Shown here: positions 1-64,000 of the stretch, one piece after another
How the letters are laid out: every line of letters starts with the position of its first letter
Numbering within the stretch: position 1 is the first letter of the stretch
Source of the DNA: Camelus dromedarius
Taxonomy: Eukaryota
Length of the DNA stretch: 64,000 bases
Direction of reading: 5' to 3'
Assembly (NCBI RefSeq): GCF_036321535.1
Contig: NC_087452.1
Coordinates: 46,314,001 to 46,378,000 of the forward strand
Translations under genes and position numbers: made by a program
The notes under the pieces: generated by a model
What the model saw: only the letters and a program-made list of their open reading frames with translations
What the model was told of the DNA's origin: nothing
Database searches by the model: none

Positions 1-483
1 AACAGTGCATAAATGGCTAAGTTGGGATTTGAACCCAGAAAATCTCACTGGGGAGGCCAAGATTGTCTCAAAACGTGAGCATCCTGCTAGCCAGCATTTA
101 GAAACATCATTCCTCACAAACTTGGGACTGCTCCCACTTTTGGTTGTACCACCTGCCTAGGACTTGCTGAGTGGTGAGTCTGGGTGCCGTTCTGTGACCA
201 GTCATGTGTCCACAGCCCTGCGTGGCCGTAAGACTCTTAACAAGCACACCCCCAGCCCCGAATGTGGAGGGTTGATGATATTCCCTGAAAAAGAGACAAG
301 GTTCTCCAACACTCCTGACAAATGGTGGAGAAATGACTTTGAAATCTTGGGAAAGTTTTGCCACTCTCTGAAAACCCATTTCTTCGTCAGTAAAATGAAG
401 AATCTGGATGAGCTAACTGCATGGGCTTCATTTCAGCATTAAAAAAAAAAAGTTATAACTCCAAAACGACAAAGATAACAATC

Positions 484-608
484 TTTTTGGGGGAGGGGTA
501 ATTAGGCTTTTATTTACTTACTTATTTTTAGTGGAAGTACTGAGGATTGAACCCAGGACCTTGTGCACGCTAGGCACACACTCTTCCACTGAGCTATACC
601 CTCCCCCC
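484..608 (-). mobile_element. tRNA-Ala-derived camelid SINE (Vic-1-like), intron 3
   Basis: Reverse complement of GGGAGGGTATAGCTCAGTGG...GGTTCAATCC...CCTAATTACCCCTCCCCC plus A tail. Confidence 0.9.
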
Positions 609-623
609 TCAAGACAAAGAGAA

Positions 624-782
624 NNNNNNNNNNNNNNNNNNNNNNNNNNNNNNNNNNNNNNNNNNNNNNNNNNNNNNNNNNNNNNNNNNNNNNNNNNNNN
701 NNNNNNNNNNNNNNNNNNNNNNNNNNNNNNNNNNNNNNNNNNNNNNNNNNNNNNNNNNNNNNNNNNNNNNNNNNNNNNNNNN
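624..782. other. N-gap (159 nt)
   Basis: Run of N. Confidence 1.
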
Positions 783-819
783 TGGTGCCAGCTCACCTGC
801 ACTTCAGTTAAGGAAGGGA

Positions 820-935
820 GTGGGCACCCAGAGTTCAAGAGTCTGGAGTGGGGTCCGGGAATCTGCATCTCTAACAGGTTCTCAGGGGATGCCACCTGCT
901 GCTGGTCTAGGCAATGCACCTGGAGAACCACTGCT
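820..935. mobile_element. MER5A-like hAT MITE fragment
   Basis: GGGGTCCGGGAATCTGCATCTCTAACAGGTTCTCAGGGGATG..GAGAACCACTG. Confidence 0.65.
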
Positions 936-1144
936 CCGGGTGACAAAAACTTTCTCGATGACAATAATGTGGGCTCCCTGAGCCACACCTGAGACGGACT
1001 GGAGCCAGCCCTGCGACCCCCTACGCACCTCCTTCTGCCGGGTGAACGGTTCCCGATCACAGCGAGAGCTCAGCCCCCACACCAGCCACGCATGGAGGGA
1101 TGTGCTCTGAGCCGGGCTCCAGGCCCTCGGAGAAGAGCACTCAC

Positions 1145-1335
1145 CTTCAGAGAAGATGATGTGGTCGTTGCACTCATCGGAGCTACAGGAACACATGAAG
1201 AAAGTCTCTCCTGACCCCTTCTTTTCCTTCATGATGCACTTGGGAGAAGCCGCGTCGTCGAGAACAAAGCCATGGTAAGCGATCTTGGGGTCGTGGCAAA
1301 CCGTCTCTAGTGTGATGTTCTCATCATTCTTTCTC
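1145..1335 (-). CDS. TGFBR2: TGFBR2 exon 3 (191 nt; W88-E151, C-terminal ectodomain)
   Basis: Acceptor CCCCAG| at 1336, donor G|GTGAG at 1144, branch-like CTCAC at 1362-1366. Encodes (W)[63 protein letters not shown] with N94 sequon and C101/121/136/138/143. Confidence 0.98.
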
Positions 1336-1415
1336 CTGGGGTGGGGCAGAGATGGGGGTGGGTGAGCGTGGGCTCTGCACAGAGAAGCAGTCTGAGTGGT
1401 ATTTCCCTCCAGCTG

Positions 1416-2032
1416 TTTCTTTTTTTAAAAAAAATTTTGAGTGAAGTACGGTCAGTTACAATGTGTCAATTTCTGGTGTACAGCACAACGTCCCAGTCTT
1501 GCATATACACACATGTATTTCTTTTCATATTCTTTCCCATTATAGGTTATTACAATATTGAACACAGTTCCCTGTGCTGTACAGTAGAAACCTGTTATTT
1601 TCCCCATAGTATTTAGTATATGAAAATTTCCAACTCCCAATTTATCCTTTTGCACCCCTTCTGGTGACCATAAGTTTGTTTTCTAAATCTGTGAGTCTGT
1701 TTCTGTTTTGTATATAAATTCATTTGTGTCTTTTTTTTAAGATTCCACATGTAAGTGGTATCCTATGGTATTTTTCTCTCTTTCTGGCTTACGATTTCCA
1801 GGTCCATCCATGTTGCTGCATATGGCATTATTTTATTCTTTTTTTTTTTTAAATTGAAGTACAGTCAATTACAATGTGTCAATTTCTGGTGTACAGCACA
1901 ATGTCTCAGTCGTGTGTATACATACATATATTCATTTCCATATTCTTTTCCATTATAGGATACTATAAGGTATTGAATACAATTCCCTGTGCTGTACAGT
2001 ATAAACTTGTTGTTTATCTGTTTTATATATAG
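1416..2032 (-). mobile_element. Two adjacent 5'-truncated L1 3'-UTR fragments (~1416-1840 and ~1841-2032) in intron 2, sense to TGFBR2
   Basis: Each begins with a T tract and TTGAAGTAC(A/G)GTCA..TTACAATGTGTCAATTTCTGGTGTACAGCAC, a cetartiodactyl-type L1 3' end. Confidence 0.85.
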
Positions 2033-2412
2033 TATAATATAAATTATGTTATGTGTGGTGTGTGTGTCTGTGTGTGTGTGGTGAGATGGGGGGATCGGGG
2101 AGGGAGAGAGAGAGACAGGAGGGAAGGGAAGAAGGACTAAGATAAAGACATGGCTCTGCTCCCAGAGAAAGATGCAGCAGGCAGCCCATTGGAGGTTGAT
2201 GTCTCGGCCAAGGCTTCTAAGGAACAGGTCGTCGTCTGATTCCCTTTTATGACAAGGGCTTCCCTCTCCTCACAGCCCACCTGTCATTTCCATGCAAGGG
2301 GACTGAGTTTGCCTCTGAAGAACAAAGCTCCTGGCATCACTGCCAGCTCCCAAAGGGTGTCAATGACTAGGAAGTGGCACATCCTGATCCTTGACACAGT
2401 TTCTATTGTAAC

Positions 2413-2544
2413 TTTTTTTTTTTTGCACGGGGGAGGCAATTAGGTTTATTTATTTATCTGGTTTTTTGATGGAGGTACTGGGGATTGAACCCAGGACCTC
2501 GTGCATGCTAAGCATGCACTCTAGCACTTGAGCTGCACCCTCCC
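2413..2544 (-). mobile_element. Vic-1-like SINE, intron 2
   Basis: Same tRNA head, AT-rich linker and CCTAATT(G/A)CCTCCCCC tail with poly(A). Confidence 0.9.
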
Positions 2545-2777
2545 ACCTTATTTTAACTTCTGTAATAATTTCTACCGCTATTTAATTTACATAGCTATGG
2601 TACATAATAAAGGAGTGTATGTGCATTTGAAAATGTGCAGAGTACTTGGAGCGATTACACTGGATGACTGATGGAGAGGGAAGGCACCTGAGCTGGGAGG
2701 TGACGCTTGGGGCGTGGAGACGTGTGACCTGGATCACTTACCAAAGCGGGAGAGAAAGGTCTGAAAGCCAGCCTTAC

Positions 2778-2946
2778 CAGACGGCCACGCAGACTTCGTG
2801 CGGCTTCTCGCAGATAGCCGTGATGCTGCAGTTGCTCAGGCAGGATTTCTGGTTGTCACAGGTGGAGGCGCGCACGTCGCAGAACTTACACAGTTGCGGA
2901 AGCTTGACGGCGCCGTTATTGTCCGTGACCAGCATGTCACTGTTCA
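2778..2946 (-). CDS. TGFBR2: TGFBR2 exon 2 (169 nt; V32-W88)
   Basis: Acceptor CTTTTCCCTCCCAG| at 2947, donor TG|GTAAGG at 2777. Encodes [57 protein letters not shown] with 7 Cys and N70 sequon. Confidence 0.98.
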
Positions 2947-4389
2947 CTGGGAGGGAAAAGAGGGATGTGTGACTATCTAGCTGCATAGCAGCTGCCCGTG
3001 AATTCCTGATGACCTGGTGCTTTCTCAGAGGAGGAACCCGATGTCAGGTGTGCGAATGGGGAGAAAGACGCTTGGATGCCCCTGCGCGTGCAAGGTGCAG
3101 GGAAGGCCTTGGCGGGGAGGAGGTGGCTGGGGTTGGGGAGGTTGCTCAACTTCTTGCCTTTGTCAGTGCGCATCGTACGGCGTTCTTTCTACCAACGCCT
3201 CCTCCTTCAATCCAGAAACAGTCTGGGTTGGCCTACTGCATTGGATTGGGAGCACGAAACACTCGCCCTTAAGGAAATTGTAGTTTCGCTGGTGGATGGA
3301 CACAGAAACAGACCAAGGCAGGGCCACCCAGAACAGAGAGAGAGACACAGAGGAATGGGAACCAGGCAGGCGTTGTCACCTCACAGGCAGAGGGGGTCAC
3401 GTGGAGCAGAGCTGGGGCATGTGGAATGGGGTCTGCCGGCTCGGAGGAGCCCCGGGGGTGATGTGGGACTCTGCCGTTGCTCCCCTGACCACCCCACCAG
3501 CCCCGACACAGCTGTCCAGACCTCCTTCGCAAGGGCCTGGCTCTGATGTCTCCTGGTTGCCTTGAGCGAACTCAGTTGATGATGTGTGTCTCCTGGACAC
3601 ACAGGGTAAGGCCTGAGGTCCTGCAGGGGACCCCCAGGAGGTTCAGCCTGAAGGTCTGTCCCGGGCCACCTCTCTGACCTCATCCATCCCGCCGCCACCC
3701 TCCAACTGACTCCTTGCTCACTGCCTTTTAGGACACACAGGCCTTTCCTGGAAGAAGCCAAGTTCCTGACTTCCTCAGGCCCTCCCCTGCCGTCACCCTT
3801 CCTGGTCTCTGGTGAAACGTCACCTCTTCCCCCCAAAGCAGCCCCCAAGGAACCAGCAGAGAGCTTTGTTCTATCTTCTGCTCACACACTCTCCATCACT
3901 CCCTGGCCTCTAATCTAGCCACCAAAACTATGCTCAACCAGACCTTCTCTCCTGGTCTCCAGTTTCCTCCAGGGCCAGGAAGAGGGGCTGTCATGGAGAA
4001 GGCACCCAAACGTGGGCGCTGCGTCACTGGGGACTCGCGGAGACATAAGGAATGGATGACGGAAGTTCATCTTTGGCCTCTGCACCGGGTGGGAACGGTC
4101 CAGGCCTTCTTCCCACTCGTCAGGGGGGTGTGATTATACACGCAGTAGTCAGGCACACCCATGCGTAACTGAAGACAGACTGTCTTTGGGAACATGTGCT
4201 ACACACCGAAAGGTGACAGAAAAGGTGCAACACCCCTTCCCGCTCCTCTCCCTCAGTGAGATCCTTTTCCTTTGGCCACGGTGGTAACCACAGGCATGAG
4301 TCTGGAGAGCAGGACAAGGCTGTTGGGTATCTGGCCAACAAACATGAACTCAGGACACTTCTCTGCTGGACTAGGAAAGGTTAGGCACC

Positions 4390-4408
4390 CGGACAGCAGG
4401 TGGCGCTA
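4390..4408 (+). promoter_or_regulatory. Candidate CTCF site in intron 1
   Basis: CGGACAGCAGGTGGCGCTA versus consensus TGGCCACCAGGGGGCGCTA: 15/19 identical, plus two commonly tolerated variants. Confidence 0.5.
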
Positions 4409-5132
4409 GACCAGACTGGCCATCAGGAGGCAGGAGGTGTGTCCCCCCCCAGGGACCAGCCTCCACCAGGCCTAAGCAAATCCCCCTCGTCCTCTCGTGT
4501 GTTAAGCACCCTCCTGCCTAAAGCTGGATGCACAGTTTCAACGCCTTCCCACGGCCGCCCTGGCTCATGAATTTGAGTTTCTGTCGTTGGCACTTTGCCA
4601 CCCAAAGCCCTCTGTCGCCTGGGCACAGCACCTGTTTCCTGGGTCTCTAAAAATATAAACATAAATTTAAGATGTGCTTTCTTGTGGCACATTAAATATA
4701 GAAGCAAAAAATAAACCCATTCATCCCTCCTAGGCCTCAAGTTCATTTCAGGAAGTGTATTTTTAGGTAACAAACTATTTTGAAATTCTCAACGTCTCCC
4801 AGACCCAGAGCTCTAAACTTAGCTGAAAACACAGGCCACAATGCTCTCTGAATCTTGTGTTCAATCTGAGACCAACACAACAATGAGTATATATATCTAT
4901 ATCTTCGACAATGGTTAGATTTGGATCCATGTATGAACCAGCTAAGTTAACCCTTCAGGCTTCCCTAGAAGACATGGCAAAGCAAAAAACAAAACTGAAA
5001 ACTAGGCCATGTTCTGTTTAGTTTCAGACAAACTATTTGCTGGTTAGAAAGCTTTGTTGTTCTTAAATATAAAACCAAGCCTCCATGATGTGGAATTCTG
5101 CCTTCCCGCATTTTAGGATTTTAGCCTATAAT

Positions 5133-5310
5133 AGTGGTTATCAACTTTGGGGGCATGTTGGAATCCAATACCTAAGGAGCTTTAAAAAAAGCCGTGAAGC
5201 AGCCATCCCAACATGCTGATTTAATTGTCCTGGAGGGTGGCCTGAACACCAGGGTTTTCAGAAGCTGCCCAGATGATTCTCAAGGTGCAATCGAGGCTGA
5301 GATGCTGACT
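5133..5310. mobile_element. MER5A-like hAT MITE
   Basis: TAGTGGTTATCAACTTT..GGAGCTTTAAAAA..CTGATTTAATTG..GATGATTCT..GGCTGAGA. Confidence 0.7.
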
Positions 5311-7639
5311 TGGAGACAGTGTGAAACAACATCACTGGCACAAAGTAAACAACAAAAAATCGCCCTCCCTCCCCCCCCGGGCGCTGCATGCACAAACACA
5401 CAGATGACTTATGGGACAGTGACGGGGTAGCCCCCCAGTCAAGCTGGGAGACGTCTCCTTGTGAAGGACATGCACCTCAAGCCATGTGATGTGTGCTCTG
5501 ACACCGCAGATGGAAAGGAGCTTCCCTGGGCTGGCAGATCCTCTTCTAACAGAAGCTAAAAACAAAGTGTGAGAAAAGGAGTGGAGTCAGGAGTGACGGG
5601 AGAGGGAAAAGACAGCTGTGACGGGGGCTGGACGCGGTGTGGCAGCCACAGATGTGTTGACGAGTGTAAGTGCTTTAGATCTGATGCCTGCAAAACCCAA
5701 TCAGGGAAGACACAAAAAAGATAGCCAAACAGAAAAAAAAAAAAAAAAAGGAAGAAGAAAAAAGGAAGGAAGAAAGAAAGAATAAAGGAAAGAAGAAGAG
5801 AGGGGCCAGCAGGCTACATGATTCCGGGACCCCTCCGATGACCCCTCCGATGGCAGCCGGACACACGGGTGCACAGCCTTGCTGCCCGACGGTGAGGCTG
5901 GAGCGAGAAATCGCTCCACCAGATTCTGGGGAAAAGGCAAAAGGCCAACTTCACTTCATAGTTGAAGGCACAGGCATGTGGAGAGAGGAGGCGGCGTGCA
6001 ACGGGAGCGTGTACATATTAAGCACCCACTGTATGCAAGTTAACTCAGCCAGGGGGGCCTCATTTTTTCCTTCGTTAAAGCAAAAACTACCACAGCCAAG
6101 GTGAGCAAACTTTTGCGCTTGATCAGCTCTTTAATTTGAATTTGAAAAATTCAAAAGCCTTTACACAGGCTTACACTCCCATTCCCCCAGCCCCGCCAGC
6201 CACTCCCTGCGAGCTGACCTCAGGAGGCTCCCCACCTGGTCAATTTTGCCAGCAACTCACATCCCTCCGCTTGAGGCCAGTGCTGTCCTCGGCGAACACG
6301 TGCATTGGTGGGAAAGCCCCCTCCACCTTTGTTGGGGAGGGGTCACCTAATTCTGATAAAAGCGTTCTGAGCCCCCTCTAGGGTGAGGGGCAGAGAGAAA
6401 TGCATACACACCTGTGCTCATCCTTCCAGCGGGCTGGCTCACAGATTCCCTGATGGGCCCCTGAGCCCCAGGTGAAGAATCCCATCGCAGAGCCCACTGA
6501 GGACCTGCAGGACAGCTCTCACCTGATCAGAGTGGGGCGCAGGGCCGGCCAGCGGGGCGGAGGGTGGAGATGGTCATTCATTCCATGTACAACTGCCTCT
6601 GTGCAGCCCCAGAGGTTACTGTCGTGATCTCAAGAAGCAAACAACACTTATGTCTCACACTTAATGCTTGTGAGGTCAAAGGAGTGAAGATACGTGTGCC
6701 TAGTCAGGGATGAAGTTGTTACTTCAAGCAACAACACAGCGAAAGCCTCCTGATTAACTCTACAGCAAACCCTACCGACTTGCAAATTCCTTCCAGTGCT
6801 GGTCTGAGAACGCTGCTCCCCAGTGTCTTCAGTTAAGATCCTCTCATATGAAGGTGTATTTTACGACCTAGGGACCCTCTGGGAGCAGCCCACTGCCTCA
6901 GGATTTTCTCCCCAGAGTAGGTACATTAGCTCGTCATCACGTGCTCCAGAATGAGACGCTCTCTCGCCTAGAAAGCCAGCCGGCGAAGGAAGTGGGCAGG
7001 GACTGCCTGTTCTCATTCCGCATATGACAGGGTCATGTGGCCCATCACACTTCCTTCTCTTCAAACAGACCCAGGGTAAGAGCAAGCCCTTCAGTCTAAA
7101 TCATACCGCCTTCCTCATTTGAGGGCTCGTTTCCCCCAAACTCGCTGCCTAGAGACAGGTCCCAGGTCTTGAGAAGATGAACCAAGGATGTGTTCAGTTG
7201 TGTCTATTTCTGGAACAGGGCTGTCGCCCTTGAAAGTCAATGAGGAGCAGCCGAGTAAGGTTCAGCCTTACTCCAGATAAATCGGACGGATCTTGCATGC
7301 AGCTTGTCAGTCCGTACCTTTGGAGTGGTGTCTACATGAGCTGAACTATTAGGTGAAACCTCAAAATTCCAGAAATAGCCCCAGACACTTTGCCAGGAAT
7401 GCACTGGCCTGTCTTTGAATTCACGCATCCATCTACCGTCACTGTGTGGTACGTTTCGGGGGCACTTAGGACTGCATTTATTCCACAAAAGCCTGTGGAT
7501 GTCTTGCTTATAGTGCGATGTCCTTCACAGCAGGATCCTTAAAGCTGATATAACCAAGTGCAGCATCTCAAAGAGGAACGCATGGCGACTGGTGGACAGA
7601 ACTCACTGGGACTCAGGACACGGCTCCTTGGACATTAAC

Positions 7640-7667
7640 AAGCACAGAAAGCCCCTGGGAATATGGG

Positions 7668-7705
<38 letters not shown>

Positions 7706-7910
7706 TGGCTCATACACTTGTGAGGCGGGCAAGTCGGAAATTTCTAGGGCTGGTTGGCAGGTGGAAATTGAGGCAGGAATCAATGGTGCAGTTTTGAGGC
7801 AGAATTCCTTCTCTGGGAAACCGCAATTTCTGCTTGGGAGGCCTTCCAATGGATTGGATGAGGATAATCTACTTTTCTGAAAGTCAGCTGACTGTAGTTG
7901 TTGATTCTCT
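7640..7910 (-). mobile_element. ERVL LTR fragment (MLT2-like) with internal (TG)16
   Basis: ATTGGCTCA..GGCAAGTC..AGAATTCCTTCT..GGCCTT..GATTGGATGAGG..TAATCT motif series. Confidence 0.7.
7671..7702. repeat. (TG)16 microsatellite
   Basis: Direct read. Confidence 0.97.
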
Positions 7911-10900
7911 GCCACGTACGTTCACGGCGGCACCCGGATTCGTGCCTGATGAAAGACCAGGGCACTCAGAGCCGAGCCCAGCGCTCACAGGTACCATCGG
8001 GGTAGGACTGCGCCTCTGTTCACGCTCAGAGCAGGACGTCTGGGGAGAACCCCGCGTATGGCTGGCTGTGATGGCCCTTCCTCCACTCTTTCCAGGTCGA
8101 GCAAAATCAAGCCCCCCCCCCCCAGGCACATCTCATCTTCCAGTTATTTCCATCTGCTCTTTTCTTCAGCCTGGCCTCATAAATGATCATGGGCCCAGAG
8201 GCTCTGATCACCACATGGGCCCAGAGCAGAAGGACTTGTTCTCTGAAAGGTTTTTCATTTGCAGTTGGCATTTCAGAATCGGACACAGTGACACCCACCT
8301 GGCAGCCGGCCGCCGGGGTCTGTGGTGCTGGCACAGGCGCCCGGGGCCCCCACGACCAGGTGGGATGAGTCTCCTGGCCTCTCACAAGCACCCTCCCGCC
8401 CTGGACAAAGCAGCGAGTCAAACCACCTCGTGAGACCCTTCACGAAAGAAAGGCTTTCTTTCAGACAGGCTTTCATGAGCAAGTCAGAAACTTTGGCCAA
8501 TGGCTGTAACCAAACAGATGAACAAAACAGATCTCGTGATTAAGTCGAAGACAGTTTAGGAAGATTTCCCCTCTCTGAACATCTATTGATTGCATCCTCA
8601 GAACTTCTAACACAAGGCAAAACCTTATTTTTTAGTTTTACTATTGTATTTTAACCCTCATCCCCTAAGTAATTATAGGTTATATTGAAAGCTGGAGAGG
8701 AGGGGCAGTCCCTCCCTAAAACAACCGTCACCCAAGGCGACCAGGATCATCAGTACTGGAGAAACCACTAAGATAACTGGGAGGCCAGAGTGTGCACAGG
8801 AAAGAAACCAAGACACTGGCCTGAAGGCATCCTTTTTTTTTTTCTTTCATGCAAATATTTTTGCAATAATAATACTCTTTAAAAACCTTCCAGGCATGAC
8901 CTCATCTATACCCTAAAATCTCTTCGAAATGGCAGGGAAATCATTCTTAGTGGTGGTCAAAAACCTAGTAAGAAAAGACAGATATCTGTCCACATTGAAA
9001 CTGCCAACCACGTGGTCAACCATTAGGGATTTATCAGGTCTCTGTAATATTCTCCACACAGCAAGAGACGTAAAACAAGTATTGGGTGGGTCCCTGCCCT
9101 CCAGGGGCTTGCATTCTAGATCAAGAGGCAAGATTGTCAAATGCTCCCAACTTGCTGTCTGTGCAAGCATGAGGTCAGAAAAAGTTAGAGTGCTGAACCA
9201 GGAGTACTCAGGTTCATGGGGGAGTTTGTCCTTGAAGGATGGGTGGTTTGGAGAGGCACAGGACAGACAGGCTCTCTGGGTGGGGAACGGAGCTCAGACC
9301 AGGAGACGTCGAGCAGAACCAGGGATCCCGACCTTCTAGGGGCTGGATCTCTGAAGACAGAGAATCATTCAACACACATGCATCCTCTGTGTTCCAGACA
9401 GAACGGTGGAGAGGTACACGGATGTCCCAGGTGTGGACACTGTTCATAGGATGGCTCAGCCAGAACTGGATTCACAAGAGGCAGGAACAGGACCCCACTC
9501 TGGCAGCCTGGTCTCGTAACAGGAATATTCTATTCTAAAAATGCCCTGAAGAAACTCAACGCCTGGTTTAAAAACTAAAACTCAAGGGCTGGAGAATAAA
9601 CCACTGATTCCGGATGGTTGTAGATCACCTTAATAAAGCACCAACCTAAATTCATTGTTATGTAGGTAACTGTGAATGAACTGGAGAGGGGGTGTGTGTA
9701 TGTGAGTCTTTGACTTGTTCAACTGAAGAAATGTAACTTTGAGGCTTTCTTTCTTTCTGTTTTCTTTATTTTTTAAGCTTTTTTGGCTCATAAGTTTAAC
9801 AGTTCACTATGAATGGTTTTAAGAAAACCGTATAAATGTAAATTTGTATTCACCAAACAAGTAAATTAAGAGATTGAGGGATATTTGGAAGGAATTAATT
9901 CCATAGAGTACTTTAAGTTGAAAACTTGATTGTGCCTTTAAACTAGGATTTTTAAATTTTGATTTATAAGGAAATTGTAAAGGAGCTCTATATAGTATAA
10001 AACCAGTGGCAGCTGAATGGAAAAGTAATTGGCTTTTTCCAGGGACAAACATGAAACGACTGAACTGGAGTTTCAACTGCAGTCTTCCCTATTTAACACC
10101 CCCCTGCCCCAGTAACGCCAAATAACCCCCAAACATGCACGCTCTGTTTTCTTGCTTATCCTTGAATTTTTTGGATCATTTAAGGAATGAAGTGTAGTTT
10201 GCGTTCTCCCAACACTTGCTGAATTTGACTTTTTTCGCCTTTGATATATATCCCAGAATCAGGTCACATATCAGGTGACAAAACTCAAACATTTAAAATG
10301 ACTCTTGCAGGTGGAAATACTCTTCTGCTGCCAAAGGCCAAGTGTCAGACACCAGCACCGCTGTCACATCCGAAGAGCTAGAAACCTTGCCTCTCTCTCA
10401 GCCCCCTTCCTTCTTTAATCGGGATCTCAAGGATCAACACCCTTCTGAGAGCTGGGCAGAGGTGAGTGGCTGGCGACAAATACCACCGCCCACACTGCCA
10501 ATTTTAGGTTATCACTGAAAAAGCTGATTTCAACAGAGCCTGCATCTGGCAAATCCTAACCGTGGCATCTTTGAAACGAGCCCCAAATCAAGAGCAAGTA
10601 GGGGCTGGGGCTGAGGAAAAGAGGAAATAAGGTGAAAAAAAAAAAGTCAAGCCACATCCATGCAGGTGGGGCATCAAGTGAAGGAGTGGACCGTGGCACT
10701 ATCTCACAGACCAACAAAACCATCACCATCTTGCCAGCAAGTGCGTTCAGGTTGGCCCTTCACATAAAGTAACAGTAACTGAGAAAACAATTCTCTCTCC
10801 GTCTTCGGTATGACTTGGATGGTATACTGTAGCAACCAGGAGAATAACCCAGAGATTATTGAAAATAAAAGACGATTAACGAACTCTCTTAGTGACAGTC

Positions 10901-12187
10901 AAAACAAGGCTGGTAAATAGTCTGATAGCGGCAGGATAATGAGCCCACGATTTATGAAGCACAATCGTGTGCCAATTCCGCTAAAATCGTCTGTTACTCA
11001 CCGGAAAAATTAGCCAGCAGAAACAAACATGCCTCATTTATCTGCTCTGAAAGAGCCTTCAAATTAGCCCTTTATGGAAAGGTTGGGCAGGATAGGGCAT
11101 GGTTCTTTTTTCAAGATGCTTGCCATCTTATAGGAAATAAAGGAACACATACAAAAATGATTTTTTTTTTCTCAAAAGAACTCTGGACATGGAAAAGGTC
11201 TACCTGAAGATGCCCTTTTTCAGTAAGGTACTCATTCAGGGTTCAAACACTGCTTTAACTCACAGTGCTCAGGCCGCTGAACACAACACGGCAAAACGAA
11301 CTCAAAATCCAGTAAGAAGGGCTTTTTTTTTTTTTTTTAAAGGTAGCAGCTATTAGAGAATCAGAAAAATAGGCACGTGGAATGAAATGTTGGCTTCAAC
11401 TGAGCAAGAAGTTTGGTCTGAATATCAGTTTCCGGTGAGATCGGGCTTGTCAATTATTAATCTCTCTGCGGAGGCTTTTCCCCACCTGTCTTTCCAAATC
11501 TGCCACAGCATCCGCACGCATGCACCGTGCCGGAAAGGTTTTTCAATTACAGTTTAAGGAAGGATGTGAAGATGACGGTCCAAGCAGAAGATTCCCATAT
11601 TTGTGATCTGGAAAAGGGCTGGAAATACTCCTGCACTCAAGGGAGATACTCCGTTAAATGGTGAGTCCAAAAAGCTTGGTTTCTGGCCACCAAGTAACCC
11701 GGGTGGGGACCAGGATGAGAGATGCTGCGGGGGTGGACAGGGGCGAGGGCGGGCCCACAGGTGTATTCTGCTTGGCTTAAACTCTTTTCAAAATGTGAGC
11801 CAAGTTTTCCAATTAGGATATTTCACACGAAAAGCTGGATTTCCAACTCCACTTAAGAAAATAAAATATTTGGCAACTGTGTCATTATCCCATGACAACA
11901 GTTAGCTGGAGGTGAGGGGTGGTGGCACAAGCACCCCTACGTTTGCCCCATCCCTGTCACTCCCCGCTGCCCGGGCCCCGCGGCCATCTGAATGTTTACC
12001 ATTAATGAGTATTTGACACATCTATTCGATTGTCTCTTCCAACTTTAGAGGTTCAGTTGGACTGTAAAAACTCGTGATTCACTAATCTGGATATTTTTCC
12101 AATATGCATTTGCTTCTTGAATACGCATACTCAAACTTAGGTTCAAGAAAAAGGAAAACTTTCTACTTTAGAAATCAGATCTGCATA

Positions 12188-12240
12188 GGATGATGATAAT
12201 GATAATGATGATGATGATAATAATAAAAATAATAATAAAA
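12188..12240. repeat. Compound (GAT)n/(AAT)n repeat
   Basis: Direct read. Confidence 0.85.
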
Positions 12241-14390
12241 TGAGGGTTTGACACACACAGATGGGGAGGCAATGAGGCACCTTAAGATTATGGAATTCTA
12301 ACCGGCTGAAATAAGGTTCCGTGGCTTTCTTTCTCAGGGACACTTGAATTCACAGCTGATGAGAGAACTGGAGAAAAATACTAGCAACATTTTACTAGGT
12401 TTTTAAAGCACCTAGGCAAGACGGGTTCTGTGCCACTGAGATACATGGGAAGCAATATTCCTTAACTTCTCCTAGAGGCCACTGACTCACGTAAAACTTC
12501 AGGATGGTCTACTATCCGAGTGGTCCTGGAGGGGAATTCCCAGCCAGCCGCAGGGAAGGTTCTGGACAGACAGTGAGCTCCCAGGTAATTACTCAGCCCT
12601 CCTCTGAACAAAGACTGGGCTGAACCCCATGCTCTTTAAGACCCGTTTCATTTCGGAAAATATTCTCAATTCCAATTCCACCGCCGCCCAAAGTCATGAA
12701 AGCTGAATAATTCAGACCCGTCCCAGCCCTGACCTGGCAGCCCAAGTTAAACAGGAGATGCTATGCTGCAGTTTGTAAGAAAACGATTCGATTTTTTTTT
12801 CTCTACTTACTGAGAAATCCACTCTTTGCAGCTTCCCAGCATGCTGTTTAAGTACCACCCCACCCCCGACCCGTGAACACCCAGATTTAAACCCAATCAC
12901 TGCAGTTGACCAGTCTTGCAAGAACAAAACAGTGTCATCTGTGCCTCACGAGGTAGGAAGGAAGGAAAATTATGTCAGGTGACGGAGGGTCACTTTCCAT
13001 TCAGACCCTAGAGGCATTTCCTCTAACTTCACGGGGCGTGTGGAGGAAATTCTGATTTAGAGCAGAGATTTTTACTGTAGCCATGGAAAGCAATGACTTT
13101 CCACATTAGACACATGTGTGTTGACTCCAAAGCCATTCTCTGGGCTCAGGTGAATGTAATAACGACAGTAATGTTAGCAGGTATGGTTACACAAAAGCAT
13201 CCTTTCGCTCCGTCAATGCCTGGATGATGTGTCATGACAAACGGTCATGAAAGATGGGTCGGGTGGTTCTTATTCTCCAGAGGAGAGAATGTTTAAGGAA
13301 CTCGCCGAGGTTGGCAGGCGGAGGCTGTAGGCTCCATGAGGGCAGGACTGTTCTGTCTGTTCTGTTCCGGGACGGACAGCCTCAGCCCAGGGCTGGCCAC
13401 ATTAAAATAGGAGCTCAATAAATGCCTGCCCACCTCGGCAGAGGCCACAACTCAGAATCAAGCTCCTGCCATCTATTTACGGTGGGTTCTCCCCAAAATG
13501 CAAACTAAGGGAAAGAAATACAGTCAATTTTAAGGAAATGGAAGTAGAAAGCATGCAGAGTGTGGTCTCAGCCTCATGTCAACAGGGATCCATTTCCAGA
13601 AGGGCTGGGAGAGGCTCTGACTGGGCTAGCAGCAGCCCAGCCACCTTCTTCTCGTTGGCATCAGATGACGGACAAAAAGGCATGCTCAGATTCACTCTGG
13701 TGTCTAAGACAACACCGCACGCTCTGAAACCTCCCCCTTCACGCTGGTTCAAGCGGAGGAAGTGGAACAAAAGAGAAGCAAGTGTCAAGCTTTGTTCGGG
13801 CTTCAAGAAAGGACAACAAAGGGTAGGAAATCTGAAACGAAATCTGAGAATCTGCCCTTAGACGGGGCAGCTGTGCGTGTTTTGTCCCAGCGTGGTGGGA
13901 GGAGAGAGGGAGATGGTCTCTGCCCTTCCTGGACATCACTCAGGGCTGTCAGGACCTCACTGTTACTTGCAGGAGGCAGCCCAGAGGGCTCCGGGGAGCT
14001 CAGTCGTTGTGAGCGGTATGATGCCATCTTCTGAGGAGTGAAAAGTCAGTGGCGCTCCCCCGGGCCTGCAGCCCCACTAACGCCGGCAAGAGAAAGCGGC
14101 GTTCGCAGGATGCAGCTGCCTGCTTGTCAACAGGCTGCGGCAGCGTCACGACAGATCCCAGCCGTCTTTTTAATCCAGAAAAACGAGAACCGCAAAGTCC
14201 CGGAGTTGCGCGCCTTCTCGCTTTGTACTGGAATCCAGCTGGCCGCCTCCACCGATGAGCAGCGGTCACATGAGCAAACTGAAATTCCATTCCCCACTGG
14301 GGCCAAGGGTGGAATACTTTAACTTCAGCTTTGAAAGGTTCTGCATTACCTGCCACTAGGAAGTCAAAACTACAACACTTTCTGGTTCTT

Positions 14391-14524
14391 TTTTATGCAT
14401 TTTTTTTTAGGGGGGAGGTAATTAAGTGTATCAATTTATTTCTTTTAATGGAGGTACTGGAGATTGAACCCAGGACCTCGTGCATGTTAGGCATGCACTC
14501 TACCATGGAGCTATACCCTCCCCC
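14391..14524 (-). mobile_element. Vic-1-like SINE (left unit of tandem pair)
   Basis: Full consensus match. Confidence 0.9.
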
Positions 14525-14526
14525 AC

Positions 14527-14661
14527 TTTTTTTTTTTTTTAGTGGGGGGAGGTAATTAGGTTTACTTAGTATTTATTTATTCTTAGAGGAGGTACTGGGG
14601 ACTGAACCCAGGACCTCATGCATGCTGGGCATGACTCTATCACTGAGCTATACCCTCCTCC
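14527..14661 (-). mobile_element. Vic-1-like SINE (right unit of tandem pair)
   Basis: Full consensus match; the pair is flanked by 13-bp TSD CTTTCTGGTTCTT (14378-14390 / 14663-14675). Confidence 0.9.
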
Positions 14662-15837
14662 GCTTTCTGGTTCTTAAGAAGACTTCTTGGGCAAGTTCTT
14701 CAAGGCAGCGAACTTTTGCCCCCTCCCCTCCACTCAAATAATCTTATTCATAAAACCTCCCCAGCGATGGAGGGAAGGCCAAGATGTGTAAGAACGCTGA
14801 TGGCCCCGGAGGTGATCGAGAAAGCACATTCTGACTCTGCATTTCTGTCTCTTACCCATCTCAGGCTAATATTTTTACCAACACCAATGGGGGTGCAGAC
14901 CGGCTCCGTTTCTTTGGAGTCCAACGTAAAAGAGATGTGTGTCTATCCTTGTAAAAAGAGGGAAGCAAAGATGAGAGACAGGGGTGGGGGTGGGCTTTGC
15001 AATGGCTTTAAGATGTCATGCCCCTATTTACAATGTGCCAGCAACTCGAGCATTAAGCCTAAGCTACATGGGCTGGTATTCAGGGCTCCCAGAACCTGAC
15101 TCCCTTGCTGCTGAACAAACCCCTGGTCAGAAACCCTTTGGTATGTTAACTCCTTCAGCCTTCCCCACCCCCAGCATTTCTACCTCCCCACAGGATCTAA
15201 CCTCGCAAGGCCAAGGGACCACCCCCAAGGGGGCCCGCCCAGGCCCCAGGAAGAGTTCAGCATCTCTGCCAGCAGCCTGAGGTTGACTGTGACCAGGAGA
15301 AGGACTCAGAGCATGGCCTCCAAGGATGTCCAGTGCCCGGCGCTGTCCACAAGCAGAGGCCCCAGGGCGGTTAGCAGGCTGATGGCCCATGGGGCTGCGG
15401 TCAGGAGAGCTGGAGCCCAGCCTCTGTGTGGTCGGTAGGCATACATCGCAGGCAGGCATCTTTCCAGCTCCCCTCTGTTTCCTTGAAGCGAGTGCAGAAG
15501 TCTAACCTTGGCTAACAAGTGGTCAGTGGTACCCTGGAGTCGTGTCCAGCCTTTCAGAACCAAGTCAACTGTTTCTTCCTTTGAAGAGTCTCCGACCTCC
15601 AACCTGACCCACAGCACTGTTCTCCTTTGGCCTTGACTTTTAAGCGACTTGATTGTGAGGTGGGCTTTTACAGAGGCCTGGATCTACCCTGCTCTGCAGG
15701 TGAGTTTCCAGAAGTAAAGGGATTTTGATTCTCCTACAAATGGTACCTAAAAGATGACAATGTCTTTGCTGGAGGACATCAAGGGAGTACCCTGGTCAGA
15801 TTCTCCATTTGTAACCCACCTGGGTTAGGTTACAGGA

Positions 15838-16020
15838 GCGTTTTTCAACCTGGATTCTGCAGGAGAATCACCTGGGGATCTTTTGAAACAATATTTGATG
15901 CCAAGGCCCTACCCCCAGGGCAAATGAATCAGAACTCTTATGGGTTTGGCTCAGGCATTGGGATTGTTTTAAAAACTCCCTGAATGATTCTAATGGCAGC
16001 CAGACTTAAAAACAAATACC
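15838..16020. mobile_element. MER5A/B-like hAT MITE
   Basis: TTTTCAACCT..AGAATCACCTGGGGA..AATGAATCAGAA..TGATTCTAATG.CAGCCAG. Confidence 0.7.
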
Positions 16021-17488
16021 ATTCAAGAAGGACTGATTCTATATGGAGTGAAGAATTCGGCAGGGACACACTTAGGGGTTAGAGATGGGGGCCTGAGTAC
16101 TGGACAGAGGTGGGCAGGCCTGCAAGCCATGGTTCTCAACTTCGCCTGCTGTTGGGAAGATCAAAGACTGCATTATAACTGAACCTTATTATAAGTGTAC
16201 ACAGGTAGGGTCAAGTCCAACCCAAGTCATCTTCTTATGTGACTCATAAGAAATGGTTCTGGGATGAGGCAGGGATCATAAACAGAAATGGCTCCAAGGC
16301 ATTAGGTTATTTTGCACATTCTTCCAGAAAGACCATTTTGAGATTAATTTTTTAAGTACAGATTTTACAAGTTCCTATCATTTTAAAGGGTGGAAATGCT
16401 CTGCCAATCACCCGGGGGACAATAAACTGAAAGGAAGGTCTGTTTGAAAGATCTGAGCCGCAGGTTTCCTGTGAACGCTGAATTTCTAAAGTGTTTTGAC
16501 CCCGTGAAGCAAGATGAATAGTAAGTTCAAGGAGACAAATGTGAGAAAGTGTATCTCCCTTCAGATAAACTGGCCCAGAAGTTAACAAGATACACAGTTC
16601 CTTTGGTCAGAGTTAACGGTCGTAGATAAGCTTTTCCTTAAGAAAAGCACAAAGCTAAGCAGATAAAAACACGCAGAAAAAGGGTTCGTTGTAAGTCAAC
16701 ACATCCCTGCAACTTAATTTCTCTTCCTGTTCTTTGTGATATTTTTCTTTTTTATTCGATTAAACCCAAATATATATTCAGCACCATCTAGATACCAGGT
16801 CCCAGAGAAGACCATTTCTGAAACGTTCAAAATTTGACTATTTTCCTTAGTACCATTACATTTGCCTTAAGAGGAATCAGTATGTAAGAATTACAAGTTT
16901 TTAAAGGATTATATCAAAGGTAGTACTCCAGAGGATTTACTATAAAATCCCCTTTAAAGAGAAAGTGCATAAAAAGGTAACCCTGAAATGTATTGCAGTT
17001 TGAAGATCATCTCTCCAATTACAATATAAATCCATGAACCCAGTCGTTATTTACAGAAGCTCATCCGTTCTAGGAAACATTTGTGGATGACTGTGGATGG
17101 ATGCGGTGCAGGAGAAAGAGGTCCCTGTCACGGATGGCGATGAGGTGCCGCTTTAATGCATTTCCTTAACCAAAATGAAGTAAAACGACATCACAACTCA
17201 ACTTCTCCTTTCAGGTGGTGGGGAAGCAACACTTATGCAGACCAAGCTGCAGCAGGCTGGACCAGACACGAGCTGTGTGTGCTGCCAGCCCGAACCCAGC
17301 ATCCTCTCCTCGGGGTCATCCTTCACCGCAGCCTTTGATGATGCCACAGTCACCCGAACGGACCTGGCGACTCCTCAAGGTATAACTTCTATCATAGCAA
17401 AGCACTTTGACTAAGGATTCGATGTCCATGTGACTCATGTTCTGCCCGTCAAAGCAAGTTCTGCCCTCCCTCCGGATTGACGTTGGTC

Positions 17489-17614
17489 TTTTCTTTTTTC
17501 TTTTTGGGAAAGGTTTATTTATTTAGTTACTTTTGGAGGAGGTACTGGGGATTGAACCCAGGACCTCGTGCACGCTAAGCACACATTCTACCACTTGAGC
17601 TATACCCTCCCCCC
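17489..17614 (-). mobile_element. Vic-1-like SINE
   Basis: Consensus match; degenerate TSD gacgttggtcttt / gatgttcatcttt. Confidence 0.9.
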
Positions 17615-18104
17615 AGATGTTCATCTTTAAGAAGGACATCCCAGATGGTCCTTGACCTCTGAGCCTGTCTGGGGAAGATGCGTCCTTCCTCCGTAATGAC
17701 ACCCATGCCCCTGACTATATTTGGCACCTCAGAGCTCTGGGAAGGAGCAAACCTACAGGACTGGAGTGAGTGCCACTGGCTTTTAGAAATGGCGACGTCT
17801 CACTGTGACAGTGGTGACATAACCCTCAGGAAAGGCAGACCGCACAGTATTAAAAAGAGAAACTGTCCCCACAAGAGAAGGGGAAAGAGAGAAATGACTC
17901 ATGACACAGGCCGAACTCCAGTAAGACTGGTGGACCAAAACCCTCAGAGAGATGGCTCACAGGCGGGAATTCTCCTAAACGCGGCTTCTCAGGTTCGAGG
18001 CAAAGAAGAAGGCCTCTGATGTCAACCCCTCCATCCCCGCTTCTACAGTTCAGCTACAGAAACGGAAAAGCATGACTGGACCCGAGTTTTGATCTTATAT
18101 TTAC

Positions 18105-18224
18105 TTAGAAAGTAAGCAGTGACGGAATACAGTGACTGAAAGTGGCCGAGCGATGAAAAGACAAATTGGTGACACTCTGTGGTGCCCCATGTGGTTTCGT
18201 CTCTCTGGGTCTCCAGCCCCACGT
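18105..18224 (-). CDS. TGFBR2: Candidate alternative cassette exon homologous to the TbRII-B insert; 120 nt, frame-preserving
   Basis: CAG| acceptor at 18225-18227. In phase 1 it reads DVGLETQRDETTW..., versus human TbRII-B DVEMEAQKDEIIC.... First plausible donor is CTAA|GTAAAT at 18104, with no stop codon. Inclusion is not shown. Confidence 0.55.
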   Translation of the reverse strand, partial: TWGWRPRETKPHGAPQSVTNLSFHRSATFSHCIPSLLTF

Positions 18225-19799
18225 CTGTCCAATGGGACAACTACACCCACCTCAGAGGGCTGCTTCTGAGGTGCCACATGCCACGCAAGTGAGCGTGTTC
18301 CACAGGTCACAACGCCCTCTATTAAAAGACGACTGTAGCCACACGTGGTCAATGTATCTTCTTCAGAGTGATCAGACGAGATGTTTCCCACTGGTCTTCT
18401 CCCCCTGTCAGTCTTACTGACAGCGCAGTTATTCAGATCACTTCTGTTTTCTGTTTCCCTGGCACTGGTTTTCCATCTGCCTCGACAAGTCAGCGAGTGA
18501 CTATTCTTCCAACGTTTGCTGTGCTTTTGATTTTCATGGAACAGCTGTTTGAACAATGAAAGATGTTTTCTATGTCCCCAGGAGACCGGCACCAAAGAGG
18601 GCTGTGGGCAGAAAGGTTCACTGAAATCAGGCCCTCCCACTGCACCCAAGCTCACAGTGTCCGGAGGCGTATGTGGTTGTCAACCAGCACGGCCCTCAAC
18701 CACACACTCCCATCAGGGACCAACCAGGACTGCATCTCTGGCCGCCCGGCGTGACTCGGGAGGGGGAGGGGGGTGGACGAGAAGAGACGCCGCACTGATC
18801 AGACTTTGCCAAGATTTTTCAGGGGCTTCCTCTGAAAACTCTCCTGAACATAAATTATTTTAGACTACGGGTTCTAATCAAAACAGTACATGGTATCAGA
18901 GGTCAGGGATTGTTTGGGGCTTCCTTTTCCAGAATTTAAAGATAAGTGTATAAATAAAGATATACAGGGAAGAACAGAACTGTTTTGACGGGCAGATCAC
19001 CAGGCATCTAGCATCCAGTCCACTGCTGGACTCCACACAAGTTACAGGCTTAGAGCCGACGGGGTGAAAGGTGATTGTGGCTCCAAGAGTTATTCCACAA
19101 GTCAATATTGAACTTAAGAAATTAGATTCCCTCCTGTGCCTTGAAGATACTATACGCATCTCATTTATAAACTGGTAATAGGAAACACTTTTGAGTTTGG
19201 CAAAATGCTTCTCTAAGTGCTGAATAAATGTAAGTGATTATATAATTGCCACAAACATCCTCACCAACAGCCTCATCGAAATCTTGGAAGACTGATGTTC
19301 TCGGCAGTTTTGAAAGCTAACCGATGGCACATCAAATGAAAAGCCATTCTATTTGTAGTAAGTGCCACAGGATATTGAGACACACATTTCTTCTTTGACC
19401 TCCTTTTACCCCATCGATACAGCAGATAGGGCATAGCTAGTCCACATCTATGTGATTTTATGAAGTCTGAGGTTGCTCCAGAATTTCCATCGAGAAGGGT
19501 TCATGGGTGATGACTCAGCTGGAAGGGAGGCAGGAGACGTGTCTGGAAACTACGCTGGTCCAGGAACCACACGCGCACCGGTGCCCGGAACGCACCTCAA
19601 CCCCGGCCGGCCCTGCTGGGGCCTGTGGAGACCATGAGGATGGAGGCCCCCTAAGCATATGAGATGGTTTCCGTCCAGCAGGTAGAAGGCCTTCAGCCCC
19701 TCTCCACTGCACCAGCACCCCTCCACTCAACTGCCCCTTCTCCAAGCTTTCCAACACAGGAAATAACCTATGAGTCACAAAATGAAAGGCAGGACTGGC

Positions 19800-19825
19800 A
19801 AAAAAAAAAAAAAAAAAAAAAAAAA
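19800..19825. repeat. Poly(A)26
   Basis: Direct read. Confidence 0.95.
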
Positions 19826-22800
19826 GGTCCTAAGTCAGATAGTCAGATAGTACGATTTACTTTATGACTTTTTCTGGGCTCAACAGTCATCACAGGTTGG
19901 GCCCTCTACACAAGAGTCCCACAAGCTGATAAATGAATCAAAGGCAGACTGATGGATGGAAAAACAACAGCCGGCAACACCCACGGATGGCAGCTCCCCC
20001 AAATTCACAGAAGCTAAAGGTTGAAGACCGAGAGGAACCCTCTACTGTAAAGAGTGATCAGACCGTCCGCAGTTTCCCACGAGCCCGTGGATCTCTCAAA
20101 CAACACTCCAGGTGGTTATAACTAACCAAGTCGCTTGATGACACACTTGAGGGAAACGTAAGCAGCCTACCAAAAAAAAAAAAAAAAAACCTTATTACCC
20201 CCATGTTGGATTTCCAAGCAGAGTCCCTGGCCTTTAGCAATCATGAGTTCCCAATAGCAACAGTCTTTTAGCATGCTAAGTGCAAGGGGGAAGCAGACGG
20301 ATGGCTCTCCCGCAACGAGCTTTCCTTCCAGGAAGGGAGTTAAGACACACACACACACATCCATCCCCAGGCAGCTTCCAACCATGGCCATCGGAGAGAG
20401 AGCCAGGGGACAAACACAGGAAGTCTGACTGCAGACCCAACAGAAGAAGTGGGGTTTGGCCAGGCCTTCTTTCAAAGGAGCGAAGGTGTTGGAGGCCATG
20501 AGGAGAGAATGAGAAAGCTTCAAGGAGCAGAGCGGTAACAACACAGAAAAGATGAGTGGAACCAGGGCCTGAGACAGGCACCAGGGCAGAACCGGGGCTG
20601 GGGGAGAGGCTGGCCTCCTTCAGACATGCAGTCATCAAAGTGATGCTCGGTCCCATCTGTGCATCCCAGGAGCCAGGGATGCAACCCCGACCTCAAAAGG
20701 GATGCGAGGACCATGCAGTCACCTGGGATCCAGGGAGAGGGTCCAGGGAAGGGTTTCCAGCAGGGGCCGCCTATCCAACATGACACCTGGCAGGCAGTTA
20801 ACTGACGGCAGTGTATGTATGTGGAAGAGGAAAGGGGGCAAGGGGTGTCCATGGGCAGAAGCCAACGAGGAGATCCTTACAGATGACAGAAAAGAAGAGT
20901 TCAGACTTGCGCTGCGGTAGCATAATTTCAGAGCAAAAATGAAACCAAATGGTTATGCATTTCCTGTAACGAGGTTCCTATTGTAAATAAGGTCTGATTA
21001 AGAGAGTCTAGGTTTTAAGATTTTAAATTTCTTCTGATAAATAAGTTGGGATTTGATGGAACAGGAAGCAGTGTGAGACGTCGGTTGCAATGGAAAGTTT
21101 TTTCTGGTTTTTTGTTTTTTTGTTTTTTTTGCCAAGTATAGTTAGGATGTCAAAAACAAACAAACAAAAAAAAACAAAAAAAACCCTTTCCACGGACCGT
21201 AGTATTACTGGAGCAAATGCTGAAAATACGCACCTGACTCTGTATTTCCCTTCAAAGACATTCGTGTTTGTTCTGCCAAACCCCCGGCCCCCTAAAATGC
21301 CCCGTTTTGACAATGCTATACCTTTGAGAGGCTCATAAGGCCTTTTCACTTCTTTGCACTGTTCTCATATCCTTGTTTCCTTAAAAAGGCTTGAGAAAGC
21401 CATGGATCACTCAAAATATTTACCATCGTAGGAGAAAACATGCAGATAAATTTCACCTTGCCTCGTGTTCTCAACACACAGAGGAAATGCAACCGAGGCC
21501 CTGGGAAATGTTTAAAAAAAAAAGTGTCTAAGTGAAATCGGAGAGAAGTTGAATGAATAGAGCTACAGTTTCCTGCAGGAAAATACAAGCCACGAAAAAC
21601 TGAATTTCCCCAAGGAAATACAACACTACGATTACAGACAAACTCTTAGCTTTCTCATTAATGAGCAATCTCTCTAGCCCAGGGAAAATACGATACAGTC
21701 AACAAAACCTAATTCTGTGCCCAAAGGTGCGTTGCCGGTGACAGGTCCACCCCCAGCACTGGAAAGCCCATGTGCTATAGGTCACAAGGTTACAAGTTAT
21801 AAATCAGGCCAGCAAAGTGCTCAGTAAAATGGGTTTTATCCTTCTCCTTTGATTGACAAACACATCTTCATAACATCTGCAAGATCAAGTTCAACTTTCA
21901 AACTCCTGAACAGCTCAGAGTCCAGCCCTCTCACTGGATGGTGTGGGAAAACGTGGTCCCAGGTCTGGCCAACGACTTAACCCTCCTCTTTCCACTGCCT
22001 GCTCTCTCTGGCACCAAGAGGTACCTTGTGAGAGGTGTACGGACATCCAAGTTTTAGCCCTCACACCCCATACCCCCCTTCACAGCCGTCCCTTTGCCCC
22101 CCGGCTCAGGCCCCCAGACCAGCGGCTATGAAGGCCCTCAGGAAGATGGGCCCCAAGATCCTAACAGCTGGTCCACCAAGGCCACCTGAACGGTGAACTT
22201 CGGGTTCCCAGTACCTGAAACGTCATCTAGAAAAGGGGGAGGACTCTGGACTCAGAGGCCCACAGTCTCCTCACCCCACAGACAGGGGCCTGGTCAGAGA
22301 ATAAAAGCAGCGCCCTCTAAAACCCAAGCCAGAGGCTCCATTTGCCCGTATACTAGGCCCATCTTTCAGCTGAGCTGAAAAAACTGGGGGGGGGGGGGAT
22401 AGAAAAAATACATCAGAAAAGAGAAAACATATATAAAATAAAGAGCAGCGTGTCCTGACAGCAGGCAGCTTCTCCAGGTACAAACTCACCCATCACAGGC
22501 ACCTGCCCTGCGCTAAATCCACCCTAATGATCCAAAGCTTTGGTCCTGCCAACAACATACAGACACTAGGGAGCCCTAAGGACCTGAGCAGAGATGCTAC
22601 ATTGACCACAGGCGAGGAGACAGTTGCTTCGTGTTCACGGCCAAGACCTAAAAGTAAAAGGCAAGTCCCTTTGGGAGGAGAAGAGTATTAACCACCTAGA
22701 CGCTTTCCAGTGCGTTGGACCTCAAAAGTCAAACCACCCCTCTTCGTTATGCTAGATAAAGTCTACTTTTTCTGTCCTCACCAGCAGTAGTCTGAAGTCT

Positions 22801-24218
22801 GTGCACAGATCCTGGTCCTGCACGCCTGGAATCTGGGGTGGACAATACACATCTCTAAAGACTCTGCGGGTCCAAATGGTATAAATGGCCAAAGCTCAGG
22901 TCACCCGTGGTGGGTCCCGCCACCAAGACCCCACTGTCAGACTAGGCACAGTAGAGATTGCCTGGGCAAAGAGACCACCCCATCTGGATTTTCTGTAGTA
23001 CACCGACATTCAGATCAGAGGCAGATTGTGCAAGCAAAGCACATCCTGATCTCAGGGGCACTGGATGGATGCTGGATGGTTAAAGTTCCCCCTTTCTGAA
23101 TGTGATGCCCCTTTATCCATGTTCTGTGGAAATCAGCTACATCATGCCATGCAGTAGCCAGGAAGTACGTTTCTCCTTCGCCCTCTTTTAAACTGTTTCG
23201 GGTGGTTTGCGTCACACCTATATAGTACCCATGCGGCTCGTCAGCAGACAGCGGCTGCCCCAGGGCCGCACTTCCCTTAGACCAACCCTGCTTCACTGCT
23301 TATAAACCAAAACAGAAGACCCTGATGAAAAAAGAAACTTCAAAGCTAAATTTAGATTTCAGCATTTCATTTTTTAATGAACACAGCCTTCGAGAAGGAG
23401 TGGGGGAAGCAAAATCAGTATTTATTGGAAATTGGAAGTCTTTGGCAAACCTTTTAAAAAGTTTTGCCAATGGCTCTGAATGTCCTCCACTAACTCAAAA
23501 TGCTTAAAGGGGCTGGATGAAAACGTCTAGCATCTTTCCACCGTGTTTGTCAGAGGTCGAAGCATCGTTTTCCATAGCTCATCGGGATAAAAGAACCAAT
23601 TACATAGTATAAAACAGCCAAATTGCCTATTGAGATCAGAGCCAAAACTATTCTCCCTGAAAGTACAGATTCTACCATTCAGACCAAATGCCCAATACAC
23701 AGTGACTGCCTGGTGGCTAAAAGGCTCCACTGGGTGAGACCACCTCCAGGAGGGTGAAGTCGAGGCTCAGCTCATCATCTCCTGGGCACTAAGTGATGTG
23801 CCAGGCGCCGGGGGAGACCCTGGAGACAGAGAAATGAGTCAGACAAACCCATTGCCTTTGAGAAAATTAAAGGCCTAACGGGCAAGAGTCATGTAAAGAT
23901 ACCATTCCGCCTTGCTATTGTTAACATGCCAAAAGAGAGGCCTGGGGAGGGAACCTTCAGTGCCCCCCAAGGCATTCAAAGCAGGTTTCCTTGAGAAGAT
24001 GACCCTTAAGTGAAGACTTAGAACAGGAGTTTAAATGATCCCAGTAGCAGGAGTTCCACGCAGACAGCAGCACGGACAAGGCAGAGCTGCCCAAACCCCC
24101 AGGGTGAGCACGCAGGGTGAGGGGTCTGGACCAGAAAGTGTGCATGTGAGGCTGAAGAATCAGTCACTGGGGACCTTGTTAGGGCTGGTTAAGGAGTTAG
24201 TAATAATAGTGGACACTG

Positions 24219-24420
24219 ATATTTACTGAACATACACTACCTTTAATATGTGGGCATGATGCTAAGCACTTTGAAGCATTATTTGATTTAATCCTCACCC
24301 TAACACCTTAATCCCCATTTCACAGATGAGGGCCCTGAGGGGTAGGGAAGCAAAGAAGCTGTAACAGGCTACACAGCCAGGAAGCAGAGATGGGTCTGGA
24401 ACCCAGGATGGCCTGAATCC
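24219..24420 (-). mobile_element. MIR
   Basis: TTTAATCCTCAC..CCCCATTTCACAGATGAGG..CTGAGG core. Confidence 0.7.
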
Positions 24421-24907
24421 ACAGTGTGTCCCCTTCCCTCTTCTACCTCCATCCAGCCTCCCTCAAAGGAAAGACTGGATGGACACACTGGACCGATCTT
24501 GCCAGCTACAGGATGGAGAAGTGAGGTGGCCCAACTGGGGGCCTGGAACAAGGTAGGTATAGAAAAGATCAATGGAAACACATGTGCACAGGGACAGTGG
24601 GGGACTGGGAAGAAACAGCACGCACCCCCTCCCCCGACAGCAAACTCAGCAACAGAGTGGGCTTCTGACAAAGGGGTCCAGGGTCCCTAGTGCTTCCAAG
24701 CACACAGGGTTAAAATCTGCATCCTTCCCTCTGCCTCAACACGCTCCCACATGTTAGACTCAGTGGAAGCAAAGACTTGTTCACTTGGATGCTGTCTCCA
24801 GGTCTAAGCCTCCTGCCTGGTGATGTTCTAAACATACTGAGGAAAAGGAAGAATGAGTGACGGCCACAGTGGCACCAATGAAGTGTCAGTCTTTTTTTTT
24901 CCTTGAA

Positions 24908-25052
24908 TTTTTTTGTTTTGTCTTTTTTTTTTTTTTTTTTTGAGGGGAAGGGTAATTAGTTTTATTTATTTTAATGAAGGTACTGTGGATTGAACCCAGG
25001 GCCTCGTGCATGCTAAGCACACACTCTACCACTGAGCTATACCCTCCTCCCC
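24908..25052 (-). mobile_element. Vic-1-like SINE
   Basis: Consensus match, long T tract; short TSD cttgaa. Confidence 0.9.
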
Positions 25053-27441
25053 TCTTGAACTATCATTCTTAATTGGAAAAATAAACAGTTAAAAAAAGAA
25101 AAGATTTAAAAACTGTGCTGATAACTGAAATAGAGAACATTTTGCAGGTGTGCTGACTCCACAGACAGCAAGGAGGACTCATCATTTCGAGGTGGGGCGC
25201 TGCCTTGGAAAAAAGGCCAGGAATCCAAACATGGTGAGTGTCTGATACCAACCATAACTGGTTGCAAATAAGATGTCAGTCATGGAAGTGGCCCAAAGGT
25301 AAAAACGTGCTTTCTGGGAGCGAAAGCAAACAGACCAAAGACCACATTGTAGGCCCAGTGATTTCCAGTCTCTGACCCCGACAAAATCAGCAGTGATTTG
25401 GGGAAAGAAGTTTTATCTGTCTGACACTTTTAACAACATTGAGTCTTCAACAAGAATCTCTTGTGAGGCGTCTGCAAAGTAAAAGCCATATTTTTCAGAT
25501 CTGAAGAGTTTTCAGACATTACAGTTCTCCCCCAAAGAATAATTACTTAATTTGGGGCACTTAGGAAGAGTGAACCTACTGAGTCAAAAACAAAAACTAA
25601 AAAACTTTTAAGTCTGTGTCGTAGTGAAGTTTGCTCTTACACTCAAATCCTTTGCCCACGTGTCAATATACTAAACTAAATGGAAGATGGGTTTTTTAGG
25701 TAATGTAAGAGGTGGCTGTAAACAATCCTATTTCCTCTTACCTTATCACACATTAGTTCAACCATTTTGAGGCTTTAATTCCATAAAAATATGAGATCTG
25801 TGGGTTTTGTAGCACTGTTTAAAAGCCTAAATAAAAAGCCACTTGGCCTTTAAGCTAATTGTTTAAAAGTGTGTGTGTAGATGAACTGAAACTGAACTAC
25901 TGAGTCTGGAATTTGCAACTCATAAATCTTATCCTTGTAAACAAAACCTAACAAAATCAGGGCCCACTAATTTCCTTCTTTCGTAATCTGAAACAAAAGT
26001 TGTAATGATTTTTAATGTACACAAAACTAAGGGTTTTTTTTTAACCCTTGCTTATTTATTAGCAAACTCTAACTCCGTTTTTAAGAGTTTGGGATATAGA
26101 GACAGTTGAACATTCTGGTACTGCAATGTAAGAAAACATCCAAGAAGGAAAAAAGAAAAGAAAACATTCAAGAAGGACACAGTGGGATTTTATTCAACTG
26201 AAGGACTCAAATTTGTGTTAGGATTTTTTGTTTACAAGAACGTTTCTTCCTCATTCCATTAAAAACGTCCATCTCCATGTCCCCTTCAACATAAAACATG
26301 ATTTTAAAAAGCTCTCAGTCCACTTCAAGTACTCCGAAAGGTCCCATGGGGAACATGATGCCTATTTCTTCTAGACAAAAACCAAAGGTAAGTCTGCCCA
26401 CGGCCCTCCAATGATGTGGGCTCTCAGAGACTCCTCCTTTCATCGCAAATCCTCTCCAAGTCACCAAAGGGGAGGAGAGGGGCAGAAGATGTCAAAGACG
26501 AAGGGAATGTAAACTTATCCATATCTCACCACATCATCCCACAGATGAGGAGACTGAGGCCCAGCACCGTCCAAACACTCAAGTTACCAGACCCCAGAGG
26601 CAAATACTCAGTTATGCAGATCAGAGCTGCAAAATTTCTTTCAAGGTCTCAGGGGTTCAATACGTTCCATAACAAATCCTTAAGAGCTGAATTCCTGCCT
26701 TTTCCCCTCTCAAAACCCTCTAAAGGTCAAGATCAGGTGGGCAGGGGAGCCACGGTTTTAACCCTTCCGTTTCCACCACACATGCCTGCAGAGACCCTTC
26801 CAGGCCGGAAGGCGGGGTTGTCCTGCTCCAGGCAATCGTGCCCGGGACCTGGCACCTGGCACCTAGCGGGCACTCAGTAAATACTCCGCTTCCACCTGAC
26901 AAGCCCCACTCCCTGCTCCATCCACGCCAGTCGGCAGCGGAGCCAGACAACTTTCCTTTGGAAGTCGCTGCTTTTCTTGAAACTTTGGTACAGTAACTCC
27001 GGGCCAAGTCGCTGGCTCGGGGAGGCCTGTGGCCCTCGGCAGGAGCTGAGGAAGGGGTCCCCTGCCATTTCGGGGCGGCTGGGCCATCCCGGGTGGGGAC
27101 CCAGGTGTGCCCGCCGCTTGGAGGCCGCTCGGGCCGCGGCTCCTGCCTGCGCGGATCACCAACTTCTCAAACTTCCCTTTCCGGGGGTGGGGGTGCCCGG
27201 GACGCGGCGGGCACTGCGCCTTTCCTGCCCGCGCAAAGGGGGCCCCGCGCCCCCGGCCACTCTCCCGGAGACCTGCAAAGAAAAACGCACCCGTCCCCGC
27301 GTGGGGCAGGGGGCGCCGGGGCGCGGGCCGCGGGGCCACGTCCCGGCTTCCGCCCGCGCCCGCCGCCGGGGCCGACTGTCAGCGCAAGCCCGGCCGGGAC
27401 CCGCGGACCCCGGCGCCGCGCCGGGGCTGGGGGCCACTCAC

Positions 27442-27535
27442 CCGACTTGGGAACGTGCGGCGGGATGGTGCTGGCGATGCGCGTCCACAGGACGACGTGC
27501 AGCAGCCACAGGCCCCCGAGCAGCCCCCGGCCCAT
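27442..27535 (-). CDS. TGFBR2: TGFBR2 exon 1 coding part (94 nt; signal peptide, M1-S31)
   Basis: Strong Kozak CTGCCATGG at 27535; [31 protein letters not shown]; donor TCGG|GTGAGT at 27441. Confidence 0.98.
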
Positions 27536-27754
27536 GGCAGCCCCCGCCGCTCGGCATAGACCGGCCCGCGCGCGCCCGCGGCGCCTCCGCGCCGCGCCCT
27601 GGGGACCCCGCGCCGGGCGCCGGGCAGCGGTGCGGCCAGATGTGGCGCCGGCCGGCCGCGCGGAGGGGCCCCGGCGGCCGAGGGGAGCTGCGCGGGAGGC
27701 CGGCCCGGGCCCGGCGGGTGCGCGCGCGGCGTGTCGTCGGTCCCGGCGCGCGAG

Positions 27755-27761
27755 TGACTCA
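27755..27761. promoter_or_regulatory. AP-1 site TGACTCA in the 5' leader
   Basis: Perfect heptamer within the block GTGAGTCACTCGCGCG. Confidence 0.6.
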
Positions 27762-27779
27762 CGACTTCACCCGGGCGCC

Positions 27780-27802
27780 GCGGGGGAAACAGGAAACTCC
27801 TC
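27780..27802 (-). promoter_or_regulatory. Tandem ETS (GGAA) element, equivalent to PRE2 of the human TGFBR2 promoter
   Basis: Minus strand GAGGAGTTTCCTGTTTCCCCCGC, with GGAA cores at 27785-27788 and 27792-27795; matches the recalled human PRE2. Confidence 0.8.
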
Positions 27803-27827
27803 GCCAACAGCTGGGCAGGACCTCTCG

Positions 27828-27834
27828 CCGCCCC
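27828..27834 (-). promoter_or_regulatory. Proximal GC box (Sp1/KLF)
   Basis: GGGGCGG on the minus strand about 20-25 bp upstream of the inferred TSS. Confidence 0.6.
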
Positions 27835-27885
27835 GGAGCCTTCTCCCTGGGCTCGGCTCCCAGCCCTCGCCCTCCCTCGCAGCTG

Positions 27886-27890
27886 CCAAT
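27886..27890 (+). promoter_or_regulatory. Inverted CCAAT box (NF-Y)
   Basis: TGCCAATCA; ATTGG on the gene strand about 80 bp upstream of the inferred TSS, as in the human promoter. Confidence 0.75.
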
Positions 27891-27951
27891 CACGTCCCCG
27901 GGACCGGCCCCCCTCCGAGGACGGCGCTGGCAAACTTTCAGCGGCCCCTCG

Positions 27952-27957
27952 CCGCCC
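27952..27957 (-). promoter_or_regulatory. Distal GC box (Sp1)
   Basis: GGGCGG on the minus strand about 145 bp upstream of the inferred TSS. Confidence 0.55.
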
Positions 27958-28294
27958 TCGCGAGTTCCTGACTGTTTCCTGAGCGGAGGACGAAGCGCAC
28001 GCGTTTGAGAAAGTCACCGAACCCCTGAACGTAGAAAGTGGCCGCGCTTGCCCCCGCACCCAAAGCAGCACCCTCCCTCTCCCCCTCCCTCCCGCGTATT
28101 CTTAGCGCCTCACGGCAGTGTTGGCAAACGCCAAGTGGCGAGCCAAGCGTGGAGATGCTAAAACCTGAGTCGTGGGCTCGTTTTTTTCAAATAAAACGGT
28201 AAGTATTGCCCGCTTAAATCTTGGTTTCGGTTGTCCACACACACACACACCCTGTCCCCGCGGTGAAATGTTTTTCTTACTGGAGGTGGAAATC

Positions 28295-28410
28295 CGGAAG
28301 TTTGTTCTCAGACTTGAATGTGCCTGTGGACCACCTGAAAGTCTTGCTAAAACGCGGATTCTGATTCAGAACCCAAGAAGCAGCATTTCTGAAGAGCTCG
28401 GGTGGAGCCC
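28295..28410. mobile_element. MER5A-like fragment just upstream of the promoter
   Basis: TTCTCAGACTTGAATGTGC..CACCTG..CTTGCTAAAACGCGGATTCTGATTCAG. Confidence 0.55.
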
Positions 28411-29129
28411 CAAAGCCCTTTCTTCCTGCGGGTGACTCAGTGAGCAGTTGTAAAGGATTAAGGCATCCCACGAGGATGATGGCGGGAAGTGTTATCTTAA
28501 GAGTGTTATCAGGTGTGAAGGAGCCCCCTTTGCTCTTTCCCATGCATCTTGGTTGGATAATGACTTAACGTGCGCACCCTACTTCCAGCCCCCAAAGACT
28601 TAGATTTCGTACAGCCCTGTGGTCAAGACATCTTCCAGCAGGTTACACAATAAACTCCTTTATCTGAGAGAAAGCTTGTTTGCAGAGGCAGGTGGCCAGG
28701 CTTACTGGGAATAATGGCAAATAGCACTCCCAGTCCATCTAAGAGCTCTTTTGCTTGATCCTGGAACCTTAAGTCTTGTGATCATTGTCCCAACCCAGCG
28801 CCGACGCTTCCTCTCAATGGGTCCTTTAGGAAAAGACCACTTCCTAGTTCTTGAATTTAGGAGGCAGGAAGTGCGGTGAAATCACCAGGGCTGGGCATCT
28901 TCCTTCCCACCGACAGCCTTGACAAAAGCCACTTGAGTGATGGAGGAAAGTTGAGTTCAGAATCTCTTTCTCGCCGTTTCCGCTACAGCCACTGCCCGTG
29001 CCATGGCCATGCCTCCTGCAGGATGTCTCCCAACCACTCATCCCCAGTCAGGGCCTGTTTCCTAGGCCTTTTTAATCAATTTCGCTAGTCAGAGCTAAAG
29101 TCAGCTTTTCAAATGCAACCCTGATTATA

Positions 29130-29650
29130 CCAGCCCTTCTGTTAAAAATCATGTGATGGCTTCCTGCTGCTCTTGAGAAAGAAGATAGAAACCAGATCCT
29201 TTAACTGCCATCAGGCCCCCTCCTCTCTTGCAGCCTTCCCCTTGGGCTTCTCTTCTGCTGAGAGCCTGTCCAGATTTCTAGAAGGTACCCCTGGGTGCCT
29301 CCCGCACAGAGCCGTCCCCCGGGTAACTTCGCTGCCTCTGGCCTTCCTTGTCTCTTCACCCAGTGCACTCCTGGTCCCCCTTGGGTGAATCTGACTTCCT
29401 TGATGGGCAAGCTTTCTCTGAGTAGACATTTTATTATAGCTTCTCTTGGCACCATATGCCTCTCCTTTTTTAATACTTTCTACAGCTGTAGTTTTATAAC
29501 AATCTGCGTCATTCTTTCCTTTCCCTTCTCCCAGATGAAGTCCAAATTTCTTGAGGACAGAGATCTTTTCCTCTACTCACTTTTGTACCCCCAGGACCTA
29601 GCACATAGTAGGTGTTTACTAGATACTGGTTGGATGAATGAACGAAGGAG
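29130..29650 (+). mobile_element. L2 3' fragment
   Basis: Ends TCTTGAGGACAGAGA..CCTAGCACATAGTAGGTG..GGATGAATGAACGAA. Confidence 0.7.
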
Positions 29651-30121
29651 ATAATCAAGATTTGGAAGAAAATTGTAGCTAATCATTCTCATTATTTAAT
29701 AACTCAGGAAAAGGCATTCTATTACCTAATAAATGGAGATATAAACAGGCTAGATTTTAGCTGAGTAGGATATCACTATGACTACCTTTTCTTCAAAGTG
29801 GAGAAGTATGTGGTTTGGTTTTGTTTTTCCTTTTTTTCTAAATACACCCAAGTTCCTCTGGGCAGTATACATACACTTCTTTACTCCCTAGAACACACCG
29901 AGGCAAATAAATGCCCAGTTGGTACCAAAGGCCTTCTTTTCTGTATTTACTGCAAAGACAGATGTGTTACATTGTTAAGGCCACAGGTGTGAGGTATTTG
30001 ATTCCATGGTGGAATATTTAACTGAGGGACTCTGTCATCAGACAGGACTAATGTTGATTTTAATTTCGTTTGCCTTTAACATTTCTGATTTAATCCTCAA
30101 TCTCCCGTGAAATTGAGAGTC

Positions 30122-30516
30122 TGAATTCAGCACTGCCAAGTGCAAACTCGGCTTTTAGAAAGCATCACAAAGAAATCAGAGACACGAAAACTCATGCAGA
30201 TCACAGTTTGACGAACAAATGGGAGGATTATTCCAGTTACTTTGGGGAAGGGGCTGAGATTCTCAGGAATCAGGCAACCGTCCGCTTTTTGACCTTTTAT
30301 GGTCAGCCTGGGAACTGTCATGGCACCTGTGGGAGTGCCATTCACCATGTTAATATTACAATGAGCATATAATGAAGCTCAAGGTTTACTGGGAGTCAAA
30401 TCTCCCCCCATCTGGGGCCTCAGGGTCTACTGGGAGTTGACTCTTCTGCCATCTTGGTGTTAACTGCTGTGTCATTCCTTGAATGGCCGTGCCCTGGCCC
30501 CTTCCTTCCTGTTTCG
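30122..30516 (-). mobile_element. ERV-type solo LTR, sense to TGFBR2
   Basis: 5' part (GAAACAGGAAGGAAGGGGCCAGGGCAC..GGAATGACACAGC..CCAAGATGG) shared with the copy at 35210; CATAAAA TATA-like motif; ends ...TGAATTCA. No clear TSD. Confidence 0.6.
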
Positions 30517-30974
30517 TTGTGAAGCAGACCAGTAGTGAATTTGTGAGGGACACCCAACCCTTCAGGTCATCCAGGATGCCAGCTCCTCCAGGAAACATTT
30601 TGTGGTTCCTCCAGCCTAGTGTGATCCCTTCACTCCCCGAGGGAAAACCCAGGAACATTTAACTTATTTAACCTATATTTTTATGTTTGTCCCATGCTGA
30701 CGTGGAGTGTGCTATTGTTACTCACTTACTTTTTTGAAATTCTGCCCCAGCAATTGCAAAGTCCTTGAAAACCCAGATTGTTTTTTCAACTTGAACGCCA
30801 CTCCGTGCCCTACAGTATTTACTGTGTGTTTCTTGTCTTCGATGGAGGAAAAATTAAAATCTCTTTCCCTAATCCATTTCCTTGTTTTCTATTCTGCACA
30901 GGTATTAATAGAAACTGCAGTTGGGCCACATGTTTACAGAAAGCACAAATAGTTGCTTTTGGAAAAAACATAAG

Positions 30975-31172
30975 AACACACAGAGAAAAAGCTGCGTGAA
31001 GTCACAAGAAGAAGGCAGCCGTCTGCAAGACAAGTAGAGAGGCCTCAGGAGAAACCAGACCTGCTGACACCTTGACCTTGGACGTGCAGCCTCTGAAACG
31101 GTAAGAAGTAATTTCTGTTGTTTAAGCCGCGGAATCTGCGGTGTTTCGCCATGGCAGCCCCAGCAAACCAGC
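30975..31172 (+). mobile_element. MaLR LTR 3' half (MLT1A/B-like)
   Basis: GAAGGCAGCCGTCTGCAAG..GAGAGGCCTCAGGAGAAACCA..CCTGCTGACACCTTGACCTTGGAC..TTTCTGTTGTTTAAGCC. Confidence 0.8.
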
Positions 31173-31189
31173 CCGCCGCCTTCTTACAT

Positions 31190-32330
31190 GCTTATCTGGC
31201 AGTTCTTTCTCAATATCTTTACAGGTTTGCTTTCTTCCACTCATTGGTCAGTGCTTGTGCTCACCCACTTTGTTCTCTGCCTCTCCTCTCACTCCTCCTG
31301 GGGGCCACATCTGCTTCTGCGGCTTCACTGAGATATGATGATTCCAAATCTAATTGCCAAGCTCTGATTTCTCCCCTACGCTACAGTTGTTCCAGTTGTC
31401 TACTCAGCTCTTTTCATGGATGTTCCACTGGTACCACAGGCTCATTAAGCTTAAATTGGACTCCAGAATATCTGCCCCTGGGTACACTCCCCATATCAAA
31501 AAAAAAAGAGGCTCTATCTCCAATGGGTAACCCAAGCCAGAAACATAAAAACCATCTCTGAATTTGCCTCTCTCTTACCCTCCAGAACTAACTAGGCATT
31601 AGGGTCTATTATTACCGAGTCCAGGTTCATACTGCTCACCACTCGACAGGCCAGTAAATTGGTAGACGAGGTGGTGGGGCAAGGATTAGCGACTTTATTC
31701 AGAAAGCCAGCAGACTAGAAGTTGGGGGACTAATATCCCAGAGAACCATCTTCCCCATTCAGGCTCCTTTTATACTAAAAAAGGAGAAGATGTGGTTGTT
31801 GCAGACTTCTTGGTGCTGGGATCTTTTGTTCTTGCAGCTGTGTGAGTAGGTCCAGTCACAATGTCCCTGTAAACCTCCAACCAGACAAATGCTATTCTCT
31901 GTTCTGCAACTTTTTATCTCTATATGAATGGGAAAGTGTTATACCCTTAAAGGTCAGACCCTCGAGAATGAGCTGTCCTGTGTATTTCAGGCTCTAGGTG
32001 ACATTCTTTTACAAAAGGTGCAGAACCAGCGTGACTCAGCACAGAGGCAGAGCCAAAGGAACAGGTGTAATATGGAGTCAGCTCTGTTCTTTCCTCTTAC
32101 ACAGTTACTTCCTAAATATCTGTTGAGTCTGCTTGTTCTCATGGCCAGCAGTGACATTTTAGTGCTGTCTCTTATTTCACGTAGTAATACATCAGTTTCC
32201 TGATCTTCATACCTGAGTCTCACCCTTCCTACTCCATCCTTCATGGCTGCCACAATGTTCCCCTCTAGAAATAACAACCACATTAAAAATGATCCAGTGG
32301 CTTCCCATTGCCTTCAGGCTACGATATCAA
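31190..32330 (+). mobile_element. L2 fragment interrupted by the 31610-32101 LTR
   Basis: GATGATTCCAAATCT..TCTCCCCT..TGGATGTTCCAC..AGCTTAA..; resumes CTTCCTAAATATCT after the LTR. Confidence 0.6.
31610..32101 (-). mobile_element. ERV1-type solo LTR, sense to TGFBR2, inserted in L2
   Basis: Minus strand starts TGTAAGAGGAAAG..GACTCCATATTA, TATAAAA at 31768-31774, AATAAA at 31694-31699, ends GGACTCGGTAATA. Confidence 0.75.
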
Positions 32331-32959
32331 CCTACTCTCCATCCATTCATTCACTCAACCAGCATCTGATTCTCTACTGTGACCCAAATACCAGGTTAAG
32401 CACCGAAGATATGAGGACTCAGAGAACGTAATCCGAGCCTTAACTGAAGGGCATTCATTAGGCTTTGTTTATGATCTAATGTGAAACATAGATACGTAAA
32501 CAGATAACATTGGTAAATCTGATAATAGGATTGTCACAATGATGATGAGCTCGGGGTGCTACGGAAGCAGGCCCCAGAGGCCATTAACCCAGCCTGAGAG
32601 TCAGAGAAGTGGGGGGGGGAATGCCTTTTGAGCTGTATCTTGAAGGATGGTCAGGTGAAGGCGGGAGGAAGGATGTAATGGATACGCAGATCGGCCGTGT
32701 AAAGACAAGATGTGTGAGCTTGGAGTGGGTAAGAAAATGCACAGATTTCAGATGGCCTGGAGTAGAAATTGGAGAGGATTTTAGATTGGGTGTTTTGGCT
32801 CCAGTTCAGCTTCCCCCTCCCCGGAATTCATGGTCTTTGCCTTGTGTCTGTGTAGTTCCTCCCACTGGAATCAGGGTTCTCATTCAGCAAATACTAGCAT
32901 GGGGGTCTTTATCAGGGTGGGTGAGAGATGAGGAGGATAATAGAGCTGTAACTTAGATT

Positions 32960-33148
32960 TAATAGAGTGTAAATGCTACATAAATAGCTGTAAATACAAT
33001 GTAAATGCTATGTGAATAGTTGCTGGCAGCTTGGGAGAATTCAAGTGTTGCTTTCTAGAACTTTCTGGAATTTTTTTATGTCCTTTTCGTCTGTGATTGG
33101 TTGAAATCCTCAGATGTGGGATCTGTGGATGCAGAGGGCCGACTGCAC
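32960..33148. mobile_element. TcMar-Tigger (MER2/MER8-like) terminal fragment
   Basis: AATGTAAATGCTATGTGAATAGTTG..GGTTGAA..GGATGCAGAGGGCCGACTG terminus. Confidence 0.7.
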
Positions 33149-33654
33149 TTGCTTCCTTGGAGATGCTGTGCAACTTCACTCTCATTTTGACGTTATTTTC
33201 CAAGCTCCAAAATTATTCAACTGAGTAAATAGCTATTAACCAAATTACAAGACTTGAAAGTTAGAAACTTAATCAAACAGAAGTTATTACTTTAATCACA
33301 GCGAACTGTTCTAATGGTTCGTTTCACAAAAGTACAAACTCACTTAACAGTACAAGTTCAATGGCTTGAAAAAAATATATATATATATAGAGACAGAGTG
33401 AATTTATTTAGTTGGTGTCAGAGAAATGATAGTGACCATTTTAAGAGCTACATTGAATTTATCCTTTGAATCCATGGTATTACACAGCTCTGAACAGGTA
33501 ATGTGCATGTGTGCTAATTAGAACCAATGAATATGGTGAGATTTTCTGGTAAAAACTTTGTAGTCTAGTTAAAAATAGGTATTTGGATGGTAATGGTAGC
33601 ATTTAGGAAGCTTTTATCAAAAGACTCTACTTTTTGCCACTACTTAAGCCATCT

Positions 33655-33768
33655 TTTTTTGCTGCTGTTTTTTTGTTTCATTTTGTTTAATGGAGGTACT
33701 GGGGATGGAACCCAGGACCTCGTGAATGTTAAGCATGTACTCACCACTGAGCTATACCTCCTGTCCCC
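33655..33768 (-). mobile_element. Vic-1-like SINE (short-tail form)
   Basis: tRNA head match; degenerate TSD cttaagccatctt / cctgagccgtctc. Confidence 0.85.
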
Positions 33769-35209
33769 TACCTGAGCCGTCTCTTATCTTTGATCAAGTC
33801 CAGAGGGTTTGTTACTTGACAGAAAGGAGGTCAGAAATGAATTTTCAGGGATGAAATAACTGGTGTGCAGGATTTGTAGACTGGCTCGAAGGAGTGGAGC
33901 TCCGGGCCTAACCCAGTACCCCGTGTTCAGTCACTGTGGGAGCTTCTGACCCTTGATCTCAGATTAACTGAATTCTACTGCTAGAAAATTGTCGATTTCC
34001 TGGAGTGACTGTTTCCTGCAAAATACTTTCAGAATATCTGAAAGGACCCAGAGCAAAGTCTGCATCTTCCCACAGAGGAAGTCGATGCTGGTTTGTTAGT
34101 AAATGTTTGTGCATGGAGCAGAAGTCAGTCTGAGACCATCTTTCTTTGCTTAGTGTTCCCTGGTAGGGGGAAGGTAGTTCTCGCCCCTTTCTAGCTCCCC
34201 TCGTCTACCAAAGGTAACCAAATATTCGCCAATGACAAACTGGTCAGTTCCCAGCCGTGCTATAAACACAGAAACTTTAAATTAATGGCTAGGAACGACT
34301 GCAGAGACTGTTTCGAAACAAAACCCTTAGCCTGCGTGTATCGGGTGAAGAATTCCCAGTGTGCTACGTGCTCCTACATAATCATCTGGACAATCCTCGG
34401 AGGTTATTAATGATTAACGTGCTGAATCATGGGGAAAGCACGAGCCCCTGGTGCTGCAGGCATTTCAAAGGGCTGCCTCCTTCCTGAGGTTGCCAGTGGA
34501 CTCACTGGTTCCTGCCCGTTTAGAATTACCAAGGTAAATGCTTATCTCGAAGTCTCAGTGACATTACAGCCTCTGCCCTGTGGGGTCACACCCCACCTAA
34601 AGGCTATCGGAATGCCACCAGTTCTATGGGATTTCACAGGAAGTCGTTCCAAGCGGCTGCCTTTGAAATTTATCATTAACCATTCTGTCTCCACGCCCAA
34701 AACAAACTCTTGCAAAACAATGCAAACATTGAGCTCTTTTCGCAATACTTAATGTTCTGTTTGCCTGATTTACCTTTTATTATGGTCTACTTTTTTCATC
34801 TCAGCCGTCTACTCCCATGAAATGTCTCTGCCTCTTCTCTGGCAAACACCCATGTTCTCCAGGACATTTTTCTCTGACTAAGAAAACTAGATTATGGTTT
34901 TACTGCAGAACTTCTATACGTTTTCAAATCAGGTCCTCTGCCTAGATACTTTTTCAGAAAGATAACAATTCTGTACAGAAAATTCTACTTCTGAGTGAAG
35001 GGTAGCGGCTTTAGTCAGACCTAAAAAATAATATTGGTGTAGCATTTTTCAATTGGCAAAGGGTTTCTTGTAAAAGCCACCTGATGGAAGGCAGGCAGGA
35101 ATTATTATTAGAATTACCAAGGTAAATGCTTATCCATTCAACAGATGAAGAAATTGAGATTCCAAGATATCAGTGGCTTGTCCAAGGCTCCACATCCAGT
35201 CTGAGCCAG

Positions 35210-35345
35210 TGAGACAGGAGGGAAGGGGGCAGGGCACAGCCAGTCAAGGAATGACACAGCAATTAGCACCAAGATGGTGGGAGATTCAACTCCCAGTAGA
35301 CCTTGAGCTTCATTATACACTCATTGTAATACATTGTAATACACA
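35210..35345 (+). mobile_element. 3'-truncated LTR, same family as 30122-30516, inside a MIR
   Basis: TGAGACAGGAGGGAAGGGGGCAGGGCACAGCC..GGAATGACACAGC..ACTCCCAGTAGACCTTGAGCTTCATTATA. Confidence 0.65.
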
Positions 35346-35584
35346 GCTCACACCTGACTCTGGCTCTGGTCCCTTACCTCAAGCCCCACCTCGACCAAGG
35401 TGATAGCTGCCAGCACACGCTTGGGGAAGACATGACCTGTGCTCACTGCAGATTCAGCCCTCCTACCAAAGCCACTGGGCACATGCAGATTGTATAGGGA
35501 CATTCCAAAGCATGGATGCTCCTTCAAGATCAGATTCAATAACTGTTTCACCTAATTTCATAGAGTCAGGGAAAGTTAAGTAAA

Positions 35585-37262
35585 ATGAGAAGATAGAGAA
35601 ATTTCTTTCAAATGAAAGAAAAAGGGAAAAAAAAAACCTTGGGGAAAAAACAGTAATGAAACAGATGATTTACCAGTTAGAGTTCAAAACATTAGTAATT
35701 AGAATGCTAACTGAACTTGGGAAAAGAATAGATGAACACAGTGAAGATTTTAACAAGGAACTAGAAAATACGAAAAGAACCAGTCAGAACAATACAATAC
35801 GATAAATGAAATTAGAAAAAAAAAAACATCTAGCAGGAATTAACAGCAGAATAGATGTACAGAGGAATGCATAAGTGATCTGGAAGATAGAATAATGGAA
35901 ATTACCCAATCAGAACTGCAAAAAAGGAAAACAAATTTTAAAAATGAGGACAATTTAAGGAACTTCTGGACAACATCAAGCATACTTACATTCACATGAT
36001 GGGGGTCCCAGAAGAAAAAGAAAGGGAGAAAGGGGTTAAAAATATATTCGATGAAACTATGGCTGAAAACTTCCTAACCCTGAAGAAGGAAACAGATATC
36101 CAGGTACAGGAATATTTTTTTTTTGGGATCTGTCTCCTAAGGCAAAGAAAACAAAAGAAAAAATAAACAAATGGGACCTAGTTAAACTAAAAAGCTTTTG
36201 CACAGCAAAGAACACCATCAACAAAATGAAAACGCAACCAGCTGAAGTGGAAAAATATTTGCAAATGATAAGGGGTTAATATCTAAATAAATATAAGGGG
36301 TTAATATCAAAAATATATAAACAACTCGAAGTCAAAAGAAAAGAACCCAATTTTAAAAATTGGCAGAAGATCTGAATAGACATTATTTCTAAAGAAGGCA
36401 TACAAACGGCCAACAGGCCCATGAAAAGATGCTCAATATCATGAATCATCAGAGAAATGCAAATTAAAACCACAGTGAGATACCACGTCATACCTGTCAG
36501 AACGGCCATCATCAAAAAGACCGCAGATAACAAATACTGACGAGGATGTGGAGAAAAAGGACCCCTAGTTCACTTTTGATGGGGATGTAAATTGCTGCAG
36601 CCATTATGGAAACTGGCATGGAGGTTCATAAAACTAAAAATAGAGCTATCATATGATTCAGTGATTCCACTCTTGGGTATATATTCAAAGAAAACAAAAA
36701 TGCTGATTCAAGAAGATGCATGCACCCCAATATTCTTGGTANNNNNNNNNNNNNNNNNNNNNNNNNNNNNNNNNNNNNNNNNNNNNNNNNNNNNNNNNNN
36801 NNNNNNNNNNNNNNNNNNNNNNNNNNNNNNNNNNNNNNNNNNNNNNNNNNNNNNNNNNNNNNNNNNNNNNNNNNAACTATGAATGGACCAGGATGGTATT
36901 ATGCTTAGTGAAATAAATCAGAGAAAGACAAATTATGATATTATCAGGTATACTTGAAATCTAAAAAATGAGACAAACAATTGAATATAACAAAACAGAA
37001 ACAGACTCACAGATACAGAGAACAAACTAATGGTTACCAGTGGGGACAGGGAACGGGGAGGGACAAGATGGGGGACAGGATTAAGAGGTACAAACTACTA
37101 CGTATAAAATAAATAAGCTATAATGATATATTGTACAACACAAGGGATATGGCTAATATTTTACAATAACTTTAAAAATGGGGTATAATCTATAAAATAC
37201 TGGATCACTCTGCTGTACACCTGAAACTAATATATTATAAATCAACTACAGTTCAACAAAAA
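35585..37262 (+). mobile_element. Degenerate L1: ORF1 remnant (~35585-36110) joined to ORF2 C-terminus and 3' UTR (~36111-37262); contains an N-gap
   Basis: ORF1-like motifs (MLTELGKRIDEHSE, MAENFxxLKKETDIQVQE) with frameshifts, then ORF2-like KINKWDLVKLKSFCTAK and KLKIELSYD..IPLLGIY. Confidence 0.85.
36742..36874. other. N-gap (133 nt) within L1
   Basis: Run of N. Confidence 1.
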
Positions 37263-37639
37263 AGGAAACTGCATACATACATAACTGAGTGCATTTATGC
37301 TCATTCACTCTGTGAAGTGAAACCAATTGCATTACGAATTAGATCCCCTGCCTTTGGTTTCCAGCTACATTGCCTACGAGCTTTGTGATCCCGGGGAACT
37401 GATGTAAGTTCTCTGAATGTTATTTCCAAAACATGAAAAATGATTTCTCCTGCTTCGACAGGGATGATGCAACACAATGAATTAACAGATACGAAGGTAC
37501 CTCAGGAAGGGTGTGCTCACATATTTAAACGTTTATTTATTATACTATTATTACAACAGGAAATTGATTTAGGGGCATTCTGATCTACAGTATTTCCACA
37601 CGTTAAATAATATGCCAGGTGTGGACCTGATGCTTTTAG

Positions 37640-38092
37640 ATATAGTGTGTTTTAAATATAGTATCTGTGTGTATGCCCCGACCCAGAGAACGTGGTGAAA
37701 ATAATGCTGCATGATTTCCAAGACTGGGTCGCAGAAGACATTTCATCTTCCACCTTCTGTGCTGGAACACTTGCTGTTGGAACTCTGAGCTGCCATGTGG
37801 GAACTCTAAGCCCCTTAAGGTTGCCATGATGATGAGGCCTTTTGGAGAAATGATGTGGAGAGGCCCTGAGATCCTGTGAGCCCCGACCGCTTGGATCACC
37901 TCGGCGTGGGAACCAAACATGCAAGTGAAGAAGTCGTTAGGTAGTTCCAGGCTTCATCCACCCAAGTCAGCCCCAGCCATTTGAGTCTTTCCAGCTGCGC
38001 TTCCAGGCAGTACAGCACAGACCAGCCATGCTGGCTGCACCCTGTCCCAGCTCCTGACCTGCAAAGTTCATAAGCAAAACAAGATAGTCATG
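37640..38092 (+). mobile_element. MaLR LTR (MLT1E/F-like)
   Basis: GCTGCATGATTTCCAAGACTGGGTC..GCTGGAACACTTGCT..CTGAGCTGCCATGT..CTCCTGACCTGCAAAG. Confidence 0.7.
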
Positions 38093-38096
38093 GATA

Positions 38097-38553
38097 TGAA
38101 AAAGTAGGAAACTAGCACGATGGCTACAGAGTTGTTCAGCTGTCCCTGCAGCTAAATGGATCTTACGACTAACACGCTCCCCTCCCTGTGCCCTGTTTTC
38201 TTAGAATAACTTATCCTTTTACCCTAGAAGTCTTGAAAGAAGGTCAGGGACTGAACCTCAGGAAAACAGGCAGACCCTCCACAATTCCTTCATAACAACA
38301 GCAAGTTCTCATCAGGATGAGAGGAATGTCGCCCCTGCTCGCACCCTGATGGTCGTCACCCTCCTGTTCCCAATTTTGTATGAAATCCCAGGACGCTTCC
38401 CTCAAGACGGGCTCACAGTCTTTACGACATCAGCCTGCTGTGACTGCCTTTCCCTGACAAAGCGATAAAGCTGTTCTTTTCAGATTCTCCCCAAACTCTG
38501 CCTTCGACTCTCAGTTCAGCCATCGGGGAACAGAGGCTGGTTCTTCAGCAACA
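38097..38553 (+). mobile_element. ERV1-type solo LTR (457 bp) with 4-bp TSD
   Basis: TG...CA termini (TGAAAAAG...CAGCAACA) flanked by GATA at 38093-38096 and 38554-38557; degenerate TATA (TATGAAA) and poly(A) (GATAAAG). Confidence 0.8.
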
Positions 38554-41500
38554 GATACACCACTGAATTCTGGAGTGGTGCATTACACAATAATAAGTAG
38601 TCAGAACCATTTCTTAATCAGTTTCCACAAAACCCCGCGTAATCCGCATCTTCACAGACAGAATCTGAGAGTCAGAAAACTTGAGTAACTTGCAGATCTA
38701 TCTTTGATGGCAGTGGATCTGGGGTTAGAACTCAGGTCTGCCTGACGGTGGACTCTTTCTTCTAGCTGCAACTGGGCTGACCCCTGTGGGCACGTGTGGT
38801 CCCAGCCCTCTAAGTCCGAAGGCCGGAGGGGTGGGAGGAGAGACGTGCCTTCTGGCTTTGATGTTTGTTTGTTTCTGGGCTGTCTACAGGATGATCATTT
38901 GAGGAGCCTTCCACATTTGTTATTATCTGCCTCAGACATCTTAATTAAATGCTTTGGAGGCCAGTACCGTACCATCAAATCTCTAAGCACTTTTCTCTCT
39001 TGGTGGGGGGAAAAATAAACGTAAACTAAAATTTCTGCTCACTGTTCAGATTCTAGCTATTGATTTCGGCTCTTGTTTTTAACCTGTGTTCTCCCTGAGA
39101 GCGGAAGTCCCATGAAGAGATAAGAATAAATAAAAGCAAGTTGGTGCTGTCTGGGTGAATGGCACCCAGAAGCCCAATAAGGGCTTGGGCTGATGGTTCA
39201 ATACGAGAAACGTTAAGAGACCTCAAGTTCAAACTTGTTTGCACTTGAAAAATCCTTTCTTGGAACCCCCATAGAAGATCTTTCACAGGGAAGTTGACTC
39301 TACATATACCCTCACGAGAAGAATTAGAAAGACAAGGATTGAGAGACAAATCAAGAAGGCAAAAGGATGGTGAATCCAGCAGTGAACATTTCATCAACTA
39401 GTCTTTTACATGGAAAAAGAATTCACTCCCTCAGTTTTACCAGATAAAGAGCCCAAGGCCCTGAGAGCGCACGTGGTGCTTCCCGGGTGGCAGAGGCGAG
39501 GTCGGTCCTTGGAGGAGAATTCTCCCTTCTCGACTCTCGCTCCCCAAAGCTGCCTTATTTGTTTCTATATTCTTCACGTTTATTTTCCTTTGATGCAGTT
39601 GCTGTGATGGATGCCTGTTTTGCATAAAATGGGCCACTGTGGTTCTGTGAGGCTGTATTTAGAGTAAGACTGGTTAACAGATTTTTGGCGAGAGGGGGAG
39701 GCGGAGGAAGAAGGAACACGGTTTGTTTAAAAGATGAGATACCAACAGCACGGCAGCAGCTGCGGCTCCCACTGGGCGATCTGCATAGGTTATTTTTCAT
39801 TTAATCTTCCCTGAGGTCAGTTTCCTTACTTTCCATATTTGTGCAAGGACTGACATTTAAAGACTTTAAGTTACCTTGGAAATGGCAAAGCTCTGGCTTG
39901 AACACCCATTTACTTTTTTTCCCCAAGCCTATGTCTGTTCTGCTGTGCTGGTGTTTCCTGTGATATTCAAGGTGATCTCAGTTCTCAGACAGGGTATATT
40001 TCAATATTTATGTGTTTATTTAAGACTGCATTAGAAAAATAATACAATAGGCATATAAAGCTCAAATGTGCATGGGTCTCATTTCTTATAACAGCATTAA
40101 GATACATATTTAAGTTTTTAAAAGTACATAGAGTTAAAGAAAAATATATACTAAGTAATCACATAAATAATAATGTAAAATAGTTCAGGTAAAAATATGA
40201 AGTAGTATGCAATGAAGTTGGAAGTCTGAGAAATTCTGCACTGTGTTAGACTGTTGTATCATTGATTGGCTGTTGGCTTTCAAGGATTTCAAAGAATTTG
40301 GTCAGATTTACTGAGACTTAACACAAGTGAGGTATAGATTTAAAGTGGTATCAGTGACATTAGGGTTAGAGTTTATGCTATTAAAGAAAAAGTCTCACTC
40401 TTTCGAACGTATCTGTTTCACTTAGTAGGCATGTCAATCTCACATATTCACAAAGTGTCATTTTCTGGTGAGGACACTCTCCATCTCTCCATCCATCTGT
40501 CCATCCATCCATTCATCCATCTGTCTATTCATTCAGTGGAGTTTATTGGGTACCTGAAATATAGTAGATACAGTGTAATTAATGCACATCCCCTATGTTA
40601 CAATGGCTCGTGTCTGCTGGTAGCAACTGTTATGTTATGCAAACATTTATTCTTGACATGAATCTTTGTGAGCAAAGTGAGAGGGGGTCAACTGAGGACT
40701 GAATTACTCTCCAAGTCTTCAGAGCTCTGACAAAATTTCATAGTGCAGAGAATTCCACTGTGGATAATAGGCTGGCACTAAATCCAGTCCACATGCAGAA
40801 CAGATTAAAAAAAAACAACAAACCTGCTACCTACATCTGAGAAATCATGGGACTCTAGTTTGGGGTAAAGGTTGGCACCTCACAATGTGAAAAATCTAGC
40901 ATAATTATGACCCAAAGCTTGTGCTATTTTAACAATATCCTTCTTTGTTAGATAGAATTATTTTTAGTAACAATCCTCGTAACAATAATGACCAAAAGAG
41001 AAACACAGAATAATGGATTATACGTTTTAATTACACTAATGTATTCTTTGAACAAAGGGGAAGATGTATGGTTCACTCATAGTAATGAATAATAACATTA
41101 CGGTTGATTTTTGAGGCTTGCTTTCTGTTAATTTGTGGATAACCTCATCAAAATTAAGCTTAACACATTCCTTAAAAAAAACAAAGGGGCTAGCTAGATC
41201 CTTAAAAATCTGTTTCACTCACAATTGATCAGAGAACACATTTGGTTAATTTTAATTTCAAAAAGTTCAGCATATACTGAAGTAGTTATGAAAAAATCTT
41301 AAACAGAAGGATCCATTTGGCTGAGATGATAAAAATTCCATTTGATAATAAATCTCCCCCAATGCCATTACCCATGTATTTGTTTCTTCAGGAGAGAGTG
41401 ATGGATGGTAAGGGCTTAAATCCGTGTTTCTGCCGTTGAATTGTAAACATGAAACACCAGGCAGTGACAGAACTCATTGCTCAAGTTCTGTTTCTTGTCT

Positions 41501-42611
41501 CAGCAAATCACCGTGCCATCATTGCTAATTTCCAAGCCACTGTTTAAACTGAGGGATATGCAGGACAGCAGGGCCGAGAAACAGGAGCTCAGCCTGAAGT
41601 CAGCTCGGAGGATTCAGACCGTCCCCAAGTGACTGTCAAAGTGAATTCGTATAGCTGGGTCTAGGTGCTCTGGGTCAGGCTGTCTGACTGAGGATTTTCT
41701 GAATTTCATGTAGAAATAATAAAATATGCTAATTTTCTGCTTCTATATATATACTTTTAAAAAATTCAACTATAACCGTAACAAGTGCTTAGAACTTAAG
41801 CAGCAACATAGTTTTTTTAGGGAAGAAGATCTCAGTATCACTGGCATTATTCAGATGTGCTAGCGTGTGGCGTTAATACACAGTAGGCTGACTTTTAGTC
41901 CATTTTATTCCTGTTTTAGCCTTGTCCGTGGGCACCACATCCCTGCCTTACTGACTGCGGTGAGGGCCAGCCACTCCTGGGCCTCCCTCGGTGTGCCCCT
42001 GGTCTCGGGCAATCTTGTTAGATGGTAGAGCTGAATCTTGTCTAATCAGGCCCTTGGAATTGGGCCTGGCCTTTCCAGTAAGGTTAATAATGTTGTTAGT
42101 AACAGTAACAATAAACATCTAATTCCTGGAATGAGACTAAGTTTCCTGGGAGAAAGCAGAAGTGTGTCCAGGTAAGGACTTCTGCCTCCCACCTGCCCTC
42201 TGGGATTCCCTGGTGTCAGGGGTGACAGCAGGTCACCTTCTCAGTGCAGGGGAGTGAGACACACTGTGTTCTGCTGTTCTCATTTTACTGACGGATAAGC
42301 TGGCTTCAGCTGTTGACTTGCAGCTTCAGCGATGGCTTTCAGTTCCTACACCCACGTCTCCTCATTTGGAAGAGCGCAGATGCCACGCTGGATCAGGAGG
42401 CACACGTGCACATGGCTACAGGGGCCAGGCCGGCAGGACTGTGAGTGAAGAAAGCAGGCCGCCGCCCAGAGGGAGGGGGTGGAGACTGAGAACCAGAGGG
42501 AGCTCCCACCTTCTGTCCAAAGGGAATAGACCACCTATTTCTTTTTGGCCAGTCACTGCCACATGCAGGCTCAGTGCTGCCCAATATTTTAGGTTTTCAA
42601 AAAATATCACT

Positions 42612-42699
42612 GGGAGGGTGTAGCTCAGTGGTAGAGTGTGTGCTTAGCATGCACGAGGCCCTGGGTTCCATCCCTAGTACCTCCATTAAAACAAAAAAA
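42612..42699 (+). mobile_element. Vic-1-like SINE (short-tail form)
   Basis: GGGAGGGTGTAGCTCAGTGGTAGAG...CTTAGCATGC...GGTTCCATCCCTAGTACCTCCATTAAAAC. Confidence 0.88.
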
Positions 42700-44679
42700 T
42701 CAATTGTCTCTTCTATTTTAAACCTCATGTTCTGAAATGTTGGCAATGAATTTAAAATACTGAAAACCTATATAAGCCAAACAAGGTAAATCTGCCAGCC
42801 AGTTTATGGTCTCCAAACTTGGTGCGCGTTCCAATCCTTGGGTTTTGTTCATGGTTCCACCTTGCTGGAAGAAGAGAGGCTTGGCTGTATTTCCTGAGCA
42901 GGGCATCCAAAGAATCTGATCTGATGCCAAGCTCATAGCTTGGACTTTCCCGGGTCAGTGAGTGCGTTGCTGGTTTGGTCCGGATCTGTTTAACCCGTCC
43001 AGATCTCGTCCACCAGGCTGGGAGAAGAGGGGGTTACCTTTCATCTGTGATCTCCATTCTGTGCCGTGGCTTTGCGCTCCATTTCGGATCAAGTTGACTT
43101 TGGCTATTAGGACATAAATACAAATAGAAATGGAAATGAAACAAAGGGAAACTCCCAAAGGAGACAGAGAAAATGAAAGTGCAGCGTCGTCTCGTGCTAA
43201 TAAGCCTTTTTATTTTTATGATGAGACATAGAGCCATACCCTTTTTAAAGGGATACATTAAATAAGGACTGTCTTTACTGTTTGCTTTTTATATACATGT
43301 GCATGTGCGTGTATGTGTGTGCATGCGTGCTAGCATTTCCAACTTGAGCAGTTAATTATTACGGATGCTTTTTTTCTTTTTTTAACTTGCAACTCACTGC
43401 AGCTCACTCTTACTGCCCACTTTAGTTCTTCTTCTGTTATTGCTTTGGTATTTTTCTAGAATGTACAAAATATTATTTTAAAGAAACTCTGCAAAGAACT
43501 TTCAAAGGTTAACAAGGGATGGGAAGGCATTGAAATTAAGAAGGGGACCCAGGGAAGCAGGAAGCCGGAGAAGGCAAAGGCAGGGGCAATAAAGCCTGAA
43601 CAGAATTATTCCTCATTTTAGTCATTAATCAAAGCTATTGCTCCTTGTTATCCTGCTGGGTCCTGGTGGGCTCACCTCTACGACAGAAACCTGTGCTCTC
43701 TCGTTCTTTTGTTCCATGTTCCCTTTGTGGTGGGAGAAGGCACTTAACTCAAATAGAATGCCATTTCCGGAGAAATTAAAACCCGTATTGCAAGTCAGTG
43801 TGTGAGAATTCTCTCTTCCCCAATTTTCCATGCCATAAAGGACATTTTCATTTGCATTGTTTGCTGTGAACAATTAAAGTGGAGGAGAGAGCATGCTCCT
43901 TTGTAAATTAAACCTTTTCAGAAGAGGATTAGAAGTGATCCTATAAACAGGCTTTTTAGTGTGAAAGCATGATCTTTAACTCTGAATTGAAAACCAATAC
44001 CACGCGGAAACTGAAGCCAGAGCATTTAATTAATCTACAGTTTATCCTCTTGTACTGGGATAAACAGAAAGAAACTATAATTTTCTTAGGACGTTTCTGT
44101 TGGATTTTTAGGGCCAATCACATTAACTGAGAAGGTAATTATTAGTGCAAAGGACTGCTTTGCAATCACAGGAGCAATACTGGAAGTCTCCATGCTTGAA
44201 ATTTAATCTGCCTCTCACTGCTGTGATCTCATAAAAGGGTACCCGAATTTCAGCCGTTCACAAAGTACTCCTTGCATTTGTCTGTACTTGCCTGTTTTTA
44301 TTTAACTCCTGGAAAAGAAAGTGTCTGCATCTGTCATTTAAAACAATTATTCTAAAATATTGCCTCATTGGTGAAAGGAACAAAGCATTCTTGGCAGGGA
44401 CCAAGAAATGATTTATACATAACACTTGCAGTGAATAGTTCACTTTTTAATTTGCATACATAGACGCAAGCCAAGAGAAACCAGGAATGTAATTTCACAA
44501 TCTGTATGAGAATTTCAAGGCTAAATGTCAAAGACAAAAGAGTTTAGGGAAGAAGAAAAAAATCGACATTAACGACAAAGGGATGATCATCCTTGTAACT
44601 TACACTATTTTCACATCCCTAATTATTGAAATAGGTGTCTTTTTAGGACAGAATTTGTTATACAGAATCCTTGTGGGTT

Positions 44680-44846
44680 TTCAGCCTCAGGTCTTGCTTG
44701 AAATATGGGAACTTGGGCCCTACTCCAAATCAATGAATCAGAATATCTAATTTATGAGCCTGGAATGGGATCTAGGAAACTGAATTTTAGACAAGCGACC
44801 TAGAGGACTGTGATGCAGAGCACATTTTGGGAAACCCTGCACTAAA
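44680..44846. mobile_element. MER5B-like fragment
   Basis: GGGCCCTACTCC..AATGAATCAGAAT..TTTTGGGAAACCCTG. Confidence 0.5.
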
Positions 44847-45034
44847 GCTGTAACAGATTATCCATGTTTATCAGACATTTTGCTAGCAGCTAAGTGCTTT
44901 TTAAACTCAGTAGAGAAAGAGATTGTTCTTCAAGTACAGAGATGCTCTGACAGAGGGAGGTGGTCATTCTAAGAACTGGCAGCTTTGACCTGCCCTTCAA
45001 CCTTAAGAGGTAACCCAGGAAGCATCCCCGTGAG

Positions 45035-45040
<6 letters not shown>

Positions 45041-45074
<34 letters not shown>
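45041..45074. repeat. (GT)17 microsatellite at the L1 tail
   Basis: Direct read; lies inside the L1 TSD pair. Confidence 0.95.
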
Positions 45075-45076
<2 letters not shown>

Positions 45077-45444
45077 TTATTGAAGTATAGTCAGTTTACA
45101 GTGTTGATCAATTTCTGGTGCTTAATGCTTCAGTCATGCATGAACATACGTATATTTGCCTTCATGTTCTTTTTCATTACAGGTTACTACAAGATATTAA
45201 ATATAGTCCCCTGTGCTATACAGTATGAACTTGTTGTTTATCTATTTTATATATAGTAGTTAGTATCTGCAAATCCTGAACTCCCAATTTATCTCTTCCC
45301 ACCCCCACCCCCCACTGGTAACCGTAAGTTTGCTTTCTATGCCTGTGAGTGTTTCTGCTTTATAAATAAGTTCGTTTGTCTTTTTTTTAGATTTGGCATA
45401 TGAGTGATATCATATGGTATTTTTCTTTCTGTCTGGCTAACTTC

Positions 45445-45601
45445 NNNNNNNNNNNNNNNNNNNNNNNNNNNNNNNNNNNNNNNNNNNNNNNNNNNNNNNN
45501 NNNNNNNNNNNNNNNNNNNNNNNNNNNNNNNNNNNNNNNNNNNNNNNNNNNNNNNNNNNNNNNNNNNNNNNNNNNNNNNNNNNNNNNNNNNNNNNNNNNN
45601 N
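45445..45601. other. N-gap (157 nt) within L1
   Basis: Run of N. Confidence 1.
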
Positions 45602-45821
45602 NTATAAATAGTGCTACTATGAACATTGGGGTGCATGTGTCTTTTTGAATTAGGATTCCCTCAGGATATATGCCCAGGAATGGGATTGCTGGATCATAGG
45701 GTAAGTCTATATTGTATTTTTTGAGGAATCTCAATACTGTTTTCCATGATGGCCAAACTGCATTCTCACCAGCAGTGTAGGAGGGTTCCCTTTTCTCCAC
45801 ACCCTCTCCAGCATTTATTGT

Positions 45822-45974
45822 NNNNNNNNNNNNNNNNNNNNNNNNNNNNNNNNNNNNNNNNNNNNNNNNNNNNNNNNNNNNNNNNNNNNNNNNNNNNNNN
45901 NNNNNNNNNNNNNNNNNNNNNNNNNNNNNNNNNNNNNNNNNNNNNNNNNNNNNNNNNNNNNNNNNNNNNNNNNN
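45822..45974. other. N-gap (153 nt) within L1
   Basis: Run of N. Confidence 1.
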
Positions 45975-46320
45975 ATCTTCGGCTCATTTTTGGATTGGGT
46001 TGTTTGTTTTTTTCTTATTAAGTTGTATGAGCTCTTTATATATTCTGGAAATTAAGCCCCTGTCAGTCTCATCTTTTGCAAAAATTTTCTCCCATTCCGT
46101 AGGTTGTCGTTTTGTTTTGCTTATGGTTTCCTTTGCAAAAGCTTTCCTTTGTGCAAAAGCTTGTAAGTTTAATTAGGTCCTATTTGTTTATTTTTGCTTT
46201 TATTTCTATTGCCTGGGGAGACTTCCCTGGGAGAACATGGCTGAGATGTATGTTGGATAATGCTTTGCCTATGCTTTCTTCTAGGAGGTTTATAGTGTTT
46301 TTTCTTATGTTTAAGTCTCT

Positions 46321-46671
46321 TTTTGTGCATATATATTTTTATTGAAGTATAGTCAGTTTACAATGTTGTATCAGTTTCTGGTGTACAACGTAATGTTTTG
46401 GTCATACATGAACATACATATATTTGTTTTCATATCCTTTTTCACTGTAAGTTGCTACAAGATACTGAATATAGTTCCCTGTGCTATACAGTATGAACTT
46501 GTTGTTTATCAGATTTTGTGAGAATCCTCCTGCATTTTGAAGCGAGAAACACTCTGCCAGAGTTCAGTAGGTGTTCTGTGCGATTCAGTGGGTTTGTAGA
46601 TGCAATTCTTGGTGTGTTTGTGGGAGAGGGTGAGCTGGGAGTCTCTCTACTCCGCCGTCTTGGCACTTCCC
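46321..46671 (-). mobile_element. L1 mini-element: 162-nt L1 5' end fused to 189-nt L1 3' end, nested in the older L1
   Basis: TSD TGTTTAAGTCT (46308-46318 / 46672-46682). Starts GGGAAGTGCCAAGACGGCGGAGTAG (YY1-site-like), ends AATAAA plus A-rich tail. Confidence 0.8.
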
Positions 46672-46984
46672 TGTTTAAGTCTTTAAGTCGCTCCGGAGCT
46701 GTTGACAACTAGCCCACCTGTCTCCTCCAGCGTAATTCAACAGAAGTCCTCCTGGTTCCCTCCTGGGAAGAACTACAAAGTTAACAGAAATATTCTTGTG
46801 AGAATTTCACTGCTGTTTCGGGGGACTTGTAACTAATCAGGACAAACCCGATTTCAGTCTAACCAGCTGTTCAAGGCCATTGTCTGTTCTGATTAGCCAT
46901 AGCCCCAGCCATCTCATTAGTGGATATTTTATATAACCAGTGTTTTTATTGAATTCTTGTGGCCAACAGCAGTATTTGGCTGCT

Positions 46985-47400
46985 TAAGGACTCTTCCCAG
47001 CTCAATTTTTGCCTTCTTGCTTTCCACTCTGAAGGATGGTAAAGTCCATGTTGCTTTTCCCACTTCCCTTGCAGCCAAGAATGGCCATGTCAGAGAGCTT
47101 TGAACATGGAGATGAAAGAGGATGTCTTCTGGGTCCTTCTAAGAAGGATTTTTTTCTCCCTGATGAGGTCAGGAGGGTATCCAAAGAGAGCTTCCCTTCC
47201 ATCCTGGCTGCCCATGGGAGCCATCACCCAAGGAAGTGATGCTGGAGGTGACAGCAGCCGCTCACCTTCCCAGGGCAGAGTCCAAGAGAACCTCAGACAC
47301 CAGTCCTCCACGTGTTCCCGGCAGAGCTGACAGACTGACCTTGGAACCTACTCCAGACTCGTTAAAAATCGATGTCTTGAATTTTAGGTCTCACTGTAGT
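46985..47400 (+). mobile_element. Old MaLR LTR (MLT1J/K-like)
   Basis: TTTCCCACTTCCCTTGCAGCCAAG..TGGCCATGT..GAGATGAAAGAGGATGTCTTCTGG motif series. Confidence 0.55.
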
Positions 47401-48227
47401 TTAGTATTTTTGCTTCGTTTACCCAAGAGCATTCTCTCACTGACGTTGTCCACAACAAGCCTCTTTCTTCTTCTCTGCGCCATCTTCTCTTAGTGGAATA
47501 TTTTCCCAAGGAAACTTTTTTTTTTAAAGTAATATTTCAGTTTCTAACTGGATGAACCATGGTATAATTTGTACACAGACACACCTCAGATTCAAGATCA
47601 AACTATTAGAACATCCTAAGTGGAATTCTGTCACCTGCGCAAGACCTGAAAACTATCTTCTTACCCATCATTTTATTAATTGATTGATCTCGACCTTGTC
47701 TTACTCTGAAATGTGTTTAGAAAAACTTACAAGTATTTGCCAATTATAGACACATTACATAAGAAGAATTAGGATGGAATCTGAAAGGAAACAAGGGTTA
47801 GGGCATCCCATAGAGCCTGGAGACAAGAAGAGAGAAAACACAGTACCTGAGACCCTCTGGGGTTGGGACGCGTATTTGGTTTTAAACCGAGTCATCATTA
47901 TTCAAAGCCAGCCAATTGTTCAGAACAATTGTAACTATTCCTGATTCTAATGTCAGGAAGGATGTGTTTTTTCGAGGATCCTTGTCAGTGGAGCATTGTG
48001 TAGTGGGGTCAGGCTGTGAGATGAGGCGCTCCTGCACACTGGCTGGCGGGCGGCACCCCTCCTGCCAGCATACATGGCCCTTCCTGGAGCTGTCAGACAG
48101 CCCGAAGTGAGGCAGGAGGGGGACGACAGACCACTAAAAGGGGATTTCGGGAGCACACTCCGATAACCCTTGCCTAGCTCAAATAGATGGAATCTAATTT
48201 TTCCCAGAAAGTGCTGTGATTTTAGTA

Positions 48228-48435
48228 TAAAGATTAACAGCATAGAGTCTGATGCCAGGCTGCCTGGCTTTGAGTCCTAGCCTTGCTGCCTCTTGGTGGA
48301 ATGACCACGGACAAGTTATATAATCCTTCTGTGCCTCAGTTTCCCCGTAGGGATGGTAACACTTAGTTCCTAGAGTTTTGTGGGAACGGTGTGTGTTAGA
48401 GTGCCAGGCACAGAGAAAGCATTACGTGAATGTGA
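48228..48435 (+). mobile_element. MIR
   Basis: CTGCCTGGCTTTGAGTCC..GGACAAGTTA..CTTCTGTGCCTCAGTTTCCCC core. Confidence 0.8.
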
Positions 48436-48504
48436 TGATCCTATTTAGGGCATGGAACTAAACCATCCAGAATGTTCCACACCCAACGGCAATAAGGAGG
48501 GACA

Positions 48505-48830
48505 AGGAGGAGCCTTTCCCACACAAAGCAGTTCTGGTACATCCACTGGCTGTTTTAAAATCCAACTCATTTCTGACACTATCTGGAGATCATGTCAGGT
48601 CCCACAGGTTAAGAGCTCAGTCCTGCACGACTGCCCTCGGCTTCAGATGCCAACTGCAAGTCCAGGTTGTCACCTGTGCTCTGACTGACTGTTGGGTGTA
48701 GATCAGAGGTTCCCATGCCCCCTTCTTTGGGTCCAGTTAATTTGCTAGAGTGGCTCACACATCTCAAAGAATCATTTTATTCACTAGATCACCACTTTAT
48801 TATAAAAAAGATATATTTTTCCTACTATGA
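48505..48830 (-). mobile_element. MER21-like LTR fragment
   Basis: TCTGACACTATC.TGGAGAT..CCCACAGGTTAAG.GCTCAGTCC..CTTCAGATGCCAA..GTTAATTTGCTAGAGTGGCTCAC. Confidence 0.8.
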
Positions 48831-50164
48831 ATGTGCAAATTCTCTACAAGTTTCTTCGTACTCCTTTCTCCTCATTATTGGCACTTCGAGAACGTTCATG
48901 TTAGTCAACAAGAAAGAATGTTCCTCCAGTCCTGGGGTAATAACATTGCTGGATTTCATTCAGGAAATTCTGGAATTGGTTGATCACCCTTACTCCCAGT
49001 TCCCTGTCCAAACATGATGCAATGTGAGACCCTCTGGGTTTTTCGTTTCCCTCTATTTGTTGCCTTTTGGTCTCGTGTCAAGGACTTATTGTCATCAGAA
49101 CAATAATAACAAAACCCCTTTGTTCTTTCATTGGTCTCTTGGGTGGCTTTAGTGGTATTGAATTCAGACGTATATTTGCTGTTTCTTGAAACCATGAATT
49201 CCACATCTCAGTGGGGTCATGACAGCCCTACCGCGTGAGAGATTTCAAATTGTGTGGCGTGTGTTTGAGAGATTTCTATGGAACGAAAGGAATATATGTG
49301 TCAGGAGGAAGGACTGGGGGTGGACGGAACCTACTCATACCTCCAAGGTTATGGAAAACTCCATATGCTTAAAATAGCCTCCCTTTGTGGCAGGTACTGT
49401 TGGCTGCCTACCCTAAATCCATTTCTCTTCTTCCTTTCTGGCAGAATCCCTGATTTTGTTCAGGGCTGCCATGTATGTAGTTAAAAAGAGCCATCTCCTG
49501 GAGCGCCTTTGTGTTACGGAGCTGTTCTGTATCTTGATGGTGGCCATAGTTATATGTGTCTACACAGACAATAAAATGTCACAGAACTATATACACAGAC
49601 ACAGAAGGAAAATGAAAAACGAGTTCATGAAAAAAATCTAGTGAAACCTTCATTGGGTCAGCAGTCTAATTAATTGCAATCTGTCCATGTAAATTTCTTC
49701 ATTCTGATCATGTATCAGTAATGGAAGTTGTTACCTTTGCGGGAGGCAGTGTGATGGCGACAGGGGGCCCCTTGGGATGATTTTTTGCAACTTCTTGTGA
49801 CTATACTTCTTTCCAGATAAAAACTTAAAAAAAATTGATGCTGACCCAGACTTCTCTGAACACAAGGATAACTCTGGGACTCAAGTTTGACCAGTGAGAT
49901 TTAAGAAGAATTGCACAGGTGGTGGTCTTCAGGGTGGCAAGCTGCTGTTGTGAGCCACTGAGATTCTCGAGTTTTTGAGGCCACAGCAAAGCTGACCATG
50001 AGCCTTTGACAAGAAGCGGTCCGTGGAGGACGTTGCAAAAATGCAAAAGCCGTGATCTAAGGAGGAAATTGTGATTAGAACTGGAAACTAGAGTCAGGTG
50101 CTGAAGAATGAGAACCCGGGGCTGATAAATTCTCTAAATCCTGCCAGCCGTTTTCTTTCCTATC

Positions 50165-50365
50165 ATATGACACATAGTGATGCTAAGTCGGGGCTCTGGA
50201 GGCGGGTGTGTGTGTTCTAATCCCAGCTCCTCTGTTTGCAAACTGTATCCCTGGTCAAGTTGCATATTATCTTTTCTAAAATAGGGTAATAAACAGGATT
50301 TAACTATGCATTAGGATACAAGGATGATTAAACGTGTGAATACACAGCACCTCGAACAGTGTTTT
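50165..50365 (+). mobile_element. MIR (degenerate)
   Basis: GGCTCTGGAG..TTCTAATCCCAGCTC..GTCAAGTT..TAAAATAGGGTAATAA. Confidence 0.6.
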
Positions 50366-50613
50366 GTCTCTACTACCCACTCAATATCCAGCTGGTGTCA
50401 GTGAGAGAGGGTCCCCTCCATCCCGCTATGTCACAGTACTCTGCTTTTGGCTGAGACAGTTAAGAAAACTACCAGAGTGGTGAACATAAGCACTGACCCA
50501 TTGGGATGAAGGTTCTAGAAGGAGTTAGGGCAAGACAGATGAAAGTCTGAAAATTGAATCCAATAAGAAACACTTAATTTTTTTTCAGTTCATGTTTATG
50601 CATTAGCCAAACT

Positions 50614-50700
50614 TCTTTTTTTTTAAAATTTTTATTGAAGCATAGTTGATTTACAATGTTAGTTTCAGGTGTACAGCAAAGTGATTCAGTTTACACGTGT
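50614..50700 (-). mobile_element. L1 extreme 3'-end remnant
   Basis: TTTATTGAAGCATAGTTGATTTACAATGTTAGTTTCAGGTGTACAGCAAAGTGATTCAG. Confidence 0.75.
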
Positions 50701-50702
50701 AC

Positions 50703-50789
50703 TTTTTTTTTAATGGAGGTACTGGGAATTAAACCCAGAACCTTGTGCATGCTAAGCATGCACTCTACCACTGGGCTATACCCTCCCCC
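50703..50789 (-). mobile_element. Vic-1-like SINE abutting an L1 3'-end remnant
   Basis: tRNA head match; followed by (TC)n. Confidence 0.88.
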
Positions 50790-50795
50790 TGAGAT

Positions 50796-50819
50796 TCTCT
50801 CTCTCTCTCTCTCTCTCTC
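50796..50819. repeat. (TC)12 microsatellite
   Basis: Direct read. Confidence 0.95.
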
Positions 50820-51423
50820 CTCTCTTCCTATTTCCCTGGGAATTGCCCTGTAAAGAAAAATGTGTTTACCAAAGGCAAAGACAGACTTTAAAATAATTTT
50901 GGTTTTTAGCTGAATTGCTATTATTTTATTGCTGGAACATTTCAGCATCCGTAAAACTGGAGAGAGATATACAGAAGCCCCCATGTGTCCAGCACCTACA
51001 TATAATAATCATTAACTCCTGACCATTCTTGGCTCATCGATGCCCTTTCTTCCCTTGTACCCCGCCCAGATTATTGTCAAGAGAAGCCCAGATGTCATAG
51101 CATTCGGCTGAATAACTTTGAGAAATCGTTTGCAATTAATTTCTTTATAATAAAGGATAGCATGTTTGGACTTAGAGGATTCTCATTATGAGTTACATAG
51201 CATCAGAAAATTATAGCATAATAATTCACTGGTGGGTGGTATATCAGCTTATTAAAATAGAGAGTGTGGGCTGTGATTATGGCCTGGAGCCAAGAGTCTG
51301 CTGTACAAGCTACCGGCTTCTGGGCCCTTCTCTTTGGAGCGCAGGGGCATGAGAGAGATTTGTACCAGTGGTGCTTTGTAAAACCTTAAGAACAAATCAA
51401 GGCAAATTATTTTATATATTTAG

Positions 51424-51429
<6 letters not shown>

Positions 51430-51470
<41 letters not shown>
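51430..51470. repeat. (TA)20 microsatellite
   Basis: Direct read. Confidence 0.97.
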
Positions 51471-51474
<4 letters not shown>

Positions 51475-51749
51475 TTATTTTTTAAATATATGTAGTATAG
51501 CTAATTAAATCCCATGGCTGTTTGAAGACTTCTGGTATAGAATTCCAAGCCAAAGGCTATATCATCACCAAAGAAGGAACGTGAGTAATTTCATATCTGG
51601 GGAGATGAGACCAAGGGAGACTGTTTCATAGAGGAAGCAATTTTGAAATTTAGCTTTTAAAGAAAAAAAATTAGCATTTTGACAGGTGGGCTAGGAGGTG
51701 GGTGGTAAAAGCCTCCCCCCCCCACCAAAAAGAAAGAAATTTAAAAAAG

Positions 51750-51791
51750 AAATTTAAAATTTCTTTTAAATTTAAAAGAAATTTAAAATTT
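51750..51791. repeat. AT-rich palindrome (perfect 28 bp at 51757-51784)
   Basis: AAATTTCTTTTAAA|TTTAAAAGAAATTT; extends to 42 bp with one mismatched pair. Confidence 0.9.
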
Positions 51792-52006
51792 AAAAAAAAT
51801 TTAAATATCCACATGTCTTCACCTAGAAGTGAGTGACAGTTTGGATCCCAATTCTGGAAACTTCCAGCGTTATGTAAGTCCACTCAGTATTCTAGAAAGT
51901 TGTTATCATTGGCTGACATAGCGCATTTTCTGCATACTGATGAAATTTAATGGGCAAATCAAATAATGTAATATTTACATTCATTTGAAATATTCCCATA
52001 AAACTG

Positions 52007-52165
52007 CAGTCAGCAAACTATAGCCCCCAGGCCAGATCTGGCCGATCGCCTGTGTTTGTTAATAAAGTTTAATTGGAACACAGCCACACCCGTTCACGTG
52101 GTGTTCCGGGTATAGCGTTGCATGCTGTGGAGAAAAGACCATCTGGCCTGCAAAGCATAACAGAT
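52007..52165. mobile_element. MER58A-like hAT MITE
   Basis: CAGCAAACTATAGCCC..GGCCAGATCTGGCC..AATAAAGTTTTA.TGGAACACAGCCACACCCGTTC..GACCATCTGGCCTGCAAAG. Confidence 0.8.
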
Positions 52166-52506
52166 TTATGGGGGTCAGGAAAGGAGAGGTGAGGGAGGGG
52201 TTGGGGGTGCCAGATTTAAGTAGGCGCTCATTCCCAGGGCTGCCTATGTGACCCCAAATGAGAGAAAGTGTCCTTAAATTGTGTGCCTTAGAAGCCTCCC
52301 TTGCCTTACCCTAGTCCTGGTGGAGTCTTCACTGTGTGACCCTCTGCAGAAGAGTGTTTTGAATCCTCGTTATACAAATAATGCAGCACACTATATTCTT
52401 TAATTATTTAACAGTTTTCCTGAGATGAAATAAAGTCTGTTCATTCTCCACGAGGCAAGCAAAGGGGAAAGTGATGCTTTTTCACCTTTATTCAGTTATG
52501 GCAATA

Positions 52507-53056
52507 CGTCCCTGAAAGGAACCAGATCGTCCCACCCCAAAATATGCCAATTTGAGGGCCAGTCAGGATTATTTTGCGCTAAAGGCCGCTGAGAGACAGC
52601 AGACTCAGGGAAAGCTCTCAGCCTCCCCCTAATTGCCTAAAAATAGAGTATCAGTTTCCTTTTTTATAAAGGAAATTTCCGTTTCTAAAGGAAATTTTTA
52701 TTTGTAGAGATGTCTGTGTATCAGGAAGAGAGAGGACTCTTATCACCTGAAAGATTCTAATCTGCGTAACAAGACAACCCTTGTTTCTCATACTTTTCTT
52801 CCCTGGCCTTCCCAAACCTTCTTCCCATCCCAGGAAGCCCCCAACCCCTTTTTGTCTGTTTAGTGTAAGATTTTCCATAAGCCTCCATCACCTGGCTGCC
52901 TCCTGGAGCCACATCTTCCTTTGTGAAGTATGGTGCACACATACATAATTAAAACTGTGTTTTCTTTTGTTAATCTGTCTTTTATGAGTTTGATTCGCCG
53001 GCCGCAGACATTGAATCTTGGAAAGTAGAGGAAAAAAGGATTTTTCTTCCCTTACA
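52507..53056 (+). mobile_element. MER34/MER39-like ERV1 solo LTR
   Basis: CCACCCCAAAATATGCC..GGATTATTTTG.GCTAAAGGC..CAGCAGAC.CAGGGAAAGCTCTC.GCCCTCCCCC; ends CCCTTACA. Confidence 0.75.
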
Positions 53057-53759
53057 TCACTACATGGAAGCTCTACCCTTTGTGCAAAGCATGGTGGGGC
53101 TAAGACTGTTGACGGGAGCTTGGGCGATTCCATCAGATAGGATTCATTTGCTAGTCTTTTCCTTTTCTGGTTTATTTCATATGATATAATTTTCTTTTCT
53201 GGATGTTTCCCCAAGTTGTTTGCATTACTATAAACTTCAGGTTTTATGGGCAGGTTCCTTTGCATTTGATGCATTTGATGAGTTAGCGCAGGGCTTGAGT
53301 TCAATAAAGTTACTTCTCATAAAATGGAAAAAATAGAATTTTTAAAAAACAAAATGACAGAATCAGACAAGAGGAGATTGGTCAGAACAAGTGAGAGAGC
53401 AGATGGACTGTGAATGACTCCTGCCCCTTCATCCTCTGCTGATTTTTCACCTACCCCTGTGAGCTACTCTGAAGATGAATCTGCCCCAGGTCCTGGTGCT
53501 TCTAATGGAATATTTTTTCATGAGATCTATTGTCACTTCAGTGACAGTATTCCTTTCAGAGCAAATTGCTTTGGAAGAGCATGTGAGTTTTTATCCATCT
53601 TCCTGGACCTCTTACCATATAAATGATTCCAAGTTACATAGTTTAAGGGCGTCGCATCACTAGCGCTGCAGACTGTGGACAGAACCAGGGACCCAGACAT
53701 AATGAGAATATGTGGTGAGACTTTGACGTTTCTTTTTATAAGAATAAACAGTTACTCGT

Positions 53760-53877
53760 GGGAGAGGGTACAGCTCAGTGGTAGAGTGCATGCTTAGCAT
53801 GTACAAGGTCCTGGGTTCCATCCCAAGTACCTCCATTAACCAAAAATAAATATAGACAAGTAAATAACTGAAAAAAA
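53760..53877 (+). mobile_element. Vic-1-like SINE
   Basis: GGGAGAGGGTACAGCTCAGTGGTAGAGTGCATGCTTAGCATG... with A-rich tail. Confidence 0.88.
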
Positions 53878-54399
53878 GGTAATTCTAAAAAAATATGGCT
53901 CAGTTAAGAAATTAAAATTGCTGGTATATTTTGAAACCTCATGAATAGATATAAAATAGTATAAAATTTAAAAGTTCATTGAGTAAACATTAGAATCTGA
54001 GAAAATAATGTAAGTAGTAGGAAATGCAAGAATTCAGTTGGGATTTTTGGAGCATTCCAGAGTGAAAATTGGTTTTTTTAAGAGCTGCATAAATAAATAA
54101 ACATCAAGGAGAGATAAGTAGAACTATTGTCTTGATGCTCCAGGTAAAGTTAGAGATCATACATTTTTAATGGCTCTAATCAATATGGATTTCTAGAAGT
54201 TACTAGTATTCCACATGCACGGGTGGAAAATTGAATATGTAGCGTTTACCCAAGGTCAAAATTAAAAGCTCAGAAAAGGTGGTAATGTGGTCCTCTGGGA
54301 GAGGAAAGAAGGCAAAGCACAAAGACCCCAAAGGGCGATTGAAAATAATAAAATACTTGGTGGTGTGTGCATTGTCCCCACTCACGGCATATTTTCTGC

Positions 54400-54771
54400 T
54401 CCTCAGAAATCTTGCTCACCAAGGTCCCTAGAAAGCCGAGTTAGAGGGACAAATGTCTGGATACTGTTTACACATTCCACGTGCTGAAGGAAGAAAACCA
54501 CCCTTCGCATTGTCTCCATACTCCATCCAGTGGCACACAATGGGGTGCTCACTGCAGCGTGTAGTCCTTCCTCCAGGGAACGTGGCATAAGTCTCGGCAG
54601 GAGACAGGATATCAGAGTAAATAGGGCATTGTTCCGTCCCATTAGGGCAATTCTCGTGTTCCTGTTGGTTGACAAAAGACCCCAGTGCCAGGAAGTGGGG
54701 TTGATTGTTTCAGGGAGCTCCCATTTTCAAGTTCTCCTCTGTTGTTTCTTCGGAGCGGTTCCTCTGTTACA
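54400..54771 (-). mobile_element. Possible old LTR, family not identified
   Basis: Ends TGTTACA (TGTAACA start on the minus strand); LTR-like composition only. Confidence 0.35.
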
Positions 54772-55497
54772 AACCCATCTGGGAAAAAGGTCTCGATAGC
54801 ACTGCCCCGGGGAGATGGCCTTCTCTTTTCTTTTCCCTCTCCTGTTCACCATCTGTCGTTAGTGACTTCATAGTCCATCTGCTAGGCACTTCCCCCCTCC
54901 TGCCTGTTCCGTCTTTACGACGCTTTCTGCCCAGCCTGTGGGAGGATGTAGCCGTCCCAGCCCGCGGTCCTCAGCGTGGCCCCGTGCGCGCGTGGGGTCT
55001 GTCACAGCCGGGGTCTTGGGGATCCCGCCTTTATCAGCCACGCCCCTCACTCTTCTAGGACCTCATAAGAGACAGAAGTAGAGCCACCGCGGTCTCATCC
55101 ACTCCCTTGTCCTGAACCACCTTCCCTACAGTTGACTCTCACGTCTGTGTCCGTGTGACTGGCTGGAGTTATCTTTTGAGCTTCTCAAATTTAAATGCAA
55201 CTGTTCACATGTATTTTCCATTTGGTTGCCCGCCAAGTATCTCAAGCTCCATATGCTCAGAGATGAATTCATGATCTTCCTCACCACTTAGTTTTTCCTT
55301 CGACCGGTGAATGAAACCAGTACTTGTCCTTTCCCGCAAACAAGAAACCTGGGCTCTCCTGACCCTTCCCTGTCCACGAAGCTGGCCCTGTAAGATGTAG
55401 CTTTCTGATAGCTATTTCCAAATGTCGTGACCTCTAGTGTCCCCTAGAATCACCTTTCTCTTTTCACTCAATAATCAGACGTTTTAAATTACACATT

Positions 55498-56074
55498 GGT
55501 TGCCGAAAGGTCGGCCCCCTGACGAGCCAAATAACTCAGAGACCAGATCTTGGAGCTTGGAAGAAAAGAGGCAGCCTTATTACTTTGCCGGGCAAAGGGG
55601 CTGATAGCAAGCTAGTGCCTTCAAAACTGTGAACCCACTTTGGGGTTGGGGTGGGGTGGTTATATGGCCATAGCTCAAACGATAAAGCATCGGTAACAAT
55701 CAACAGAATCATTTTCTCATCAGAAGACTTAGAATGGAGTCGTGATGCCTCCAGGTGACCAGTTCTGTAGGGGCCAGCGGTTGTCACTTTATCTCAAAGC
55801 ACTCAAGGCGCGGTCTTCTTGGTGTTTAGCCTACTGTGTAAGTTCACAGTTCTGCGCGCTTCTCCCTGGAGATCGACTCAGAGACCAAGCATGATTATAG
55901 CTTTTGATCACCAGAATAAAGTAGAAACAGCAAGAGCAATAGCTTCGGTTTTAGCAATGGGCCTGCAACCGTGAGTAGCAACCCGTCAGTCAGGTCAGTT
56001 GCCCGTTTTAAGGGCGAGCATAAGAATAAGCTCTCTGCTGGCCTAAGTGCGGCCATTTTACTGATCCTCCTTCA
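55498..56074 (-). mobile_element. ERV1-type solo LTR inserted in L2
   Basis: Minus strand TGAAGGAGGATCAG...CATATAA...TTTGCCCGGCAAAGTAATAAG...CTTTCGGCAAC; 3' end related to the 38097 LTR. Confidence 0.7.
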
Positions 56075-56417
56075 CGATCACTTGGGATCAAGACCACATT
56101 TCCCAGACTTGTTTGCAGCTGAGGGAAACCAAGTCACTAAGTTCAGGTAAGTGAAGTAAGCTGTCATCTCACGTGTGACTTCCAGAGAATATTCTTAAAG
56201 GAAGAATTTGCATCGTCGTTTCTTTGTCTTTCCTGGTGCCTGGAATGAAGACATAATGCCTGCATCTTGAGTAATCAACCTGGATCTTGAAGTGTAATCT
56301 ACGTTTTTGAGGATAGAGAGGCAACAGGATAGGGCAGTCTTGGTCAGAGGTGAGTTTGAGAATTTGCCTTACCAGCCTCCAGCCTGGGACTGGGCACAAA
56401 GAGATTCCATTCACATG

Positions 56418-56657
56418 NNNNNNNNNNNNNNNNNNNNNNNNNNNNNNNNNNNNNNNNNNNNNNNNNNNNNNNNNNNNNNNNNNNNNNNNNNNNNNNNNNN
56501 NNNNNNNNNNNNNNNNNNNNNNNNNNNNNNNNNNNNNNNNNNNNNNNNNNNNNNNNNNNNNNNNNNNNNNNNNNNNNNNNNNNNNNNNNNNNNNNNNNNN
56601 NNNNNNNNNNNNNNNNNNNNNNNNNNNNNNNNNNNNNNNNNNNNNNNNNNNNNNNNN
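56418..56657. other. N-gap (240 nt)
   Basis: Run of N. Confidence 1.
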
Positions 56658-56752
56658 ACACTCACACGTCCCAGGACACACATACACCAACTTCCATCTT
56701 GTTCAGGCTACTCTTTGTGATTTTTTCTCTTGCTTTAGTGAATCTCTATCTA

Positions 56753-56753
<1 letters not shown>

Positions 56754-56787
<34 letters not shown>
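56754..56787. repeat. Poly(A)34
   Basis: Direct read. Confidence 0.95.
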
Positions 56788-56791
<4 letters not shown>

Positions 56792-57074
56792 TTCCAAAAG
56801 CCAAATCTTGTCATTTTATTCTTCCCATTACAACCCTCCAGTGATTCTCGTTTGTCTCTGGAATAAAGTCCCAGCTCCCTACTGAAGCATAGCAGGCTGG
56901 TTCATCCCCGCCGTGTCTTCCCTGTTGTGCCCCTGACATCCTCCACCACGAATGGAAACAGTGACAGTTATGGTGGTAATGGCTCCTCTTGGTCTGAATT
57001 TCCTGTCAAATCTCCTGATAAAGAATGCAGGTAAATCTATGTCTCGAGGCATCATCCAGAGAGGAGTTCAAGGC

Positions 57075-57300
57075 TGACATTTACTCAATATTTGTTACTG
57101 TCGAGGGCCAAGATCTCTCCATAGATGAGCTCATTTAATCCTCAAAACAAATTTGTAAAATAGTACTATTATCTTGACTCTGTAGAAAGAGAGGCTGAGG
57201 CACAGAGAGACTCAAGTTGATCATCCCAGTGTTGCCAATGAATATGTAAGACTAGGGCCAGGGTTTAACTCGGAGCAGTCTGACGCCAGACCCTGTGTAA
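57075..57300 (-). mobile_element. MIR
   Basis: CTCATTTAATCCTCA..GAGGCTGAGGCACAGAGAG..CAGTCTGACGCCAGA. Confidence 0.75.
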
Positions 57301-58574
57301 CTACGACATCACTTACCAGTGCCGTGGAAGGCTAACTCTAGTAGCCCCCTAGATTTTTCAGGGCTCCGTCTTTCCTTCCCATATCTGTTAGCAGAAGCAG
57401 GGGTCTGTGCTGTGTCCACCTTTCTCAAGATCACTTCAGTGAAAGTTGGGGTGGGGGACTGTTTCATGAGTCCTTCATTAACTAAGTCATTCGAATTATG
57501 AGCTCATTTCTGGCTGCCTTGGATACTTTATACAGTTCTAGGAAACATCCAGCCCTAATTATAATGTACTCTTACAGTTAAAACTACGACGAAATGCAAA
57601 CTCACCTGTGCTTTATTAACCCCAGCTTCTAAATATTCTCGTTTTAAGTTTTACTTTCCCAAGGTGAACGAAATCAAGGCAGCAGACACGTACGTATTAG
57701 AGATTTCCTCACCCCGAAGCAAAGGGCAACGCATGCATTTCAACTGGGTGAAAAGAGGGGATCTGCTCTGTGGAAAAGCTCAGAGAACTACAAGTGTTTT
57801 AATCAAATCTTTGGTTTCTGGATCCTCGGTATTATTTTAATGCCCCCACATGCGCAGGCAAACAAGATTAGGGGCAAAGGAAAGAGAATTAAAATTGAAG
57901 GACATTTTCTAAATTCCTTCCTCAGTAATTCTTTGGAAATGCGCAAGGCCTGTTATTTTCTACGTCCACTAATGTGCCAAGTCCCAGAATGTTGTTAGAC
58001 CAGTTCTTGGTGTCAACAGTTGAAGTCCCGTCCAGTGAATTGGTTACAGCATTACTAGAATAACTTCGCAGAGTTTTCTGTGCAGAAACACTTAGTATGT
58101 ACTGGCTGGGGGTACTTCTTTGCTGTTAAGATATTTCATTGATGTATTGGTTTGTCCAATGTCCACTTGTTAATAATTGGAATACATTAGATTATTCATA
58201 CCCAGCCTTTCTCCAGAAAGGATTTAAAGCTGCTTACTAAGGTACATATGAAATAGCAAATAAATGAGGAAAATGAGTCAGGAAAACCCAGCAGAAGCAG
58301 AGATGAGTCAGTACACAAAAATCACACTGTGAAGTCATGCATATTTGCTAGAGGTGTGCCTAAAACTTGATTTTAAGTTTCTGCTAGCCAACAAAGGGAA
58401 GGAAACGTTATAGGTGGGTGGGTCACACTATTTATAATGTTAAAACTATCTGGTTGCTCAAGAGATGAGCAATTCCATCTGATTTTGCAATCGTAATTTT
58501 CTCCCCAGGGTCTTTACAGAGAGGACCTCGTGTAATGTCATGTCATAAACAACAAGTCAACAGTAAACGCAGAC

Positions 58575-59015
58575 CTAGTCGTACAGATCATTTTAAAGCA
58601 TTCAACCGAGCGACATTTAGTGCCTTTATGGTGTTGTGAAACCACCACCTTTATCTAGTTCTGAGTCATTTGCATCACCCAGAAAGGAAATCCTGTGCCC
58701 ATTAAGCAGTCACTTCCTTTGCCCCTCCTCCCAGCCTCTGGCAGCTGCCAATCTGCTCTCTGTCTCTAGGCATTCACCTACTTTGGATGTTTCATGTAAA
58801 TATAATCATAAGTGACTTCTTCCACTTAGCGTGATGTTTTCAAAGTTCAGCTGCGTTGCAGCATGCATTATGCATTATGCCTTATGGCTAATAACATCCC
58901 ATCATATGGATGTACCACATTTACTTCTCTATTCATTGGCTGATGGGCACATGGAGTTTTTACCTCTTGGTTATTGTGGCTAGTGCTGTTAGGAACATGT
59001 GTGTACAAGTTTTAT
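58575..59015 (-). mobile_element. Old L1 (L1MB-like) 3' fragment
   Basis: CACCACC..TATCTAGTT..CATCACCCCAGAAAGGAAATCCTGTGCCCATTAAGCAGTCACT motif series. Confidence 0.75.
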
Positions 59016-59359
59016 TTTTCTTGAAAACACTAGCTCGACAAAAATGATATGTATTTTATAAATTAATCCCTGCTGGTGTTGAGCTTGCTCCCTATGCTTC
59101 CCAGAGTTTAGTTATTTTTCTCAACAGTTCTACCCAAGTCCCCTGTGTCATCACCATTCAGTACATGCCTCCCTCCCCTCACTCCCAACCCCCAATAAGA
59201 CACCTGGGAGGCAGCTTAAACTATTGTTCATTCTACATCAACATGGTGACAAAGTCTAGATAATCCTACCTCCTTACAACTTTTTAGTTCCTTCCCCAGG
59301 TTTGTCCCTCCCTATTAAAGAGGTTAGCTTCAGGGTCAGTGGCATCATCAGAGCTTCAC

Positions 59360-59762
59360 ATCCATCCATGTAGATGGAAATGGCATTGCCATAGTCTTTT
59401 TTATGGCTGAGTAGTATTCCACTGTGTAAAATACCACAACTTCTTTATCCAGTCATCTGTCAATGGACATTAAGTTTGCTTCTATGTCTTGGCTATTGTA
59501 CATAGTGCTGCTGTGAACACTGGGGTGCATGTCTTTTTGAATTAGAGTTCCCTCCGGATATATCACGTCCAGGAGTGGGATGGCTATATCATAGGGTAAT
59601 TTTATTTTTAGGTTTTTAAGGAATCTCCATACTGTTCTTCATAGTGGCTGCACCAATTTACATTCCCACCAACAGTGTAGGAAGGTTCCCTTTTCTCCAC
59701 ACGCTCTGCAGCAGTTATCATTTGTGGACTTTTTAATGATGGCCATTCTGACAGGTGTGAGG
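59360..59762 (-). mobile_element. L1 ORF2-end/3'UTR fragment
   Basis: Homologous to the L1 at 45.6-45.8 kb (GGCTGAGTAGTATTCC, CCCACCAACAGTGTAGGAAGGTTCCCTTTTCTCCAC). Confidence 0.85.
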
Positions 59763-61231
59763 GTCCTACTCGTCTTATTCATTGTTTTATTCTAGCACCA
59801 AGTGTAGAACCTTGTAATCACTTAGTATGAAGGAAGCGAGGGAGGGAGGGGCTGAGGGTGCCCATCAATTTGTTAAAAACATTTATATTGCAAATTACGT
59901 GCACTCCTAATATATAAATAAATGATGTCTACCCACCAATCAACCAACATTTTTTTGTTCAAAACATTTATTTAATCATATTCTACCAAAATTAAACTAT
60001 GTTTTAAGCAATCCTTGATAAAAAGTGGTGCAGATCTTGTAAGATCTGTGCTTTTAGCCCAGGGGATCTCTCCCTCTGGAGCCTCTGCTTCCAAAGGGGC
60101 TCCTAAGAGCAGAACTTGATGAGCAAGATGTGGGACCCGTCTGGAATCCACAGAACCCTGGCCAGCCCTACTCCCAGGGTCTGTGTCTGCTTTAATCCAG
60201 CAACGTTAACTCACCAGCGCGTGGGACCCGACATCCACGCTCTGCACGGGATGGCAGGTGCTGGAGGCAAAGCAGAGCACCGACTTTTCACATTTGAGAT
60301 GCATTTTAAGTAAAAGGTCTGTTCTGGAAGCCCCACCAGGAAGCCTCCGCCAGACCACAGAAAATTTCCATCCAGGGATCTCTCTTCTGGTGAGTCTCAC
60401 CACCCTGCAGGAAGTGGTTATGCTCATGTCTTCCCAGCTGCGTGTCAGTGGTGGGAGGTCAGTGGATTGAAATCGGCCCAGGTAAGAGTATTTATAGCAC
60501 AGACACTGCACATGCCTCGGGGCTCTGTTTCTCTTCTAATGGTGCAGCATCCTCCGCTTCCTGCCCCACTCCGCCCCCTCACTCCCCTCCCCAGTCCACG
60601 CTGGAAGAGCCGCGGTCCAAATGAAACACTTGCAAGAAACACAGAGAACTTGTGTGTCCACAGAAAGATTTATTTGTTCCTTTACCTTAAAACAGGAAGT
60701 TCCTCTGCAGTGTTTTTGAGATGGAAGTGCTGAAAGGCCGCATCCTCTTGGCTGCTCACTTTAGGTTGATGTGGCCATTGTTTGCTAAGAAGGTGTTGAA
60801 ATCTTCCTAGAACAGAGTCTATTAAAACTGACCATGAAAAAAATCCCCCTTAGTGGACTGCCGTTACAAGTAAACTCTCACACACGCAAACACACACACC
60901 CACCAGAAAAGCAGATCTTTAAAACCCCTTCCCTCTCTTTGAATTGCCTGAAACCACTCAAATGGGGCACATTTGTTTGTTTGTTTGTTTTGGACTTTTA
61001 AAACTTAATACTGGAAAGTAGCATTTTCCCTGCATTTCTGTAGATCTTTTGTCCTGAGTTTTCAAATAACTGATCAATACAACTTTATGCAGATGGGCCA
61101 TAATTCACTTTACCAAGTCCATTTTTGGTCACTTAGAAGCCTTCCAGGTATTCTGTTTCCTTTTGCTAACATAGATAACGCAGCAATGAACATCTCTGTG
61201 CATGCAACTTGTTCATTGTGCTTCCGTGTTA

Positions 61232-61371
61232 TTTTTCTTGGCGGGGGTGGGGGTGGTAATTGGGTTTATTTATTATCATTGTTTTAAAGGAGGCACTGGG
61301 GATTGAACTGGGGACCTCATGCATGCTAAGCACGTGCTCTACCACTGAGCACTTGAGCTATACTCTCCCCC
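61232..61371 (-). mobile_element. Vic-1-like SINE with small internal duplication (cactgag/cacttgag)
   Basis: Consensus match. Confidence 0.85.
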
Positions 61372-61589
61372 TGGGGAAAGGTTTGAAATTAAGAAAATAA
61401 GGACTTCAAGTCCCAGCAGCCGTGGTTTGAAGCATTTGATGATTGTTTTAGGCACTCTGTCTGGAGTAGTGTCATTTAGAAGGGGTTTTATTACGATGCT
61501 AATGAGGCTTAAATGTCACGACCCTGTGTTTTCACAAGACCTATCCCAAACTGCAGGGTGTTCTGGTACTCAGATGTCTTTTTTTAAAA

Positions 61590-61690
61590 AAAATAATTTG
61601 CATTCTTTTTTCTTGAAGTACTGTCTGTTCACAATGTCATGTCAATTTCTGGTGTGCACTCTCGTGTTTCAGTCATACATATTCATGTGT
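61590..61690 (-). mobile_element. L1 extreme 3'-end remnant
   Basis: TTGAAGTACTGTCTGTTCACAATGTCATGTCAATTTCTGGTGTGCAC. Confidence 0.7.
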
Positions 61691-63384
61691 CTTTGAAAAA
61701 TTTACAAAGGTAAGATTTTTTTTTTTTGCATCTTAAAAAAAAAAAAAGTGTCCCATATATTATATAAATTTCAGGCCCCATAAAAACTAGAGCCACCCCG
61801 AGGGTTATTTTACATGGGTTTTGGCTAACTTATTTGAAGTCACAATCTCCCTTCCAACCCTGTCCTCCTCATTAACTAAACTCCCGTCTGTGTCTCTCCT
61901 TCTAATTAATTCACAAGGAAACCTCTGTGCTGGAAAGTGGCTGTTTTGAAAGGTCTACGTTATTACCAGGAAAAGGAAAATGGATATTTATTTAACTTCT
62001 AAAGGAAAAATATAAGCTTATTGGCAAGAAAGCTTAGAGCTCGGCTGCCTTCTGGTTCACCAGGTCAAAAACCTCCCTTACCAACCTCCCCAGCCCATCA
62101 CCTACAAGTCGGCCTTCTTCCTTAGCCTGGGTACCTTCTCCTTGTCCTCAAGTTCATCTCATCTGCGGAGCCCTTCCCAGGGTAGGAGCCCCTCCTGTGA
62201 ACTGGACTTTGCTGAGTTTCACCCCACGCAGGACTTACCACACCATTAGAAATGGACTTACTGCACCATTGGGGCATGGGCTCTCAAAGGCCAGCACAGG
62301 CCATGTATATTACCTCCCATGTGGCCAGCACAAAACCAGCTCTCAGGACATATTTAATGAATAAAAATACATGAATGAACAAAATAATACTTTTCCGAAT
62401 TAGGGGTCAGGATATCCAAACTCTGGGTGCATTTCTGCTACTGAAAAGCTTGAGAACACTCAGTAAACCCATAAGGTCCCTGGACCACATTCTCCTGTCT
62501 ATAGCAGAGATCTCAGGTGGGCCCCAAACTGGGATCATCTTTAGAAGCTCATGTATCTCTAGCCAGTCATTACAAGAAGGGGTAAGAGTCCTCCAGGAGA
62601 GATCACATCCTAGGGCAAGACAAAGCATCTCCAGACAACCCGGTTCTAGAGTGGTGGGCTGGTGCTGAGGGGGGCTGGGGAGTCTTGAGTTTACCTGGGG
62701 CCTGTCATTCTGATGATTCTCCAGCCCAGGCCCCATGGACATGCAATATGAACAAGTAAAGAAAGTTTGTTTTCCGTTGTCTTATACTAATTGCTTCAGT
62801 GGGCTTTGAGATCTCAGTGGGTCAGCAGTTTTAGTTCCGGCCGTTTGGGCAGAGGCAGAGTGTGGCACTGGTGGCAATGGGAGGTGATGGCTTGGCAGCA
62901 TCAGCACCAGTAAGAGCTGGTGGGCACTGGAGGCAGGCAGCCTCTCTTGATGTTGTAAGGAGCCAGTAACTCCATCACAGTGAGATGGAGCAAATGAGAA
63001 GGAAAATGGCGGACACCTGCTGTCCTACGGAGACAGTTCCCAGAGGGTATCACAAACACCCTAGACGTTTGCAAAACTCTACGGAAGGAATGTCAGGAGG
63101 GCTCCGTGTCTCCCCAAGCCAGAGGTATGCGTTTACTATTACTGCATGAACCTCTTTTTACTCCAGGGTCTGGGCTGGAATATGTTTATCTTAATTCAAA
63201 ATGATAAATGATTCTCTCTACCCAGCGAATGTGATGCGTAGTCACTCCTCAAATATTAGTAAACCGAACCGAATTAAGAATAATTCTCGCCATGGCTGTG
63301 AAATTGGGAAGTCAAGTTCAGACCTAATTTCTTCCTATGCCTTCTTTTCCCGACGTGGTAGAAAGGCTTTGGAATGAGTATGGT

Positions 63385-63500
63385 ATCCTGACTTGATATT
63401 TGGTACATGGGTTAAATTAGTCAAGTTATTTAGCTTGTCTGAGCCTCAGTTTCTTTAACTGGAAGATGGGATAATCACATCTACTCTTCAGGGCCAGGGG
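63385..63500 (+). mobile_element. MIR fragment
   Basis: GTCAAGTTATTTAGCTTGTCTGAGCCTCAGTTTCTTTAACTGGAAGATGGGATAAT. Confidence 0.7.
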
Positions 63501-63837
63501 GAAGGCATTCCATACATAGCCCCCGCTGGGGGAGTGCCTGGCCCTTAGCAGGGGCTTAGTAAACATCGGTCCTCTCTCTCCATTTTCATCTCCGCTTATT
63601 GATAAAGCTTCTTTCCCAGTTCCAAGCTAATAGGAGTTCAATGGAGAGAGGACATAAGAGCTAAAGGAAATAAACTTTATGTGCTTCTAGAAGTTTCCTT
63701 TTGATGTTCATCACATTTTTAAGGCTTTGAAGAGTCTATAAAGTGTAGAAGAAAAGGAAAAGTTTGGCTTCTGGTCACTGAAAACAATTTTGTGTCTTTG
63801 ACTTTTATTTTCAAAAATTTTTCATTTTTTAAAAATT

Positions 63838-63954
63838 ATTTTTCGGGGAGGTAATTAGGGTTATTTATTTACTTATTTAACAGAGGGACTGGGGATGGAA
63901 CCCAGAACCTCGTGCATGCTAAGCACGCGCTCTACCACTGAGCTACACCCTCCC
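63838..63954 (-). mobile_element. Vic-1-like SINE
   Basis: Consensus match. Confidence 0.88.
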
Positions 63955-64000
63955 GCTTGGTATTCTTGTAACTTCAACCGCCTCCTCCCTGCTTTTCCAT

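What the first reader, a model, noticed from the sequence alone, without database searches (positions are those of the whole stretch)
46308..46682. 351-bp 'mini-L1': L1 promoter end spliced to L1 3' end and retrotransposed as a SINE-like unit
Seen: an 11-bp TSD (TGTTTAAGTCT) at a perfect endonuclease site (TT|AAAG on the element strand) encloses 162 nt beginning GGGAAGTGCCAAGACGGCGGAGTAG...ACAGAACACCTACTGAAC, fused at 46510/46509 to 189 nt of L1 3' UTR with AATAAA and an A-rich tail. In the neighbouring L1 copy (~45235-45250) the same 3' sequence is preceded by AG (AAATAG|ATAAACAAC), so the join falls exactly on an acceptor-like AG. In recalled cetartiodactyl L1 5' UTRs the corresponding position is followed by (G)GTAGG. 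Established: spliced L1 RNAs can be retrotransposed (SpIREs in primates). Inference: one splice removed both ORFs but kept the internal promoter start (YY1-like site, here AAGACGGCGG) and the poly(A) signal. That is the recipe for a non-autonomous L1-derived family, possibly undescribed in camelids.
Basis: partly seen in the sequence, partly recalled or inferred. Interest (0 to 1): 0.7.

Follow-up and report, generated by a model that had tools for sequence, protein, structure and literature searches.

The report
Camel mini-L1: head joined to tail
A 353-base retrotransposed copy of a camel LINE-1 RNA keeps only the first 162 bases and the last ~175 bases plus tail, and the same head-to-tail junction occurs in many other places in camel genomes, so it is a recurrent ORF-less L1 derivative, probably made by splicing.

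Summary
An 11-bp duplication (46308-46318 and 46672-46682) encloses a 353-nt minus-strand insert. It consists of 162 nt that begin like an L1 5' end, joined at 46510/46509 to the last ~175 nt of an L1 3'UTR, then AATAAA and a short impure A-rich tail. It sits inside an older 5'-truncated L1.

The junction is not unique. In Logan contigs of three Camelus runs, sequence crossing the junction sums to roughly 220-310 single-copy equivalents, about 40-45% of the depth just 5' of it. The junction bases vary among copies as a decaying CpG would. The tool warns that summed depth is not a copy number.

This scan noted the same kind of element before on other DNA of this genome: s1-196093 and s1-175443 (same size) and s1-203877 (616 bp). 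None has been followed up.

The acceptor side looks like a real 3' splice site. In the host L1, AG lies directly before the joined sequence, and a TACTAAC motif lies 18 nt upstream with no AG between them. The donor (GT after 5'UTR nt 162) could not be tested because no full-length camel L1 was reachable.

Verdict: a recurrent ORF-less L1 head-tail retrocopy, probably a 5'UTR-to-3'UTR splice product mobilised in trans. Whether it propagates itself is open. Bipartite ORF-less derivatives are reported for RTE, Ingi, Vingi, R2 and CR1, and I found no report for L1.

The parts
46672..46682 (-). Target-site duplication, copy upstream of the element (AGACTTAAACA on the element strand). It is preceded by TTAA, so the likely nick is TT|AAAG.
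46510..46671 (-). Head: 162 nt that begin at the 5' terminus of a repeated element and resemble the start of an L1 5'UTR.
   Evidence: Unique in the window. Depth in Camelus contigs is hundreds to thousands of times single-copy. Several contigs end their match at about 46664 and continue into other flanks. One contig continues differently beyond 46510. No tRNA or Rfam match.
46652..46663 (-). YY1-like box CCAAGACGGCGG. Most other copies read T instead of C at 46657, giving AAGATGGCGG.
   Evidence: table 3, place 46657. That this is a YY1 motif rests on established knowledge of L1 promoters, not on a test here.
46509..46510 (-). Head/tail junction, ...AAAATCTG|ATAAACAAC. The G at 46510 fits both parents. 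Other copies vary here as a decaying CpG would (CCG, CTG, CCA/CTA).
   Evidence: table 3 (46510 C>T, 46511 A>G) and table 7 (L1 tails become loose ends exactly at 46510).
46336..46509 (-). Tail: the last ~174 nt of an L1 3'UTR, including AATAAA at 46343..46338.
   Evidence: Very high depth.
46319..46335 (-). Short impure A-rich tail (TATATATGCACAAAAAG). Other copies carry plain poly(A) from 46336.
   Evidence: table 7 (loose ends before 46336 are a T run on the + strand).
46308..46318 (-). Target-site duplication, copy downstream of the element.
45040..46307 (-). Host: an older 5'-truncated L1 (ORF2 3' part, 3'UTR, AATAAA, (CA)n tail) into which the mini-L1 inserted. Its first bases lie at 46683-46690. 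N runs at 45445-45602 and 45822-45974 were left untouched.
   Evidence: 45603-45800 matches human L1 ORF2p residues 1150-1202, E 3e-12.
45242..45265 (-). In the host L1: TACTAAC (45265..45259), then 16 nt without any AG, then AG (45243-45242), directly before the sequence that starts the mini-L1 tail. This is a candidate 3' splice site.
   Evidence: The loose-end consensus of Camelus L1 tails shows a TACTAAC/TACAAAC mixture.

Best explanation
This is a retrotransposed DNA copy of an L1 RNA that lacks everything between nt 162 of the 5'UTR and the last ~175 nt of the 3'UTR. The RNA began at the L1's own start site and ended at the L1 poly(A) signal. Having no ORFs, it must have been copied into the genome in trans by L1 ORF1p/ORF2p through target-primed reverse transcription at a TT|AAAG site, which left an 11-13 bp duplication. 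The internal join was most likely made by the spliceosome, from a donor after 5'UTR nt 162 to a cryptic acceptor in the 3'UTR (TACTAAC, then 16 nt, then AG). The same join recurs in many other loci of Camelus genomes, roughly 200-300 by summed depth. Shown here: the structure, the TPRT hallmarks, the multi-copy status, the acceptor context and the L1 identity of the tail. Inferred: splicing as the origin, L1 identity of the head, transcription from the head, and trans-mobilisation.
For: Exact 11-bp duplication found only at the two ends. The host sequence is continuous across the empty site and is L1 ORF2. The tail is homologous to three L1 3'UTRs from exactly ATAAACAAC onward. L1-tail contigs lose their match exactly at 46510, and the continuing sequence is the L1 3'UTR upstream of the AG (table 7). 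Depth covering 46510/46511 inside alignments is 1954-2232 (X1), 5522-6277 (X2) and 2296-2644 (X13), against single-copy contigs of 8.7, 20 and 10.6. That is 37-47% of the adjacent 5' bins. Between 13 and 30 distinct contigs per run carry CpG-decay variants at the two junction bases (table 3). A 133-nt contig at 90% identity spans 46480-46612 (table 8). Eight sense-strand RNA reads cross the junction and carry other copies' alleles (X24). Three further mini-L1 notes exist in about 34 Mb of this genome. The AG and the TACTAAC 18 nt upstream, with no intervening AG, are in the host L1.
Against: The donor GT was never seen, because no full-length camel L1 5'UTR could be obtained. The polypyrimidine tract before the AG is poor (CTACTATATATAAAATAG). 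The branch motif is TACAAAC in part of the L1 tails. The tool states that summed contig depth is not a copy number. The best-listed bridging contig has only 30 nt on the tail side, one short of the tool's own criterion. RNA reads across the junction may come from DNA copies rather than from fresh splicing. L1 identity of the head rests on recalled similarity to L1 5' ends and on its behaviour as a repeat terminus, not on an alignment made here.
Confidence: 0.6

Rival explanations
1. Single non-splice founder followed by amplification. One L1 copy lost its interior by a DNA deletion or by a reverse-transcriptase jump. It kept enough promoter and the 3' end, and then multiplied as a short internally deleted element. 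The AG at the breakpoint would be a coincidence.
For: All copies seem to share one junction. Bipartite non-autonomous LINEs in other clades arose by internal deletion (PMC5786205, PMC6740152). One base (G at 46510) is shared by both parents, and both sides carry an AAAAT-like stretch.
Against: The AG sits exactly at the breakpoint and a perfect TACTAAC lies at branch-site distance with no AG between. That is unlikely for a random deletion: about 1 in 16 for the AG alone. The AAAAT similarity is not used in the join.
Confidence: 0.25
2. Independent template-switch chimeras of the U6/L1 type. During TPRT the enzyme repeatedly jumped from an L1 tail onto a short 5' L1 RNA.
For: L1 chimeras formed by template switching are known (bioRxiv 10.1101/2025.02.02.635956). 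One TSD pair encloses both parts.
Against: Independent jumps would give variable breakpoints in the L1 tail. Here many contigs share the same junction, and the other notes describe the same size.
Confidence: 0.04
3. A local event only: a full-length L1 inserted here and was later deleted in place, or the junction is an assembly artefact.
For: None beyond the fact that this window has only one copy of the head.
Against: The junction is found in other sequence contexts and in RNA reads carrying other alleles. Fourteen DNA runs under four organism labels hold 80-84% of the locus words. The contigs covering the 5' boundary are identical in three runs (table 8).
Confidence: 0.02

Closest known systems
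SpIREs (spliced integrated retrotransposed elements) of human L1 (Larson et al. 2018, PMC5860796)
   Same: A retrotransposed copy of an internally spliced L1 RNA. The donor lies in the 5'UTR, the TPRT hallmarks are present, and the same junction recurs at many loci.
   Different: Human SpIREs splice within the 5'UTR or into ORF1 and keep ORF2. This element skips both ORFs and lands in the 3'UTR, so it depends wholly on trans-complementation. Its abundance relative to copies carrying the head is far higher. The donor was not verified here.
Bipartite ORF-absent non-autonomous LINEs / SIDEs (RIME, NARTc, R2 SIDEs, RTE-N elements, Persaeus)
   Same: They consist only of the 5' and 3' ends of the parent LINE, have no ORF, occur in many copies, and are presumed to be Pol II transcribed and mobilised by the parent.
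   Different: They are reported for RTE, Ingi, Vingi, R2 and CR1, and I found no report for the L1 clade. Self-propagation of the camel element is not shown.
HAL1 (half-L1)
   Same: An L1-derived non-autonomous family in mammals.
   Different: HAL1 keeps ORF1. This element has no ORF longer than 74 codons, and that one is fortuitous.
SINEs and processed pseudogenes
   Same: Short, polyadenylated, mobilised in trans by L1, and flanked by TSDs.
   Different: There is no small-RNA-derived Pol III head. Unlike a processed pseudogene, the source is the L1 transcript itself, and the copy carries the start of the L1 internal promoter.

Membership tests
SpIRE-type spliced L1 retrocopy | The 3' breakpoint coincides with an acceptor AG in unspliced L1. 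| tested here: met
   AG at 45243-45242 in the host L1, directly before ATAAACAAC. L1-tail contigs diverge from the element exactly at 46510.
SpIRE-type spliced L1 retrocopy | The 5' breakpoint coincides with a donor GT in unspliced L1. | not testable with these tools
   No full-length camel L1 5'UTR is in the window or in any searchable collection. The loose ends on that side were not among the rows shown.
SpIRE-type spliced L1 retrocopy | TPRT hallmarks: TSD, endonuclease-type site, poly(A) signal and tail. | tested here: met
   11-bp exact TSD, TT|AAAG site, AATAAA, short A-rich tail.
SpIRE-type spliced L1 retrocopy | The same junction occurs at independent loci. | tested here: met
   13-30 distinct variant-bearing contigs per run cross the junction, and depth sums to about 220-310 single-copy equivalents. 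Notes s1-196093 and s1-175443 describe the same size.
Bipartite ORF-absent non-autonomous LINE (SIDE) | Only the 5' and 3' ends of the parent LINE, with no ORF. | tested here: met
   162-nt head plus ~175-nt tail. No meaningful ORF.
Bipartite ORF-absent non-autonomous LINE (SIDE) | Copies descend from non-autonomous masters, shown by their own diagnostic substitutions or subfamilies. | not testable with these tools
   This needs the individual genomic copies. Only pooled contig statistics were available.
SINE | Head derived from tRNA, 7SL, 5S or snRNA with an internal Pol III promoter. | tested here: not met
   No Rfam hit at E<=1 and no tRNA in 46250-46750.
HAL1 | Retains an ORF1-like coding region. 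| tested here: not met
   The element is 353 nt and holds no L1 coding sequence.
Template-switch L1 chimera (U6/L1 type) | Variable breakpoint in the L1 part, with the 5' partner copied to its own 3' end. | tested here: not met
   The junction is fixed across many contigs.

The most novel reading that the evidence does not exclude
The mini-L1 is a self-propagating, ORF-less bipartite derivative of L1. It would be born by one 5'UTR-to-3'UTR splice, transcribed from the retained first 162 nt of the L1 promoter, and amplified in trans to a few hundred copies in camelids. The held papers list no lineage-specific SINE for camelids beyond MIR. As far as I could find, this would be the first such family reported for the L1 clade.
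Probability: 0.3. Interest if true: 0.75.

Novelty: new variant of a known kind. Interest (0 to 1): 0.55.

Why it matters
L1 proteins strongly prefer the RNA that encoded them, and human spliced L1 copies are regarded as dead ends (PMC5860796). An ORF-less L1 head-tail RNA that reached a few hundred insertions would show one of two things. Either a 5'UTR-to-3'UTR splice isoform was a major L1 RNA species in the camelid germ line, or a minimal L1 unit (promoter start plus poly(A) end) can parasitise its parent as a SINE does. Either outcome bears on what the minimal cis requirements for L1-mediated mobilisation are. It also bears on why bipartite non-autonomous derivatives are reported for RTE, Ingi, Vingi, R2 and CR1 but not for L1 (PMC5786205, PMC6740152). 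In practice, such copies will be annotated as two unrelated L1 fragments unless they are recognised as a unit.

Tried and rejected
**Searching for a full-length camel L1 5'UTR, to read the bases after the breakpoint:**
- blastn of the head against the window found only itself.
- Exact scans for CAGGAGGATTCTCACAAAATC in metagenome, genome and viral contigs found nothing.
- Scans for the YY1-box start of the element in metagenome and genome contigs found nothing.
- A scan for the L1 tail core in viral contigs found nothing.
- A word search with the translated head, meant to reach gene calls on other copies, found no candidates.
- These collections evidently hold no camel L1, so the blanks say nothing about the element.
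- The single read-laying run listed only the best-supported loose ends, all on the tail side. The continuation of head-bearing contigs past 46510 was therefore not printed.

**Other checks that led nowhere or were rejected:**
- Pfam gave nothing for two short host ORF2 pieces. PDB phmmer did identify L1 ORF2p.
- MAFFT aligned AGGATTCTCACA of the head with AGGATTTGCAGA of the L1 3'UTR. I rejected this as chance, because L1-tail contigs stop matching at 46510 and depth falls about 40-fold there.
- The camel TE paper (PMC8605555) has no supplements held as text and does not mention such elements.
- Bao & Jurka 2010 on HAL1 is not held.

Full report
**What is in the sequence**

On the minus strand, the 11-mer AGACTTAAACA occurs at 46682..46672 and again at 46318..46308, and nowhere else in the 64-kb window (0.05 expected by chance). 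Between the two copies lie 353 nt (46671..46319).

- The first 162 nt begin GGGAAGTGCCAAGACGGCGGAGTAG and have no other copy in the window.
- The remaining 191 nt start ATAAACAACAAG. They match the 3' ends of three other L1 copies in the window from exactly that base onward: 45241-45076 at 85%, 2017-1846 at 78%, and 1600-1434 at 75%.
- AATAAA lies at 46343..46338. It is followed by a short, impure tail, TATATATGCACAAAAAG.
- Upstream of the 5' duplication the element strand reads TTAA. A nick at TT|AAAG (CTTT|AA on the other strand) would give a 13-nt duplication with one mismatch.

**Surroundings**

The insert sits in an older L1 on the same strand.

- The piece 45603-45800 translates to a match with human L1 ORF2p residues 1150-1202 (E 3e-12).
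- That L1 runs on through a 3'UTR to AATAAA and a (CA)n tail at about 45075-45040.
- Its 5' truncation point is only about 8 nt upstream of the mini-L1's duplication. Beyond 46690 the sequence is non-repetitive.
- It appears to have its own degraded duplication, AACAGCTCCGGAG at 46703..46691 against AACAGCTCACGGGG at 45039..45026.
- Its two N runs (45445-45602 and 45822-45974) were left as they are.
The element lies about 19 kb upstream of the GC-rich first exon region near 27,500 and is intergenic.

**Is the head an L1 5' end?**

It is not a small-RNA-derived SINE head: there is no Rfam hit at E<=1 and no tRNA.

In Logan contigs of three Camelus runs the head behaves as the terminus of a repeat.
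- Depth over 46518-46670 is 2,600-62,000 in X1, against 8.7 for the single-copy flank.
- Several contigs of 1.6-2 kb match the head up to about 46664 and then continue into other flanking DNA (records 2, 12, 14, 21).
- One 442-nt contig matches 46510-46634 and then runs on for 317 nt unlike the element (record 3), as a full-length L1 would.

The resemblance of the first ~40 nt to the L1 start with its YY1 box is from established knowledge, not from an alignment made here. At 46657 about 97% of the depth from other copies reads the base that makes AAGATGGCGG; this copy has AAGACGGCGG.

**Is the junction recurrent?**

Yes.
- L1-tail contigs lose their match exactly at 46510 (417-445 contigs per DNA run). 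Their continuation is the L1 3'UTR upstream of the AG.
- Depth then falls about 40-fold.
- The two junction bases are nevertheless covered inside alignments by contigs summing to 1954-2232 (X1), 5522-6277 (X2) and 2296-2644 (X13).
- Dividing by the depth of the locus's own single-copy contig (8.7, 20 and 10.6) gives about 225-257, 276-314 and 217-249 copy-equivalents. This is 37-47% of the depth in the adjacent head bins.
- The tool warns that summed contig depth is not a copy number, so these figures are an order of magnitude only.

Independent of depth:
- 13-30 distinct contigs per run carry variants at 46510 (C>T) or 46511 (A>G). On the element strand this is the pattern of an ancestral CCG decaying to CTG (this copy) or to CCA/CTA, as expected for many separately ageing loci.
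- A 133-nt contig at 90% identity spans 46480-46612. It has only 30 nt on the tail side, one short of the tool's own bridging criterion.

The scan's notebook holds three more first-reader notes of the same kind on other pieces of this genome: s1-196093 (~370 bp, 'at an AG'), s1-175443 (~360 bp) and s1-203877 (616 bp). Two or three same-size copies in about 34 Mb scanned extrapolate to roughly 100-200 genome-wide. That is the same order as the depth estimate. These notes are unchecked leads, not independent proof.

**This copy**

- The 5' boundary with its flank is identical in contigs of three organism labels (records 8, 16, 24). Fourteen DNA runs hold 80-84% of the locus words. The insertion is therefore fixed or common in Camelus.
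- It differs from the majority of other copies at five or more of the 162 head positions. Listed pieces of other copies differ from it by about 10%. The class is therefore not recent.
- In a single-cell RNA run (X24) no read covers the unique flank.
- Reads over the head carry the majority alleles of other copies and are about 8:1 in the sense direction. Eight reads cross the junction.
- So junction-bearing RNA exists, but it may come from DNA copies, and this locus looks silent.

**How the join arose**

In the host L1 the joined sequence is preceded by AG (45243-45242). Eighteen nt upstream of that AG is TACTAAC (45265..45259), a perfect branch-site consensus, and no other AG lies between them. 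The pooled L1-tail consensus shows a mixture of TACTAAC and TACAAAC at that place. The pyrimidine tract is weak.

A random deletion would hit an AG about 1 time in 16, and a strong branch motif at the right distance much less often. I therefore favour splicing at about 0.6.

The other half of the test, GT after the base homologous to 46510 in unspliced L1, could not be run. No full-length camel L1 is in the window, and every collection I could scan returned nothing.

The rivals are these:
- The main rival is a single non-splice deletion or reverse-transcriptase jump in a founder, followed by amplification (0.25).
- Repeated template-switch chimeras would give variable breakpoints, which is not what is seen.
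- An in-place deletion or an assembly artefact is contradicted by the other copies.

**By-product or family?**

The data do not decide this.
- A 353-nt RNA is never 5'-truncated out of recognition, whereas most L1 insertions lose their head. A few hundred mini-copies against tens of thousands of L1 insertions is within reach of trans-mobilisation of an abundant splice isoform.
- Equally, the retained promoter start and poly(A) signal could sustain a lineage of its own.
- Only a tree of the individual copies can tell.

**Comparison with what is known**

- Human SpIREs are retrotransposed spliced L1 RNAs, but they splice within the 5'UTR or into ORF1, keep ORF2, lose promoter strength and are called dead ends (PMC5860796).
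- Bipartite ORF-less non-autonomous LINEs are reported only for RTE, Ingi, Vingi and R2 (PMC5786205) and CR1 (PMC6740152).
- For the L1 clade only HAL1, which keeps ORF1, is listed.
- Full-text searches for non-autonomous or internally deleted L1 families in mammals found none. Repbase and Dfam could not be consulted.
- The camel TE survey lists only MIR among SINEs and does not mention such elements (PMC8605555).

**Verdict**

- It is a new variant of known kinds (SpIRE / bipartite non-autonomous LINE) in the L1 clade of a mammal.
- Interest is moderate.

Noticed in passing
window 45040-46690 (minus strand): The host L1 is 5'-truncated in ORF2 only about 8 nt upstream of the mini-L1 target site. 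It has a (CA)n-modified tail and what looks like its own degraded TSD: AACAGCTCCGGAG at 46703..46691 against AACAGCTCACGGGG at 45039..45026.
   Followed up: partly
window 45259-45265 and the loose ends at 46510: The branch-site-like motif in the L1 3'UTR is TACTAAC in the host L1 and in the pooled consensus of two runs, but TACAAAC in two others. A subfamily change may have strengthened the cryptic acceptor.
   Followed up: no
window 46470 (run X24): 182 RNA reads (agreement 0.88) match the L1 tail down to 46470 and then continue with one specific unrelated sequence. This suggests an abundant transcript that contains part of an L1 tail joined to other sequence.
   Followed up: no
window 46336-46510 (tables 5 and 5c): Several contigs per run show one L1 tail followed directly by a second tail that starts near 46503-46510. 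These are L1 tails 5'-truncated in the A/T-rich stretch and inserted next to an earlier poly(A).
   Followed up: no
window 1434-2060 (minus strand): Two further L1 3' ends lie head to tail. One is a ~200-nt tail-only copy starting about 30 nt upstream of ATAAACAAC, next to a (CA)n-rich stretch. The other belongs to an L1 with its ORF2 end.
   Followed up: no
window 26860-28070: A GC-rich island with an ORF on the minus strand beginning [28 protein letters not shown]. The mini-L1 lies about 19 kb upstream of it.
   Followed up: no
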